A stretch of DNA of 63,383 bases, filler included, from Reticulomyxa filosa (lineage: Eukaryota; Protista; Foraminifera): the NCBI GenBank assembly GCA_000512085.1. It is 20 parts of 20 records of this genome, joined end to end, with 100 filler letters (N's around TTAATTAATTAA, not from the genome) between each part and the next. Parts side by side here need not be neighbours in the genome. Positions count along the whole stretch, not along the records: positions 57,008 to 60,643 come from ASPP01010247.1; 19 more parts are not named here. The stretch is one strand, 5' to 3'. A program made the position numbers and the translations under genes. The notes under the pieces were generated by a model, which searched no databases, had not been told where the DNA came from, and worked only from the letters and a program-made list of their open reading frames with translations. Of this stretch, positions 1 to 63,383 are shown piece after piece; the first letter of the stretch is position 1; the number at the start of each line of letters is the position of its first letter.

Positions 1-1406
1 ATTTAATGTTCACTTTAAACGAGGAACATTCATTATTTTATCAAACGTAAAGGTTGGCATTTTTTTTTAAAAGTAATGATAATAGCAGGAATGGTGTCTC
101 ATTCTACAAGATTAAATTTAAACTTATTGAATACATCCTTTCTCAAAGCAAATGTTCATAATAATTATGGTATTTGCAATATTTATTTTTTTAAGATAAT
201 AACGTCTATTTTTTGCAATTGTCGGCAAATAAAAAAGTGAATCAAACATGAAAACAATATATGCCTATGTTAAATAAACGTTTAAATGTTTGAATTGATG
301 CTATATGAAAGAAAAAAACAATGAATTTGTCAAAATTTTTGATCCATCCTAATTTAAAATTGAATAATCATTTGAGTCTCTTCTTCTTTGAACTGTTTCA
401 ATCATAAAGCAAAAACGACAACAATAAAAAATAAAAACTCAAAAATGGATATTAAAACAACAAACCATATATTTAATGAAGAGAATTGAATATGCAATAT
501 ATTATGAGAAAGAAGTTTCATTAGATTACCAAGAGATTCAACATTTGAATAAATGGAGTTGCAATGTAGTGGATTGTCAAATGCAATCACTCAAAATTGA
601 CTGTCATCATTGCTGCAAAAAATTTAAAACATATTATTCCATAATATTCTTTGTCATCTTATCGAATATCATAAAATCAAATTACCACCAACAATTTCAT
701 CGCACTCATTATTACAAATGGTGAATATTCAACACATATCTGTATGTCCATTAAACATTTGAATTTGTTGAATATTCCATTTTATAGTTTATACAAGACA
801 CGTTATCGAATATGAATATGTTTTGTTTGTTGATAGTCTTGCTATCATTGACGTCTGCGTTGATAGTATCAGATTTTTTTTTTGGTCTTTTTACGCTCAG
901 AGAGCAAATGTCAGCTCAAAGCAAAAGTTTTGAAAGACATTCTTTTATCTAATTAGTTAGTAAGTAATTAAATGAAACCAAAATAAACTTTTTCATTTTC
1001 AAAAACTATTGTTGCATTGAAAGAACAGATCAAACAAAACAAAAAAGTACATTTGAATTTAGCATTCTATGATGTTTGATTTTTAACTTCAAAAAAGGGT
1101 GAAAGAAATTTCCATCAAATTGAAGACCAAAGGTTTTTTTTTTACCTTTTTAGAAGAGATTACTTTTTTTCATATATACGATTCTTAGTTATTTTAGTTT
1201 CATTCATTCAAGATATGACTCATTATAAACGTTTTTATGCATTATTTGAATCAATTTCTGAAATAATTCTCTATTTTTTAACATAATACAATCAATTATC
1301 ATTACGTTTGTATCAGGATTAAAAACCATTTGTTATTCTTTTTCCAAATATGAAAAAACTTCAACATTAACAACACAAGAATCTCATGAAAGAGAAACTC
1401 AATATC

Positions 1407-1688
1407 TCTCAATGTATGCTACACAAACATGAACTCTTCATTTATGGAGGTGTATATAAAAGAGCTTGTTATTCTTATCATACAATCAAAAACGAATACA
1501 AGTTTATTTGTTAGTATCCAAGTAATGTTACATTATGGGGACATCGTGTAATGAAACTGATAGATACACCAAACAAATCATTTTGTTGTCTTGTGAATCT
1601 TCTTGGGATGGAGAAAAAAAAATATACATTGATGATAAAATATGTAAGTGTTTGGAGAAATATACCAGATAAATTAAATAAATTAAAT
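1407..1688 (+). pseudogene. Kelch/galactose-oxidase-like beta-propeller gene copy, disrupted
   Basis: Reads SQCMLHKHELFIYGGVYKRACYSYHTIKNEYKFIC*YPSNVTLWGHRVMKLID...YTLMIKYVSVW. Kelch-like hhhhGG...Y pattern; in-frame TAG at 1512-1514; upstream part lies in another frame. Confidence 0.7.
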
Positions 1689-1788
1689 NNNNNNNNNNNN
1701 NNNNNNNNNNNNNNNNNNNNNNNNNNNNNNNNTTAATTAATTAANNNNNNNNNNNNNNNNNNNNNNNNNNNNNNNNNNNNNNNNNNNN
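1689..1788. other. Artificial contig spacer (N-run + TTAATTAATTAA + N-run), first of 19. Others at approx. 2827-2926, 5516-5615, 9250-9349, 12786-12885, 22303-22402, 27115-27214, 32103-32202, 34209-34308, 35369-35468, 37285-37383, 41114-41213, 45148-45247, 46877-46976, 49734-49833, 54260-54359, 56908-57007, 60644-60743, 62153-62252
   Basis: Identical palindromic 12-mer, giving stops in all six frames, embedded in N-runs every time. Composition and gene content change abruptly across spacers. Confidence 0.97.
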
Positions 1789-4700
1789 ATACGTGCTGCC
1801 AGTTGAGATAATTGAGGTTTAGTATCATTTTCCAATTGTGTAGACATTTTTATTGAGAATAATCCAAAATCTTGGCTAGTTCAGTTTTTTTTTTTAATTA
1901 CCGAAAAAGGTTATATCTAAACAAAATGTTATGTATTGAATATATGATTTTTCTTTTACATTTGCTAACATAAAAATGGGTTAAAATCGATTCTTTACCT
2001 AAAATCGCAAAAATATGACTAAATGTAAATAAAAGGAAAGTAGCTTCTTCTTAATAATTTTTTTAAAATTCTCTTTGATCACATTTAGGATTGTTCAAAA
2101 CCTTTTTCTGTACTTGTTCGGAAAAAGACTTTTTTTACTTTAAAGAGCATATGACTTTTACACTTAAAAAAAATAGTTTGGCGGTTTGGTTAGCGTTTTA
2201 CCTTTGATTTTTGTTTCTAACCTTTCAGGATGAGCTGAAAGTCACATTTCAAAAGGGAACAATATTTTTATTAAATTAAAAAAAATCAAAATTAAAAATT
2301 TTTCTCCTTATAAAATCGAAGTGCAAAATAATCTTTTCTTCATAAAAAATTATTTCGAATCACCTCAAAAACGCCTTTCATCAAAACAAAAAATTATTTT
2401 TTATTGAATAAAAAAAAAAAAACACAAAAAAAAAATAAAAAATCAGAAGTTGCATTCATCATCAAAGCTCACTCGTGATAAATAATTCATCATGTAAAAG
2501 TTTAAGTTTTTTTAAGTCGAATACCTTCGCAAGGCTGTTCTTGCTTCGAAATTACTTCATCCTTAGAATAGCAAATTGTTCATGGTGCAAAAACAATTGC
2601 TGCGTTTACAAAAAACAAACAAAGAAACAGTGTAAATAAAAAAAGCTCAGCTGACGACCTTGTAAAAGGGTACAAACAACTTTTATCATATTTTTTACTA
2701 CAGTACTTGCTGCAATGATGCCACGTAGCAAAGACGTTGTCATAAAAGCACTTTTTAAAAATTGTTGCATTCTTTGTTCATTTGCATTATTTATTGTCAA
2801 ACATCATATTTTGTACAAATAAGATANNNNNNNNNNNNNNNNNNNNNNNNNNNNNNNNNNNNNNNNNNNNTTAATTAATTAANNNNNNNNNNNNNNNNNN
2901 NNNNNNNNNNNNNNNNNNNNNNNNNNATTGTTGAATTTCTTTGGATTATTTGTTTGTTTTTTGCCAAATAAAATTACAACGGCAAAGAAACAAAGTATTG
3001 GTAATAGACTAATTACTTTGTTGTTATAATTTCAATACGTATTGCTTTGTTCATTTATTAGACAGCTGTTTTCACTGCAAAATTGTGATTAAAAATGTGT
3101 TTTTATCAATTTTTAAGACAGCTCAGATTTGTTGATTTCACATGATGAAAAAATAAAAAAATTGACAGTTTGGCATTGTGCATGTTATATAATAATGTAT
3201 TCAAAAATTAATTTCTCTGAAAAAGAGATTTACAAAAAAACTGGAGTGTGACATAGAATTTTTGTTTATGTTTGAAGAACCAAAGAAATTCTACTCCAAT
3301 TCTTTATTTTATAACAAATAGATCTTAAAAAAAACATTATTAGATTTTATTTATCCTTTTAAAGGCGATTTGCCAATTGTACAACTCATTTTTAAAAGCA
3401 AAATTAAATCACTTTTTTTTTGTTTTTAAGGCCACTCAAAGGGGTCATTTCACCCCTTTTTTAAACTTCTTTATAGTTCAGAAACATTAACAGCATGAGT
3501 AATCAAAACATAACTCTTTTTCAAAGTTTGAAGGAATTGCTCACTCCATTTAAACAATTCAATGTGGATACATATTTAAAAAGATTACATTGGAATGATG
3601 TTTCGTTGCAATGTGGAGGCTGCTAAATATTTTTGCACTTTCAATTTGTTGAGACTTCGTTTCTATTATTATAACATCTGCAAAAAGTTAGTAAATCTTA
3701 TTTTTTTGTAATATCAGATAGAGAAAACAAAAGCAAATGAATTTAATGTTATATTGCTTAAAAAGACAACAGTAATAAATGTTTAACTGCAATGAATTTG
3801 GAAAGTTTTGCTCTTGGTCAATTTCGATAACACAAAAACAACGTACTTCAAATAGAGAGCTTCACTTCTGGTCGCGCTCCCCTTTATTTTCTTTTTTCTC
3901 TAAGTCCATTGTTCTGGATAACGTATATCCATTCTATATTTGAATTTGAATAATGGCAGGATTGCATTGCTTAAGGAAAGTTTCAATCCATGGAATATGC
4001 ATCCACTTGAATATCTCCATCATTGTCTAAAGGTGCATCTACTACGACAACTCTGGTACAATTGTGTTCTCTCTTTAATTTCTTTTGATTGGTGTAATCT
4101 TATCACAAAATACACTTTTGATATGTAATTGTGATAAGCACCAAAAAAAAAAAAGAGACCCAAATTGGATAACGACACGTTCTGTCGACAGATATGGATT
4201 CACGTTATCTCCTTAATTCTCGATTTGACCGACGATGTAATTTTGGACTGCTTCAAAAAAAAAAATTGCTTAGCCCTGATTCCGATATCTCTGTTCGCCG
4301 GGACGTTGCTACGTGCAATTGCACTTATCCGACGATGAAGACGTCGATACATTGGAAGCCTTATTATAATAAGTTGGGGTTGGTCACGTTTGGCGCGACA
4401 CAAATTTGGCAAACAAGCAAATTGGAGGTAAGCGATATTGTGGAATATACCCAAGTGTCTGCGAGAACAATACATATACCATTTGTTGTAGAAGACAAAA
4501 CGCTCAATGCTTGGACAACAGCCAAGATATAGTCTGCAATGGGATATGAAAAGTTGGCCATCAAAAATATTCGCAGTTATAATACTGTTATGTTACTTGG
4601 CCAATGCTACTTTTCTAAACACTTCACTGTGTGAATCGCCTTTGTCACTTGTTTGTAGCTGCCTTCTCTGCTAGTTTGCGACTCGGAGTGTTGCATCTTA

Positions 4701-5637
4701 TCTTTGTTCTGTACGCTTGTTTCCTTTTGGGGTTTCCACTTGGTCCAAAAATATTCATTGGTTATTTTAGACCCATTTTATCCATATCATGAGGAGATGG
4801 CATGACATTGCAGTCTCCGAATTCAATTCTTTTCTTTTCTTGCAAAAAAAAAAACCTTACTCAATAACCCAACAAAAATGTATTCAAGCTTCAGCTTTTT
4901 CAATTTTTTTTTTTTTTTACGTTCTTTAACGCAAGTTATTAGAAAAATAATTGGATTGACTATCATCCTCAGTTACTCACAAGCACCAGGTGCAGAGGAA
5001 ATCCCCTTTAAAGACTCACAAAAAAAAAAAAAACTATCTTCACCTTTCATGATCCATATGCTCCATGCAAAAGGCTGTGCTCGTGTGCATCTAAAAACCC
5101 TTCTAAAAGGTCCCACGGTAGAGCATTTACAACAAAAGATTTATGAAGAGTTGACTGACCTGCCCGAGGTACACCCCCCAGCAATTGAAAATCCACGGGA
5201 AGACTGACGAAAGTGTACTGAGCCTTACGTTTGGCGACATGCTATTTTTAACAATAAATAGCAATCCGTCGGCCACGACTGACGTCCCTTCCATTAGCAA
5301 GAAGATTGGCATGAACATTGGGGAAGGGGGAAAAATACGACCGAAAATGGAGTGTCGTCATTATCTAACGAAATACAATGAATAATTCAGGTGTACTCGA
5401 CTCCTTTGCACGGCCGCCTGTTTTTGTCGCAAAAAATTTGAACTTACAAAATATTTGGGAAGAGTCACATCTCACATCTCCTTTGCCAAGTTCAGTTATT
5501 TGCGAAACAAGTTTTNNNNNNNNNNNNNNNNNNNNNNNNNNNNNNNNNNNNNNNNNNNNTTAATTAATTAANNNNNNNNNNNNNNNNNNNNNNNNNNNNN
5601 NNNNNNNNNNNNNNNAAAAAAAAAAAATAAAAATAGA

Positions 5638-8600
5638 GAAGATATCGCATTGCAAGAGCAAAACAACGACGAAGAAGAAAAGAAAAATGCCAACGAACCA
5701 ATTGAAGTCAAAGTTATTTAAGTCCAATTTTGCGTATACGTACAAAAGTGACCCTTTACTTTTTTTTTTTTTGCAAAAAAAAAAAATTTTGGCAAAATCG
5801 AGATAAAAATAAAGCAGAACAAAAATAAAACAATTCACAGATGAGAAAGTTAGACAAGGCATTACTGTTAGATCATCCATTTCTAGAACAATGGCGTAAC
5901 ATGGGCACAATTCAACGAAAACTATACGATTGGAAATTGAAGCTACACAAACGAATAAATCGGTTCGTTCCCTTGCCAAAAATTTTTTTTTGTAAATACA
6001 AAAAAATGAACGGATGAATGAATGAAAAAAAAAAAAATATCTTTACAAAAAAATCAAGGTTTTTTTTTTTTTAAAAATATTGGTTTGGAAAGGTCGAAAA
6101 GTGAAAGTACTTTTTTGTGGAGAGGTCATCTTATGCACATCCAAGCGAACTTTGGCGACAGCATCTACTCATTTTTCGAATTTGTTCGGTGGTTGTTTGT
6201 ACTGAATGTAATGATGAGCATATTGTTTCTGTTGATCGTTTTACCAAGCATGTGGCAATTTGACTGGACCAACACTGACGCTTTCACCTTTTTCGACATT
6301 TTGATTGGCAATGAATGTCAAAAGAGCTGGTGTGTTCGCACTCAAAAAGACAAAACCAAAACAAAAAAAAAAAAAAAAAAAAAAGGGTAAACGTGACACA
6401 ATATTTTTAAAAAATTTTGTTTGGAACGACAAACAGGTATTTTTATGGGGCCTATCAAAGTCAATACAGCACGTTTGTGCTCTCTTATGACATTTCGTTC
6501 GTGTGGGTGATTGTTTGTGGTCTGTCGTTGATTATTTGTATCCTGCTCGTTTTATACAGAGTGCTTGGTTCTGCACTTGATGCTGAACAAGGTTTTGATA
6601 ACTTTTTTTGTGTATTGTCATGGTTTTATATTTTGGATGCAATTACACTTTTTTTTTGTTGTTTTGAAGAGGACGAAAGTTTATTCTCGAAGAATGTCTT
6701 TGCAATGTTTAATTTTCACCAGAGTGATCGGGTTTGTTTTGTTTTGTTTGTTTTTGTCTTGTTTATAAAAAAACGTATACTAAAAAAAAATAAAATAAAA
6801 TAAATTTTTGCACATTAAAAAATCTATTAATAAGCTTTGTTGTTGTGTATGCACTTGGGGGGGGGGGGGGGAAAAAAAAGGATTTGGTCAAGTTGCAACA
6901 AAATTTGATAATGATTCGACTGCACGAGACATTGCTCGAGAAACTAGATGAAAAAGATAAAAAAGTATCTTGGCCAATATTTTTCCGCAGAGTTTTGGGC
7001 GTTATATACACTCTCGTCATCGCCGTTTTGTCTGCCATTGGCATTATATACTTGATTGTATCAGAAAACCAAATCATTGGTGAAACGGCAAAACTTAGCT
7101 CCGTTTCCCAAAGAGTTGGTGTTTATATTGTTCCAGTTCAGCTCAATTTCTATTCAATTCTTGTGTACGTGCTTTTGTTTAACGAGGTTTATTGCGTGTT
7201 AATGAAACTGAACATGAAACCTAGGCTGGTGTTGCAATGATCAAATCTGTAACACCAAGAATGATTCGTTCGATTGTGATTTTTGAACATTATCCTGCTC
7301 ACGTCGCGTTTCAACAAGAGTTTTTTCGAGTGTTTTTTTTGCGAATGGTTCGTAAATATATTTTGTATTTCACTTTTGTTTGTGAGTCTTAAAAACTAGA
7401 AAAAACACAAAATAGTTTGCAATTTTAGTGACTTTATTTCAAACGTCTCAAAAAGTGTCAGTCCAAACAAGTAATGCATCATTAAGTGGAAAAATAGTAT
7501 GTGCGGAATCACAAGTGGGCATGATATTATTTAGATTTGTTCTTTTTGATGTTAAGTGTAGTTTACTTGCTTGTTTTTCCAACTCAAAAAAAAGGGGTCA
7601 AAAATTGTGGGGTGAATAATGGACAGCTGGCACTAGAAATCGTGTTCTATTTATTGTTTCCGGTAGTATGGTATTGTTGCAGTCGCGGTTGTAATAAAAC
7701 GCAAGCAAATACCGAAGCAGAATTGATTGCACAGGCCAACAAACGCACATCTAGTTGAAATGACACCCAACTTTTTTTCTTTTGAGCAACAAAGCTTTGT
7801 CAACAAAAATAAAAATGACCTTTGATGCGTGTATATGGCATACTTAGCCAAGCACGAAAATGCTGAGTTTGAAATCGCAGGGGATGATTGGAAAGAGGAA
7901 TTTGACATTGCAACGAATATATTGGATATGATCTATCGACAAACAATTGTATGGAGTGGTATGTACTTTTCTCCAATGATTCCATCATTGGCTGTAGCGG
8001 CCTGTGTCTCCACATTCTACGTGAAAAAGCACTATGTTAGCAAGGATAATTAATTTTCTTTAAAAAAAAAAAATGTCACTTATGAACACTACTTTCAATG
8101 CTAGTTTTTTAAAATAAAAATAAATGAATAAAATAATAATAGTTAATAAGGTACTGTTCCCGTCCCAAACGAGCTTTGGGTGTTGTCAAAAAATTGCGAT
8201 TTTTTTACACAATGATGTTGCTTGCAATCATTGTGGGATTAATTCCATTCCAATACTTTCTCAAGTTTTTTAATTTTTCATTTGTATTATTGCTATTGTC
8301 TGTATATAACCTGCACTTGTGCACAACAGTCGACATCCAAGTTGTGGACCCCATAAGGACCAAGAAGTGCTAAAAACATTCCAAATACATGCCAACAAAG
8401 AAACACCGCGTTGGCTGCAACTCGCGTTTCAATACGTGCTCAATGGTGTCATACTCCTTCCACTGCTTTTTTTCAGTGGGGTCTATCTCTTTTATCTGCG
8501 ACGGCTGCGAGGCAAAGTTTTGTGTTTGTTATTTGCAAATGCTTAAATTTTTTCTTTTGGAATATATGTATGTATACACTTTCATTTCAGTACTCAACAC

Positions 8601-8683
8601 GTGCTTCCTCATTGAAAGAACGCTTGCTCAAAGAAATAAACGAGAAAAAACAAATCTTGAAAGACTATAAGATTGTATTGTAA
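5638..8683 (+). CDS. TMC: Transmembrane channel-like (TMC family) protein, multi-exon, 5'-partial
   Basis: Exons give HIQANFGDSIYSFFEFVRWLFVLN (TMC IExxFGxxxxSYFxFLRW motif), YFYGAY, EFDIATNILDMIYRQTIVWSGMYFSPMIP (TMC domain core) and HPSCGPH, with many hydrophobic helices. Stop TAA at 8681-8683. Confidence 0.88.
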
Positions 8684-9076
8684 TATCTAAAATGTTTGTT
8701 TTTTAATGTTTCAAATAAAAAAAATGTTTTAAAACTCCGTCAACAATCCTAAAATTTTAGTCATTAAAAAAAATCTGTAGAAAGTGTATACGGGCAGCAC
8801 TAAATGTAATACGAAAGAGATAAAATAGCTAAGAAATGGCCAACACACAGATAAGGCCAGAAAAACAGAAAAATTAAAGAAGTTTGCTGAAGGAAAGATT
8901 GTTCATTCATTACATTCGAAAAAGCAATATGTATCTTTGATAAACTATGTTTGAGGACATTTCAGATCTGGAATCATCATTACTATTCTGAAATAAGTCT
9001 GTTTTTGTCTTCGTTTGTAAACAAATTTTAAATATGTCGCTCAAAGTTCGGATGTTATCTCCAAATGTCGCAAATA

Positions 9077-9249
9077 CAGTAGATTGCAAAGAAAACTGAA
9101 CGCCTAAAACGATATCTTATGATGATAATTGATTTTCTCATGAAAAATCAACATTTAGACCTAATTTTTTTTTTATTTTAAAAAATATCTACAAATATTG
9201 TAGTTTTTAAATATTAAATTGGTTTTATGATAAGTTTTTCCTAGGTTGA
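9077..9249. mobile_element. Tc1/mariner-type terminal inverted repeat, cut by contig end
   Basis: TA|CAGTAGATTGCAAAGAAAACTGAACGCCTAAAA followed by ~150 nt similar to 21889-22050 (catgaaaaa..caacattta..aaaaatatctac..gtagtttttaaata). Confidence 0.72.
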
Positions 9250-9349
9250 NNNNNNNNNNNNNNNNNNNNNNNNNNNNNNNNNNNNNNNNNNNNTTAATTA
9301 ATTAANNNNNNNNNNNNNNNNNNNNNNNNNNNNNNNNNNNNNNNNNNNN

Positions 9350-10205
9350 CCACTCGTCCATATTTAATACAAAATAAAAGCTCAATCCAATCTATGTTAT
9401 TCAAAGTGCAACGCTAAGCGATTATACCTTCTTTTTCATTTCATTCATATCAAAGAGGGATGTAATTTTTAAAAATATATTATTTGTATATGTTTGTAAG
9501 TAAATGACATCTAAAAAAATAAATTGCAAAACTTGCAACTGATCACTAAATCCCGTGGTAACGCTGATAGCGCAGGTAGCAACAAATATCATGGCGACGT
9601 GTAACCATACATTTAATGTATACAGCCACGAAAATTTGACGCACCACAAATACGAGTGATTGCAGCTTTCGAGACGCGATTTATTGATTTCCACCGCTGC
9701 AGCACTCGCGGTAACAACAATTAATTGATCATACACGTAAGCCCATAACAAAAAAACACTCACCATTCCTATCAATATATGTAATGCTCTTTTCCACTTG
9801 CTTTGCATATCGGTTGAGTCTGCTACGCCTTCATCCCAAAGATAAGCTGCGAATATGCCAAATGTAGACAGCCATTGCATTATTACTGTTACATATACCA
9901 CTAAGAACCAAGATCTTTGGGTTTCTTTTTTTTTTTGAAAGAGGAAGGTATGTTCAAGAATGGTCCGAAAAAAGCGCAAAAAAAACATGTTAGTGTCGTT
10001 TTTTTTTATTCTCTCAACTGAGAGGAAGCATTTGCCATTTCCCAGTTATTACCGCAATCATCCACGCATTTAGTGGATTTTTTGCCAATTGGATGTAAGG
10101 ACCTTTGGAACGAGAACGATTAGGTCTAACTAACGTCTTGGCATTCGCGTCTCGTTCAAGCGTGAATTTTTCTGTTGAATCATCTGACAAAAGTGCTTGA
10201 TCCAT
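9350..10205 (-). CDS. Hypothetical multi-pass membrane protein, spliced, 3'-partial
   Basis: Exon from MDQALLSDDSTEK, then an exon with at least three hydrophobic helices (WFLVVYVTVIMQWLSTFGIFAAYLW, ILIGMVSVFLLWAYV, LNVWLHVAMIFVATCAI). No family recognised. Confidence 0.55.
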
Positions 10206-10559
10206 CAACGAAATGTTAAACTACTGTAGATTACAGAAAAGGAAAAGCTCAGCTCGTTCCGTTACAGGACACTTTCTTTTGGAAAAAAAAAAAGTTGAAG
10301 ACATGAAAAAAACAGCGCTATGGATTAGAAACCTTTCCAAAAATAATTTCAAACGATAATACAAATCAATATCGTGAATAAACACAATACTTTTGCTTTG
10401 ATAATTCCCAATTTGAGTAATGAATTCATCATAGAAAATTTTTCATTTGCTTCGTCTACTTCGAAAGCCAATTTACTTTTATCAAATTCGGTCTATTGTG
10501 AACGTTGTTTAAGTTCTTACATTTGTTTGTAAAGATAAGTGTTTAAAATACGTAGAACT

Positions 10560-11000
10560 TTTTCTCCCTTTTTTTTGTGTGCTAATAAATTACTTATTTA
10601 TTTTTGCAAACGAAACTTAATCGATTTGAATAACAATTGATTCACAAAAAGTGTTTTTGAAGTGCAGTGGTGTTATGATTCAATATGGCACTGCAAATGA
10701 ATATTTGAGGTTTTCGTGACGAAGACAATTGCAACATGATTTCACGAATGTCCGATTCAAAGTCATGAGCCATCATCAGATCGGCTTCGTCAACTGCAAC
10801 TATTTCAATGACTGTCAAACTCAGATTTTCTGCTTTCAAATGACTAGCAATCTGTTTGTTGTTGTTTTTATTTGCTTAAGGTATTTTGTTTGTTGATTTT
10901 GTACATATTGATGTCTTTGTCTAAAAAAAAATTTATTACATTGGTGAATATAATGATTTGTGGATGCTCTAGCAATATAAGCTGTTCAATATTCAAGACT
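10560..11000 (-). pseudogene. DEAD-box RNA helicase fragment, DBP9/DDX56-like
   Basis: IVAVDEADLMMAHDFESDIREI...QIFICSAILNHNTTALQKHFL: motif II (DEAD) present, motif III degenerate (SAI for SAT). Flanks are interrupted by stops. Confidence 0.6.
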
Positions 11001-11129
11001 TTGTTACATATTTAGATCAAAGAATAACATTATAGCATGTTGTTGCAAAAATATATGAAAAACAGACTGAATGTTATTACTTTGAAGAAAAAAACAATTT
11101 TTAACAAAAAATATCATAAAGCAATACTT

Positions 11130-11970
11130 GACTTTGCAAAGAAGTACAAGTAATTGACATTCTATTGTTGTAAAAAAGTTATTTTCTCTGATGAAACTAA
11201 AATTAATTTAAAATGTATTTGTTGAAAGTTTCATAGTTGGAAAATACCATGATTACTACTTACTGAAAATGTAATAATAAAAATATTAAAATTTAGTTGT
11301 TGAAGTATAATATTGTAGTCTTATTTTGTGTGTTATGACCTGCGTATGCATGTAAAATTGATAGAGGTGTAAATGTATATATTCACAAAGAAATTCTAGG
11401 TGATGAAATAATCCAAATTCTCCAGACCTGAACACAATCGAAAATCTGTTGTAGATAGTGAAAGAAAAACATAAAAAAATAGACTATTCATATCAAAAGG
11501 AGAACTTTGAAAACAATTTGAATAATGGTGTTAAAAAATTGACAAAGAAACTTGCACAAACTTAATAAAGTTAATGCATAGCGAATAAGCAAAAGATGAT
11601 TTACTAAAAAAAATCTTATCACAAAAAAAATTTTCAGTTCTTAGGCTTTTGAATTAACTTGACTTGTTTAGCATTGTACAAAAAAAAGTCAAAAATAAAT
11701 AATGATTTTAGACAAAGTAAAGATTATTCAAAAACAATCATGCCTTTAAAATGCACAAACTTTGAAAATAACATTAAATTCTGCAAAAAAAAAATTTTGT
11801 TGAAAAAAATTGAGTTTTCTCAAAAACTACTCAACGTAGAATGCTAATTTTTAAAAATATCTAATTATTTAGCACTTTCTGAAATACTTAAAAAAGAGTT
11901 TGCAAATTTCATAGTTACGACACAGTCACGATTGTCAATTTTTTCGTGAACTTTATTTTGCATTATACTG
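11130..11970 (+). mobile_element. Degenerate Tc1-like (DDE) DNA transposon with right TIR
   Basis: DFAKKYK*LT...KKVIFSDETKINL (first catalytic Asp block) and SPDLNTIENLL* (SPDLNPIENxW block), with stops. Ends ...TTTTGCATTATACTG|TA at 11970, the reverse complement of a CAGTA-type TIR. Confidence 0.8.
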
Positions 11971-12744
11971 TATTTTGGAAATACTTTCACAATAAAAGCG
12001 ACTGTTGTTTATTGATCGTTCATTTTTATACTTGAATTTAGCATAAGATAACTCTAATCATTTTCTGTTATTTCGTTACTATATCAATATCATATAATAT
12101 TAATCATTCAATTGATAAAAGTTAATACGTCATATATACGCAAAGTGTATATTCATATGAAAGAAAAAATTATATATATACACAATATATTGCATATATA
12201 CATATATATGTATGCTACAAAATAACATTCTTGCAATATTTTGGTGTATTGCCCAAAGTCGTGATAATACACATCATCGTAATCCAAGTTGTCTTTGTCA
12301 ATATATCACAGCATAAGATGAAGTTGATCTTTTCATCATATTCATAGCTTTCGCTATATCATCCTTCTTTTCGTTTCATATTACAGCTTCTCGTTGCTGT
12401 CGAGTGAGCAATCTGTTAAACGATAGCAATAGTTTCGGGAGGGATGCTCATATATCCAATTCTTGGCTAGTATGACTGTGTAGTGCAAGTCCATACTGTA
12501 GATGGTTGAACTCTAAAATCTTTGAGCCCCCAGCGTGTTAAACTTCTTCACCAACTTTCTTCACTTTTTGTTTTTGTTTTCTTTCTTTATTGTGTTATTA
12601 TCTTTTATTCGTTAATTCAATATTTTTTTATCGAAAGCAGTTTTCTTCGATTAGAAAAACTTTTCGTATTAAATTTAGTGCAGCTGACGTCCCACAATTG
12701 CTTTAATTTATTTTATTTAATTTCTTTTTATGTTGAAAGAGGTA

Positions 12745-12785
12745 CAGTATGTTGCAAAAAAAACTGAACACCTAAAATGCCACCT
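12745..12785. mobile_element. Tc1-type TIR start, truncated by contig end
   Basis: TA|CAGTATGTTGCAAAAAAAACTGAACACCTAAAATGCCACCT; the last 17 nt (ACACCTAAAATGCCACC-type block) also occur in the TIR at 21889. Confidence 0.72.
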
Positions 12786-12911
12786 NNNNNNNNNNNNNNN
12801 NNNNNNNNNNNNNNNNNNNNNNNNNNNNNTTAATTAATTAANNNNNNNNNNNNNNNNNNNNNNNNNNNNNNNNNNNNNNNNNNNNGTTTGGGGGGGGGGG
12901 GAAAAAAAAAG

Positions 12912-14132
12912 GGACATGGCACAGAATCATCGAGTTGGTATGCAAATGCCAAAATTTTGTTTCTTGACATTGACAATATCCATACCATGCGAAAGTCATT
13001 CGACGAACTGTGCCAAATTGCAGCCAATACCACCGTCGACGACACCGACTGGCTTTCCATCGTTGCCAAAACATCTTGGTCGTCTCATGTTCAAAAAGTC
13101 TTATGTGGAGCGTCTCTCATCGCAAAGAGAGTTGCTAACACAGTTAATATTTTATTCTATTTTTTGCTGGCTTTTATTGGTTTGTAACCAATACTCGATT
13201 CGTTGGCTTGCAAAAAAAATGGATAGGAAAATTTACTGGCGGTAATCCATTGTTCAGATGGATGGGACAGAACGTCGCAATTGGCGTCGCTCGCACAAAT
13301 CCTGTTGGACCCGTTTTGTCGTACCATTCGCGGCTTGATCATGCTGATCGAAAAGGACTGGCTCGCCTTTGGACACAAGTTCATGGATCGCAATGGCACC
13401 ACGCAACGGCCAAACGAAAGGTCGCCCATTTTCTTTCAATTCGTCGAATGTGTGTGGCAAATTGTCCAGCAATTTCCCGAGGAATTTGAGTTTGACGAGA
13501 GCTTCCTTATTCGCTTAGCCGACCACCATGGCTCCTATTGGTTCGGCAATTTCCTGTACAACTCCGAAAAGGAAAGGGTCGACAACGAGGTGCACAATAG
13601 GTGCATCTCTCTGTGGTCATGGCCAATCGAGCGTAGTACAAGATACAATCCCGATCCTGAGAAAAAAGTATGTGTGTGTTTTAAAAAAAAAAAAAATTAT
13701 TAGCATGCAAATTTCAATTCATATATAAAACTAACTCATAATAACAATAATAATAACATATAGCTATTAACTCCGGCAATAAATCCCTCGGACTTGCGAC
13801 CAATATTCGGTGAATACTTTTTGCGATATGATTTATCGGAAGAGGTCAACAGTCGTGCCAATGACTCGCAAAATGCGCTAATAAATCCATCAATGGGCAA
13901 TAACGCGGACCAATCTGGTAATGAGTTTGCCAACTGCATGGACTGCCAATTGCCATTTACGTTTTGGAGGACAAAGCACAAGTGTCGAAACTGTGGCAAA
14001 CTCTTTTGCAAGAAATGCTCCTCCAATAGGTTGATATTGCAAAATATGGCCAATGCAAAACCTCAGCGTGTCTGTGATAAGTGTTGCAAAAAAAAGATCT
14101 CTCCGGTGGCTAAAAAGCAAATCACTGGTTGA
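12912..14132 (+). CDS. Myotubularin-related phosphoinositide 3-phosphatase with C-terminal FYVE finger, 5'-partial, spliced
   Basis: IDNIHTMRKSF, catalytic VIHCSDGWDRTSQL, LLDPFCRTIRG, EKDWLAFGHKF, ERSPIFFQF, FGNFLYNSEKER; FYVE-type CMDC...KHKCRNCGKLFCKKCS...RVCDKC. Confidence 0.93.
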
Positions 14133-14661
14133 ATACAGCCATTTTAATATAACAACAACACGGATATTATACAAGCCAAACAATTCAACTTTTTTTTTTT
14201 TTTTTTTTTCTCTTAAAAAAAACACCAATGTCAACAGCTTTGCTTTTTCCTCCTCTTTGTGTATGATACTTGTATGTTTTCATAAACAATCTATTCACTT
14301 TCAACTTATTCCTTCATTCCACCACATCTCCTTTTGTCTAAAATTTCGTGCTTGTTGTTTAGAAATTTTTTTTTTTCTGAGCTTTTTTTTGTTTTGTGAA
14401 CTATCTCTGTTTCATTTTAGATTTTTGTCGACATAACTTGGAAATAGCACAATCGAGTGGATTTGAAACATTACATTTGGATTCTATTGATTTGATGCCT
14501 TTTGCAATTAAATCTGTTTTTATTAGCCTACAAATTTTAAAAATATTTCCACTCACTCCCCCCCAAAAAAACAAAAAAACTTGTAAATTTTAGGATTCCA
14601 CCATTTTTTTTTTCCAAATATTTTATTTAATTTTAATTCAACTCATTCAAAATAAGAAGAA

Positions 14662-17600
14662 ATGGCTTCCGCTTCGGTAACACAACGTTCTCATGATATC
14701 ATCCGTCAGCAAGTGTCGGGCCGACCGTTAGACGCCGTCGACGAACTTCGATCCAGCAAAGAGTTGTTGCAACGACGACTGACATTTGTGCGCCCACTCG
14801 TGCGTGTAATGCTCATATGAAGAGTCAATAGTTAAAAAACTAGTTCAATTTGTTGTGCGTGGGTGAAAGAGGTTGATTGGTTTGTGTGGGAAGATGCGCT
14901 GAGTTTAAATACCAACAATAACAACAATGAAAGGGTCAATCAAGTTCGAACTCAAATGATTGGGCATCGGATAGACAACCAAGCGAGTTTGTACGTCCGA
15001 AATATCATTTATATCGAGAAGAGCAAATCCAACAGATATTACATTGGAAAAAAGCTGTTCGAAATCGAACAGGGGTTGGGTTGAGAAATTTGGGAAACTC
15101 TTGTTTCATGAATGCTATCTTGCAATGCTTGGCCTATACACCTGCTTTGCAGCAATACATTCAATCCAAAGATCACTCATCCAAATGTCGGTCTCTTTCA
15201 TAGTCAACCGATTATCAAATATATATATATATACATACATATACATATATGTATATATATTATCTATATTACACATTGATCAAAAATGATGCGCGAATGC
15301 GTTTTAAACAAACCAATTGAAAAATTTTATCTATCTTTTTTTTTTTTTTGAGCGTATGAAACTTTATTGTGTGTGCACTTTGCACTTTACAAAAAAAAAA
15401 AAAAAAAAAAGGTCGGTTGGCAGGATCATGTATTTTTTGTATTGGTCATAAATTGTTTCCTCAAATGCTGAATTCCTCCCAAACGGTTGTTCCAGATTTA
15501 TTATTTCGGAATTTGAGAGGTTTGCATTTTTTTTTGAATGTTTTTTTTTTAAAAAAAAAAAGTGATTTATGAAAGACCAAATGTGAGTGCAATATTAATA
15601 ACAAGAAAAATGAAAGGGGAAAAGTGTTTTGCATCAATTAAAAAAAAAAAAAATTGGTTGTGATGTGTAATACGAAAAGCGATATCGAAGCATTTGAGGC
15701 CGGGAAGACAGGAAGACGCACATGAGTTTTTACGTTATGTGTTGGATACATTTCAAACGGCAGCTTTGAAACACGAAAAGAGCGAGTTACGTGAAGACTT
15801 AACTTTTGCAAAGTTTTTTTTTATTGGTTTGACCATCCATGAAGAACTTGTATGTATGTATGTGTGTCTGTAAAAAAAAAAAAAAAAGAATAAAAGATGT
15901 GAGGACACAAGAGACAAGTATTGTGCACAAAGTTTGGGGGGGCTATCTCCGCAGTCAAGTGAAATGTGACCACTGTGGCAAAGAGTCGAACACGTACGAC
16001 TCGATATTGGACTTGTCGTTGGAAATCAAAGGCACCTCGGTGATGACGGCACTGAAGCATTTCACGGCCAAAGAGCTGCTGCATGGGAACAACAGGTATC
16101 GATGCGGCAAATGTCGCAGCTTGCAAAAAGCGACAAAGCAATTAAGCATATTCGAGCCTCCCAATGTGCTCGTGTTGCATTTGAAACGATTCGCCTATCA
16201 ACAACGTCATAGCCTTGGACGTGGCTATGGGCTTTTTGGCTTTGGAGGCAAGATCAACAAACATATTGCATTTGAGCAGGAATTGGATATCACTTCGTTT
16301 ATGAGCTATTCGACATGTCCAAAGGTGAGCTATCGTTTGATTGGAGTGGTCGTGCATCACGGACACACCGCTAATAGCGGACATTACATTGCTTATATTC
16401 ACTCGATGGATGATCGATGGTACTGCATGGATGACAGTAGAGTCATTCCTGTGAACTTACAAACCGTCTTGGCACAGAATGCCTACTTACTCTTTTATCT
16501 CCGAAATGAGCCCAAAATTCCCTATCAATCGCCTTTGCTCTCCTCACGAACGGAATCCATCGATATGACTGATATACAATGGGATGTCAAAGTTCACAAA
16601 CAACCTGTCTCTAGTAACAATAATAAACACATCAAACTCAAAAATGAAGAGACTCCACAAAATTTAAACCTCCTTCCAACACTCCAAGTTCTTTATATTT
16701 ATTTATTTAGTTTTTTTATTATTATTATTACGTGCACACATGCATATACACATATTATTTCCATATTTAATATATATGTATATGTGTATAATATCTATAA
16801 AAAAAAAAAAAAGGGTCGAAAGAGACCAAGAAGTGAGAAAGAGGGGTCTTCCCTGGTCATGTGCCCGAATGATACTAAAAAACGCCGTGTAGTGGTGGAA
16901 GAACGAGATAACAGTGCGGAGGAACTGCTTCGAAGGTTTTTGGAAGATGAAAACGATGGCCAAGAAGAATCTTGCAATGACATATGGTCGCCATACACAA
17001 GAACAGATTCAATTATATCTATGCTGAGTGACTCGTCCTCAGCTCTCCCATTGTCATTGCCGTTGGACAAACAGCAATATAACAATGGCGATGGCACGGA
17101 TTCTTGCACGACCACTGAATCACAAGAGCAACATCATCATCCCCCAAAAACTCCTTTGTCGACGAATGGAAAAACAAAGTATCGCAATGCTTTACAAAGC
17201 TGTAACGCTTCTGTACAAGAAGTCGAAGCTTATTTAAATGCAAATCATAACCATAATAATAGTAATGGGCATAGTAATGGTGGCACTGTAAACGGCACAG
17301 ATACGAAATCAACTAAAAATGGATGGGGGATCAATACACATTTGGATAAGCGCGTACAAGAGAGTCATCAACAGTTTCAAGAACAGTTGAAAGAAAAGCA
17401 TGAAGAATTTATCCCAGAAAAGAGCGAATGGGATCAACTGCTAGATACTGGTGCTGTCATTGGAAAAAAGCAGGGCTCAAAGAAAAAAAGAACTGAGAAA
17501 TGGGATCAAATATCAGCCCAAAAGCAACTTCCACATTCCAATCCATTTCAATCACGTCAAAGTGGGGAAATAAATCAAGAGATTCCTATGCGGACGGCAA

Positions 17601-17710
17601 TTAATAAGGAAACTGGCGAGAAAAAGAAATTGCATTTTAAGAGATACACAACCAAAAATACAACAAAGAGATACCGAAATTATCGTTATGAAAAGCGGAC
17701 TGACTTGTGA
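14662..17710 (+). CDS. Ubiquitin-specific protease (peptidase C19), USP36/USP42-like, multi-exon
   Basis: Cys box GLRNLGNSCFMNAILQCLAYTP (~15075), GRQEDAHEFL, LVLHLKRF, His box GVVVHHGHTANSGHYIAYI...WYCMDDSRV, AYLLFY, and C-terminal WDQLLDTG...KK. Confidence 0.93.
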
Positions 17711-18686
17711 AGAATCGCTACCAAGCAATCTCAAAAATGTTTAACATAATTTCCAAGACAAACTAAAAATGTAAGATTTACTATTTTGGCACATTTTTTT
17801 GTTCACAATTGTGCAAGAAATTTTATTCGCCACATCTCGTAAAACTGTTTGGAAGGAGGGAGAAGGGCGACCAAAAGAAAAGAATAAAGAGTATGTAAGA
17901 TGATTTTTCGTTTGATTTGATTTTTTTAGGAAAATGATTTATTTTATCAAGGGGAGTTGTGCATGAGTGAATTGTCTTGGGTTTTTGGAAGAGGGTTTGT
18001 TTTATGCTCTGTTTGGCTTCACTTGAAGACCGGCACTTTTGTGCAAGCCCACACAAAGACAGTCCTTCAAATTGCATCGAACATCTTCTATTCAAGAAAT
18101 ATAATTTTTGATTTTTTCGTAAAAAGTTTAAATGAACAACACAATAAGAACAAAATTAATAAAAAGGCTTAGAAAATTATTTTTGCATGTACGACTCAAA
18201 AAAAACCAATTAACCTACAAAATCCGTAGTTTCTTCCTGGTCTAACAAATGTGATAAAAAAATATATTAACTAAAAAAGGTAATATTCTGACAAAATTAA
18301 GGTTGCCCAGTATTTTAATTTGCAGGTCTTCGTTTTTTCAATATTTTGTGTTTAAAAATTTAAAGTGTCGACTTTTCGTGACTAAAAAATTGCAACATTG
18401 GAGGGGTTTACGTTGGGGATAATTTTTTTAAAACAGATTTTTATAAAAGAAGATTTTATACGATAGGATTCGGTTACACCAAGTAAACAAACGCATTTTT
18501 GGCATAGTTAAAAAAAGAACTGTGAACACAACTTTTTAAAGTTGAAAATACCAAAAAAAAAAGCGTCCCTATTGGTGAAGTGGTTAGTCTTTTTGTTTTT
18601 GGGTTGTGCAAACGATAAATCGAGTAAACAACACGTTACAACCAGAAGAGATTTAAACAAGCAAAGCAATCATGAGAACCAAGACC

Positions 18687-19664
18687 TTAGCTGAGCATTC
18701 GGACTAACTCTGCCTCGTAATCTTTCTTGGGGTCGTGGAAAGGATGATCTGGATGAGAAGCATCCGTTGTCCACAATTGGAATATTTGTCCACACAAAGG
18801 ACATCGGTGTTTTGGACCTTGTCGAATTGGGATCCATGCTATTTCATGTTCTACTTCTCCATGGTATCCCCCTTCAATCATTTCACACAACAGACAATTT
18901 GATGGATCCAGACACAATAGTTCACAAAAAAAGGGGAGTTGAAAAGAACCAGGAAAAAAAATTACTTAACCCCTACACCCAATAATTCTCCAGCGGCCAC
19001 GTGATGGCACCAAGACAGGGCTGTCTTCAGTTCCAAAAGGACCATACAACGCGGCATCGTCATAATACGTCTGATGTGTGTCCAAGCCACCTCGACCACC
19101 TATCACACGATGATCCAGCTCTGCTCTTAATTTTCCACCAATGTAACCAAACTCTGACTCAATTACTCCTTGTTCCCATGCTTCGGCTGGTGTCAAATAT
19201 TTTGGTTTTTCCAACGAGCGCCATTCATACATTTTTGTTGCAAATTTCAAATCGTACTAATTTTTTTGAACAATTGTTTTCTCTAATTTATAAAAAGTTC
19301 AGAAAAATTGTTTTTACGTATACCCCTCTTTTTTGCCGCAGGTGTTATAATTTTTTTTGGAAAAAAAGCGAACTTGCAAATCTTCCAGAGGTAAGATGGA
19401 CCAGTCTGGATCCCAGTGTTGGATCTCAAATTCAATATCGTCAATTATGTTTGCCCAGTGCCAAGCGTCCCACCAGTCAGGGTCGACATCTTCTGGACGA
19501 CGGGTATCTGGAGGTTCCTGTGGACCGCTGAAGTGGCGGTGCTGGAAGGTCAATGGAGGTGCGCATGCACGGACCAAGGAAGAAGGCGTCAGAGCTTTTA
19601 AGTTGCCCAACGAAAGTCTGCTTGTTACCGCTTTGTATGATAATGGTTGAAAGATTTTTGCCAT
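18687..19664 (-). CDS. COX5B: Cytochrome c oxidase subunit 5B (Zn-binding), three exons, with mitochondrial presequence
   Basis: YGPFGTEDSPVLVPSRGRWRIIGCRG / GYHGEVEHEIAWIPIRQGPKHRCPLCGQIFQL match the COX5B C..H..CxxC core. N-terminus is S/R/L-rich and acid-poor. Confidence 0.88.
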
Positions 19665-20219
19665 ACTTGAATTTCTGATTATATAGAGTTTTTCTTTAAA
19701 AACTCAGGGCTTACTTTCTTTAGAAACTTGAAATATTATTTATGAATTTTATCACTAAAAAAAGTAGTTGAGGTTATACTATTAAAAGTACAGCTTTTTG
19801 AAAAATATCGATTTTTTTTTTTGCATAAATCTTGGAATTCTCTTGTAGTACACAACTTTCAAAAATATGAAACATTTTTTAACTTGTTTGATGTACCAAT
19901 AGTAACAGTGACGAATTGGACATATTTGAAAATAAAGTAAAAAATTAGTTTGTTTTTATAGAACATATTCGAGATTTAAACCAAATTTCATTTTTAAAAA
20001 TAAATACCATAAAACAAAATTAAACCAACATTTTGAGGGCATTTTCGATAAGTTATTTTGTATTCTGTCCTAAGGAAGTGGCAATAGACACTTTTGAGAA
20101 ATATTATAGACGTTGCAAACGTTTTAACTCAAGTTGAACCAGGAAAAAAGGGGAAGAAGAGGGATATGAGTAGGAGAAATATTGCTTATAGCGAAGTAAA
20201 ACAAAAAAAAAAGCAAAAC

Positions 20220-20895
20220 TTACAATACATTTTTAGTCTTTTGCCCGAATACAAATCGATGTTGGTGAAATTCAATTTCGCGTTTTAATTTATTAGCAGT
20301 GAATTGAAAAAAGTTGAGTTTTATATCTTTTGCCATTGTATCATAGTTCGTGCCGTATCTGTTTATCAATCTTTGCAAATATTCAACCTGGTGTGTTTTT
20401 AAAAATCGTCTGATGTCTCTTGCTTCCGCATGTACAGCCAAGTCTAACATGGCCCTCACAGGACTTTCGTGCATATCCAAGACAACGGGGTTTTCGGGTT
20501 TTTTGGTGTTGAGTTCGTACATGTCAACATCACTGTTGGTTTCAGCGTCACTGTCTCGTTCTATGTGATATTCTTTCTCCAAGTATGACAGTGAATCTGA
20601 AACTTTGGTCTCTTCTATAGTCTTTGCTTCGTTATTGTTTGCATTGTCCTTATTCAACTTCTTTTTTTTTAAACTCTGCAACTTTTGCTTTTTTGTAATG
20701 CTGTATCAGATTTGCGCGACTTTTCGCTTTGACACTATCATTGGGGTTCAGACACAATCCGAGGTGTCGGTAGTTGGAATGCACAGACTTGTTCTTTTGC
20801 CATGATCGCTTCGTCTTTTTACAACGAAAGACTGGACCAGCTCTTTTGCGCTGCCTTTCTCGCAGCTTTTTTCTTTTTTGAACATTTGCCACCAT
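20220..20895 (-). CDS. NOP16: Nucleolar protein 16 (ribosome biogenesis); one apparent frameshift in an A9 run
   Basis: WQKNKSVHSNYRHLGL in the first frame and YLQRLINRYGTNYDTMAKDIKLNFFQFTANKLKR in the second. The frames join if the homopolymer at 20662-20670 is one base shorter. Confidence 0.82.
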
Positions 20896-21888
20896 GGATT
20901 AATTTCGGGTTTTTTAAGATCACAAGGGGTCACAGCAAAAAAATTTTGCAGTCAAGCAGGTTTTGTTTAGAATTTACTTTCTTAGGCGGATTATTTGTTA
21001 AGTGATAATTTTTGATTTTAATAAATGCATCCAAAACTTTTAGGTTCATTTCTGTACTTTCGCAAGAGAGATTAATGATCCACTTGTTGTGTCGAGTATC
21101 GGTTGTTGGACTTATTTTGGTGTTTACAATGGAATTTAATACTGGAAAATTTTCTGGTGAGGAAGAAACTTACAAAAGAAAAAATCTTTTGTATGCTAAC
21201 AATAATTCTAAACAATTAAGTAAGGTCTTTCTTGAAACATGGAAGTTTATGTTTTTTTGTTTTTGGTATGAAAATCAAATTAAGTGATAGTGTAATCTTA
21301 TTTTCAAAAAAAACTTGAATAATATTGACAAATAAATCATTTTTAAAATTTATTTTTCGATTGAAAACAATATATTAAAGATTTGCAATCAATTGCAGAA
21401 CAAGACAGCAATTGATTGCACAATAATCAAATAATGAGAAAAATAAGAACAAAATAACAAGAAGCAAATTATTCTGTTTAATATTTGAAAAAGATTAAAT
21501 CATGAACAATTTGATAAACACAAGCAAGAAATATTAAATATAGAAATAAATAGACGTTTATTATTGAATAATGTGACAAGTGAATCTACTCAAGAAGGTG
21601 TAGACATTGGAAAAATATTTTGTATAAGAAATAGAAGTTGAAAGATTGTAAACTTGCCAATTATGAAAGTGATATTTAGAAAAACAGTATGTTCAAAGAG
21701 CACTAGTTCTTTATTCATCTTTTTTAACGTCAGGTGTTTTTAAAGCTCAAACTAACGATATATTTAGATAATGTATAATTATCGATTTATTTGGAGAGAA
21801 AGTGACGCTGAAGTTTTAGATCTGACCGTGCGAGTTGAAGTCATAACGCTTGAAGAAAAAGATGAATGTGATGTTAAGTTTGATAATA

Positions 21889-22302
21889 CAGTAAGATAAA
21901 AAAGAAAGTTGACACCTAAAATGCCACCTTATATAGATGATTGTGTTTCTCCATGAAAAAACAACATTTAATCAAAATTTTTTTTTTAAAAATATCTACG
22001 AATCGTGTAGTTTTTAAATATCATTTTAGTTTTTTATTAAGTCTTTACAATTTTTTCAAAAATTTTATTCTTTCATTCAGATTGTTTTTTAAAATTTAAT
22101 TCAAGCTTACCAATGTGTTAAATCTCCTTTGGCTTTTTTGACTGCCTGTATTCTCTTTGGCATCGACTTTATTAAGGTTTCACAAATATTTCTTTCTATT
22201 TTTTCCCATTCTATTTTGAATTGGTTCCAAAGTTCTTCCATAGTATTAAATGGTTCTCTTTTGTGAATCATTGTCTTTACTATCCACCAAAGATTTTCAA
22301 TT
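21889..22302 (-). mobile_element. Tc1-like transposon 3' end: transposase C-terminus (22107-22301) plus TIR beginning at 21889
   Basis: Uninterrupted IENLWWIVKTMIHKREPFNTMEELWNQFKIEWEKIERNICETLIKSMPKRIQAVKKAKGDLTHW*; terminus TA|CAGTAAGAT... Confidence 0.9.
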
Positions 22303-22402
22303 NNNNNNNNNNNNNNNNNNNNNNNNNNNNNNNNNNNNNNNNNNNNTTAATTAATTAANNNNNNNNNNNNNNNNNNNNNNNNNNNNNNNNNNNNNNNNNN
22401 NN

Positions 22403-22980
22403 TGGGCATGGGCATGGGTGGGAGTCGCGCTACTGTTGCAACTAGTACTGCCATCGTTACTGCAACTGAGGCGACTGTCCCCGGCAGATTTGGACAAGTC
22501 GGAGCGAGTAAACTCGAAGAGGTTAGTCCAATGCCCGTCCCCAAAAAGTTCATCATGACCCCCGAAAACGTGGCCATGCTCCAACGCGAGTCGGAAAATG
22601 CCAGTTGTTCGGACAATGATGATAATGGTGTTAATGGTAATGGTAATGATAATGATAATGATAATGATAATGATAATGATAATGATGACGTTTGCAATGA
22701 CAACCGTACTGTCAATATTCAAACCAAAAACAACAAGGAAAATAAAAATAAAAATAAAAATAAAAATAACAATAACAATAATAATAATAATAATAACAAT
22801 AATATTATTAAAAATAATAATATGATTATTATTAATAAAAATAATGCCACTTCTCTTTCTCCTTCTCCTTCTCCTTCTCCTCGTTATCCTGTTGATGACC
22901 CATCTCACGGACATGACCCTTATACACTGTCCTCCTTTCCTTATTCGCATCGCTCTGCGCGTCGAAAAGTTATTGTCTAA
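22403..22980 (+). CDS. 3' end of a low-complexity Asn/Asp-rich hypothetical protein
   Basis: Open frame to TAA at 22978-22980, with a non-repetitive stretch followed by (DN)n, (KN)n, poly-N and (SP)n tracts. Confidence 0.5.
22617..22880 (+). repeat. Compound microsatellite (GATAAT)n / (AAAAAT)n / (AAT)n / (CCTTCT)n
   Basis: Directly visible tandem repeats. Confidence 0.9.
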
Positions 22981-23706
22981 TTCCATTGTTTTACCTCCCT
23001 TTTTTTTTTTTTTTTTTTTTTTTTCCAAACAAAGCAATCATTCCAACTGGGAGAGAAAAACAGAGAAAGGGGGATGGGTCGAGGTTCCAGAGCAAGGAAT
23101 GGTCTTTGTTTGTCGGGTTGGATTGTTTTTTTTTCTTTCTTTCCTTTATTTTTTTCCCTGCTTTTCTTGCTGTCAGATTTTTGTGAATCGAAGGCAGATT
23201 GTGTGCTTTTACTTCTTTTTTTTTCTTCTTTTCCTTTTTTTCCTTGGTTTTTTAATGGGGTTTTTGTCGTCAAATGTTCTTTTTTTTTTTTCCTCTCATT
23301 TTGCTTGTGTCTCTTTTTCTTTTTTTTTTTGGTTTTTTTTGTGAATTTTTCACATTGGCAGGTTTCTTTCAATGCTTGACAGTAAGCAACATGTCCTTTG
23401 TGCATTTTCGTCTTTAAATTGTATCTAATTCTTCCCTCCCTTTTGAGAAAATTCAAACAAACAGAGAGGACAAAAGGCGAGGAACAGATTAAACCATCTT
23501 CGTGTCCCTGTTATTTGTTCCACCATTTTGTTTTTTGGTTTGAAGAGGAAAAAAAAAATGAAAAATTAAAGAACATAATAAGTGATGTTGATGTTATTTG
23601 TGCAAATCTCTTTATTCTTATTTTTATTTTTTTTGATTAACTTGAAAAAAAAACGCAAAACAGGGACAAAATTAAAAAAAAACTATATATTTTCCATTAT
23701 TAACAA

Positions 23707-24822
23707 ATGAGTAACCAATTTGTTCCTCAAGAGCAGGGTGGAAGAATAGGAGTTATTTATATTCGATTCACACACGTTTTCACAAACTTTTCGTGTTATC
23801 TTATTCTCTCCTTGTTTCTACTTTGTCGCAACAAAAAAGGAAAAACACGCAAACGATAGTCTGTGGTATTTACTGGTGACACACTTTCCATCAAAGAAGC
23901 CTTTGGTTACACCAGAAAAACCAAGATTGGTGTGGGATTGACACCATTCATCGCAAATGCGGCAGAAGAAGACAACAAGAAAGACAGTGCCAAAGAGGGG
24001 CCAGAGAACAAAGGATCAATGGTTGTGACAAGAGCGGGCGTATTGCGATGTTATGAAGTCCAACACTCGCCCAATTATTCAAATCAAAACACGTACTGGA
24101 AGGGGATAGTCCCAAAATTGTGGGTTGAATCCAACCAGAAAAGGGTATTTTTTTTAATTTTTTTTTATTCCTTCCCCCTTTTTTTGTTTTTTTTTGCACT
24201 TGACAGGCACTTTTTTTTTTTCCCTTCCCTCCCCCCTCTCCCCTCGCCACATGACATAATATTAAAGTATATTCCACGAACGCATGATCGCGTGATTGGA
24301 GTGATAACAAAAAACAAAGGAATGCATTACATGGTAAATATAAATGCACCCAAACCTGGAATTTTGGGAAAGTTGGAATTCGAAGGGGCCACAAAGTCGA
24401 ACAAACCAAATCTGAAGGTCGGCGATATTGTGTATGCGCAGATCACTGATAGTGACAAATATATCAACCCACAGTTGACTTGCAAGTCCCCTCAATTCCA
24501 TACGAGCAAATCTTGGGTGACTAATGAGTGCCTGTTTATGCAGCTAACAGATGGATTACTAATTGACGAAACCGATGGCTTGTCATTACAATGGTGCAGA
24601 ATCTTAAACAAAAGTGAGTCTTTCTATTTGACTTTTTTGGGCAAATTTGGTGTTCCTTTTGAAGTCACTGTTGGAGATAATGCCAGAATTTGGATCAATT
24701 CGAAAAATACTTTGTTTTTAATTGTTTTAAAAAATGTTTTACTCAATGGGCAGTTTTTGAACAAGCGCGAATTTCAAGTCATGACTCACGCTTTGTTTAA
24801 AAAAGTTTGTCAGCAAACTTAA
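23707..24822 (+). CDS. RRP40: Exosome complex cap subunit RRP40 (S1 + KH), spliced
   Basis: WVESNQKR|YIPRTHDRVIGVI, LEFEGATKSNKPNLKVGDIVYAQI, PFEVTVGDNARIWIN. Intron 24145-24267 restores QKRYIP. Confidence 0.9.
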
Positions 24823-25265
24823 TCTTTCTTAAACTAATTCAAAGTTTATTCTATCTCTCAAGTTTTTTTGTGTGTAACATGAATTGATTTTATTTTATAG
24901 TGGGGAATGAACCTTTTCTGATTTTTATTGATTGTTATTTGTTAAAAAAAAAAAATCTTTTTCTTATGAAGGCTTTTGCTTTTCAATGCCCTTTGCAAAA
25001 GAACATTACAATTAATATTGATGTTTGCGTAATGAAAACTTTTTAAACAAATATCCACAACTTCTTGAATGTACAAACGCCAGGTTTTGATAATTGTTTT
25101 TTTAAAGATTCAAACTTAAATAGAGGTTTAATTGAAGTAATTTGTATGAAAATATATTCAATTTGAAAAACAACAAAAAATTTGCAAAAAAAAACAATTT
25201 TATTTAACTACGGTAGCTACTATCAAAAGAAGAAAAAAAGGCAGAGCGGAGGCAAAAAAAAAGAC

Positions 25266-26295
<1,030 letters not shown>

Positions 26296-26541
26296 TGCTT
26301 TCTTATTTGAGACAATTATCGATGAATCGATTTTTTTCGAAGTCCAAAAAAAACTAAATTAAAACGTTGCACACAAGTTAGTGCATTTTTTGGTTTCTTT
26401 TTGCTGTGGTACCTTTTACTGAGTAACATGTGTTATGCAAAAGCTATTTGTGATGTTTTAATTGTTTATATTTTTTGATGAACCTGCTAGTGGGTATGTA
26501 TAGCTTCTAGTTTGAGCAGGTTAGAAATCAACTATTCTAAA

Positions 26542-26960
26542 ATGACACAATATAGTTCCACTCATGCAATATTAACTCTTTCTCAAATAATTGTGGATGC
26601 CTTAACTGGTCTAATAATAGCTAGTCTGTTATATCGTTTCCTCAACACAAGACACTTGGTGAAAAACGTAAGCCACAGCAAAGCAACAAAAAATGAGACA
26701 AGAGATGCAAGTGCAACGAAGCCACAGTCAACGTGGGGTATAGAAAAAACGGTAAAGCCCACTTTTACACGACTGCCACCGTTTTGCATGTTTTGCTTCG
26801 TTCTAATGGAGACCATTAAAGTGTTGTGGGGAGTCTTTTCACTCTTCAACATTGAAGCATCTGCTAGACTTTTCACTATTTGCTTAGCCATTGGCGCTTG
26901 TTGTTATGTGTTCAGTAAGACAGGAGTCTTGTGCTTGTACATTTTGCGACTTATTGTTAA
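26542..26960 (+). CDS. Hypothetical multi-pass membrane protein (possibly 7TM receptor-like), 3'-partial
   Basis: Three hydrophobic helices ending ...FSKTGVLCLYILRL, then intron-like sequence and the contig end. Confidence 0.5.
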
Positions 26961-27233
26961 TAATAAATACGACATGCATATGTATACACCATATATGTTT
27001 ATATATATATATATATTTTTTTTTTTAAATGCATTTGCACATGCGAGTTTGAGGATTGACACATCGACGTACGTATACCTCAGCAGAATTTTTTTTTTTT
27101 TTTTTTTTTTTTTTNNNNNNNNNNNNNNNNNNNNNNNNNNNNNNNNNNNNNNNNNNNNTTAATTAATTAANNNNNNNNNNNNNNNNNNNNNNNNNNNNNN
27201 NNNNNNNNNNNNNNAAAAAAAAAAAAAAAAAAA

Positions 27234-28788
27234 AGAAAACCCCGCTGCTTCGAGACGCTTTTGAGACCTAAGCCCAGAAATATCAGTTTGGTGACATGTT
27301 TTTTGTTTTGATTTGTTTTGCTGAGTACTCAAAAAGTTTTTTTTTGTCAATCATTACTAAAGCATGGGAAGATAATCTAACGAGTGCGAAATCATTGAAC
27401 CGAAGAAGAGTCGTGTTGTTACTAGGCGTCAGTTTTGTAATTGAAGGGCAACTTACAAAGATATTTTGATAAAGTGACAATACAAATGATATCATACACA
27501 CACACACACACACTCACACAAAAGAGGAAAACATAAGTATGTGTTCTATCGATCCGTTGCAGCTTTTCATGGTGTATTTACATTTGACGATGGATCTAAA
27601 GTAAGAGAACGACAAAAAATTCGTAAATTTCTAATTAACACAGTAGCCGCAGACATTTTTCAGCGTATTGCTGTTGATCCCAAGGTAGAAGGAGTGTCTT
27701 CTATGGATCACCATATGTATTGAAAAAACAACAAAAAGACATTAGTAATATGAGCAATAAAAATTACATACAAAAACTGGAGGAAGGAAGGTTTTGCTGT
27801 TTTTGTTTTGTTTGTTTTTTTTTGGTTAATTTTTGCATAGAAAAATCATTTCTCAAAACATCATCGCTTAATCATGGATGTATATGAAGGACACCTGGAT
27901 GTTGGATGGAAAGTCGGCCCAGAAACTGCAGCTAAGAACCGTATACGACTACCGAATCCAAAAAAATATTCGAATGAAGTGGCACACGCGTTGGGAGAGA
28001 TATGGGAACTTGAGCAAGTTAAAAACTTATGGAAAGAAAGGTATTCCACATTGCCTGGGTATAGTCCGTACATAGGATATTACTTAGATAGTATCCAACA
28101 AATTGGTCGAGAGGATTATATGCCTGAGGAAGCAGATCTAATTCGGTCTCCTCTAGATAATCCAAATACCATTGAAGAGTGTAACTTTTTCATACTTAGC
28201 AATGCTTACAAATTTGTTGATGTAAATGCTAACGATGTGGCCGCAGTTTTTAAAGACTTGCTTCATCAGAAAAACCCTTCCGCATTATTATTCGTCGTCT
28301 CTTTAGGATCTTACTGTGAAGAGGTGGCGATCAACGAACCCGAGCCCATAGCCAAATCTCATTCCCGACAAGACAGCACTTATGATCCCAATGTCATGCG
28401 TCGATCCATCAATTTGTTTTATCAAATCTTGACAATGTGCATTCATGAAAAACCTAAATGCATCCTGTTATTGACTGAAAAGAGGCTATTGAAAGAACGG
28501 ATTGTTGACCAAAACATTCCATTTGATCAATACTTTGGAAAACGTCGTTGGGGAAATCCTGACTTAAAATGCAAACCATTTGCGGGAAAAAAAACGGACG
28601 ATAAGAAACCATTGACTAATGACAAGTATATTGATCGCATTGTGCGTTTTATCATAGCACAATTCGAGAACGAAATCAATCATTACGGTTTTCCAAAACT
28701 GTCTGTTATTGTCGAGGATAATGATTGTACAGATCCAGGACAAATCAAAAAAATTTGTCTTCAAATCAATCAAGCTTTAAATTTGTAG
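27234..28788 (+). CDS. Heterotrimeric G-protein alpha-fold protein with degenerate GTPase motifs (pseudo-G-alpha)
   Basis: Long intact last exon co-linear with G-alpha: YYLDSIQQIGREDYMPEEADLIR, YKFVDV, ALLFVVSLGSY, NVMRRSINLF, ILLLTEKRLLKERI, FIIAQF, DCTDPGQIKKI. Upstream exon has RVVLLLG. 5' exon boundaries uncertain. Confidence 0.8.
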
Positions 28789-29162
28789 TATATCGTTTTG
28801 TACAGTCGGTTTTATTTTTTAGCTTATCTTACTACCATTTTTTTTTTCAATTCAGTAAAGACGCAAAACAATTTTGCGAAAAGCATTAATTGGTCTTTTT
28901 TAGTAAGGTTGGCATTGTTGACATAAATCGTATTTTTTAAAAAATAAGGCCAAATGAAAGGGGAATAACAATCAATATATTTCTTATCATTGTACTTGTT
29001 ATAAACGCACAAAAGAATCAATTGATGATTATAAAATCTTCTCCAAACGAGAAGCGAAAAAGATAAAGAAAAATTATTATTCTTATTTTATGAAATATGA
29101 AAATAGTCCAAATCTAAGGAAAGGGGAGGAGGGGAAAAAATAAAGGATACGAAAAAGATGGG

Positions 29163-30581
29163 CTAATTCGAATAGACTCGCATCAGCAAAGTACTGCATG
29201 CAGTTTTAATACCAGACCTGAAGAAATAGAGGGCATATTCTTCGTTACTTTGCAGGTCCTCCAAAGTTTTTCCCTTTATGTCAGGTAAAAGTTGCCTTCT
29301 TCTTCTTCGATAATTTGCACAAAAATGTTTAATTTCTTGCAAATTCCAAAAACCTTCAAGCATTTCTAACAAGGAATGCTTCATTTGGAGCATATGAAAC
29401 TGCACAGTATTACGTATTTCATTCGATTCTATACTGTCCAGAAAAAAGCTTTTCCAATCGTTGGTCAAATGTACTTTGCTGCTCTTATTACCACAAAACA
29501 CATGATTGATAGCCAGTTCACTTCCATACAGCGAACTGACTCCTTGATGCCAATCAGGCCAATTGCAATGATGGCCATGTGCCAACACTTCTTTGGCGCA
29601 CACAGTTTCGGTAAATTCGTTTTGATGAACATATTCAGTAAAGTTTAAAGCCCAGTGAACCAACTCCAAAAATTTGTTTCTGTGGACGTACCAAGTACTT
29701 TGCATCCCATGCACATTGCACGTCCTTGTATGCAGTTTGTGTTTGGCAATGTACTCCAATCTTTCATGTGTGAACGTCGAACCCATGTAGCCATTCCCAA
29801 ACGCGTATTGATGAGGGGGCGTCCACAACAATGCATTTGGAGTGATCACTGCATCCATATCTGTTCGGATGATATAATCATAAAAAGGAAGGATGTCAAT
29901 CATCGGCTTTTCCTGCAAAAATTGCAAACTGGTTAAAAAACGATAGTGATATCGCATACTACGATGCACGTAGTCGCTGTCCAATTCATGCCAAAAGCAA
30001 TACGTTTGCATTCCACTTGTGTAATCGCTATGATTTGCATGTGACATCAAAAAACTTTTAGACAATGGCACACGGCATTCTGTTAATCCTTGCACAGTGC
30101 TGCAAGCCGCTTTTTCGCAAAAAACTATCAGATCCAATAGTACACGCACACCCTTATCGGGCACACCGACCAACGGGTGATTTGAAAGAGGCTGCGTTTG
30201 TGGCAATGTCAACAAAGATGTCACGTATTTCCATGACGCGTGCATCATCACAATAAACTCATTCAGATCTCTATTACGCTCAGACAACTCTACTGCTATC
30301 ATTGTTCGGTATGTTTTCAGTTCTTGTTTTTTTGCATTCAATCGGATGTATGAATTGCTTGAGATAGTAGAATTTGATATTTCAACTGCCAACTTCTCAT
30401 AATATGTTGAAAACACGACATGGGCCAATACATGAACAAACACTGTCAGACTAATTGCGATTGCAACAACGAGTAGCCGAAACAGAGGGTTTCTTGATAT
30501 TGAATTTGTTTCAATCAAATTGTTTTGAGATTTTGATTGATTACGTTGAGATCCGAACAGAGACTTCAACTCTTCATTCAT
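29163..30581 (-). CDS. Intronless type II membrane protein, putative GT-A fold glycosyltransferase-like
   Basis: 472-codon ORF from MNEELKSLF, one N-terminal TM helix (LLVVAIAISLTVFVHVLAHVVF), and hhhRTDxD motif YDYIIRTDMDAVITP. Confidence 0.65.
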   Translation of the reverse strand: MNEELKSLFGSQRNQSKSQNNLIETNSISRNPLFRLLVVAIAISLTVFVHVLAHVVFSTYYEKLAVEISNSTISSNSYIRLNAKKQELKTYRTMIAVELSERNRDLNEFIVMMHASWKYVTSLLTLPQTQPLSNHPLVGVPDKGVRVLLDLIVFCEKAACSTVQGLTECRVPLSKSFLMSHANHSDYTSGMQTYCFWHELDSDYVHRSMRYHYRFLTSLQFLQEKPMIDILPFYDYIIRTDMDAVITPNALLWTPPHQYAFGNGYMGSTFTHERLEYIAKHKLHTRTCNVHGMQSTWYVHRNKFLELVHWALNFTEYVHQNEFTETVCAKEVLAHGHHCNWPDWHQGVSSLYGSELAINHVFCGNKSSKVHLTNDWKSFFLDSIESNEIRNTVQFHMLQMKHSLLEMLEGFWNLQEIKHFCANYRRRRRQLLPDIKGKTLEDLQSNEEYALYFFRSGIKTACSTLLMRVYSN

Positions 30582-31189
30582 TTCGTTTGTTTTGGAGGGG
30601 CAAAAATTTTTTTCTTCGTTGTGCACACAAATCGAAAAATACACCACAAAAAAAATCATCTCCTTCACAAGAATTTTTAAAATCAAAAAAATTATACTCA
30701 TCTATGATCATTAACAAGCTGATCGAAACTTGTCTTCTGGCTGGCTGGGAGTAATTTATATTTATTGTTGAAACAAGGATACATCGTCAGATAAACTTAG
30801 AGCAATGTGTTCATTTCGCAGAGAATATGAAAGCATTGCTTATTTTGATATAGAAAATTCTCTGTCAGTTTTTTTAGTTTTTGTGTGACAGTAACAAAAT
30901 AATTCAAATTTTGTTTCTTTCTGATTGTCGTATTAACTTGCACGTAATACTATAAAATTTCAAAAAATCCATAATTTTGTTAAAATTAATAATTGCTTCC
31001 TTTTTGAAATTATTTAATATATCGTGACGTTCTGTTAAATAAGTGGATTATATTTGTTGATTTCATTATAAAGATACGAAAGATTGATTAAATATATTTT
31101 TCTGTTTTTTATATATGATTCGGCAGTAATTAATTTAATCCAATTTTCTTAGGGCAATTGTTCATTTTACTTAATAAATTGTATATGCA

Positions 31190-32102
31190 AGTAGTGAGAA
31201 CAAGTACCAACTCCTGACATGCTTTATTGCGACTCGTCCAAAAATACAGAAAGAACAAGAACGGACAAGGTTACCCAGATCTTTCCTTGTTTTTATTATA
31301 AAAAGCATTATTATTAAAGGCGCCTCATATGACGACGCCTCCACGGAATAGAAAACAAGTAGAAAAAGACTTGGATTCTATTGATACTGACAAAGAGAAT
31401 GATGAGGACATAGTTAAGAAGACACGTTCGCACGTAAAATATCCGCTTTGAAACTGCAAAATCCACTTTCCCCGATTGTGTCGGTGAAAACGTAATAAGG
31501 GAATTGTGTGTGCAAACAGGCAAGTACATCCAGTATGCAGGCAGAAAAACCTCAAGAGCAAGCAAAAGAGCCAAAAAAATCGAAAAAACGACTTGTAAAC
31601 GAAGAGCCAAAAGAAGGCTCTGATCTTCCAGAAAACGAAAATATTCAAATTAAACAAGATGGTTCACAAATGGAGCTTCTAGCCTATGAATAGGTTTTTT
31701 TTTTTTTTTTTTTTTTTAATATGTATATAAAATATGTATGAATATATGATGTATATTTAGTGCATCGAAACATAAGCAAGCAAAAAATAAAAAAAACCAA
31801 AACAATAACAAAAATAAAAGGGCAATCAAAAAAAGAAAAGAAAGAAAAAGAAAACGAGATAAAAAAATTGCAAGAGCAGTTGTCATCGGAGAAGACGGCG
31901 CATTACAATGAAGTGGTAGAATTGCAAAAAAAAGTGGAAAGAATGAGCGAAGAAAAAAGTGAGCAAGAAGCAAAACAACAAGACGTGACACGCGAAATGC
32001 AGCAACTCAAGAAAAAACTATCATCAAGTCCGGACAACAGTGCAACACTTGTTGACGCTCAACTCCAACAGCAAACGTTATCTGACAGCTTTAAAACGCG
32101 GG
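31190..32102 (+). CDS. Hypothetical coiled-coil protein, spliced, partial
   Basis: E/K/Q-rich exon-like segments (KENEIKKLQEQLSSEKTAHYNEVVELQKKVERM) separated by T/A-rich introns. Confidence 0.45.
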
Positions 32103-33649
32103 NNNNNNNNNNNNNNNNNNNNNNNNNNNNNNNNNNNNNNNNNNNNTTAATTAATTAANNNNNNNNNNNNNNNNNNNNNNNNNNNNNNNNNNNNNNNNNN
32201 NNTCTGACATTTTTCTTTGAAAAAGAAAAGGGAGATTTTTGTTGTTATCCTTAAGTACTGATAACAAAACAGTTTGCTAACATTTCTGAATTTGGAAAAT
32301 TTTAAATTGCTCAGGTCAATAGAACTTAATTTTATATGTTTTTCGACTGATTTGCATACATAAATGAAATAAAATCACTGCATTGAATTTCCAACAGATT
32401 TATGTTGTTCTAAGTTGGTACAATGAGATTGTATGACATTTTTGATTTTTTAAAAAAATCGATACTAAGACGGAACACATTTGTTGGTTGTCACTTACAA
32501 ATAGATGGACTTGCGTCCAAAGAAGATTTGATAATCAATTCTTTGGTCACAACAAAAGAAGACGATATCATTGTATGCGAGCCTTTAATTAAATTTTTTT
32601 TTATTCGATTGCAAGTAATTGATACTTGCCTCAAATTTTTTGATTTTTTTAAAATTTACCTGATAATCTTTTATTAAATTATGTGTATCATAAAAAATTT
32701 CTCAAAGAAAGTAGAGAATATGCAAATGGACTGATTTTGCAAGAAAAAAAACAATAAGTGCTCAAAAGAGGCACGCATAAGACTGTGCAAAATTAGGAAT
32801 TGATTCTTGCCACTATCCCTGGTAAAAAAGACATCGACTAGTATCTTCTTGTCATCACGTAGGAGTAGATAACAAGAAGAATAACGTATAACAGAAAGGA
32901 TAAGATATTTTAAACAAGATACTAAATATTGTATTAATCTGTATCATAAGCAGATCACATTCAAATGTAGGCATCAAACAATAAAGTCATAATCTCAAAC
33001 ACTTGGATTGCAAATGTTTTTGTGTCACAATTGATGGAGCAACTCATCGACTTTTTCAAAGGCTTTAACGCATGTGCTGCGATGATGATTGACTATCAAG
33101 GGGTGAATGAGGACCCAACAATTTTATTTTCGTTAAGAAAATCCCTTCTTGGTGCCATATGATATATATTTTTTTGTTTTCGGGACCAAGTCGCGCATTC
33201 CTCCTTTGATTTTGATGCCAATTTTATTTTTGGACTTTAGGGCTCCTCCGAAATCTTTTTCCCGTGACTTTGTGGACAGGGATAAACTAGCCATATCCTT
33301 CACGTTACTGTTGTGTCCATTTGGATATCACATAATGTTGATCTTCAAAGTGCGTGCCCAAATTGGTCACGTCAAAGTTTTCAAAGACTATACATCCTTG
33401 CTTCAAAATATGGTTCAAATATTTCTCGTCTCAAAGCTGACCGAACCCCCCCTCACAAACACAACCTTGTACAATATATCACCCGTGTCGAGAATGACGG
33501 TGCAGCTTTTTCTCAAAGACTTTTTTGCAGACTGATGATTTGCTCATGTCGCTGTAGTTCAATTTGTGATTGCTTCAAGCAGGTTGGTATATTATTAATG
33601 ATTTCGACAATTTCAGAGAGCTTTGCAAAATATGTGCGATTGTCAGTGG

Positions 33650-34131
33650 CGGTAAAAAGACCATGAGTCCATTTCGATACCAATCATTTCAGGACTCGTC
33701 GCTCACAGGGCCAATATATTTTATCTTACCAATCCGTCCTTGCATCAATCTCACATGATCGTCAACTTTTAGATGCTTCAGCAATTCTTGTTACAATGGT
33801 GTTTGATATTTGCCCAAGTTTTGCTTCACGCCGGCCAGTTTGATTGGTTTGGGTTTTTTCTCTTTCTTTGGTGATATTGCTGCTACTTCCGATCAATGTC
33901 ACAATAAGAATGTCCTTACCAGTTTGCTGAGTAATCCCTTCTTCACCCGAATGCAACAAAACGTGAGATCCTTCCCCTCTTCCTCATCCTCTTGCTTTTT
34001 CTTCGTCATTCAACACGAGTCCGACCCATGTCTCTTAGGCAAACTCCGTGGTAAAATACTTTTTGCCATTCACATTCCCATCATCTCCAATGCTATTGAT
34101 TCCATTTTGTGAAATAAATCGAACCGTTCCT
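33650..34131 (-). pseudogene. Multi-CAP-Gly domain gene remnant
   Basis: GTVRFISQ...GDDGNVNGKKYFTT* and LKVDDHVRLMQGRIGKIKYIGPV...EMIGIEMDSW: two CAP-Gly-like repeats with stops and frameshifts. Confidence 0.68.
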
Positions 34132-35468
34132 TTCACACATACATACGTATACATACACATACATATATATATATGTATTAAAGGTATTATATGTGTACAT
34201 ATTTTTTTNNNNNNNNNNNNNNNNNNNNNNNNNNNNNNNNNNNNNNNNNNNNTTAATTAATTAANNNNNNNNNNNNNNNNNNNNNNNNNNNNNNNNNNNN
34301 NNNNNNNNTTTTAATGTATCGTCTTTTTTTAAAAAATATATTTGTACAATGGCTTATGTCCATAATTCCAATATTAAAAACATCCCAATTACACTTATAT
34401 CACTTTCAATACTATTTTTGTGCGTTTCTATTTTTTTTGCAACGCTAAAATGAGTGTTTTTTTTAATTATAGGTGGCAAGGAAAAACGAAAGTAGGTGGT
34501 CGCGCGTGAAAAAATAAAAAGAAGAAGATGGACGCAGTACAAGAGATGAGATTGTCGCCAATGGGTATCTGTGTAGAGAATATTATAGCTGTCCCGGAGC
34601 AACACGTATTGATTACAAGGTTTTACATTTCATTTTAATTCAAAGAAACTTAAAAAAACAAAACAAAAGGTTGTTATCAAAATAAATTTGTTTGAGATAC
34701 AGACTTGGAGACGAAGTAAGTGTATTTAGTATATTGTCCAGCCGATGCATATCCAGAAGAAACCTTGTGTCTCCATTGAGGAAATAACACGGCTGATCTG
34801 TCATACAATACAGTAGAGTCTCGATATTATGAAAATCCACCCGGTGCAAAGAAGACAATACATCAAAAGCCTTGTGGATGGAAAGAAGCGTGCAATACAT
34901 GGGGTTTAATAACTATAGTGCATCAATCATTTGCCTGTAATCCAAGTGGTTCTCCATTGTCGTCCCATCTTTTTGCCGACATCAACGCTGATGCAAATTG
35001 CATGGAGGTGATCACGGTTATCATTGACGTGTACAGAAAACCAATTGATGCGTCATTGTTTGATGTTTCGCCTGTGGATACTGTTCTTTAAATTTTATAA
35101 TAACTCCAATTTACTGAAACCCTTTCAAGCATTCTACCATTTCAATTCCATTGTACTCGCATACACTTTGAAGTGAAATGTGATTGTGACTTTGCCAGAC
35201 GTTCATTTGTGGCTGTGTGTAAGGGTAGCCAAATTGAGATGTCGTTCCAACTGTGAGTTGGAAAATAAAAACTATCTCATGTAAAAAAAATATTGGGCAA
35301 TATTAAAGACTTCAGGAGCCTTTGCAGTTGTTTCTCTGTAATAACGTCATAACCAAAATCTAAAAAAANNNNNNNNNNNNNNNNNNNNNNNNNNNNNNNN
35401 NNNNNNNNNNNNTTAATTAATTAANNNNNNNNNNNNNNNNNNNNNNNNNNNNNNNNNNNNNNNNNNNN

Positions 35469-35756
35469 CGCGAAAAGGACAAGCTTCTGGTGGCCATGGC
35501 CGCCATCGTGGCGCGCCGTCGCCTGGAGCGCGGCGTGAAGCTCAACTACCCCGAGGCCGTGGCGCTGATCACCGATTTCGTCGTCGAGGGCGCGCGCGAC
35601 GGGCGCTCCGTGGCCGACCTGATGCGCGACGGCGCGCACGTGATCTCACGGGCCCAGGTCATGGATGGCATTGCCGACATGCTGGCCGAGATCCAGGTCG
35701 AGGCGACCTTTCCCGACGGCACCAAGCTCGTCACCGTCCACGCGCCGATTCGCTGA
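35469..35756 (+). CDS. ureA: Bacterial urease gamma subunit, 5'-partial
   Basis: [30 protein letters not shown]...[22 protein letters not shown]; GC-rich codon usage. Confidence 0.97.
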
Positions 35757-35760
35757 GGAG
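35755..35760 (+). promoter_or_regulatory. Shine-Dalgarno site for the fused urease ORF
   Basis: GAGGAG overlapping the ureA stop, 7 nt before the ATG at 35768. Confidence 0.8.
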
Positions 35761-35767
35761 AGACGCC

Positions 35768-36238
35768 ATGATCCCAGGTGAAATCTTCCCCAGCGCCGGC
35801 GAACTCGAGCTCAACAAGGGGCGCAACCCGATCACCATCGAGGTCGCCAACACCGGCGACCGCCCCATCCAGGTCGGCAGCCACTATCATTTCTTCGAGA
35901 CCAACGACGCGCTGAAGTTCGACCGCAAGCGCGCGAAGGGCATGCGGCTCGACATCGCCGCCGGCACCGCCGTGCGCTTCGAGCCCGGGCAATCGCGCAC
36001 CGTGCGGCTCACGCCCTACCTGGGCGGCCGCGAGAGCCACGGCTTCCAGGGCAAGGTGAGCGGCAAGCTGGGACCCGTCGCCAAGGTCGGCCCGTCCAAC
36101 GAAGGGCCGACCCGCATCTCGCGCTCGGCCTATGTCCACATGTTCGGTCCGACCGTCGGCGACAAGGTGCGGCTGGCCGACACCGAGCTCTTCATCGAGG
36201 TCGAGAAGGACCATACGATCTACGGCGAGGAAGTGAAG

Positions 36239-36277
<39 letters not shown>

Positions 36278-36412
36278 AGCCAGCGCACGCGCGCGCAGGG
36301 CGCCGTCGACACGGTCATCACCAATGCCCTGATCGTCGATCACTGGGGCATCGTGAAGGCCGATATCGGCCTCAAGGGCGGGGTGATCGTCGCCATCGGC
36401 AAGGCCGGCAAT

Positions 36413-36447
<35 letters not shown>

Positions 36448-36670
36448 GCCCGGCACCGAAGCGATCGCCGCCGAGGGCAAGATCATCACCGCGGGCGGCA
36501 TCGACTGCCACATCCACTTCATCTGCCCGCAGCAGATCGACGACGCGCTCTACAGCGGCGTCACGACCATGCTGGGCGGCGGCACCGGCCCGGCCCACGG
36601 CACGCTCGCCACGACGGTCACGCCGGGACCGTGGCACATGGGCCGCATGTTGCAGGCCGCCGAAGGCCTG

Positions 36671-36702
<32 letters not shown>

Positions 36703-37284
36703 TACCAGCAAGCCCGCCGGCCTCAAGGAGCAGATCGAGGGCGGCGCCTGTGGTCTCAAGCTGCACGAGGACTGGGGCACCACACCGGCCGCCATCGACA
36801 ATTGCCTGAGCGTCGCCGATCGCTACGACGTGCAGGTGGCGATCCACACCGACACGCTGAACGAATCGGGCTTCGTCGAGACGACGCGCGCCGCCTTCAA
36901 GGGCCGCACGATCGCGACCTTCCATACCGAAGGCGCGGGCGGCGGCCATGCGCCCGACATCATCCGGCTCGCCGGCGAGAAGAACGTCCTGCCCAGCTCG
37001 ACCAATCCGACGATGCCCTACACGGTGAACACCGTGGACGAGCATCTCGACATGCTGATGGTCTGCCATCATCTCGATGCCGCCATCCCCGAGGACGTGG
37101 CCTTCGCCGAAAGCCGCATCCGCAAGGAGACCATCGCGGCGGAGGACATCCTCCACGATATCGGCGCCTTCTCGATGATGTCGTCCGACAGCCAGGCAAT
37201 GGGCCGAGTCGGCGAGGTCGTGATCCGGACCTGGCAGACTGCCGACAAGATGAAGAAGCAGCGTGGCCGCCTGAAAGAGGAAAA
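35768..37284 (+). CDS. ureC: Fused urease beta+alpha chain (UreB-UreC), 3'-partial
   Basis: Residues 1-101 are beta (MIPGE...[15 protein letters not shown]...GTAVRFEPG). After a 12-aa linker comes alpha ([73 protein letters not shown]). No internal stop. Confidence 0.96.
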
Positions 37285-37689
37285 NNNNNNNNNNNNNNNN
37301 NNNNNNNNNNNNNNNNNNNNNNNNNNNNTTAATTAATTAANNNNNNNNNNNNNNNNNNNNNNNNNNNNNNNNNNNNNNNNNNNNCAAAGCACTTTTGTTA
37401 CTAACTCAAAGCAGTCCAAGAATAGTTTGCTCACAAAAACATCAAATATGTTCAGATCCACTTCTAGTATAATACTGACAACACACAAATTGAAATTCAA
37501 ATCGGCAACATTCAGGTATATAACAGGGATAGAAAGACTAAATGAAAAAAAAAATGTTCATGAGAAAAAAAAAAGGGGAGGTTTACGTATATCACAAGAA
37601 AGTAAGCGGTGAGGATGTATTGTGTATATTATGGATTTTATTTAGAAAGAATTTTAAAAACAAAAAAAAAAAAATAGTATATTGAGAAA

Positions 37690-38680
37690 TGACAAAGTGG
37701 AGGTAATGATAAGCACTCCACCATCGAATACAGCGTGTAACAGTCAGAAGCGAGTATGGATTGGAAACGTTGTCTGTGATCAATTGTTTCGATTACAGCG
37801 ACAAACAAGAATGCAGCTACCAATACTATCTAGCAAATTTGTTTTACATCTCGCTGTCCAATCCAAACGTCCCAATTCAAACTTGAGCAAAATCCAACTT
37901 CACGTCCAAAGCATATTGTCAAAGTTTGCCTGCTGCAATGTTAAATTCTTTTTTTTTTTACTTATTTTTTTTTATTTAAGAATAAACAAACAAACAAAAA
38001 AAATTAGATTATGCGACTACGCAGTGCCTTGATGAATGGAAAATAGAAAAACGACGCAGATTGGAAGCATTGTCCAACCAGCTGCAATTGCTGGGACAAA
38101 ATGTGCTTGCAAGTCTGTCGTTTTCTTTCCATGGTCCAAACCATGCCTTTAGTGATAGAAGCGCTGTTAGCGCAAATGAGGAGATTGGGCGACAACGCAT
38201 CCGACGAACAAGTTGGTCGTGGTGCCCATCCTCGTTTATGCAAATTAGCGCCATATCAACAAAGGTGTGATCTCATATTGCACTTAGCCTCAACGCAAGA
38301 TTGCACAATGGACGGACTCGCATTGCAAAATTATCTAATCAACACATTGCTCCAACTCAAATCCAAATATTTACATCCAACCGCGCAATTATTCGCGGGT
38401 ACAATGACTTTGATATCAATCACATTGACAATCAATCAAACTTCGACGATATCATGGATTATGCCAAGTTATTTTTGTTTTGTTTTTTTTGCTGTCGAAT
38501 AATACGCATTATTTTTTTTGTTTGTTACTTGTGTACAGAAAATACTTATGGAGTTCGGTAATGGCAAACAATGTGGAGCAAGTTGTTGTCGGAATTGGAT
38601 GACCTCAGTATGATGGACAATATAACCACTTACTATTTTGCGATATGTGCATTGCAATTGTAAAACACCAAGAGAAGGTA
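37690..38680 (+). pseudogene. Decayed intron-containing gene of unknown family
   Basis: Coding-like, higher-GC blocks separated by AT-rich introns. The best frame switches repeatedly and contains stops. Confidence 0.35.
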
Positions 38681-41281
38681 AACCTTTTGTTTTTACTTTA
38701 TGTTCAATTTGTAAATATTGTTTGTGTGTTTATTTACAATAGGAACCAATTGTGATGAAAAAAAGAAGAATATGGTGTAAAAACCGCCCCCGTCTCCGCA
38801 AGGAGAAAGTCAGGTTTGTTCTATTTATCATTATTTTTTTAAATATATTTAAATGTTGTGTGTTCCATTATATAGGTTCCCCCGTCCCACCAAAATTAAC
38901 ATTATTTCCCCCCTCAACGCATACACACAAAAATAATGGGGTTGAAGTCTACTCCGTTTGTGAAAAAAACAAAAAAGGTTTGTATATGTTTTTATTTATT
39001 TATATATATGTATACATTTGTTATAAAATGTGTTTTGTACTTGTGATTGAATAGGAATTCCCCCAATGGAAAATCTATATTTGTATATTTATTTGTTTAC
39101 CCCTCCCTCAAATAAAAAAACAAAATTATGTGAAGTGTTTTACCACAGGAAAAAAGACATTATTCTTGAGTCGCCAGCTAATAGCAGTTATAAATATATT
39201 TTGTTTGTTCTTTAAAAAATTATAAAGTGTAACTTTGTTTGTATTGCATATAGGTATCCGGTGTAACAAAAAAAGACGTTTGGGTATATGTATTTTCTTT
39301 AAAGGGATTTGGGAAAAAAGGATATTAAATTGATTATTAAGGGGGGGGGGAGAAAAAAAAGGTAGTAATAAAAATAAAATAAGATAATAAATAAGAAAAA
39401 AAAGATGTAAATAAAAAAAATGAACTAATAAAAAAAAAGATGTAATAATAAAAAAGAAAAAAAAAGTATACAATAAAAAAGAAGAAAAAACAAACATTTT
39501 TATAAGGAAAAAAAGAATATAATAAATGAAAGAGAAAAAAAAGAATATGAAAGAAAACAAAAATTATAATTGAAATATTAATTTTTAATTTTTTTTAAAT
39601 TGGAAAAATAATTTTGTCACTCTCAAGGATAACAATAAAGTTAAGTGACTTATCCTTTTTTTTTATTTGTGTTTGTTTAAAAAGAATAAATTGACACAGC
39701 GAGCTAATATTTTAATTTGTGGTTTGTTTTATGTACACGCTGTTCGGGGTTTGAAGATATCAAGTGAACTGTTGTCAGAAGCGATCAAGCATTAATTTAA
39801 TGACAGTGTCACTACTTTCAACATGTGCATTCAATTCAACTTCAAATCAATTGATCAACTTTTGCGCGTCGACATCTGGGACAATCAATACAGAGGAATA
39901 AATATGTATTCTTTATTTTCATGTAGCTTCTGTGGATATATCTGTAATTCAATCTGCTTTAATCTCGGCCTACCAACAATACGCTGTCGGCAACATTTCG
40001 AATGCTATGATCAATATAAAAGCTTCAAAAAAAATTAGCACACTCATCAATAACAACAATTGCATCATTCAATTCCATTGACTAAAAATCCACATATATA
40101 TTCGCATATCTAACGTCTTACGCTTCCAAGCCGTTTCCAGAGTTGTCCAGATTTATCTAATCTCGGACATAGGTGGATTTGTGCAAGCTCGAACAAGTAG
40201 TTACGTTTCTATTTCTTTAATTATTTTCAACTGATGTGTTATTCCTGTAAATATATGTATGTATAGATTTGATACAATAAAAAACGTTGTCCATGTGAAG
40301 GCGCTAATCACTTGCTCAAAGCAGAATTGGTGCATAATATGTATTCCATCGCTGAACATGTTTTGGCTGAATCGGAGGCAATGGCATTTGCACTATTTAT
40401 GAGTCAAATATTGAACATGGCCGCAACTTAACACAGCCGCAGACAAATGAATGGAATAAAATTCAGCAGTCCTGGTGTTAGCTCCACAACTCCATCAATT
40501 GGCATTTGAGAAAAAATTTAAATTGCATTGCCTGGTCTTAAAGTGTAACCCGTGCTATGAGTCACCACCAAAGATAATAGACACGATGTGGATCCAAATG
40601 CAATACAACTGTGTCATTATCAAACTCGACCTTCTTTTGGTATATGGCAATCACAATTCAAAAACGTTTCGTGTTAAGCCTACAAGTCAATATATGCAAT
40701 ACACAATACATCAATCCAGTACCAGAGTTATAATGAATATAAATGTGAGAAGTAAAGAAGATAGAATGTTTGAACAAATTTATATTCCGTGGACCACTTC
40801 TCATGTGACAAGCAATCCTGTTATTATTTAAACTCAAAACCTGCAAATGCAAGGATCAATCATGGTAGTCCAATTCCCAGGTGTATATTTTATTCTTGTC
40901 ATTTTTTCATTTGTTGTAATATATCTTAATCGAAACAATGTAAACATGGACCTTTTCATTGTACAGTGATTTACTTCAGGTGTTCAACAAAGCAAACAGA
41001 TGGAAAAAGAAATAAGCAAAATACCAGTTAATAGCATTTGAGATATATGGATTAATTCAAGGAATATGACAAGTGGTAATAAATCATGAAAGTATGCTTA
41101 TCGAGAGAAACAANNNNNNNNNNNNNNNNNNNNNNNNNNNNNNNNNNNNNNNNNNNNTTAATTAATTAANNNNNNNNNNNNNNNNNNNNNNNNNNNNNNN
41201 NNNNNNNNNNNNNTACGTGGTAACTTTTTTAATTATTACTATTTATTTTTATATTTTATTTTTTTTTAAAAAAAAATTGAA

Positions 41282-42614
41282 CGAATATTTGCAGACCGCT
41301 GGGGAAATTCGCCAAGCGAAAACGCGAAGTTCTATTGGACGTCAAACTCCGTACGACGTCATGAAAATGGAGATTCGTTAGCAAAGGCGAAAAAGATCTA
41401 TCAGCTGTTTGCAAAGGACGATGGTGACGCGCCGGAGTTGAAGTTAATCGTGTCGAACGAACAAGGCCAGGATGATGAAAAGTCGAACTTGCAAACGCTG
41501 ACAGTTCCATCCACGGTATCATATCATTGCTTTTTTTAATTATTCAAAAAAACCCTTGTTATACACAATTGTGGGTTTGTGTGCTGTAAATCTCTAGAAA
41601 AAATCGGCGGATAGCACTGCGGACAACGAACACGATGAATGGAATATAAACGTGACGGACAGTGATAACGGCAGTGACGACGAAAAAGACAACAGGCAAC
41701 AAGAGCCCTCCATAATCAACCAAAGTCTCACCCAAGGCAAAATGCACTTGTCCTTTCGCAATACAAGTATCAATAATACCAATAAATCGCCTCACAATTT
41801 GCTACGTAGAGACAACTCATCTGGATCGCTTCGCTCCCCGTTACTCGCGAAGAAATCTCGTTCGATGAATAGCAACAATAACAATAATAATAACAATAGT
41901 AATAACAGTAACAGCAGCAATAGCAACAACAGCAAAAAGAATCAGATGAATGAAGTCGCAAATGCAAGCAAAGGTAGTGTGCGCTTCAGCAATACCAAAG
42001 AGTGTATCGACATGCGTGCGAAAGAGGAAGACTACATTCGATTGCATAAGTTTGATGCTGATATTTTCCAATTTGTGAAAGATGGCAATTTGAAAGAACT
42101 GAAACTATTGTTCCGAAAAGGCCATGACTTGAATATCTTGGATTACGATAATCGCAATTTGTTGCATGTTGCTTGCTGTGGCAACAATTTGAATATGGTA
42201 AAGTGGCTGGTTCAAAATGGAGTGAAAATTAACGTTCGTGACTCGCAACTGCAGACGCCGCTGTATGAGGCCAAACGGATTGGGAACGAGGAAATAATCA
42301 CATATTTACAGCATCATGGAGCTGTTGCGATTAGCGTGTTAATTGGCTCCAAACTTTGCGAATTGGGCAGTAAAGGAGATATTCAAGGCCTACATACATT
42401 GTTGAAGGAAGGAAGAGAGTCGTTGTCCGTTGGAGACGCTGATTTTAGAACGGCACTGCATTTGGCCGCTTGTGAAGGCCATATTGAGTGTGTCAAGTGG
42501 TTGGTTGCCAACGGAGCCAATTCCAAAGCTTTGGATCGATTTGGGCATACGCCTCTTGATGATGCAAAAAGATCGAATAGGGATGATATTTGTGAATTTT
42601 TTGAGCAATTGTAG
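41282..42614 (+). CDS. Ankyrin-repeat protein, C-terminal part, 5'-partial
   Basis: DYDNRNLLHVACCGNNLNMVKWLVQNG, QTPLYEA, DFRTALHLAACEGHIECVKWLVANGA, DRFGHTPLDDA. An upstream exon 41282-41515 is open in one frame. Includes a poly-Asn tract. Confidence 0.9.
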
Positions 42615-43014
42615 TTGGTTGTGCTTGTTTTCGATGTTTGAGAGTGTTTGTTAAGTAACTAATTTATACACAATGTCAGCTTTTCACTGTTTTTTTTTGG
42701 CTCAAATCGTCAAATATTTCGTTTTCCCGAAAAGTTTTCGAGCAATAGCAATGAATTGCTCTTTTTACAAAACTTTATCATAAAAAAAGAAGCCTATCTC
42801 CAGACAAACGAGTTTTTTAACATCGTAAAAAAATAAAATGAAGTTTGTATAAAATACTTTTACATTTCATTTGTGCAAAAGTCAATAAAAAAAAGTCATA
42901 ATTTCTCCAAACATAAAGTCCAAAATTTGGGGATAAGTAAAAAAAAAACGGACCACAAAATCATGCGCATTCTTTATATACAACGAAGAGAATTCCCAAA
43001 GCTTCGTTTTCTAT

Positions 43015-45147
43015 TTATTTTTTCTCTTCATTTAATTGAGCGAAGTGCAAATTCTTTGACACTGCCAGCGATGAAAGTTCTGGATCCCACTCTTTGGTTA
43101 TCAAATTTACCTGTAAGAAACAATGGAATAGATCAATATGGCATATTTTTGTATTATATACACATATATATTTACCGTTGCATCTGGTGCAAAATTTTCG
43201 AGAATATACTTTGCCAATGGCTTGTGTCCACGGATTGCCGCACGCATTAGTGGAGTATTACCCTAGTTTTTTGAAATGGTCACAAGACATATATGATTCA
43301 CACAAAACGTTGAATAAAACAACCAAAGTGTGTCATCTCATACATTGTCTTGATGTTTAGAGAGAATGTAGTTTTTTAACGTCATCATCAGGCGCGTTCA
43401 AAAACAGGACACGCTGCTCTTGTGACAATACTTTAGTGATACATTGCATAGCACCAGGGTTTACAGGGAAATGTAAGTAGTTACGACCAAATTTACTCTA
43501 TTTACAATCAAACACAAATGCAATTGTACACGCAAACACATCAAGTTGCATAAAGAAAAAAAAAAGAAGAAGACAACGGATATATGCATTATATTATATG
43601 ATATATTATTACTTTTTGATTCCAGTCGATTGTGCTTGCAAATTGTTCACAGAAAACTTGAATTGTTCGCACTTGATTTTCCAAAATAGCATTTTTGCAG
43701 CCACACATCAAAGGAGTTTCACCCTGTGCATATAATTTTGTTCAAACATTGGAATGACTCTCTGACTGTTTGCAAGTTGTGTATGTTTGTTGGAAGCAGG
43801 CCATTTTCTCATACAAAAGGATACCATTTTGTTCGGCGTGTTAACAATCTTTTTGACGTGTGCGGAATCGATTTTGGGTACAGTTTGTTGCAGAATCTCA
43901 TCATCGCAAAATGACAACACATAATGTAATACATTATCGCCTTTGTTGTCAGATAATGACCAGTTGATGCATTTCGAGAACTTGTCAAGTAAATACCGAA
44001 GGAAATCTTTCCTAGGTGTTGCAAGTGCTACCATCCAAGGGGTGCGACCCTTTTTTTTTTTTTTTTTTTTTTCCCTCCTCCTCTCCGTAAAAATATTACT
44101 AGATATTTTACATTACAAAAAAAAAAAAGGAAATGTATTTTATTAAACTTGTTTGTCTACTGCATTGAAAAATTTTTCTATTTGTTTCTGACCAAACATG
44201 CCGCACATAGCATCCATCATTTGCCTATCCGCACTAAGTGCAGCATGATGTAACAGAGACAAGCCTTGTCGATCCTGTTATATAATACACATACATATAC
44301 GTATATAAATGTATACATATGTAATATGTGTTATTTAGATAAAAAAAAAAAAAAAAAAAGGGAATTGTTATCCAAAACCTTTGAAGTCCAATCAATTTCT
44401 TTCCCAAATTTGGAAATCAAACTAATGGCAACGGATCTGCAGTTTTTTTTTTCATGGACAAGACCTCCCACAGCAAAGTGTTTACCATGGTTTGCGAGGT
44501 TTCGTTATGTGTGTTGCAGCAAACCGCTTTCATGACTTCATGAGTGGGTGAAGTGACGGGTTTGAAAGGATCAAGCAGAGTAAGCGGGTTGTGTTTTTTG
44601 TCATCGGTGCTTTTTGTATCGGCCTGAGGGTCTTCTTCGAGCACTTTAATTTTGATAGGCTCGTGAGTTAGCATGTACTTGACTTCGACGGGTTTGGTGA
44701 CCACGAGTTCGACATAGTGGGCCGAGTCGTCGATGGCCACTTGCAAGTCTTCCTCCATTGGGAAATTGACGAGGTCGCAATAGTCCAGCAGTTCCCTCAC
44801 GCGCACGAGTTCATATAAGCGATGGCACTTTTGTTGCGTCTCCAGAATGGGTTGCAGCAAAAATTGGATTTCTCCGATGAGGTTGCGATTTTGATGAGAT
44901 ATGTGTACATTCATTTTCAAATCCACGTATTGGTTCACATGACTTTTCAATAGCATTTGAATTTGCTCTTCTGGTGTTAGTTCCACATCCACTTCGATAG
45001 TTTCCTCTGTAAATAATATAAATAAAGAGATAAATAAATAGGTATATGTATACGTAGTGTTTAGTTTTTTTTTTTTTTTTTTTTTTTGTAAAAAAAAAAA
45101 AAAAAAAGAAAATCCATGACACACCATTGCCGGCATCGTTTGTAATC
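43015..45147 (-). CDS. Multi-exon ankyrin-repeat protein, 5'-partial
   Basis: Successive exons GRTPWMVALA, GDNVLHY, GETPLMCGC, FGRNYLHF and GNTPLMRAAIRGHKPLAKYIL. Confidence 0.75.
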
Positions 45148-45339
45148 NNNNNNNNNNNNNNNNNNNNNNNNNNNNNNNNNNNNNNNNNNNNTTAATTAAT
45201 TAANNNNNNNNNNNNNNNNNNNNNNNNNNNNNNNNNNNNNNNNNNNNTTTTTTTTGTTTGTTTTTATTAGAGTACTGTTCCTTTTGGGACAAGGTGCTCA
45301 TTTTAACTTGGATAAAATCTCACTCTTGCTATAAAAAAA

Positions 45340-46480
45340 AAATCGATGGAAGCAATGTTCGGACACCAACTGCGACGAAATGCTCGACAGTCTCTTCTTC
45401 TTCACACAAATACAATCAGGAGAGACTGCGCTTCCATCAGGTTAGAAAGGAAATATCGTGGCATTACATGTCTTGGATTATCAAATCCTTCACATATCCA
45501 ATGTCTATTCCACTGCTATGTAAAATATGGATTCAATCCATGATTTTTTTTTAAGCTTTTGCACCGGGATGCGTGAAGGTGTCCGTCATTCACTCATCAC
45601 TGTTATTCGCCCTAACTCCTCTACCTGAAAGTGCAAACTAGGTCGTGGCACAAATATAAAGAAAAAGTTATCCAAACAAAAAGCAGAAAAATAAGCAAAA
45701 GTTGTCAAAATTGTTATAAAAAAAAATTGTTAAAAATTTGTCAAAAAATGTTAGAAAAATATCATAGCAACAACGAACTTGCAAGTTCCTTGACAACTTT
45801 GACTCTTGTATTCCCATGTCTTGTCTCCAATCACCAAATTTGATGTCTTGAACTTGAAGAGCGGCAAAAATGTATTAATTGCTGCTCTAAGTTCTTGATA
45901 ATGTGGATACAGGAAATGTTCCATTTACAATCTGGTGATAGCACTTGTTTGGTCTTAAATAAATATCTATTCAATCCAATTTTGCCTGTAATCACTCTAC
46001 ATTTTTTTTTTAGATGAAAAGAATGTGATTTGTTAAATTGACAGAAAAGTAAAATATTGTAAAACAAGCACCTCGCTCAAAGTTGAACACATTACTAAAT
46101 GATACAATACGTTACAAAATTAACATTTATGCTTCAACATTGAAGCAATAATTTTACTTTAAAATTTGTTTTGGTGAAAATAGACAGTGCAACATTTTAT
46201 ACAATTTAAAGTGATGTCAATTTAGCCAACAAGTTTCCTCGCAGCTTTTCCATACACGCAATTAATTGCTTGCAATAAGTCATGTGACCAAATGTATATT
46301 TCATCCAGGCTTTGCTGCAATGATCACTCATTTCATAGACATCACTTGTGAATATCGATGTCCAAAGTGCCAGGTCATCAGCAAACATTCCACATTGAAT
46401 AGGTTGATTTATGACTGTTGGTAAATCATTAATGTACAACATGAACAATATTGTGGATAAAGCAGATCCTTGGGGAACTC
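45340..46480 (-). mobile_element. Non-LTR retrotransposon fragments: RT core and two C-terminal CCHC-type regions
   Basis: VPQGSALSTILFMLYINDLP...CGMFADDLALW (RT motifs, 46300-46478), RVITGKIGLNRYLFK...SPDC (~45930-46000), and SPDC...EEETVEHF (~45370-45430). Confidence 0.85.
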
Positions 46481-46529
46481 ATTTCTCATTTTATATCTCA
46501 ATCCATTTCTCCAAACACTATCATTCCAT

Positions 46530-46712
46530 CAATTTACAGATTCCATTGTGCAAATTCGTGATTAATGCAATATTCAACATTTGACATCTATAAATTGCCA
46601 ATTATGGATTGTCAGAAGATATTAAAATCATTTAATGAAGATATGTTCCAGAGATCTATTGTATTAAAGGTCATTCTGGGATTCCTGGTAATGAAAAAAA
46701 TAGATAAATAAA
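46530..46712 (+). mobile_element. RNase H fragment of retroelement type, opposite strand to the adjacent RT
   Basis: PEIYCIKGHSGIPGNEK matches the RNase H W-x-x-G-H-x-G-x-x-G-N-E block; degenerate upstream. Confidence 0.75.
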
Positions 46713-48700
46713 AATAAAAAAATTCATCATTATTGGCTAACTAAAAAAGCCAACAGGGGAGTGGAAAAAATGCCAAAATACATCCTTCAATCGCGGCTCG
46801 GCATCTCATTGAAAAAAAATAAAATAAAATAAAACTACCCCCTTCATCATCAATTTCAACTTCGCTGAAAAAGTTANNNNNNNNNNNNNNNNNNNNNNNN
46901 NNNNNNNNNNNNNNNNNNNNTTAATTAATTAANNNNNNNNNNNNNNNNNNNNNNNNNNNNNNNNNNNNNNNNNNNNGTAAGAACTAGTGCTATTTTTAAT
47001 GAAATATGAAAATTAAATTAAAATTGTTAACATTAAAGGAATAATTATAAATATGAACAAATATCTTTCAATTTATTCTGAAAAGCATTGTGCTTACAAA
47101 GATTTAATACAAATTCAAAAATAAGCAACATTGTATTGAAATTTTTGCATTGTAAAATTGTTGTTACTGATTATTGTAATACAAAGATATTTTACGAAAT
47201 GTATGTTTCTTATGTATACGTTAGTCCAGTTTTTCCTTTTTTAAACAAAAGTTCAAACATAGTTTTCATCTCGCATCATGAAAGAATATCCCAAAAAAGT
47301 TATAAGAATCAACTCAAACTTATCAATGAAAGTTAAGTCTAATTTGTCATTACATTTTTATTCTTTCTTTTATTTGTCGTTATTACATGTAATTGAAATA
47401 GTCAAAAGAAGAATAGATCCAATTTCAGATTGCACAAACAGTATTTTTAATGATATGTAATACTTGTTAATCAAATTGAATTTGACACATGCTATAGAAA
47501 AAGAGAAAAAATGTTTTTTATGGAAATATTAACATTGTCATAATCGATTCTTTATTTTTACATTATTATTGTTTAAAATATTTTTATAAAAATGTATTCA
47601 TGTACATAATATACTTTTCTTGGTTTTTGTCAAGTAATGTGTCAAATGTTTGTGAAATTGATATATCGTTTTTTATATCCACACACATTTTGAACGATTA
47701 CAGTTTGATATTCCATATACATTTTTGTCTTTGTTAATTTTATTCTATAAACTCTTTCCTAAGTTTATTCCAGATAAATATAATTAATTCAACGATGTTC
47801 CTAATTGAGTTTTAATGTTACCTTCAGAATATCTAGTTCATATTTCATGTGTTTAATTTATGTCAAATATAAATTATTTTTAAAAAAATAATCAATGGCT
47901 TAATTAAATTATTATATTTGTCTTTTACTTCATCCTAAATCTGTGTTAATACATCTTTCGTAGTAATGTGAACATACTGCTTTAAGATATTTTGAATTTC
48001 AAAAAATTATATTTTAGTTCACGTGAAGTTTTTTCATTACATCTACTAATCATTTGTTGTGAGTTATTATCTTGTTTTTCTTTTTATTCTTCGTTAGATA
48101 CTTTCAAATAATATTTATATAATAATCTTATATCTGTTTCAGTGTCGAAGTCAAAACATTGCGCTTGATCTAACAACATTTGATTAAATGTGATTCCAAT
48201 GAAATAATAATTTTTGAACTCATTTTTAACAATAACATTTTAAAAAATAATTAACAAAATGTGATTTTCCAACACCACTACTTTCGAATAAAGCTAATCT
48301 CTTATCAATATATGAACGTTGTACTTCAAAATCTTTCAACCATTGAATAATTTTTTCCAACTCTTCTTCTCTGGCAAGCAAAGAATAAACTCATTTTAAA
48401 TATATTCGAACAAACTCTTGTTTCAAGAATGCTATTAATTCTTTCTTTTTTTTCTCTTCCTTTTGCTATTCATGACCCATCTTACTCCAGTTTACTTATC
48501 TCTTGTTGCTTTTTCCACTCTGGCCCTATTGATGCTCAGACAAAATGTATAGCCCACATAGTCTTTATTTTTTTCGGATAGGAGACACTTGTTATTTCTC
48601 CAATTTGTTATTACTTATTTGTGAAATATATTTTCATTACAAGCGTCAGCACTTAACACAAACCTTTTTTTTTTTGAAAACAGTTCATATTCTATTAAAA

Positions 48701-49415
48701 ATGCCTGATCTCACTTTCATTGAAGGTAATGTGGTATATGTAAGCGCATAATAAGTGGTCTAAATATCTCCTTTTCTGAATCCAGAAACGATTTTGGCAA
48801 AGCGAGTTCACTACAGCGATGAGTCGTTCCGTGAGTTTATGAATGACTTTCTTGCATTTTACGACTCGATACTGGATCCGAATAGCGACAGGTGGTGTAT
48901 CCTTGTTGTTTAACCCAAAGGATTACTCTTATTGCAGCAAAAAAAAAACACAACCATTTGAACAAAGTGAAAAGCAACACGAAGAGTTATTACGACGATT
49001 GGAGTGGTGGGAATTGAATAATCACTTGAACGAGGTTCGAGAGAAGACATACGAGAAAGACATCGAGCGCTACGAGCAAGAAAAGAAGTCTCTTTTGGAA
49101 TACAAGCAGACGTTGACACAAGACATTGAAAACTTAGAGAAAGAGCTGCAACATGCGAAAAAGCTTCGAAACAATGAGATTGAATGCGACACGTTTTACG
49201 GCAAAATACGCGATTTCGCAGACAGAAATCAAATGACTGTGAAATTGGAAGAAATGAACAAAAACTTGAAAAAGTCCGAAGAGCAAAATCTTTTGTATCA
49301 ACAAACAATTGAACAAAAAGAAAAGCAGTGTTTGAGAGCACTTGCCGCAGTCACTGAGCTTCAACGAGAAACAAATGGCATTTCTTTTCTTCAGCCTAAT
49401 TCAAATGCACCATGA
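48701..49415 (+). CDS. THOC7: THO complex subunit 7 (THOC7/Mft1-like), spliced
   Basis: MPDLTFIE|ETILAKR...; ELQHAKKLRNNEIECDTFYGKIRDFADRNQM...EQKEKQCLRALAAVTELQ is co-linear with THOC7 AKxxRxNxxEYD...PDR...RKQFxxLLxxxxELQ. Confidence 0.68.
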
Positions 49416-50643
49416 TAATTTCTAAAAAAGGAGGCTTTTAACAAAAAAAAAAAAAAACAAATATTTTTTTTTTAATAAATTTTGAACTCAAATTTCAATG
49501 TAACAGTCGCCAATACAACAAAACGCACAAGAAAAAAAGAGGCAAAATAAAGTAGCAATAACAGTTATTAATAAAATCCATAACTTTTTTATTATTATTA
49601 AAAAAAGAAAAAATCAACATTGGAAAAAAAAAGGGAGGGCACAAATGTAAAAAAAAAAAATTTAGATATCAAAAATGGAGAGACCTTTTTTCATAAAACC
49701 ACGAGAGAGAAAAAAAAAAAAAAGAGCTTTGGGNNNNNNNNNNNNNNNNNNNNNNNNNNNNNNNNNNNNNNNNNNNNTTAATTAATTAANNNNNNNNNNN
49801 NNNNNNNNNNNNNNNNNNNNNNNNNNNNNNNNNTGCATTTTTTTTTTTGATAAAATAGTTCAACAAAATATAATGAACATAAATCAAGTAATATTTACAT
49901 AATATATATATTGTAGAATATAAATCCCAAAATTGAATTTAGTAAAAAATGTCCAGAAAAGTATCTTTACTAAAAAAACTAATCCTCAAAAATCTACTCC
50001 AAAAAAAAAGACTTGATGTATAAAAATTTCTTTCACCCTTTTTTAACTTCAAATTAGCTTTGTTTTGTTGATGATATTCTGTACTATTCTATTTATTCTT
50101 TTGATACAACAATTTTTTGAAAATAGAAAATTATATAGAGTATTTTTAAATTTTTTTTTAAAACTGAAGCAGAACAGATAATTTTTCAAGTTTTTTTGTG
50201 CTCATAACTTCGTATCGTAACTTAACACTTTACCTCCTTTTTTTCACGTCTTCAATTCTTTGTCTTTTCTGCTGTCCACCTTTTGTTTCGTTCATAATCG
50301 TTACCTAAGGCTATCACTTAGTAATGGAAATAATGCAACTATTTCGGAATTCAAGTTCAGTCAGCATTTTACTCTATGCAATTTAATGAAATAGATTACA
50401 TTTGTTCTTTTAATGTTTCAAAAAACTTTCCAAAACCATTTGTTTCGCACCACCTCTTTAACGCCAACAACACCCACAAAAAAATTTTTTAAGGACGAAG
50501 AGGACGAAAACAAAAAATGTTGCACAAAATTTTCGTACTCGAAAATTAGAGTCGGTGTTATCATTAGCCCCTTTTGTCTCTTGTTTGGTCACTGCTCGGA
50601 TAAAATCTGCTTTTTCTGCTTCTTTCAATTCCAAAGCATCACA

Positions 50644-50953
50644 ATTTTTGCGGAAAGCAATTGGAGGATGGCCGAACCTTGATTGATTATAAAGAAAGCA
50701 CGTTACATTTGCTGCGTTTACGAGGCGGTGCCTTGCAAATGTAAGTTTTATTTTTTTGTTTCGAACTTTATAGTTAAAAAAAATTGAAATTTTGTCTTAA
50801 AAATAATTTCGTGAATACTTTGACCGGCAAAACTGTTACCTTAGATGTTGAGCCTAATGATACAGCCTAAACGTCAAAGCGAAAATTCAAGATAATGAAG
50901 GAATTCCCTGAACAACAACGCTTAATTTCGCAGGAAAACAATTAGGAGATGGT
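50644..50953 (+). pseudogene. Polyubiquitin remnant (parts of two monomers) with Ala at the junction
   Basis: [28 protein letters not shown](I)|GTAAGT intron|FVNTLTGKTVTLDVEPNDT...VKAKIQDNEGIP-EQQRL...AGKQLGDG, with indels. Confidence 0.88.
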
Positions 50954-50959
50954 CCCCCC

Positions 50960-51598
50960 AATAGTCTGTTCGGTTGGCAATGTGACATTATACACCTTCT
51001 TGAGTAATAAAACAACAATTTTATTGCGTTCAGTTGTCCATTTCCACACGCTTTTTTGTATGCGTATATGTCGATAGTGCAAGCTTATGTTACCACTTTT
51101 TTTAAAAACATGTATAAATACTTTTTTTAAAAAAAAGTCTTTTTCTCAAATATTTGGAGGGAGAGCAAGAAAAAGATGGAGTGAAAAAAAATGCGTATGT
51201 GTTCCGCAAAAAAAAAAGGGCTGATCTAAGTGCAAAGGTGTATCGAGAGCCAATTGCTCCGGAGAGGTGATGTCAATCGCGTCGATGAAGTTTTGAACTA
51301 AGACTTATGTTGCCAAACGCACACTCAAAGTGAAAAGGTTTATTGCGGCTGATCTTGACGTGTTTTTGCAAATGTTTGAGTTCGCTCCCAAGTCCAACAA
51401 TACTTTTATTGATTGTGTCCGATTGAATTCACAAGCACTTAGCAGCTCACTGTCCAAATCTTTTTTTGACAGTTTGCTAAACTGTTGGTACAACTGCTTT
51501 GCTCCTGCTGTGTGCAAATCTTCGTCTTCTAGAATTGCTCTCCTTTGAGAGGCAAAGCGAGATAATCTTAAGCTACTAGCAGAATTTTTATTTCCCAT
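50960..51598 (-). pseudogene. Ankyrin-repeat protein with MGNxxS myristoylation-like start, frameshifted
   Basis: MGNKNSASS...LLSACEFNRTQSIKVLLDLGANSN, then KPFHFECAFGNISL, DTPLHL and ACGNGQLNAIKLL in shifting frames. Confidence 0.6.
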
Positions 51599-51792
51599 GT
51601 AATGCAAACTTAATCAGAGAAGTTGTTATATTTAAAAATTCGTGTAAAAAAAAAAAAAGAGTTCTCAAAACTCGGGCAAAGTGCAAATCTTATTGGTTAG
51701 TTTTCATAACGCGAATAGTTTATTCACCAAGAACAGTATTAACGCTCACAAAAAGGGCAATCAATAATTTAAAAACTCTATCATTAGCAAAA

Positions 51793-53180
51793 ATGACAAC
51801 CTTTGCAGAGTCCAACTTTCTGGAAGCGTCAGACGAGTCCAACGGACAATATTCAGCAGATCAAGATGAAGATGATAATATTTCTTCAAATGAAGCAGCT
51901 GACAGCCCGAATTGTCAAACGATGATTTAAATAAAAGACGGTGTGTCAACTTTGCGCCAGTTACGTTTCTTGAGTAATCTTCCTTCTCTTTACAAAATAT
52001 TTTTTTGAAGCTTTGCTTCCGAAATCCCGTTATCTCGTTTTTATTTACGAAAAAAAAAAAAAGAGTTTAATAAGTGGTCAACCAGAGGTTGGTAAAATTC
52101 CAGAAGACAAAGTGGCAGAAAAAAAGGGCATCACAACAAGCAAAGTGATATCTCCTCCAAGCAAAGAAGAGACCAAGAATGAGAGCCAAATGGGAAAAGA
52201 CTGGGCCACAATGGATTGGAACAGATCTACTTAATGATTATATGACGAACTGCAAAAAAGAAGCCATATGAACAGTGGCAGTAAGATTTCGGACAATGAA
52301 ATGAGCTTTGAAAAGCTGCCCGACAAGTATCAAGCCCAGCAACAAGAAAAGCCAATTGCGCCAAGAAAATACAAGAATTGAAAGAAAAAAAAGCAATTAC
52401 AAAAAAAATGGAAAAAATTAATGGCAGATAAATATAAAACATGGAAAGAAAAAAGAAATTAAAGAGATGTTATTTTCATTAGCGATTACCTTTTGGGCTA
52501 CCGCCTTTCAATTAAGAAAAATTTTTACTGATTTTGGAAAGGTTGCAGATATTCGTTTGGAAGCTGCAAGTTTTGTTTTTTTTTTTTTTTTTGAGAAACA
52601 ACCTCTTTTTTAAAAAAAAAAAAAATTGCTTTGTTGGGCAAATTTTTTCGTTTCTGCTTTTTTTTTACTATCCAAATGTTGTAATTTTGTGTTTTAATGA
52701 AAAAACGTTGATATGGAATGTTATGTGTGGTATACGTATGTACGTACGTATGTATGTGTGAAAAAGAGAATATTGAGAGAAAGCCAGAAAAGATATACGT
52801 ATGCCGAATTTGAAGATAAAAAAAATAGCAAAGTTAGTGGAGAGAATTTTGAATGGCACAAAAGTCCTACAAACGTATTTGAATAACAGAACGGCAAAGT
52901 AGCACATGTGGAATATGAAATATTTGAAAGGATTCAAATGGCATCATTTGTTAGAACTAAAGATTGAATGCGTATTCTCGAACGCAAAAAATCTCAAGAG
53001 CTAAAAGATATATTTTGGCCTATGGTCCCTTCTAAAAGACACGAAAAGCTCAAAATAAAGACTTGCAAGTGTTCATGACAAGTGACGGAGAAGATTCCGG
53101 GCTGTTGCTGCAGATGACGTGATTACTCTGGGCGATAAACACAAAAGTGCTGATGACGAATTAGTGCCACCACGAAAAAA
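51793..53180 (+). pseudogene. ESF2: ESF2/ABT1 pre-rRNA processing factor, intron-containing, disrupted
   Basis: Acidic N-terminus; RRM-like RLPFG...QLRKIFTDFGKVADIRL; YAEFEDKK/IAKLVERILNGTKV...*HMWNMKYLKGFKWHHLLE (ESF2 WNxKYLxxFxW motif). Contains stops and frameshifts. Confidence 0.78.
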
Positions 53181-54359
53181 CTAAAATTGATGAATCAAAA
53201 CTAAAGGTTGTGTTTACTCGAAGAATCAATTCTATCGGAAAAACTCTTTGAAAATAATTGATTTTTTGTTCCTCCTTCCTCCACTTGAATAGCTTTGTAT
53301 TTTTTTTTATTGTTACTCCAATGCTATTTCCGGAAGTTGACAAAAGTGATATTGACATTATTGAAAAAAAGTTGTTTTTCATCAACACAAACATCTTTAA
53401 TGATCAGGGCGGGGCTAATGCAATTCCATTTTTTTAAAAAAGCAAACCAGCCAAATCCTTTTTTTTTTAATGCACACTATGTAAATTTTTAATTAGTTGT
53501 TATATTCATAACAGACGTTTATATCAAAATATTTTTCGTAAAAAAAAAAAAATGTTATTATAGTCCGTTTTGATTATCTCAACAACTTTCGCACATGTAA
53601 TATCTTCGGCAATCCGGGAATAAAAATTTTATCCTTGAAAACTTTGAAAATAATGATTGAAATAAATGATGCAACATAAAAAAATAAAAAATCTGGAACT
53701 AGACCCTTTTTAAGGAACTATTCAACTCATCATTATTTTTCAATTCAAAAATAGGTTTTTATTTATTTACTCGTTCAATTTATGATTATTTAGTTATTTT
53801 TCAAATTAAAGTGAGTGATTGCAACGCAGTTATACAGTGAATAATTTTTGTTATGTAATCAAAAATTGGTGTTTTCAATAATTTTTTGTTAACAACAAAT
53901 TAATTTGAAGTTCATACTTACAAATTTTTTCTTCATGCTTTATTGATTTAGTAATGTTATTCTTTTTATCAACTAATTCATATTCAAAGGATTTTTTTAA
54001 TAAAATTTTGTTAATTTTTCTAATAGTTTGCAAAAAAAGGCTGTTTAAACTGTGAAAAATGATATGAAATGATTATTTTATCCCGTAGCATTGTATATGT
54101 CATTACCCTTGTATCAATATTACAAATGAATAAGTTTTTTATAGAATGTTTGGAAATCTTATCGTTTTGAAGATTATCTCCTTATGTAATTACTAATATA
54201 TGATCAAAATATATAAGAAATCTGTATTCCCACAAAAGCGAATTTTGACTAGCTCCTTTNNNNNNNNNNNNNNNNNNNNNNNNNNNNNNNNNNNNNNNNN
54301 NNNTTAATTAATTAANNNNNNNNNNNNNNNNNNNNNNNNNNNNNNNNNNNNNNNNNNNN

Positions 54360-54786
54360 ACATGAAGATTATGTGAGAAGTGTAAAATATGGATCAAATG
54401 GATTAGGGAATGTCGGTTGTGCAAATACAATATTATCTGGATCAGATGATAAAAGTGTTCGTTTGTGGGATATTCGATCTGGTGAACAAGTTCAAAATTT
54501 CAATGGACATGTGCATTGTGTTATTGCTGTTGAATATTCACCGTTTACAGTGGATAATTTCGAACTTAGCGGTAGTTCAAATGTAATATGTTCTGCATCA
54601 GTTGATAGTACAATTCGTTTTTGGGATATTCGATCAAATAAGAAGGAATTACATATACTCAATGAACAAAAAAATGGAGTCCATTGTTTTAAATTTTTAC
54701 AATTAAAAAACAACGTAAAAAGCAAGAATAATAGTGTTCATTTGTTTTATGGTTCAGCTAATGGTCCAATTTATATCAGAGGATAA
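54360..54786 (+). CDS. WD40-repeat protein, 3' end
   Basis: HEDYVRSVKY...ILSGSDDKSVRLWDIRSG, FNGHVHCVIAVEYS, ICSASVDSTIRFWDIR. Confidence 0.88.
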
Positions 54787-54978
54787 TCTCATTTTTTCAT
54801 AATAAAAAAATTTGTTTGATTCCTTTGAATAAATTAAACAAAATAATTTTTCCACATTTAGCGTACCTATTAAAAGCGTTACAAAAAATTAGAGTATAGT
54901 TTTTTGCTTCAAAAATCCTTTTTTTTTTTTTGAGCAAAAAAACTCTTTGGAAATCTTAATTGATACTATTTTACAAAA

Positions 54979-56178
54979 ATGTCTTTTTATAAAGCGTATG
55001 TGAATTATGAAGGAAAGAGACATGCAATAATATTATCAAATTTGACAATGGAACATTTGAAAAAACAAATCTTTCGAGTGACTGAACGAACACATACCGA
55101 TGGTCTATTGATAACCGACGTTGACGAAAGAAATGGTCTTATTGAAACCGATGAAAGTGTGGTTTACTCATTTAAAAATGGTCCTGCCCTTTTTACTGTC
55201 CGATTTCAATCAAGTTTTGTTATTGTAATACAGAATGTCTTGCTATTACAATAATCAATTTTGTTTTCAGATACAAAATGCCGATATCAAATAGGAGAAA
55301 GTGACTCAAAGGTGAAAGAAGATGATCAATCAGCTATTAAAAAAGAAAATATCTCCAAGACATTGGACTTTAGGAAGCATTGGAGTAACAATTGGAGAAG
55401 ATCCAATGCAGAAGCAGCAAAAATAGTTGAACAAATGATGTATAATAAAGAGAAAGGATTAATTGTTGTTACATTAAATAAAAAGATGAATGGCAATCTT
55501 TATTCAATACTTGCTTTAGCCAACGACAATAACATTAAAAAAAAGAAATTCGAAGATTATTGTATGTATGTAATAAAAAGGGACGTAGTTGTATTGAAAG
55601 TAGCTGTTGATGGAAATATATATGTTGTTGATTGCAAACTTGAGTGTGACGGACTTGTAAACGTTACAACTCAGATATTTGTTACAAGCAAGGCGATTGT
55701 TGATGAACGATTAAAACAATTTATTCATTTTATTCCATGGAATACAAAAATGCATCATGATATTCCAGTGCAACTTCAAGAACTTGAAGATAATGCAAGA
55801 AAATGTAGAAAACAAGGATCTTTTGATGAATCTATTGTTTATTCGCAAAAATATTTACAAATTGCAAGTGATAATTTTGAGTTTTATCATTATACCGCCA
55901 TGGGCTATCATTTACTTGGAATAATCTATGATAACAAAAAAGAACATGAAAAAGAAATTGAATGCTATGAAAATGCCTTAACAGTAAGAAAAAAAATATT
56001 CGGAAATACAAATGTATGTAATGCTGATTTACATTGGAATTTGGGACTAACATTTAAAATAATTGGAAAAAGGGAAATATCAAGCAAACATTTTGAAGAA
56101 GCATGGAAAATATATAGTATAGTGCTGGGAGAATGGAATATAGAGACATTGCGAGCAAAACGAAAGATAAAACAATGA
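54979..56178 (+). CDS. TPR-repeat protein with N-terminal PB1-like segment, one intron
   Basis: Exon 1 MSFYKAYVNYEGKRHAIIL...; exon 2 ends with TPR/kinesin-light-chain-like helices AMGYHLLGIIYDNKKEHEKEIECYENALTVRKKIFG and ADLHWNLGLTF. Confidence 0.78.
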
Positions 56179-56431
56179 AAAAAGTAAAGTATTGATGATA
56201 TTTTCTTTTTGTTGTTGTTAATTGTAAATGCTATTTTCTTGTTGGCATTTCATTCTCTTTCCTTTGACAAAATTTGGATGATCTTTTAAAAAAATATAAA
56301 AGGATTTTGCTAAATCAACAATAGATTGAAGAATCTGATCTAACAAATGAATCACTACTTCAAAAGCAACAAAAAATCGTATTCATTTCTTGTATCTCAA
56401 AAAAATAAAGAGATTTTATTGTTAATTTATG

Positions 56432-56830
56432 TTATAATCTCCAAATTTTACCATTAATAGAACCTGATGCAATTTTATTATCATTTCGAGAAATATCAGA
56501 TACAATAAATTTACCGTCTGGAGAAAATTTTGCGTGCATTATATAATCAAAATGCCCTTTAGATTGTTTCAATGTTTTATCTGATTCTACACTCCAAAGT
56601 TTAATCGTATCATCATTTGATGATGAAGTAATCATTTTACCATTCGGTGAAAATTGTGCACTCAATACAGCTTTTGAATGTCTCCCAGTCTAATAGTCAA
56701 ATTCATATATATTTACAATAATTTTATAATTTTTAGTCCATCCAAATTTAAAATTGCCCAAATTCAGAAAAACTAGATGATTCAAGCGTTGTAGAAAGTT
56801 TTGTCACCAGCACTTGTCGAACGCAGCAAA
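56432..56830 (-). pseudogene. WD40-repeat gene remnant
   Basis: HSKAVLSAQFSPNGKMITSSSNDDTIKLWS...KGHFDYIMHAKFSPDGKFIVS, with internal deletions and a broken 5' part. Confidence 0.72.
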
Positions 56831-57007
56831 TAAAAAAATAACGAATAAATAAAAGGAAAAATAAAAAGAACGTTGATTCAGGTACCATTTTCTTTTAAAT
56901 CTAATTCNNNNNNNNNNNNNNNNNNNNNNNNNNNNNNNNNNNNNNNNNNNNTTAATTAATTAANNNNNNNNNNNNNNNNNNNNNNNNNNNNNNNNNNNNN
57001 NNNNNNN

Positions 57008-57045
<38 letters not shown>

Positions 57046-57048
57046 AAC

Positions 57049-58214
57049 TTGAGTTCCCGCAAAAAAGCATCCCCCTCTTAATCGAAGGACGAGACAGATA
57101 ATATGGCCTGTTTGAAGTTTGTAATCGGCAATCGTGTGATTGTCCTTCATTTCAATACCAAAAACCATAAGTCTCTGTTGTTCTACAGGGATGCCTTCCT
57201 TATCGGTGACTTTCATTTTGACCTCCATAATGGTAGTGGCCGGGAGCACAAAGACAGAAAAGACTTTGTTGGTCAATGTCTTGACGATAAGCTCGATCAT
57301 TTTGCTTTGGTCCGGAAGCACAGGCACTTGAATTATTGCAACGACATTTTGCTGCTTTTCTTTGTTTGTCATTTCACCCTCTGTCTTTTTTTCGTCGCTG
57401 CTGTCCGCTTTGCGATGTTCGGCTAGTCGTTGTCCCAAAAAATCGGCCTTTGCTCCGTGCTTGTTGAAAAACAACCTTTGATTGCGATGCAAGATCAACT
57501 GTGCTGATGTACCCTTGCTTGTGCTCACAATGGTCAATACCGACGGTGATGTCGGACATGCCTGATAATTGAAAATGGATACGTTGAAAGGAAGCTCCTG
57601 GCTATCGCCGGTGGATATGGGCAACATACAACACTGTGCTGACATAATCACGTGTGTGTCTTCTTTTTCATTCAGCAAGTTCATTTCCACTCGTTTGCTC
57701 GATTGGTCGTCCTTCATTGTATACGTCATGTAATCTTGGAAATTCTTCAAATAGTCACTTAGAGTTATTGTCTTAAATGTCTCCTTTTTGCTACTGCCTG
57801 GCTCTAGTAATTGCTCATTTCCTACCACCAAAGGGATCTTTTCCATTCTCACGTCCCAAGTCTTGTCACTGAAATTCGAGTATCGGATCACTGGCATCCT
57901 TGTCTTGTCCACTTGCAATGTCATGTCCGATATGTTTGGTCCCCAACACGATTTCTTGTTTCTTGCCGTGTCTTCCCATGACACGTTCACAATATCTAGA
58001 CCAGCCTTGATCGCACATTGTTTGGCTGTTGATGAACCTGTTCAATTTGGGCCACATGTGCGTATGTTGTTGTTGTTTTTTTTTTTTGAGCGTTCGTGCG
58101 TGCAAGTTCCTCGCTGTTCCTGAACCCTGCTTTTGCTATTTACTCACTTGAGGCCATTTTTTTTACAAGATCAACAACATCTTGTTGGGATTTATCTTTA
58201 GGATTCTCAGCCAT
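57049..58214 (-). CDS. Unassigned-domain / ubiquitin-like / putative Hint (intein-like) fusion protein, 3'-partial
   Basis: Exon 1 MAENPKDKSQQDVVDLVKKMAS, GT-AG intron, then a long exon: VNVSWEDTARNKKSCWGPNISDMTL...VAIIQVP, a 76-aa Ubl (57070-57297) ending LRLRGG, then CFFAGTQ before a GT + poly-T intron start and the contig end. Confidence 0.85.
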
Positions 58215-58565
58215 TTCAATCCTTGGAATAAATATTCAAAAAAGAGTGCAACTAACAAAACAAAGGATTCCTTGTACAAAGAACCTGTTCCAAGTTCACT
58301 GAGTCGGGTTTGAACTACTTTTTTTAGACCGCAGGGTCGTTTTAAAAAGATCTTTTGCAAGTGCTACTGATATGGAACTTCAATTCAAAAAAAATTGGCA
58401 TCCTGAACCAATTGAATATTTGAAAAATTCATAGAATGACAGAGGACAAACCCCATTTCACAGAAAGCTGGGCAATCAACAATTATTTGCTTTATAAAAT
58501 TGAAAAAAAGGCCATGTCTTTCAAAAGTATCAATTGTCTTGAAGCTTTTCAAATTAAAAATTCTA

Positions 58566-59154
58566 TTAATCACTTTCTTTCAAAGTGGCAAGGATTTCGT
58601 GTTCTCGTAATAATATATATTCCTATTCAGACCAGCCATGCAAGTAAACAGCTTTGTTTTTTTTTTGGCCTATTCTCTTTTATACACGCTCACAATTTTA
58701 TTGTAAAAAATGACTCCCAAAACAATATAGACTTGATGAACTGTTACCTCATCATTCTGTTTAAATTCAATTCCACCAAATTGTGGCAGAACCACCTTGT
58801 CGCCTACTTTCAATGCCATTTGAATATTTTTTCCTTGGTCATTTCTTCCGCCAGGTCCAACTGCTACAATTGTTCCCTTTTTTCAAAAAAATTGTGGTCG
58901 AGTGTAAGAAATTTCCAGAAATTCGATATTTTGTTAAAAAAAAAAAAAGCAGAGCAACTTGAGACAGATCTTGGGACTTTGCAGAATCAGGCAAATACAA
59001 TCCTCCGGATGTTTTTTTTGGTGCAGGGATTTTTTGCACCAGAACACGATCAAACAATGGTTTTATTCGTTTAGCCAGTAGTTGTGCCTATTGAATCATC
59101 ATTACGATCTTCATTCCAGAGGACATCACAGAAAATGAAAAAACACTTCACCAT
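58566..59154 (-). CDS. HSPE1: 10 kDa chaperonin (Cpn10/HSP10), four exons, intact
   Basis: M|AQLLAKRIKPLFDRVLVQKIPAPKKTSGGLYLPDSAKSQDLSQ|GTIVAVGPGGRNDQGKNIQMALKVGDKVVLPQFGGIEFKQNDE|EYILLREHEILATLKESD*. Confidence 0.93.
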
Positions 59155-60031
59155 TTTTTGGATAGGTATAGAATAATAGGCTGGAAGGATGCAAAAATGG
59201 AAGAATTAAAGAATTTTTAGACGTTCAGCAATTACTCCCTTTCTGTTAGTACCAGTTCGTGAAACAACCAAAGATATTTTGCACACAATACTTCATGTCT
59301 ATGTTTAAATAAAAAATGAATCCTATATACAATACAAAAACTAGCTCTTTGGCAATATTAGTAACAATAAAAATTGTCTTGTAATACAATGATATTATTG
59401 CTTACTTATATGACAACATGTGTACCATAATCCATACTTGGATGATTCAAATTTTGAAGATAAAAACATTAAGGTGACATACTATTTTTTAGATACATTC
59501 TTATATTTGATCACGTTGTCTTGAACGTAATATAGTGCGCAGAAAAAAAAACATATATCAATGCCAGCACTATGTACAAACATAATAATCAAATTAGACT
59601 AAAAAAACTAATACAATCTGAATTTCAATAAAAATCAAATACAAATAAGTTCGAAGTGTAAACTGAATCAATCAGGATATGATTCCACAATATGTGCTAG
59701 TAAATGATTTCTACTGATTTTATTCATACTGTTGATAAACAATTTTTTAATTTTCTAAGGCAAAGAAATTTAGAAAGTTGAGAAAACAAATTGCAATTAA
59801 TTAATCTACTAAAAACCGATCAAGTATCATTTGTAAAATTCCAACTCATTAGAGGTTAATTACCTTAACATCTCTTCAGCGTTGTTTGATGTTTGTCTTG
59901 ATCCAATTTGTGGTTTATTGAATTTACCTGTGAAACTTCTTTTGTCCTTTAAAAAAAGCGTACACTCGAAGCCACTTTAAAAAAGTTCTTGGTGTTGAAA
60001 AAAATCCCTAAGTTCTCCAAGGAAAAAAGAT

Positions 60032-60643
60032 ATGACAGCAGAGCGCATAGTTAATAAATATTGGGGCACATTGATTCGCATTATATCAGCTCCTAGACAT
60101 TCATTTCGACTTTTTCTGATGTTATTCATAGTAGGAGCGTTAAGTTTGTCGTTTCTTTCGCTGGTAAACGAGGGCGGTTGGTTTTTTTCATCAGCAAGTG
60201 ATGCCGAAAGACAAAGAGGTGATTTGGAAGTGCAGGACAAGCCCGACGTCTTAGACCTTCAAAGAGAGCTAGAATACGTGCAATGGAAGTACTTGACATC
60301 CAGAGTCGCTCGAAAAGCTAAGAGTTATAACAAGCTCGCAAAGAAAGAGGAATTGGAAACACATTTGACAGAGACAGCCTTTTTTAATGCAAGTCGAATG
60401 CAAAGTTATGAAGACAAAATTGCACAAAGAAGGAAAAATAGTTATCGAAGCCAAAAAGTCAGAGACCGTCCATTGTTGACAATCACTCCGTCTAATGCAG
60501 ACAATGAGTACAAAGATTGGAAGACAGTGCATCAAATGTGGGAGCAGTTATTTGTCGAGTATATTGTTTCCAGAGCCAATGACGCCACTGTCAACAACGA
60601 TATTAATGGACCACAACACAATAAAAAGAGGAGGAGGAGGAGG
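60032..60643 (+). CDS. Hypothetical type II membrane protein, 3'-partial
   Basis: Open frame of ~200 codons with one TM helix (LFLMLFIVGALSLSFLSLV) followed by a charged stem. Confidence 0.6.
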
Positions 60644-61379
60644 NNNNNNNNNNNNNNNNNNNNNNNNNNNNNNNNNNNNNNNNNNNNTTAATTAATTAAN
60701 NNNNNNNNNNNNNNNNNNNNNNNNNNNNNNNNNNNNNNNNNNNAATGAAAAACGACACTGCAACGATATACAAAATTGTGCAATGTTGTCCGTCCAACCC
60801 TTTCGATGACGAAATACGATACAACAAGAACACATGTATTCTATATTTTGTGTTTTTCTTTTTGGCCTTATTATGTCATTTGTTGTTGTCACTATGATAA
60901 AAATGGTTGTATTTTTAATTGCTATTGTTGTTTTTCAATATTATCACATTTTTGAAATCTATCTTTTATTTGCGTCATATTTGAACCAGTTAATTGAAAT
61001 GAGCAACCCAAATAAGGTTGAATCAATCCTTTCTTGCATTCTTTTCTATTTCTTCTCGTCTCCAAGTGTGTCCTTCTTGGAGAGTTCGTTTATGCATTCA
61101 TTTTTCCGTCTCACCAAACTTTTGTGACGAACAATGCCACTTGAGAAAAAAAAGATAGCCTTTTTTTAAAAAAATAACAAAAAAGTGAAAAGACGGCGAA
61201 ATATGAGATATTTTTCAATGATTGAAAAATATTGAAAAAAAAAGAATGAGCAATAAGTTAACATATTTCAAACAACGTACACAAAAATGTAAAAAGATAG
61301 ACGCATACAAAAAATCACTAATCACCCAGAATATGTACATATATATAAGACCACAACTAATTCCAAATTTTTTTAAAAA

Positions 61380-62066
61380 AAAGTGTCGGCAAGGAGCAAA
61401 CGGCTATAAGAGACAGTAACATGCTGTGACGTGATCAAAGTATAACAAGAACTAGTAAGACAGTTTCATGCAGTTGATTCTTGTGGAATGAAGTTACAAG
61501 CGAGCGGGGTTTGATATGTATCACCTCAAATGCGATAAGTGTATATGAACTTATTCTGAGTGACCTCGAAAATGCACTACGTCTGTGCCTTGACAAAGGT
61601 CATGAAGGTCATTTGTCCAGGCTTCCCACGGTGGTAAATGATCCGTATACGTAGATAACGACCATATCACTTTTGAGTTACGTATACTTGCGGATCGAGG
61701 GAAGTACTGATGCCATCTGAAAATGCATGCCTGGAATAAGCCCTTGCAAAAACTTAAACAACTTGTTTGTTAATGTCGCAAGGATAAGTTAATGCGTTGT
61801 TGTGAAACACTACACGATATGCGAGTGTGGTCACATTCATTAATACTTTCAGTTCGTTCTCCACTAACAACTCCTTGCTGTATGCGTCCATATTGTCCGT
61901 TTGTCGGCATTGTTACACACATCCAGTCTTCTGTCGAACAATTTTGCACTTGGCTGCATCCAATGCAAGGGTCGGTCAACATGACGCTAGTCGTTACCAG
62001 TGCCATCCACACAGCCAAAGTGCTACACCATAACACCCACCACAGCGACACACTTTTTTTCATCAT
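61380..62066 (-). pseudogene. Decayed gene for a secreted Cys-containing protein
   Basis: Signal-peptide-like MMKKSVSLWWVLWCSTLAVWMALV and a Cys-rich segment. Downstream coding-like sequence has stops in the frames examined. Confidence 0.35.
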
Positions 62067-63383
62067 TTTCTTTTTGTTGGAGATTCAATAGCTGTCAGCA
62101 CTTTAAAAGATCATTGATTACAATATCAAAAAAAACTTTTTATTCTCAGAACNNNNNNNNNNNNNNNNNNNNNNNNNNNNNNNNNNNNNNNNNNNNTTAA
62201 TTAATTAANNNNNNNNNNNNNNNNNNNNNNNNNNNNNNNNNNNNNNNNNNNNATTCACAGCGACGACGCTTCGGGAGAAGGTATAATACGATCGACTGCT
62301 GACAATGACGTTGTCCACTTATCTACCCAGCAGTGCCCAGAACTCCCCAACACATTGAAGTGATTCATTACTTTGTTTCGCCAAATGGTAGAGCGGCTTT
62401 TGAATCATTGATCCAATTATCGAGTGGCACGACGTTATTGCTCTTCGTAATAAATGGTGTATCAAATATTATGTCTTCCGCGCACACCGAGCCAAAGTCC
62501 ATTGAATACAGAAACGCATGCAATATCGGAGCACACAACACCAATTCAATATCTTGCAACAATTGACAATAAAAAACATGGGCTGCGTTTCGTTGTTGTC
62601 ATTATCATATCATCATTGCCACTTCGCTTGATATTGTTACGATCATCCAGAAGCTTCGATTGGCGCATTATGAAGTTAGAGCGCGCAAAGTCGCCATTTG
62701 CGTGTTTGAAGAATCATTCCAACCAGCAAAGCCGACAACGTTTTTTAAAAAAAAAATCCAACGCGGTATAACCCCCCCCCCCTCCCCCCCGTAGTTTGGC
62801 GCTCTCTTTCTTCTGCGTATCATCTACCTCTTCCCTTCTTATTTGCGGATGATCTTGGTTTGATCTTCGCATAACTCCTCCACCAAATTGAACCTTCACA
62901 TATGAAATGATTCTTTCGATATTGTAGTTTACTTGACCGCCACACACACGCGACAACGTTCAAATCCTTTTCTTTATCTTTTTCTATTTCTTCAGTAAAT
63001 TCAGTCGCTGCAACGCCGTAATGTTCATATTGTTATTACTTTATGCGATATCATCACATTTTACTTTCTTTTATTTTGGAAACTGGATCTTGGTGCCGCC
63101 CGACTGCAAAATCAAGATTGTCCCGGATTTATTTGAAAGAATCATGTCCAACTGTTATAATGCAATATCTCGATTGGATTCTTTCAAATACAAAGTCAAT
63201 CCACTCTGGTCGGATGTTGTCTTGCTGTTTTGATTTTGATCTCACTATTTTATTAGCTCTTTCTTTCGGCGCTGTTAGAATTGGATGACGCAACACTACT
63301 ATTGGTTCCAATGTTTCCACTGTTTGAGCCCATTGAAGAGGTCTGAGTCTTGCCTGTGCCTGTTGTCATGGTCGTTGTTGTTG

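Follow-up and report, generated by a model that had tools for sequence, protein, structure and literature searches.

An intein-like Hint domain predicted directly behind a ubiquitin-like domain, within a conserved two-part protein of the foraminifer Reticulomyxa filosa

To our knowledge, the arrangement of ubiquitin plus intein has hitherto been described in ciliates only, and the conjugation of a ubiquitin-like domain (Ubl) through an intein-like domain, independently of ATP and E1, is so far represented by one system, the ciliate BUBL loci. BUBL loci and their BIL2 domain were treated by Dassa, Yanai & Pietrokovski 2004 and Chiarini et al. 2021 (both as cited in PMC8616854), and section 2.4 of PMC8616854 describes BIL2 as yielding isopeptide-linked Ubl conjugates without ATP, the upstream Ubl being transferred to a lysine that belongs either to the downstream Ubl or to another protein. 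Type A BILs end in His-Asn and have no nucleophile at +1; ligation in these domains occurs via the freed +1 amine, and cleavage is dominant (PMC4031507). The Hint domain of R. filosa described here found its closest solved structure in BIL2 of Tetrahymena BUBL1 (6Y75/6TMM, E=7e-4, residues 3-148 aligned), and the next matches of Hint type were 2LWY, a bacterial intein-like domain (E=0.04-0.09), and Hedgehog 1AT0 (E ~0.9). Full-text searching of the literature turned up no publication that connects Reticulomyxa to inteins or to Hint domains, and no credible relatives of the domain were found in IMG/VR and JGI metagenome contigs. Three metagenome loci that matched in Hint scans proved to be pattern artefacts.

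The gene under study, RFI_14112, lies on the minus strand of a 3636-bp contig of R. filosa (assembly GCA_000512085.1), which occupies positions 57008-60643 of the window, that is, of the whole stretch of DNA analysed (63,383 nt, filler included). It corresponds to the NCBI partial model ETO23072.1 (352 aa), and its features are collected in the table below. Exon 1 agrees with the NCBI model (P0001) and with the same exon in the paralogs on contigs L001, L002 and L008. Exon 2 is open, and conceptual translation of 57049-58035 on the minus strand terminates in HIICLVLRLRGGCFFAGTQ; the NCBI model stops at the same Gln as our reading of the sequence. Past the codon of this Gln352 (57049-57051), the gtttct donor and a run of about 36 T lead to the edge of the contig at 57008. 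The sequence between Cys346 and the contig edge was found to contain no stop codon, and no other GT occurs between Cys346 and the gtttct donor. Donors of the gttt type are present elsewhere in this R. filosa gene family.

Table. Positions, in the window, of the features of RFI_14112 and of the domains assigned to its product
Feature	Coordinates	Strand	Details or basis
Exon 1	58148..58214	-	Encodes MAENPKDKSQQDVVDLVKKMAS + 1 nt; ATG 58212-58214; donor gtgagt at 58147
Intron 1	58038..58147	-	GT...AG, 110 nt; frame opens at 58037 directly past the acceptor AG
Exon 2	57049..58037	-	Sequence read
N-domain, residues 23-262	57319..58037	-	N-terminal half of a conserved two-part family without a Pfam model
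Ubiquitin-like domain, M269-G345, end LRLRGG	57070..57300	-	Pfam PF00240 and ubiquitin alignment
Predicted first seven codons of Hint/BIL (start of block A), Cys346-Phe-Phe-Ala-Gly-Thr-Gln	57049..57069	-	Paralog conservation
Predicted start of intron 2: donor gtttct, then poly-T to contig end	57008..57048	-	Sequence; position common to L001 and L008

The Ubl of RFI_14112 matched Pfam PF00240 over profile positions 2-72 of 72 (E=2.8e-20, 72.3 bits, cut-off 25.4). In the initial annotation it had been described, from a hand alignment, as a gap-free domain of 76 aa ending in LRLRGG and sharing 37 residues with ubiquitin, with Ile and Thr in place of K48 and K63; BLASTP against a ubiquitin repeat returned the same 37/76 identities with zero gaps and the same substitutions, K6, K11, K27, K29 and K33 being retained. 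The Cys codon that follows the Ubl was confirmed by translation at 57067-57069, with FFAGTQ behind it, exactly where it had been placed. This junction recurs in the paralogs, and reads LRLRGG/C in the window, LRLAGG/C in L001 and LRLRGG/C in L008. Comparison of the seven CFFAGTQ codons between L001 and the window revealed three synonymous and no non-synonymous changes, and gtttat plus poly-T follows in L001. Since L001 thus keeps the residues, and since L008 has CFFAGTR before a GT...AG intron, CFFAGTQ is, as judged from these comparisons, coding sequence and neither intron nor UTR. A splice donor upstream of the Cys, which would have spoken against the proposal, is ruled out by the same two paralogs, in both of which the donor lies 3' of the Cys.

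What follows the intron could be read from the paralogs. The decisive copy, P0363 (RFI_34707), lies on the 3183-bp contig L008, which shares 74.7% DNA identity with the window across 1266 nt and carries, on a single contig, the N-domain, Ubl-LRLRGG, CFFAGTR, a 123-nt T-rich GT...AG intron, and then VTISEKDTKTIEEVKIGDAIMSYN...TTTVNHP. P0363 scored 75 bits against the ubiquitin profile and 35.1 bits against Hint (PF01079; cut-off 29.7), and position 1 of the Hom_end_hint profile falls on Cys356. The proposal that a Hint domain follows the Ubl-GG end is thus borne out in L008, where the intron leads into a Hint above the Pfam threshold. A block B T-x-x-H motif, which had been anticipated some 65-75 aa past the Cys, is present as T67-x-x-H70 of the P0363 Hint, and the same positions result when the seven residues of the window are joined to P0359. 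P0359 (contig L005) and P0362 (contig L007) are near-identical cluster-mates, in both of which the Hint exon starts directly past a poly-T tract and AG acceptor. The exon reads VSVNEKETKAIEEIAIGDAVMSYN...TTTVNHPIF...NMFANGVLVHN followed by GSGEVDLEPVIIKV (its start is also given as VSVNEKETKAIEEIAIGDAV), and thus supplies the terminal His-Asn or His-Gln that had been looked for, in the form NMFANGVLVHN. The whole domain measures 156 aa with VHN at its C-terminus. P0359 scored 33.1 bits against Pfam Hint (cut-off 29.7) and 30.4 bits against Intein_splicing (cut-off 35.8), the latter match covering profile positions 6-155 of 155, and thus lacks only those residues which the window supplies. A partial match of the domain to NCBIfam intein_Nterm was also obtained (E=5e-4).

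The C-terminal side of the domain is represented by further contigs. RFI_39747 (contig L003), found with a profile of the host-family C-domain, opens in the middle of an ORF with VFAVYVASSNENMFANGVLVHN followed by GSEPEQ, which is a C-terminus of intein type and scored 14.5 bits against TIGR01443 intein_Cterm (cut-off 15.6). An exhaustive search with the L003 exon returned three further R. filosa proteins, together with a fourth, low-complexity and unrelated match (E=6e-4); the short C-terminal Hint fragment by itself gave no match in Pfam or the PDB. NMFANGVLVHN-GS is identical in all five copies, on L003, L004, L005, L006 and L007, and this invariant Gly-Ser is followed by a ZZ-like finger, then by a conserved C-domain, and finally by a SAM-like tail, P0362 running from the Hint through all of these to the stop codon. 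No ubiquitin domain was detected by Pfam in this C-terminal flank. An exon for the family C-domain without any Hint had also been considered as the downstream exon, and was ruled out by the sequences of L003, P0359/P0362 and L008. On L005, the following 1.5 kb did not yield a C-domain exon; near-identical L007 carries it, and its absence from L005 is probably due to misassembly at homopolymers. The Hint fold is predicted from the sequence profiles; the AlphaFold2 model built from five R. filosa sequences had a pLDDT of 32.7.

From paralogy and congruent divergence, we infer that RFI_14112 itself continues into such a Hint exon, the contigs concerned having no overlap. The poly-T beside the Hint exon of L007 is preceded by unrelated sequence; the intron therefore holds at least two T-runs, and the contigs do not overlap. 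Of the contigs with the N-terminal part, the window is the most divergent and forms the outgroup (72-75% identity, compared with 80-95% for the remainder), and among the Hint contigs the outgroup is L005/L007 (67-74%, against 77-81% among the others). This matching divergence supports, without proving, a pairing of the window with the L005/L007 lineage, for which no 5' part is otherwise known. An internally deleted copy, L004, holds the N-domain, Hint, ZZ and C-domain on a single contig.

The protein into which the cassette is set belongs to a large family. A search with the full-length protein was dominated by polyubiquitin, and the host family emerged once the query was limited to the N-terminal 262 residues, with 734 homologues of the N-domain at E<=0.01. 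No Pfam, NCBIfam or PADLOC model for the family was found. The N-domain is marked by the motifs SWEDxARxKxSxWGPxISDMTL, VGNE, NYQ and IQVP, and full-length members consist of this domain, a variable insert, and a C-domain containing AIVKVG..FEE..ERDxRFPIRVTLQYYKAT..IGSLV..RPTE; the best 120 of the 734 matches include 117 proteins from outside R. filosa, and 84 of these have both the N and the C motif. Members come from protist transcriptomes, Balamuthia, Umbelopsis (fungi), bacterial MAGs and giant-virus-like contigs. The foraminifer Elphidium margaritaceum has a member, P0136, which does not carry the Ubl-Hint cassette. Other members carry CUE, ZZ or SAM domains, and the family as a whole is repeatedly joined to ubiquitin-related modules (Ubl, CUE, ZZ). 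By homology, the N-domain of RFI_14112 is the N-half of this widespread family and the C-half lies downstream of the Hint; because of the latter position, the Ubl-Hint cassette is located inside the host protein, in the fashion of an intein.

Structural searches were made with a further member, P0182, which is encoded on a gene-dense, giant-virus-like contig with an NCLDV-type primase adjacent. Its AlphaFold2 model (pLDDT 84, pTM 0.78) shows both halves confidently and in a defined mutual placement. Foldseek of this model against the PDB gave no match at E<=0.001, the best hit of a wide search with VIA was a MSP-like beta-sandwich at a Z of 4.7, which is not meaningful, and an Atlas shape search retrieved unnamed viral clusters only. 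Leads resembling actinoporin and aegerolysin from the Atlas feature search (0.81-0.84) were at chance level.

Taken together, RFI_14112 is probably the 5' part of a gene for an N-half, Ubl, Hint of type A BIL kind, Gly-Ser, ZZ, C-half and SAM-like protein, whose product would be processed as BILs are. The predicted product would comprise the N-half, the Ubl ending in LRLRGG, the 156-aa Hint with Cys1, Thr67-x-x-His70 and terminal His-Asn, and then Gly-Ser, the ZZ-like finger, the C-half and the SAM-like tail. In all five copies the Hint has Gly at +1 and Ser at +2, in keeping with the definition of type A BILs (PMC4031507). On the strength of Cys1, the block B His, the terminal His-Asn and the Gly at +1, its sequence fits a type A BIL.

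Among the other explanations, a selfish or neutral Hint could be envisaged that excises itself by intein-like splicing and rejoins Ubl-GG to Gly-Ser, so that the host protein becomes contiguous again, with the Ubl in its interior, and nothing is conjugated elsewhere; we consider this rather unlikely. It would suit a cassette that sits in a variable linker and is missing from homologues, Elphidium P0136 included, and two halves that are modelled in P0182 as one confident unit. However, every copy has Gly at +1; no Cys, Ser or Thr is thus available for a branched intermediate, and canonical transesterification is impossible. Ligation via the freed +1 amine would be possible in a type A BIL, yet in such domains cleavage products outweigh splicing (PMC4031507). 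P0182 has a Ubl at the same linker without a Hint, and its YRLRGG-GGPNPIEMAMIHVG (RLRGGGGPNP) resembles the spliced product to be expected, but it need not be the Hint-less form of the same insertion: its Ubl is 68% identical to ubiquitin, that of R. filosa 49%, and the two are 39% identical to each other. As each Ubl is closer to ubiquitin than to the other, they may represent independent captures.

That the cassette is an inactive relic, its Ubl and Hint serving as spacers in an uncleaved chain, or that the whole gene family is decaying, is improbable. L001 and L007 carry frameshifts and L004 has lost an internal segment, which may mark some copies as pseudogenes or else reflect mistakes in the assembly; the frameshifts, however, sit within homopolymer runs, as is typical of sequencing error. 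The residues of block F, around VFAVYVAS.N[KE]NMF in the sequence as read by eye, are not the canonical Asp/His, and the efficiency of each processing step is therefore uncertain. Against a relic, Cys1, T-x-x-H and the terminal His-Asn are kept in every copy that covers them, and dN/dS is 0.04-0.09 for the Hint (dS >0.69), against 0.3-0.6 for the Ubl, with a value of 0.10 for the N-domain (vs L002). These ratios indicate that the Hint is under strong purifying selection, tighter than on the Ubl and close to that on the N-domain.

That RFI_14112 itself has no Hint, CFFAGTQ being a short tail of a Ubl precursor or being followed by an unrelated exon, with the Hint confined to the paralogs, is suggested by the end of the contig 41 nt past the Gln codon, but is highly improbable given that no stop codon precedes the contig edge, that L001 (CFFAGTQ) and L008 (CFFAGTR) share the intron position and its T-rich start and L008 leads into a Hint, that the family requires a C-half, which lies downstream of a Hint on L003, L004, L006 and L007 (all recovered contigs that reach upstream), and that there is a Hint/C-half lineage which matches it in divergence and for which no 5' part is known.

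If the product is processed in the manner of a BIL, as we favour, the course of events may be drawn by analogy with type A BILs and with BIL2 of Tetrahymena. Cys346 would undergo an N-S acyl shift that converts the Gly345-Cys346 bond, the scissile bond on the N-side, into a thioester, and cyclisation of the terminal Asn would cut the chain between His-Asn and Gly. The Ubl-GG thioester formed without E1 or ATP, as proposed in the initial annotation, corresponds to the chemistry reported for BIL2 (PMC8616854, section 2.4). The thioester could then meet one of three fates. Its hydrolysis would divide the host protein into two fragments; if the Gly+1 amine set free by the cut, or a nearby Lys of the C-half, attacked it, ligation in cis would result; and attack by a lysine of another protein would conjugate the whole 345-aa N-domain-Ubl to that protein independently of E1. 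The outcomes in cis, cleavage and self-ligation, would appear somewhat more likely than conjugation in trans, since the flanks are the halves of one protein which is modelled as one compact unit in homologues. A foraminiferal conjugation system independent of E1, E2 and E3, in which the thioester of the 345-aa N-domain-Ubl is handed on to lipids or to the lysines of further proteins, seems to us unlikely. Were conjugation in trans to occur, each target would receive an entire folded domain by way of an isopeptide bond of ubiquitin type, and the ciliates would be joined by a second, independent eukaryotic lineage, in which the payload is far larger.

The presence in a rhizarian of a Ubl-Hint cassette that occurs in several copies and is under purifying selection shows, at the level of sequence, that the junction of Ubl-GG with the Cys of a Hint is not peculiar to ciliates. 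The cassette presents a natural case with a large folded domain as N-extein and, as C-extein, the second half of that protein, and lends itself to testing what decides whether the outcome is cleavage, isopeptide transfer, or ligation that uses no side-chain nucleophile. It could also supply a new self-activating Ubl-thioester tool, and the analysis brings out a large host family with neither a Pfam model nor a fold match.

Set beside Hedgehog and Hog proteins, the R. filosa domain shares the Hint module, PF01079 being its top Pfam family and above the cut-off, and the predicted first step, an N-S acyl shift. In contrast to these proteins, it has a His-Asn end of intein type and no sterol-recognition region, and the part on its N-terminal side is something other than a Hedge signalling domain. 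With class 1 inteins it shares the in-frame insertion into a host protein of which homologues without the insert exist, as well as the block A Cys, the block B T-x-x-H and the His-Asn end. In its spacing, CFFAGTQ plus VSVNEKETKAIEEIAIGDAV is taken to agree with the beginning of the yeast VMA intein at every residue. The domain departs from class 1 inteins in its +1 Gly and in an Intein_splicing score below the cut-off, and is not counted among them; it also has no homing endonuclease, and its insertion is in a variable linker instead of a conserved active-site motif.

Type A BILs such as 2LWY resemble the R. filosa Hint in Cys1, the C-terminal His-Asn and the lack of Cys, Ser or Thr at +1. They differ in that the R. 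filosa domain is eukaryotic, interrupted by an intron and flanked on its N-side by a Ubl, and in that its host is a conserved protein of cytosolic type, whereas those of type A BILs are secreted or variable bacterial proteins. The likeness to BIL2 of Tetrahymena BUBL1 extends to the Gly-Gly of a Ubl directly before Cys1 of an intein-like Hint, the block B His (H69 in BIL2, H70 in R. filosa), and the region near the C-terminus, FFANGVLAH in the BIL2 chain and MFANGVLVHN in R. filosa; the BUBL1 product, too, includes a non-Ubl domain, the deposited chains being named NAD(P)(+)--arginine ADP-ribosyltransferase. The BUBL host, however, is a ciliate and R. filosa a rhizarian (Foraminifera), and BIL2 lies between two Ubls (ubl4/ubl5) of a polyubiquitin-like locus and has a lysine of the downstream Ubl as acceptor, whereas R. 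filosa has a single Ubl-Hint cassette with no second Ubl downstream, its C-flank consisting of Gly-Ser, the ZZ-like finger and, from a conserved protein that is unrelated, the C-half. Thus, relative to the BUBL and type A BIL kind, what is new in R. filosa is the other eukaryotic supergroup, the single cassette, and its embedding in an unrelated conserved protein.

In each of the three paralogs compared (RFI_14112 in the window and the copies on two other R. filosa contigs, L001 and L008), the intron that follows Hint codon 7 opens with a long poly-T run. Assembly stopped at this run in two of the three, and for this reason the ubiquitin-like (Ubl) part and the Hint part have database entries of their own, each as a 'partial' protein.

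Some copies of the gene are internally deleted or interrupted by frameshifts. In the copy on contig L004, the N-domain (...FNISLYNYQ) runs directly into mid-Hint (..IGDAVISYNCK..), with the loss of the remaining N-domain, the Ubl and the first Hint residue, Cys1, together with portions of the C-domain, and this copy is probably a pseudogene. The reading frames broken by the frameshifts in L001 and L007 are otherwise conserved, and the NCBI models RFI_06655 and RFI_21501 bypass them via artificial introns or truncations. These frameshifts stem either from errors in sequencing or from the onset of decay.

A chaperonin-10 gene with two short GT-AG introns is located upstream of RFI_14112 and shares its strand; the middle exon of this gene (58751-58876) gave the Pfam match (E=1.5e-10). 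The plus-strand ORF, as read by eye, has a hydrophobic segment close to its N-terminus and a charged, coiled-coil-like body, and was without a match in Pfam.

Features of the window and of related contigs
Feature	Location	Strand	Remark
Intron following Hint codon 7	window 57008-57048; L001 5863-5911; L008 2758-2860		poly-T start
N-half of two-part host family	window 57319-58214		homologues are proteins P0121-P0237
Chaperonin-10 (GroES/Cpn10) gene	window 58550-59130	minus	middle exon matches Pfam Cpn10
ORF >200 aa, open at edge of piece	window 60032-60643	plus	sequence reading
Internally deleted copy	L004 1-1034 (ASPP01037429)		N-domain fused to mid-Hint
Single-base frameshifts in homopolymer runs	L001 about 5480-5660; L007 about 940		
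P0182 contig	Logan, SRR31012006, 11.5 kb		homologue with internal Ubl, without Hint

The 'cargo' of RFI_14112 corresponds to the N-terminal half of a large protein family built in two parts, for which a word-limited search alone returned at least 734 hits. Members are present in protists, fungi, bacterial MAGs and one giant-virus-like contig. No model for this family was found in Pfam, NCBIfam or PADLOC, and no fold match in the PDB. The family has numerous invariant polar residues (W32, D34, R37, D49, N66, D69, N85, Q129, Y150, Q226 and R369 in P0182 numbering), some members being fused to CUE, ZZ, SAM or Ubl domains, and is worthy of separate study. The gene for P0182 itself is surrounded by small, tightly packed genes, with those for an AEP_C962R-type primase and an AP2-domain protein next to it, a setting which suggests that its contig derives from a Nucleocytoviricota genome.
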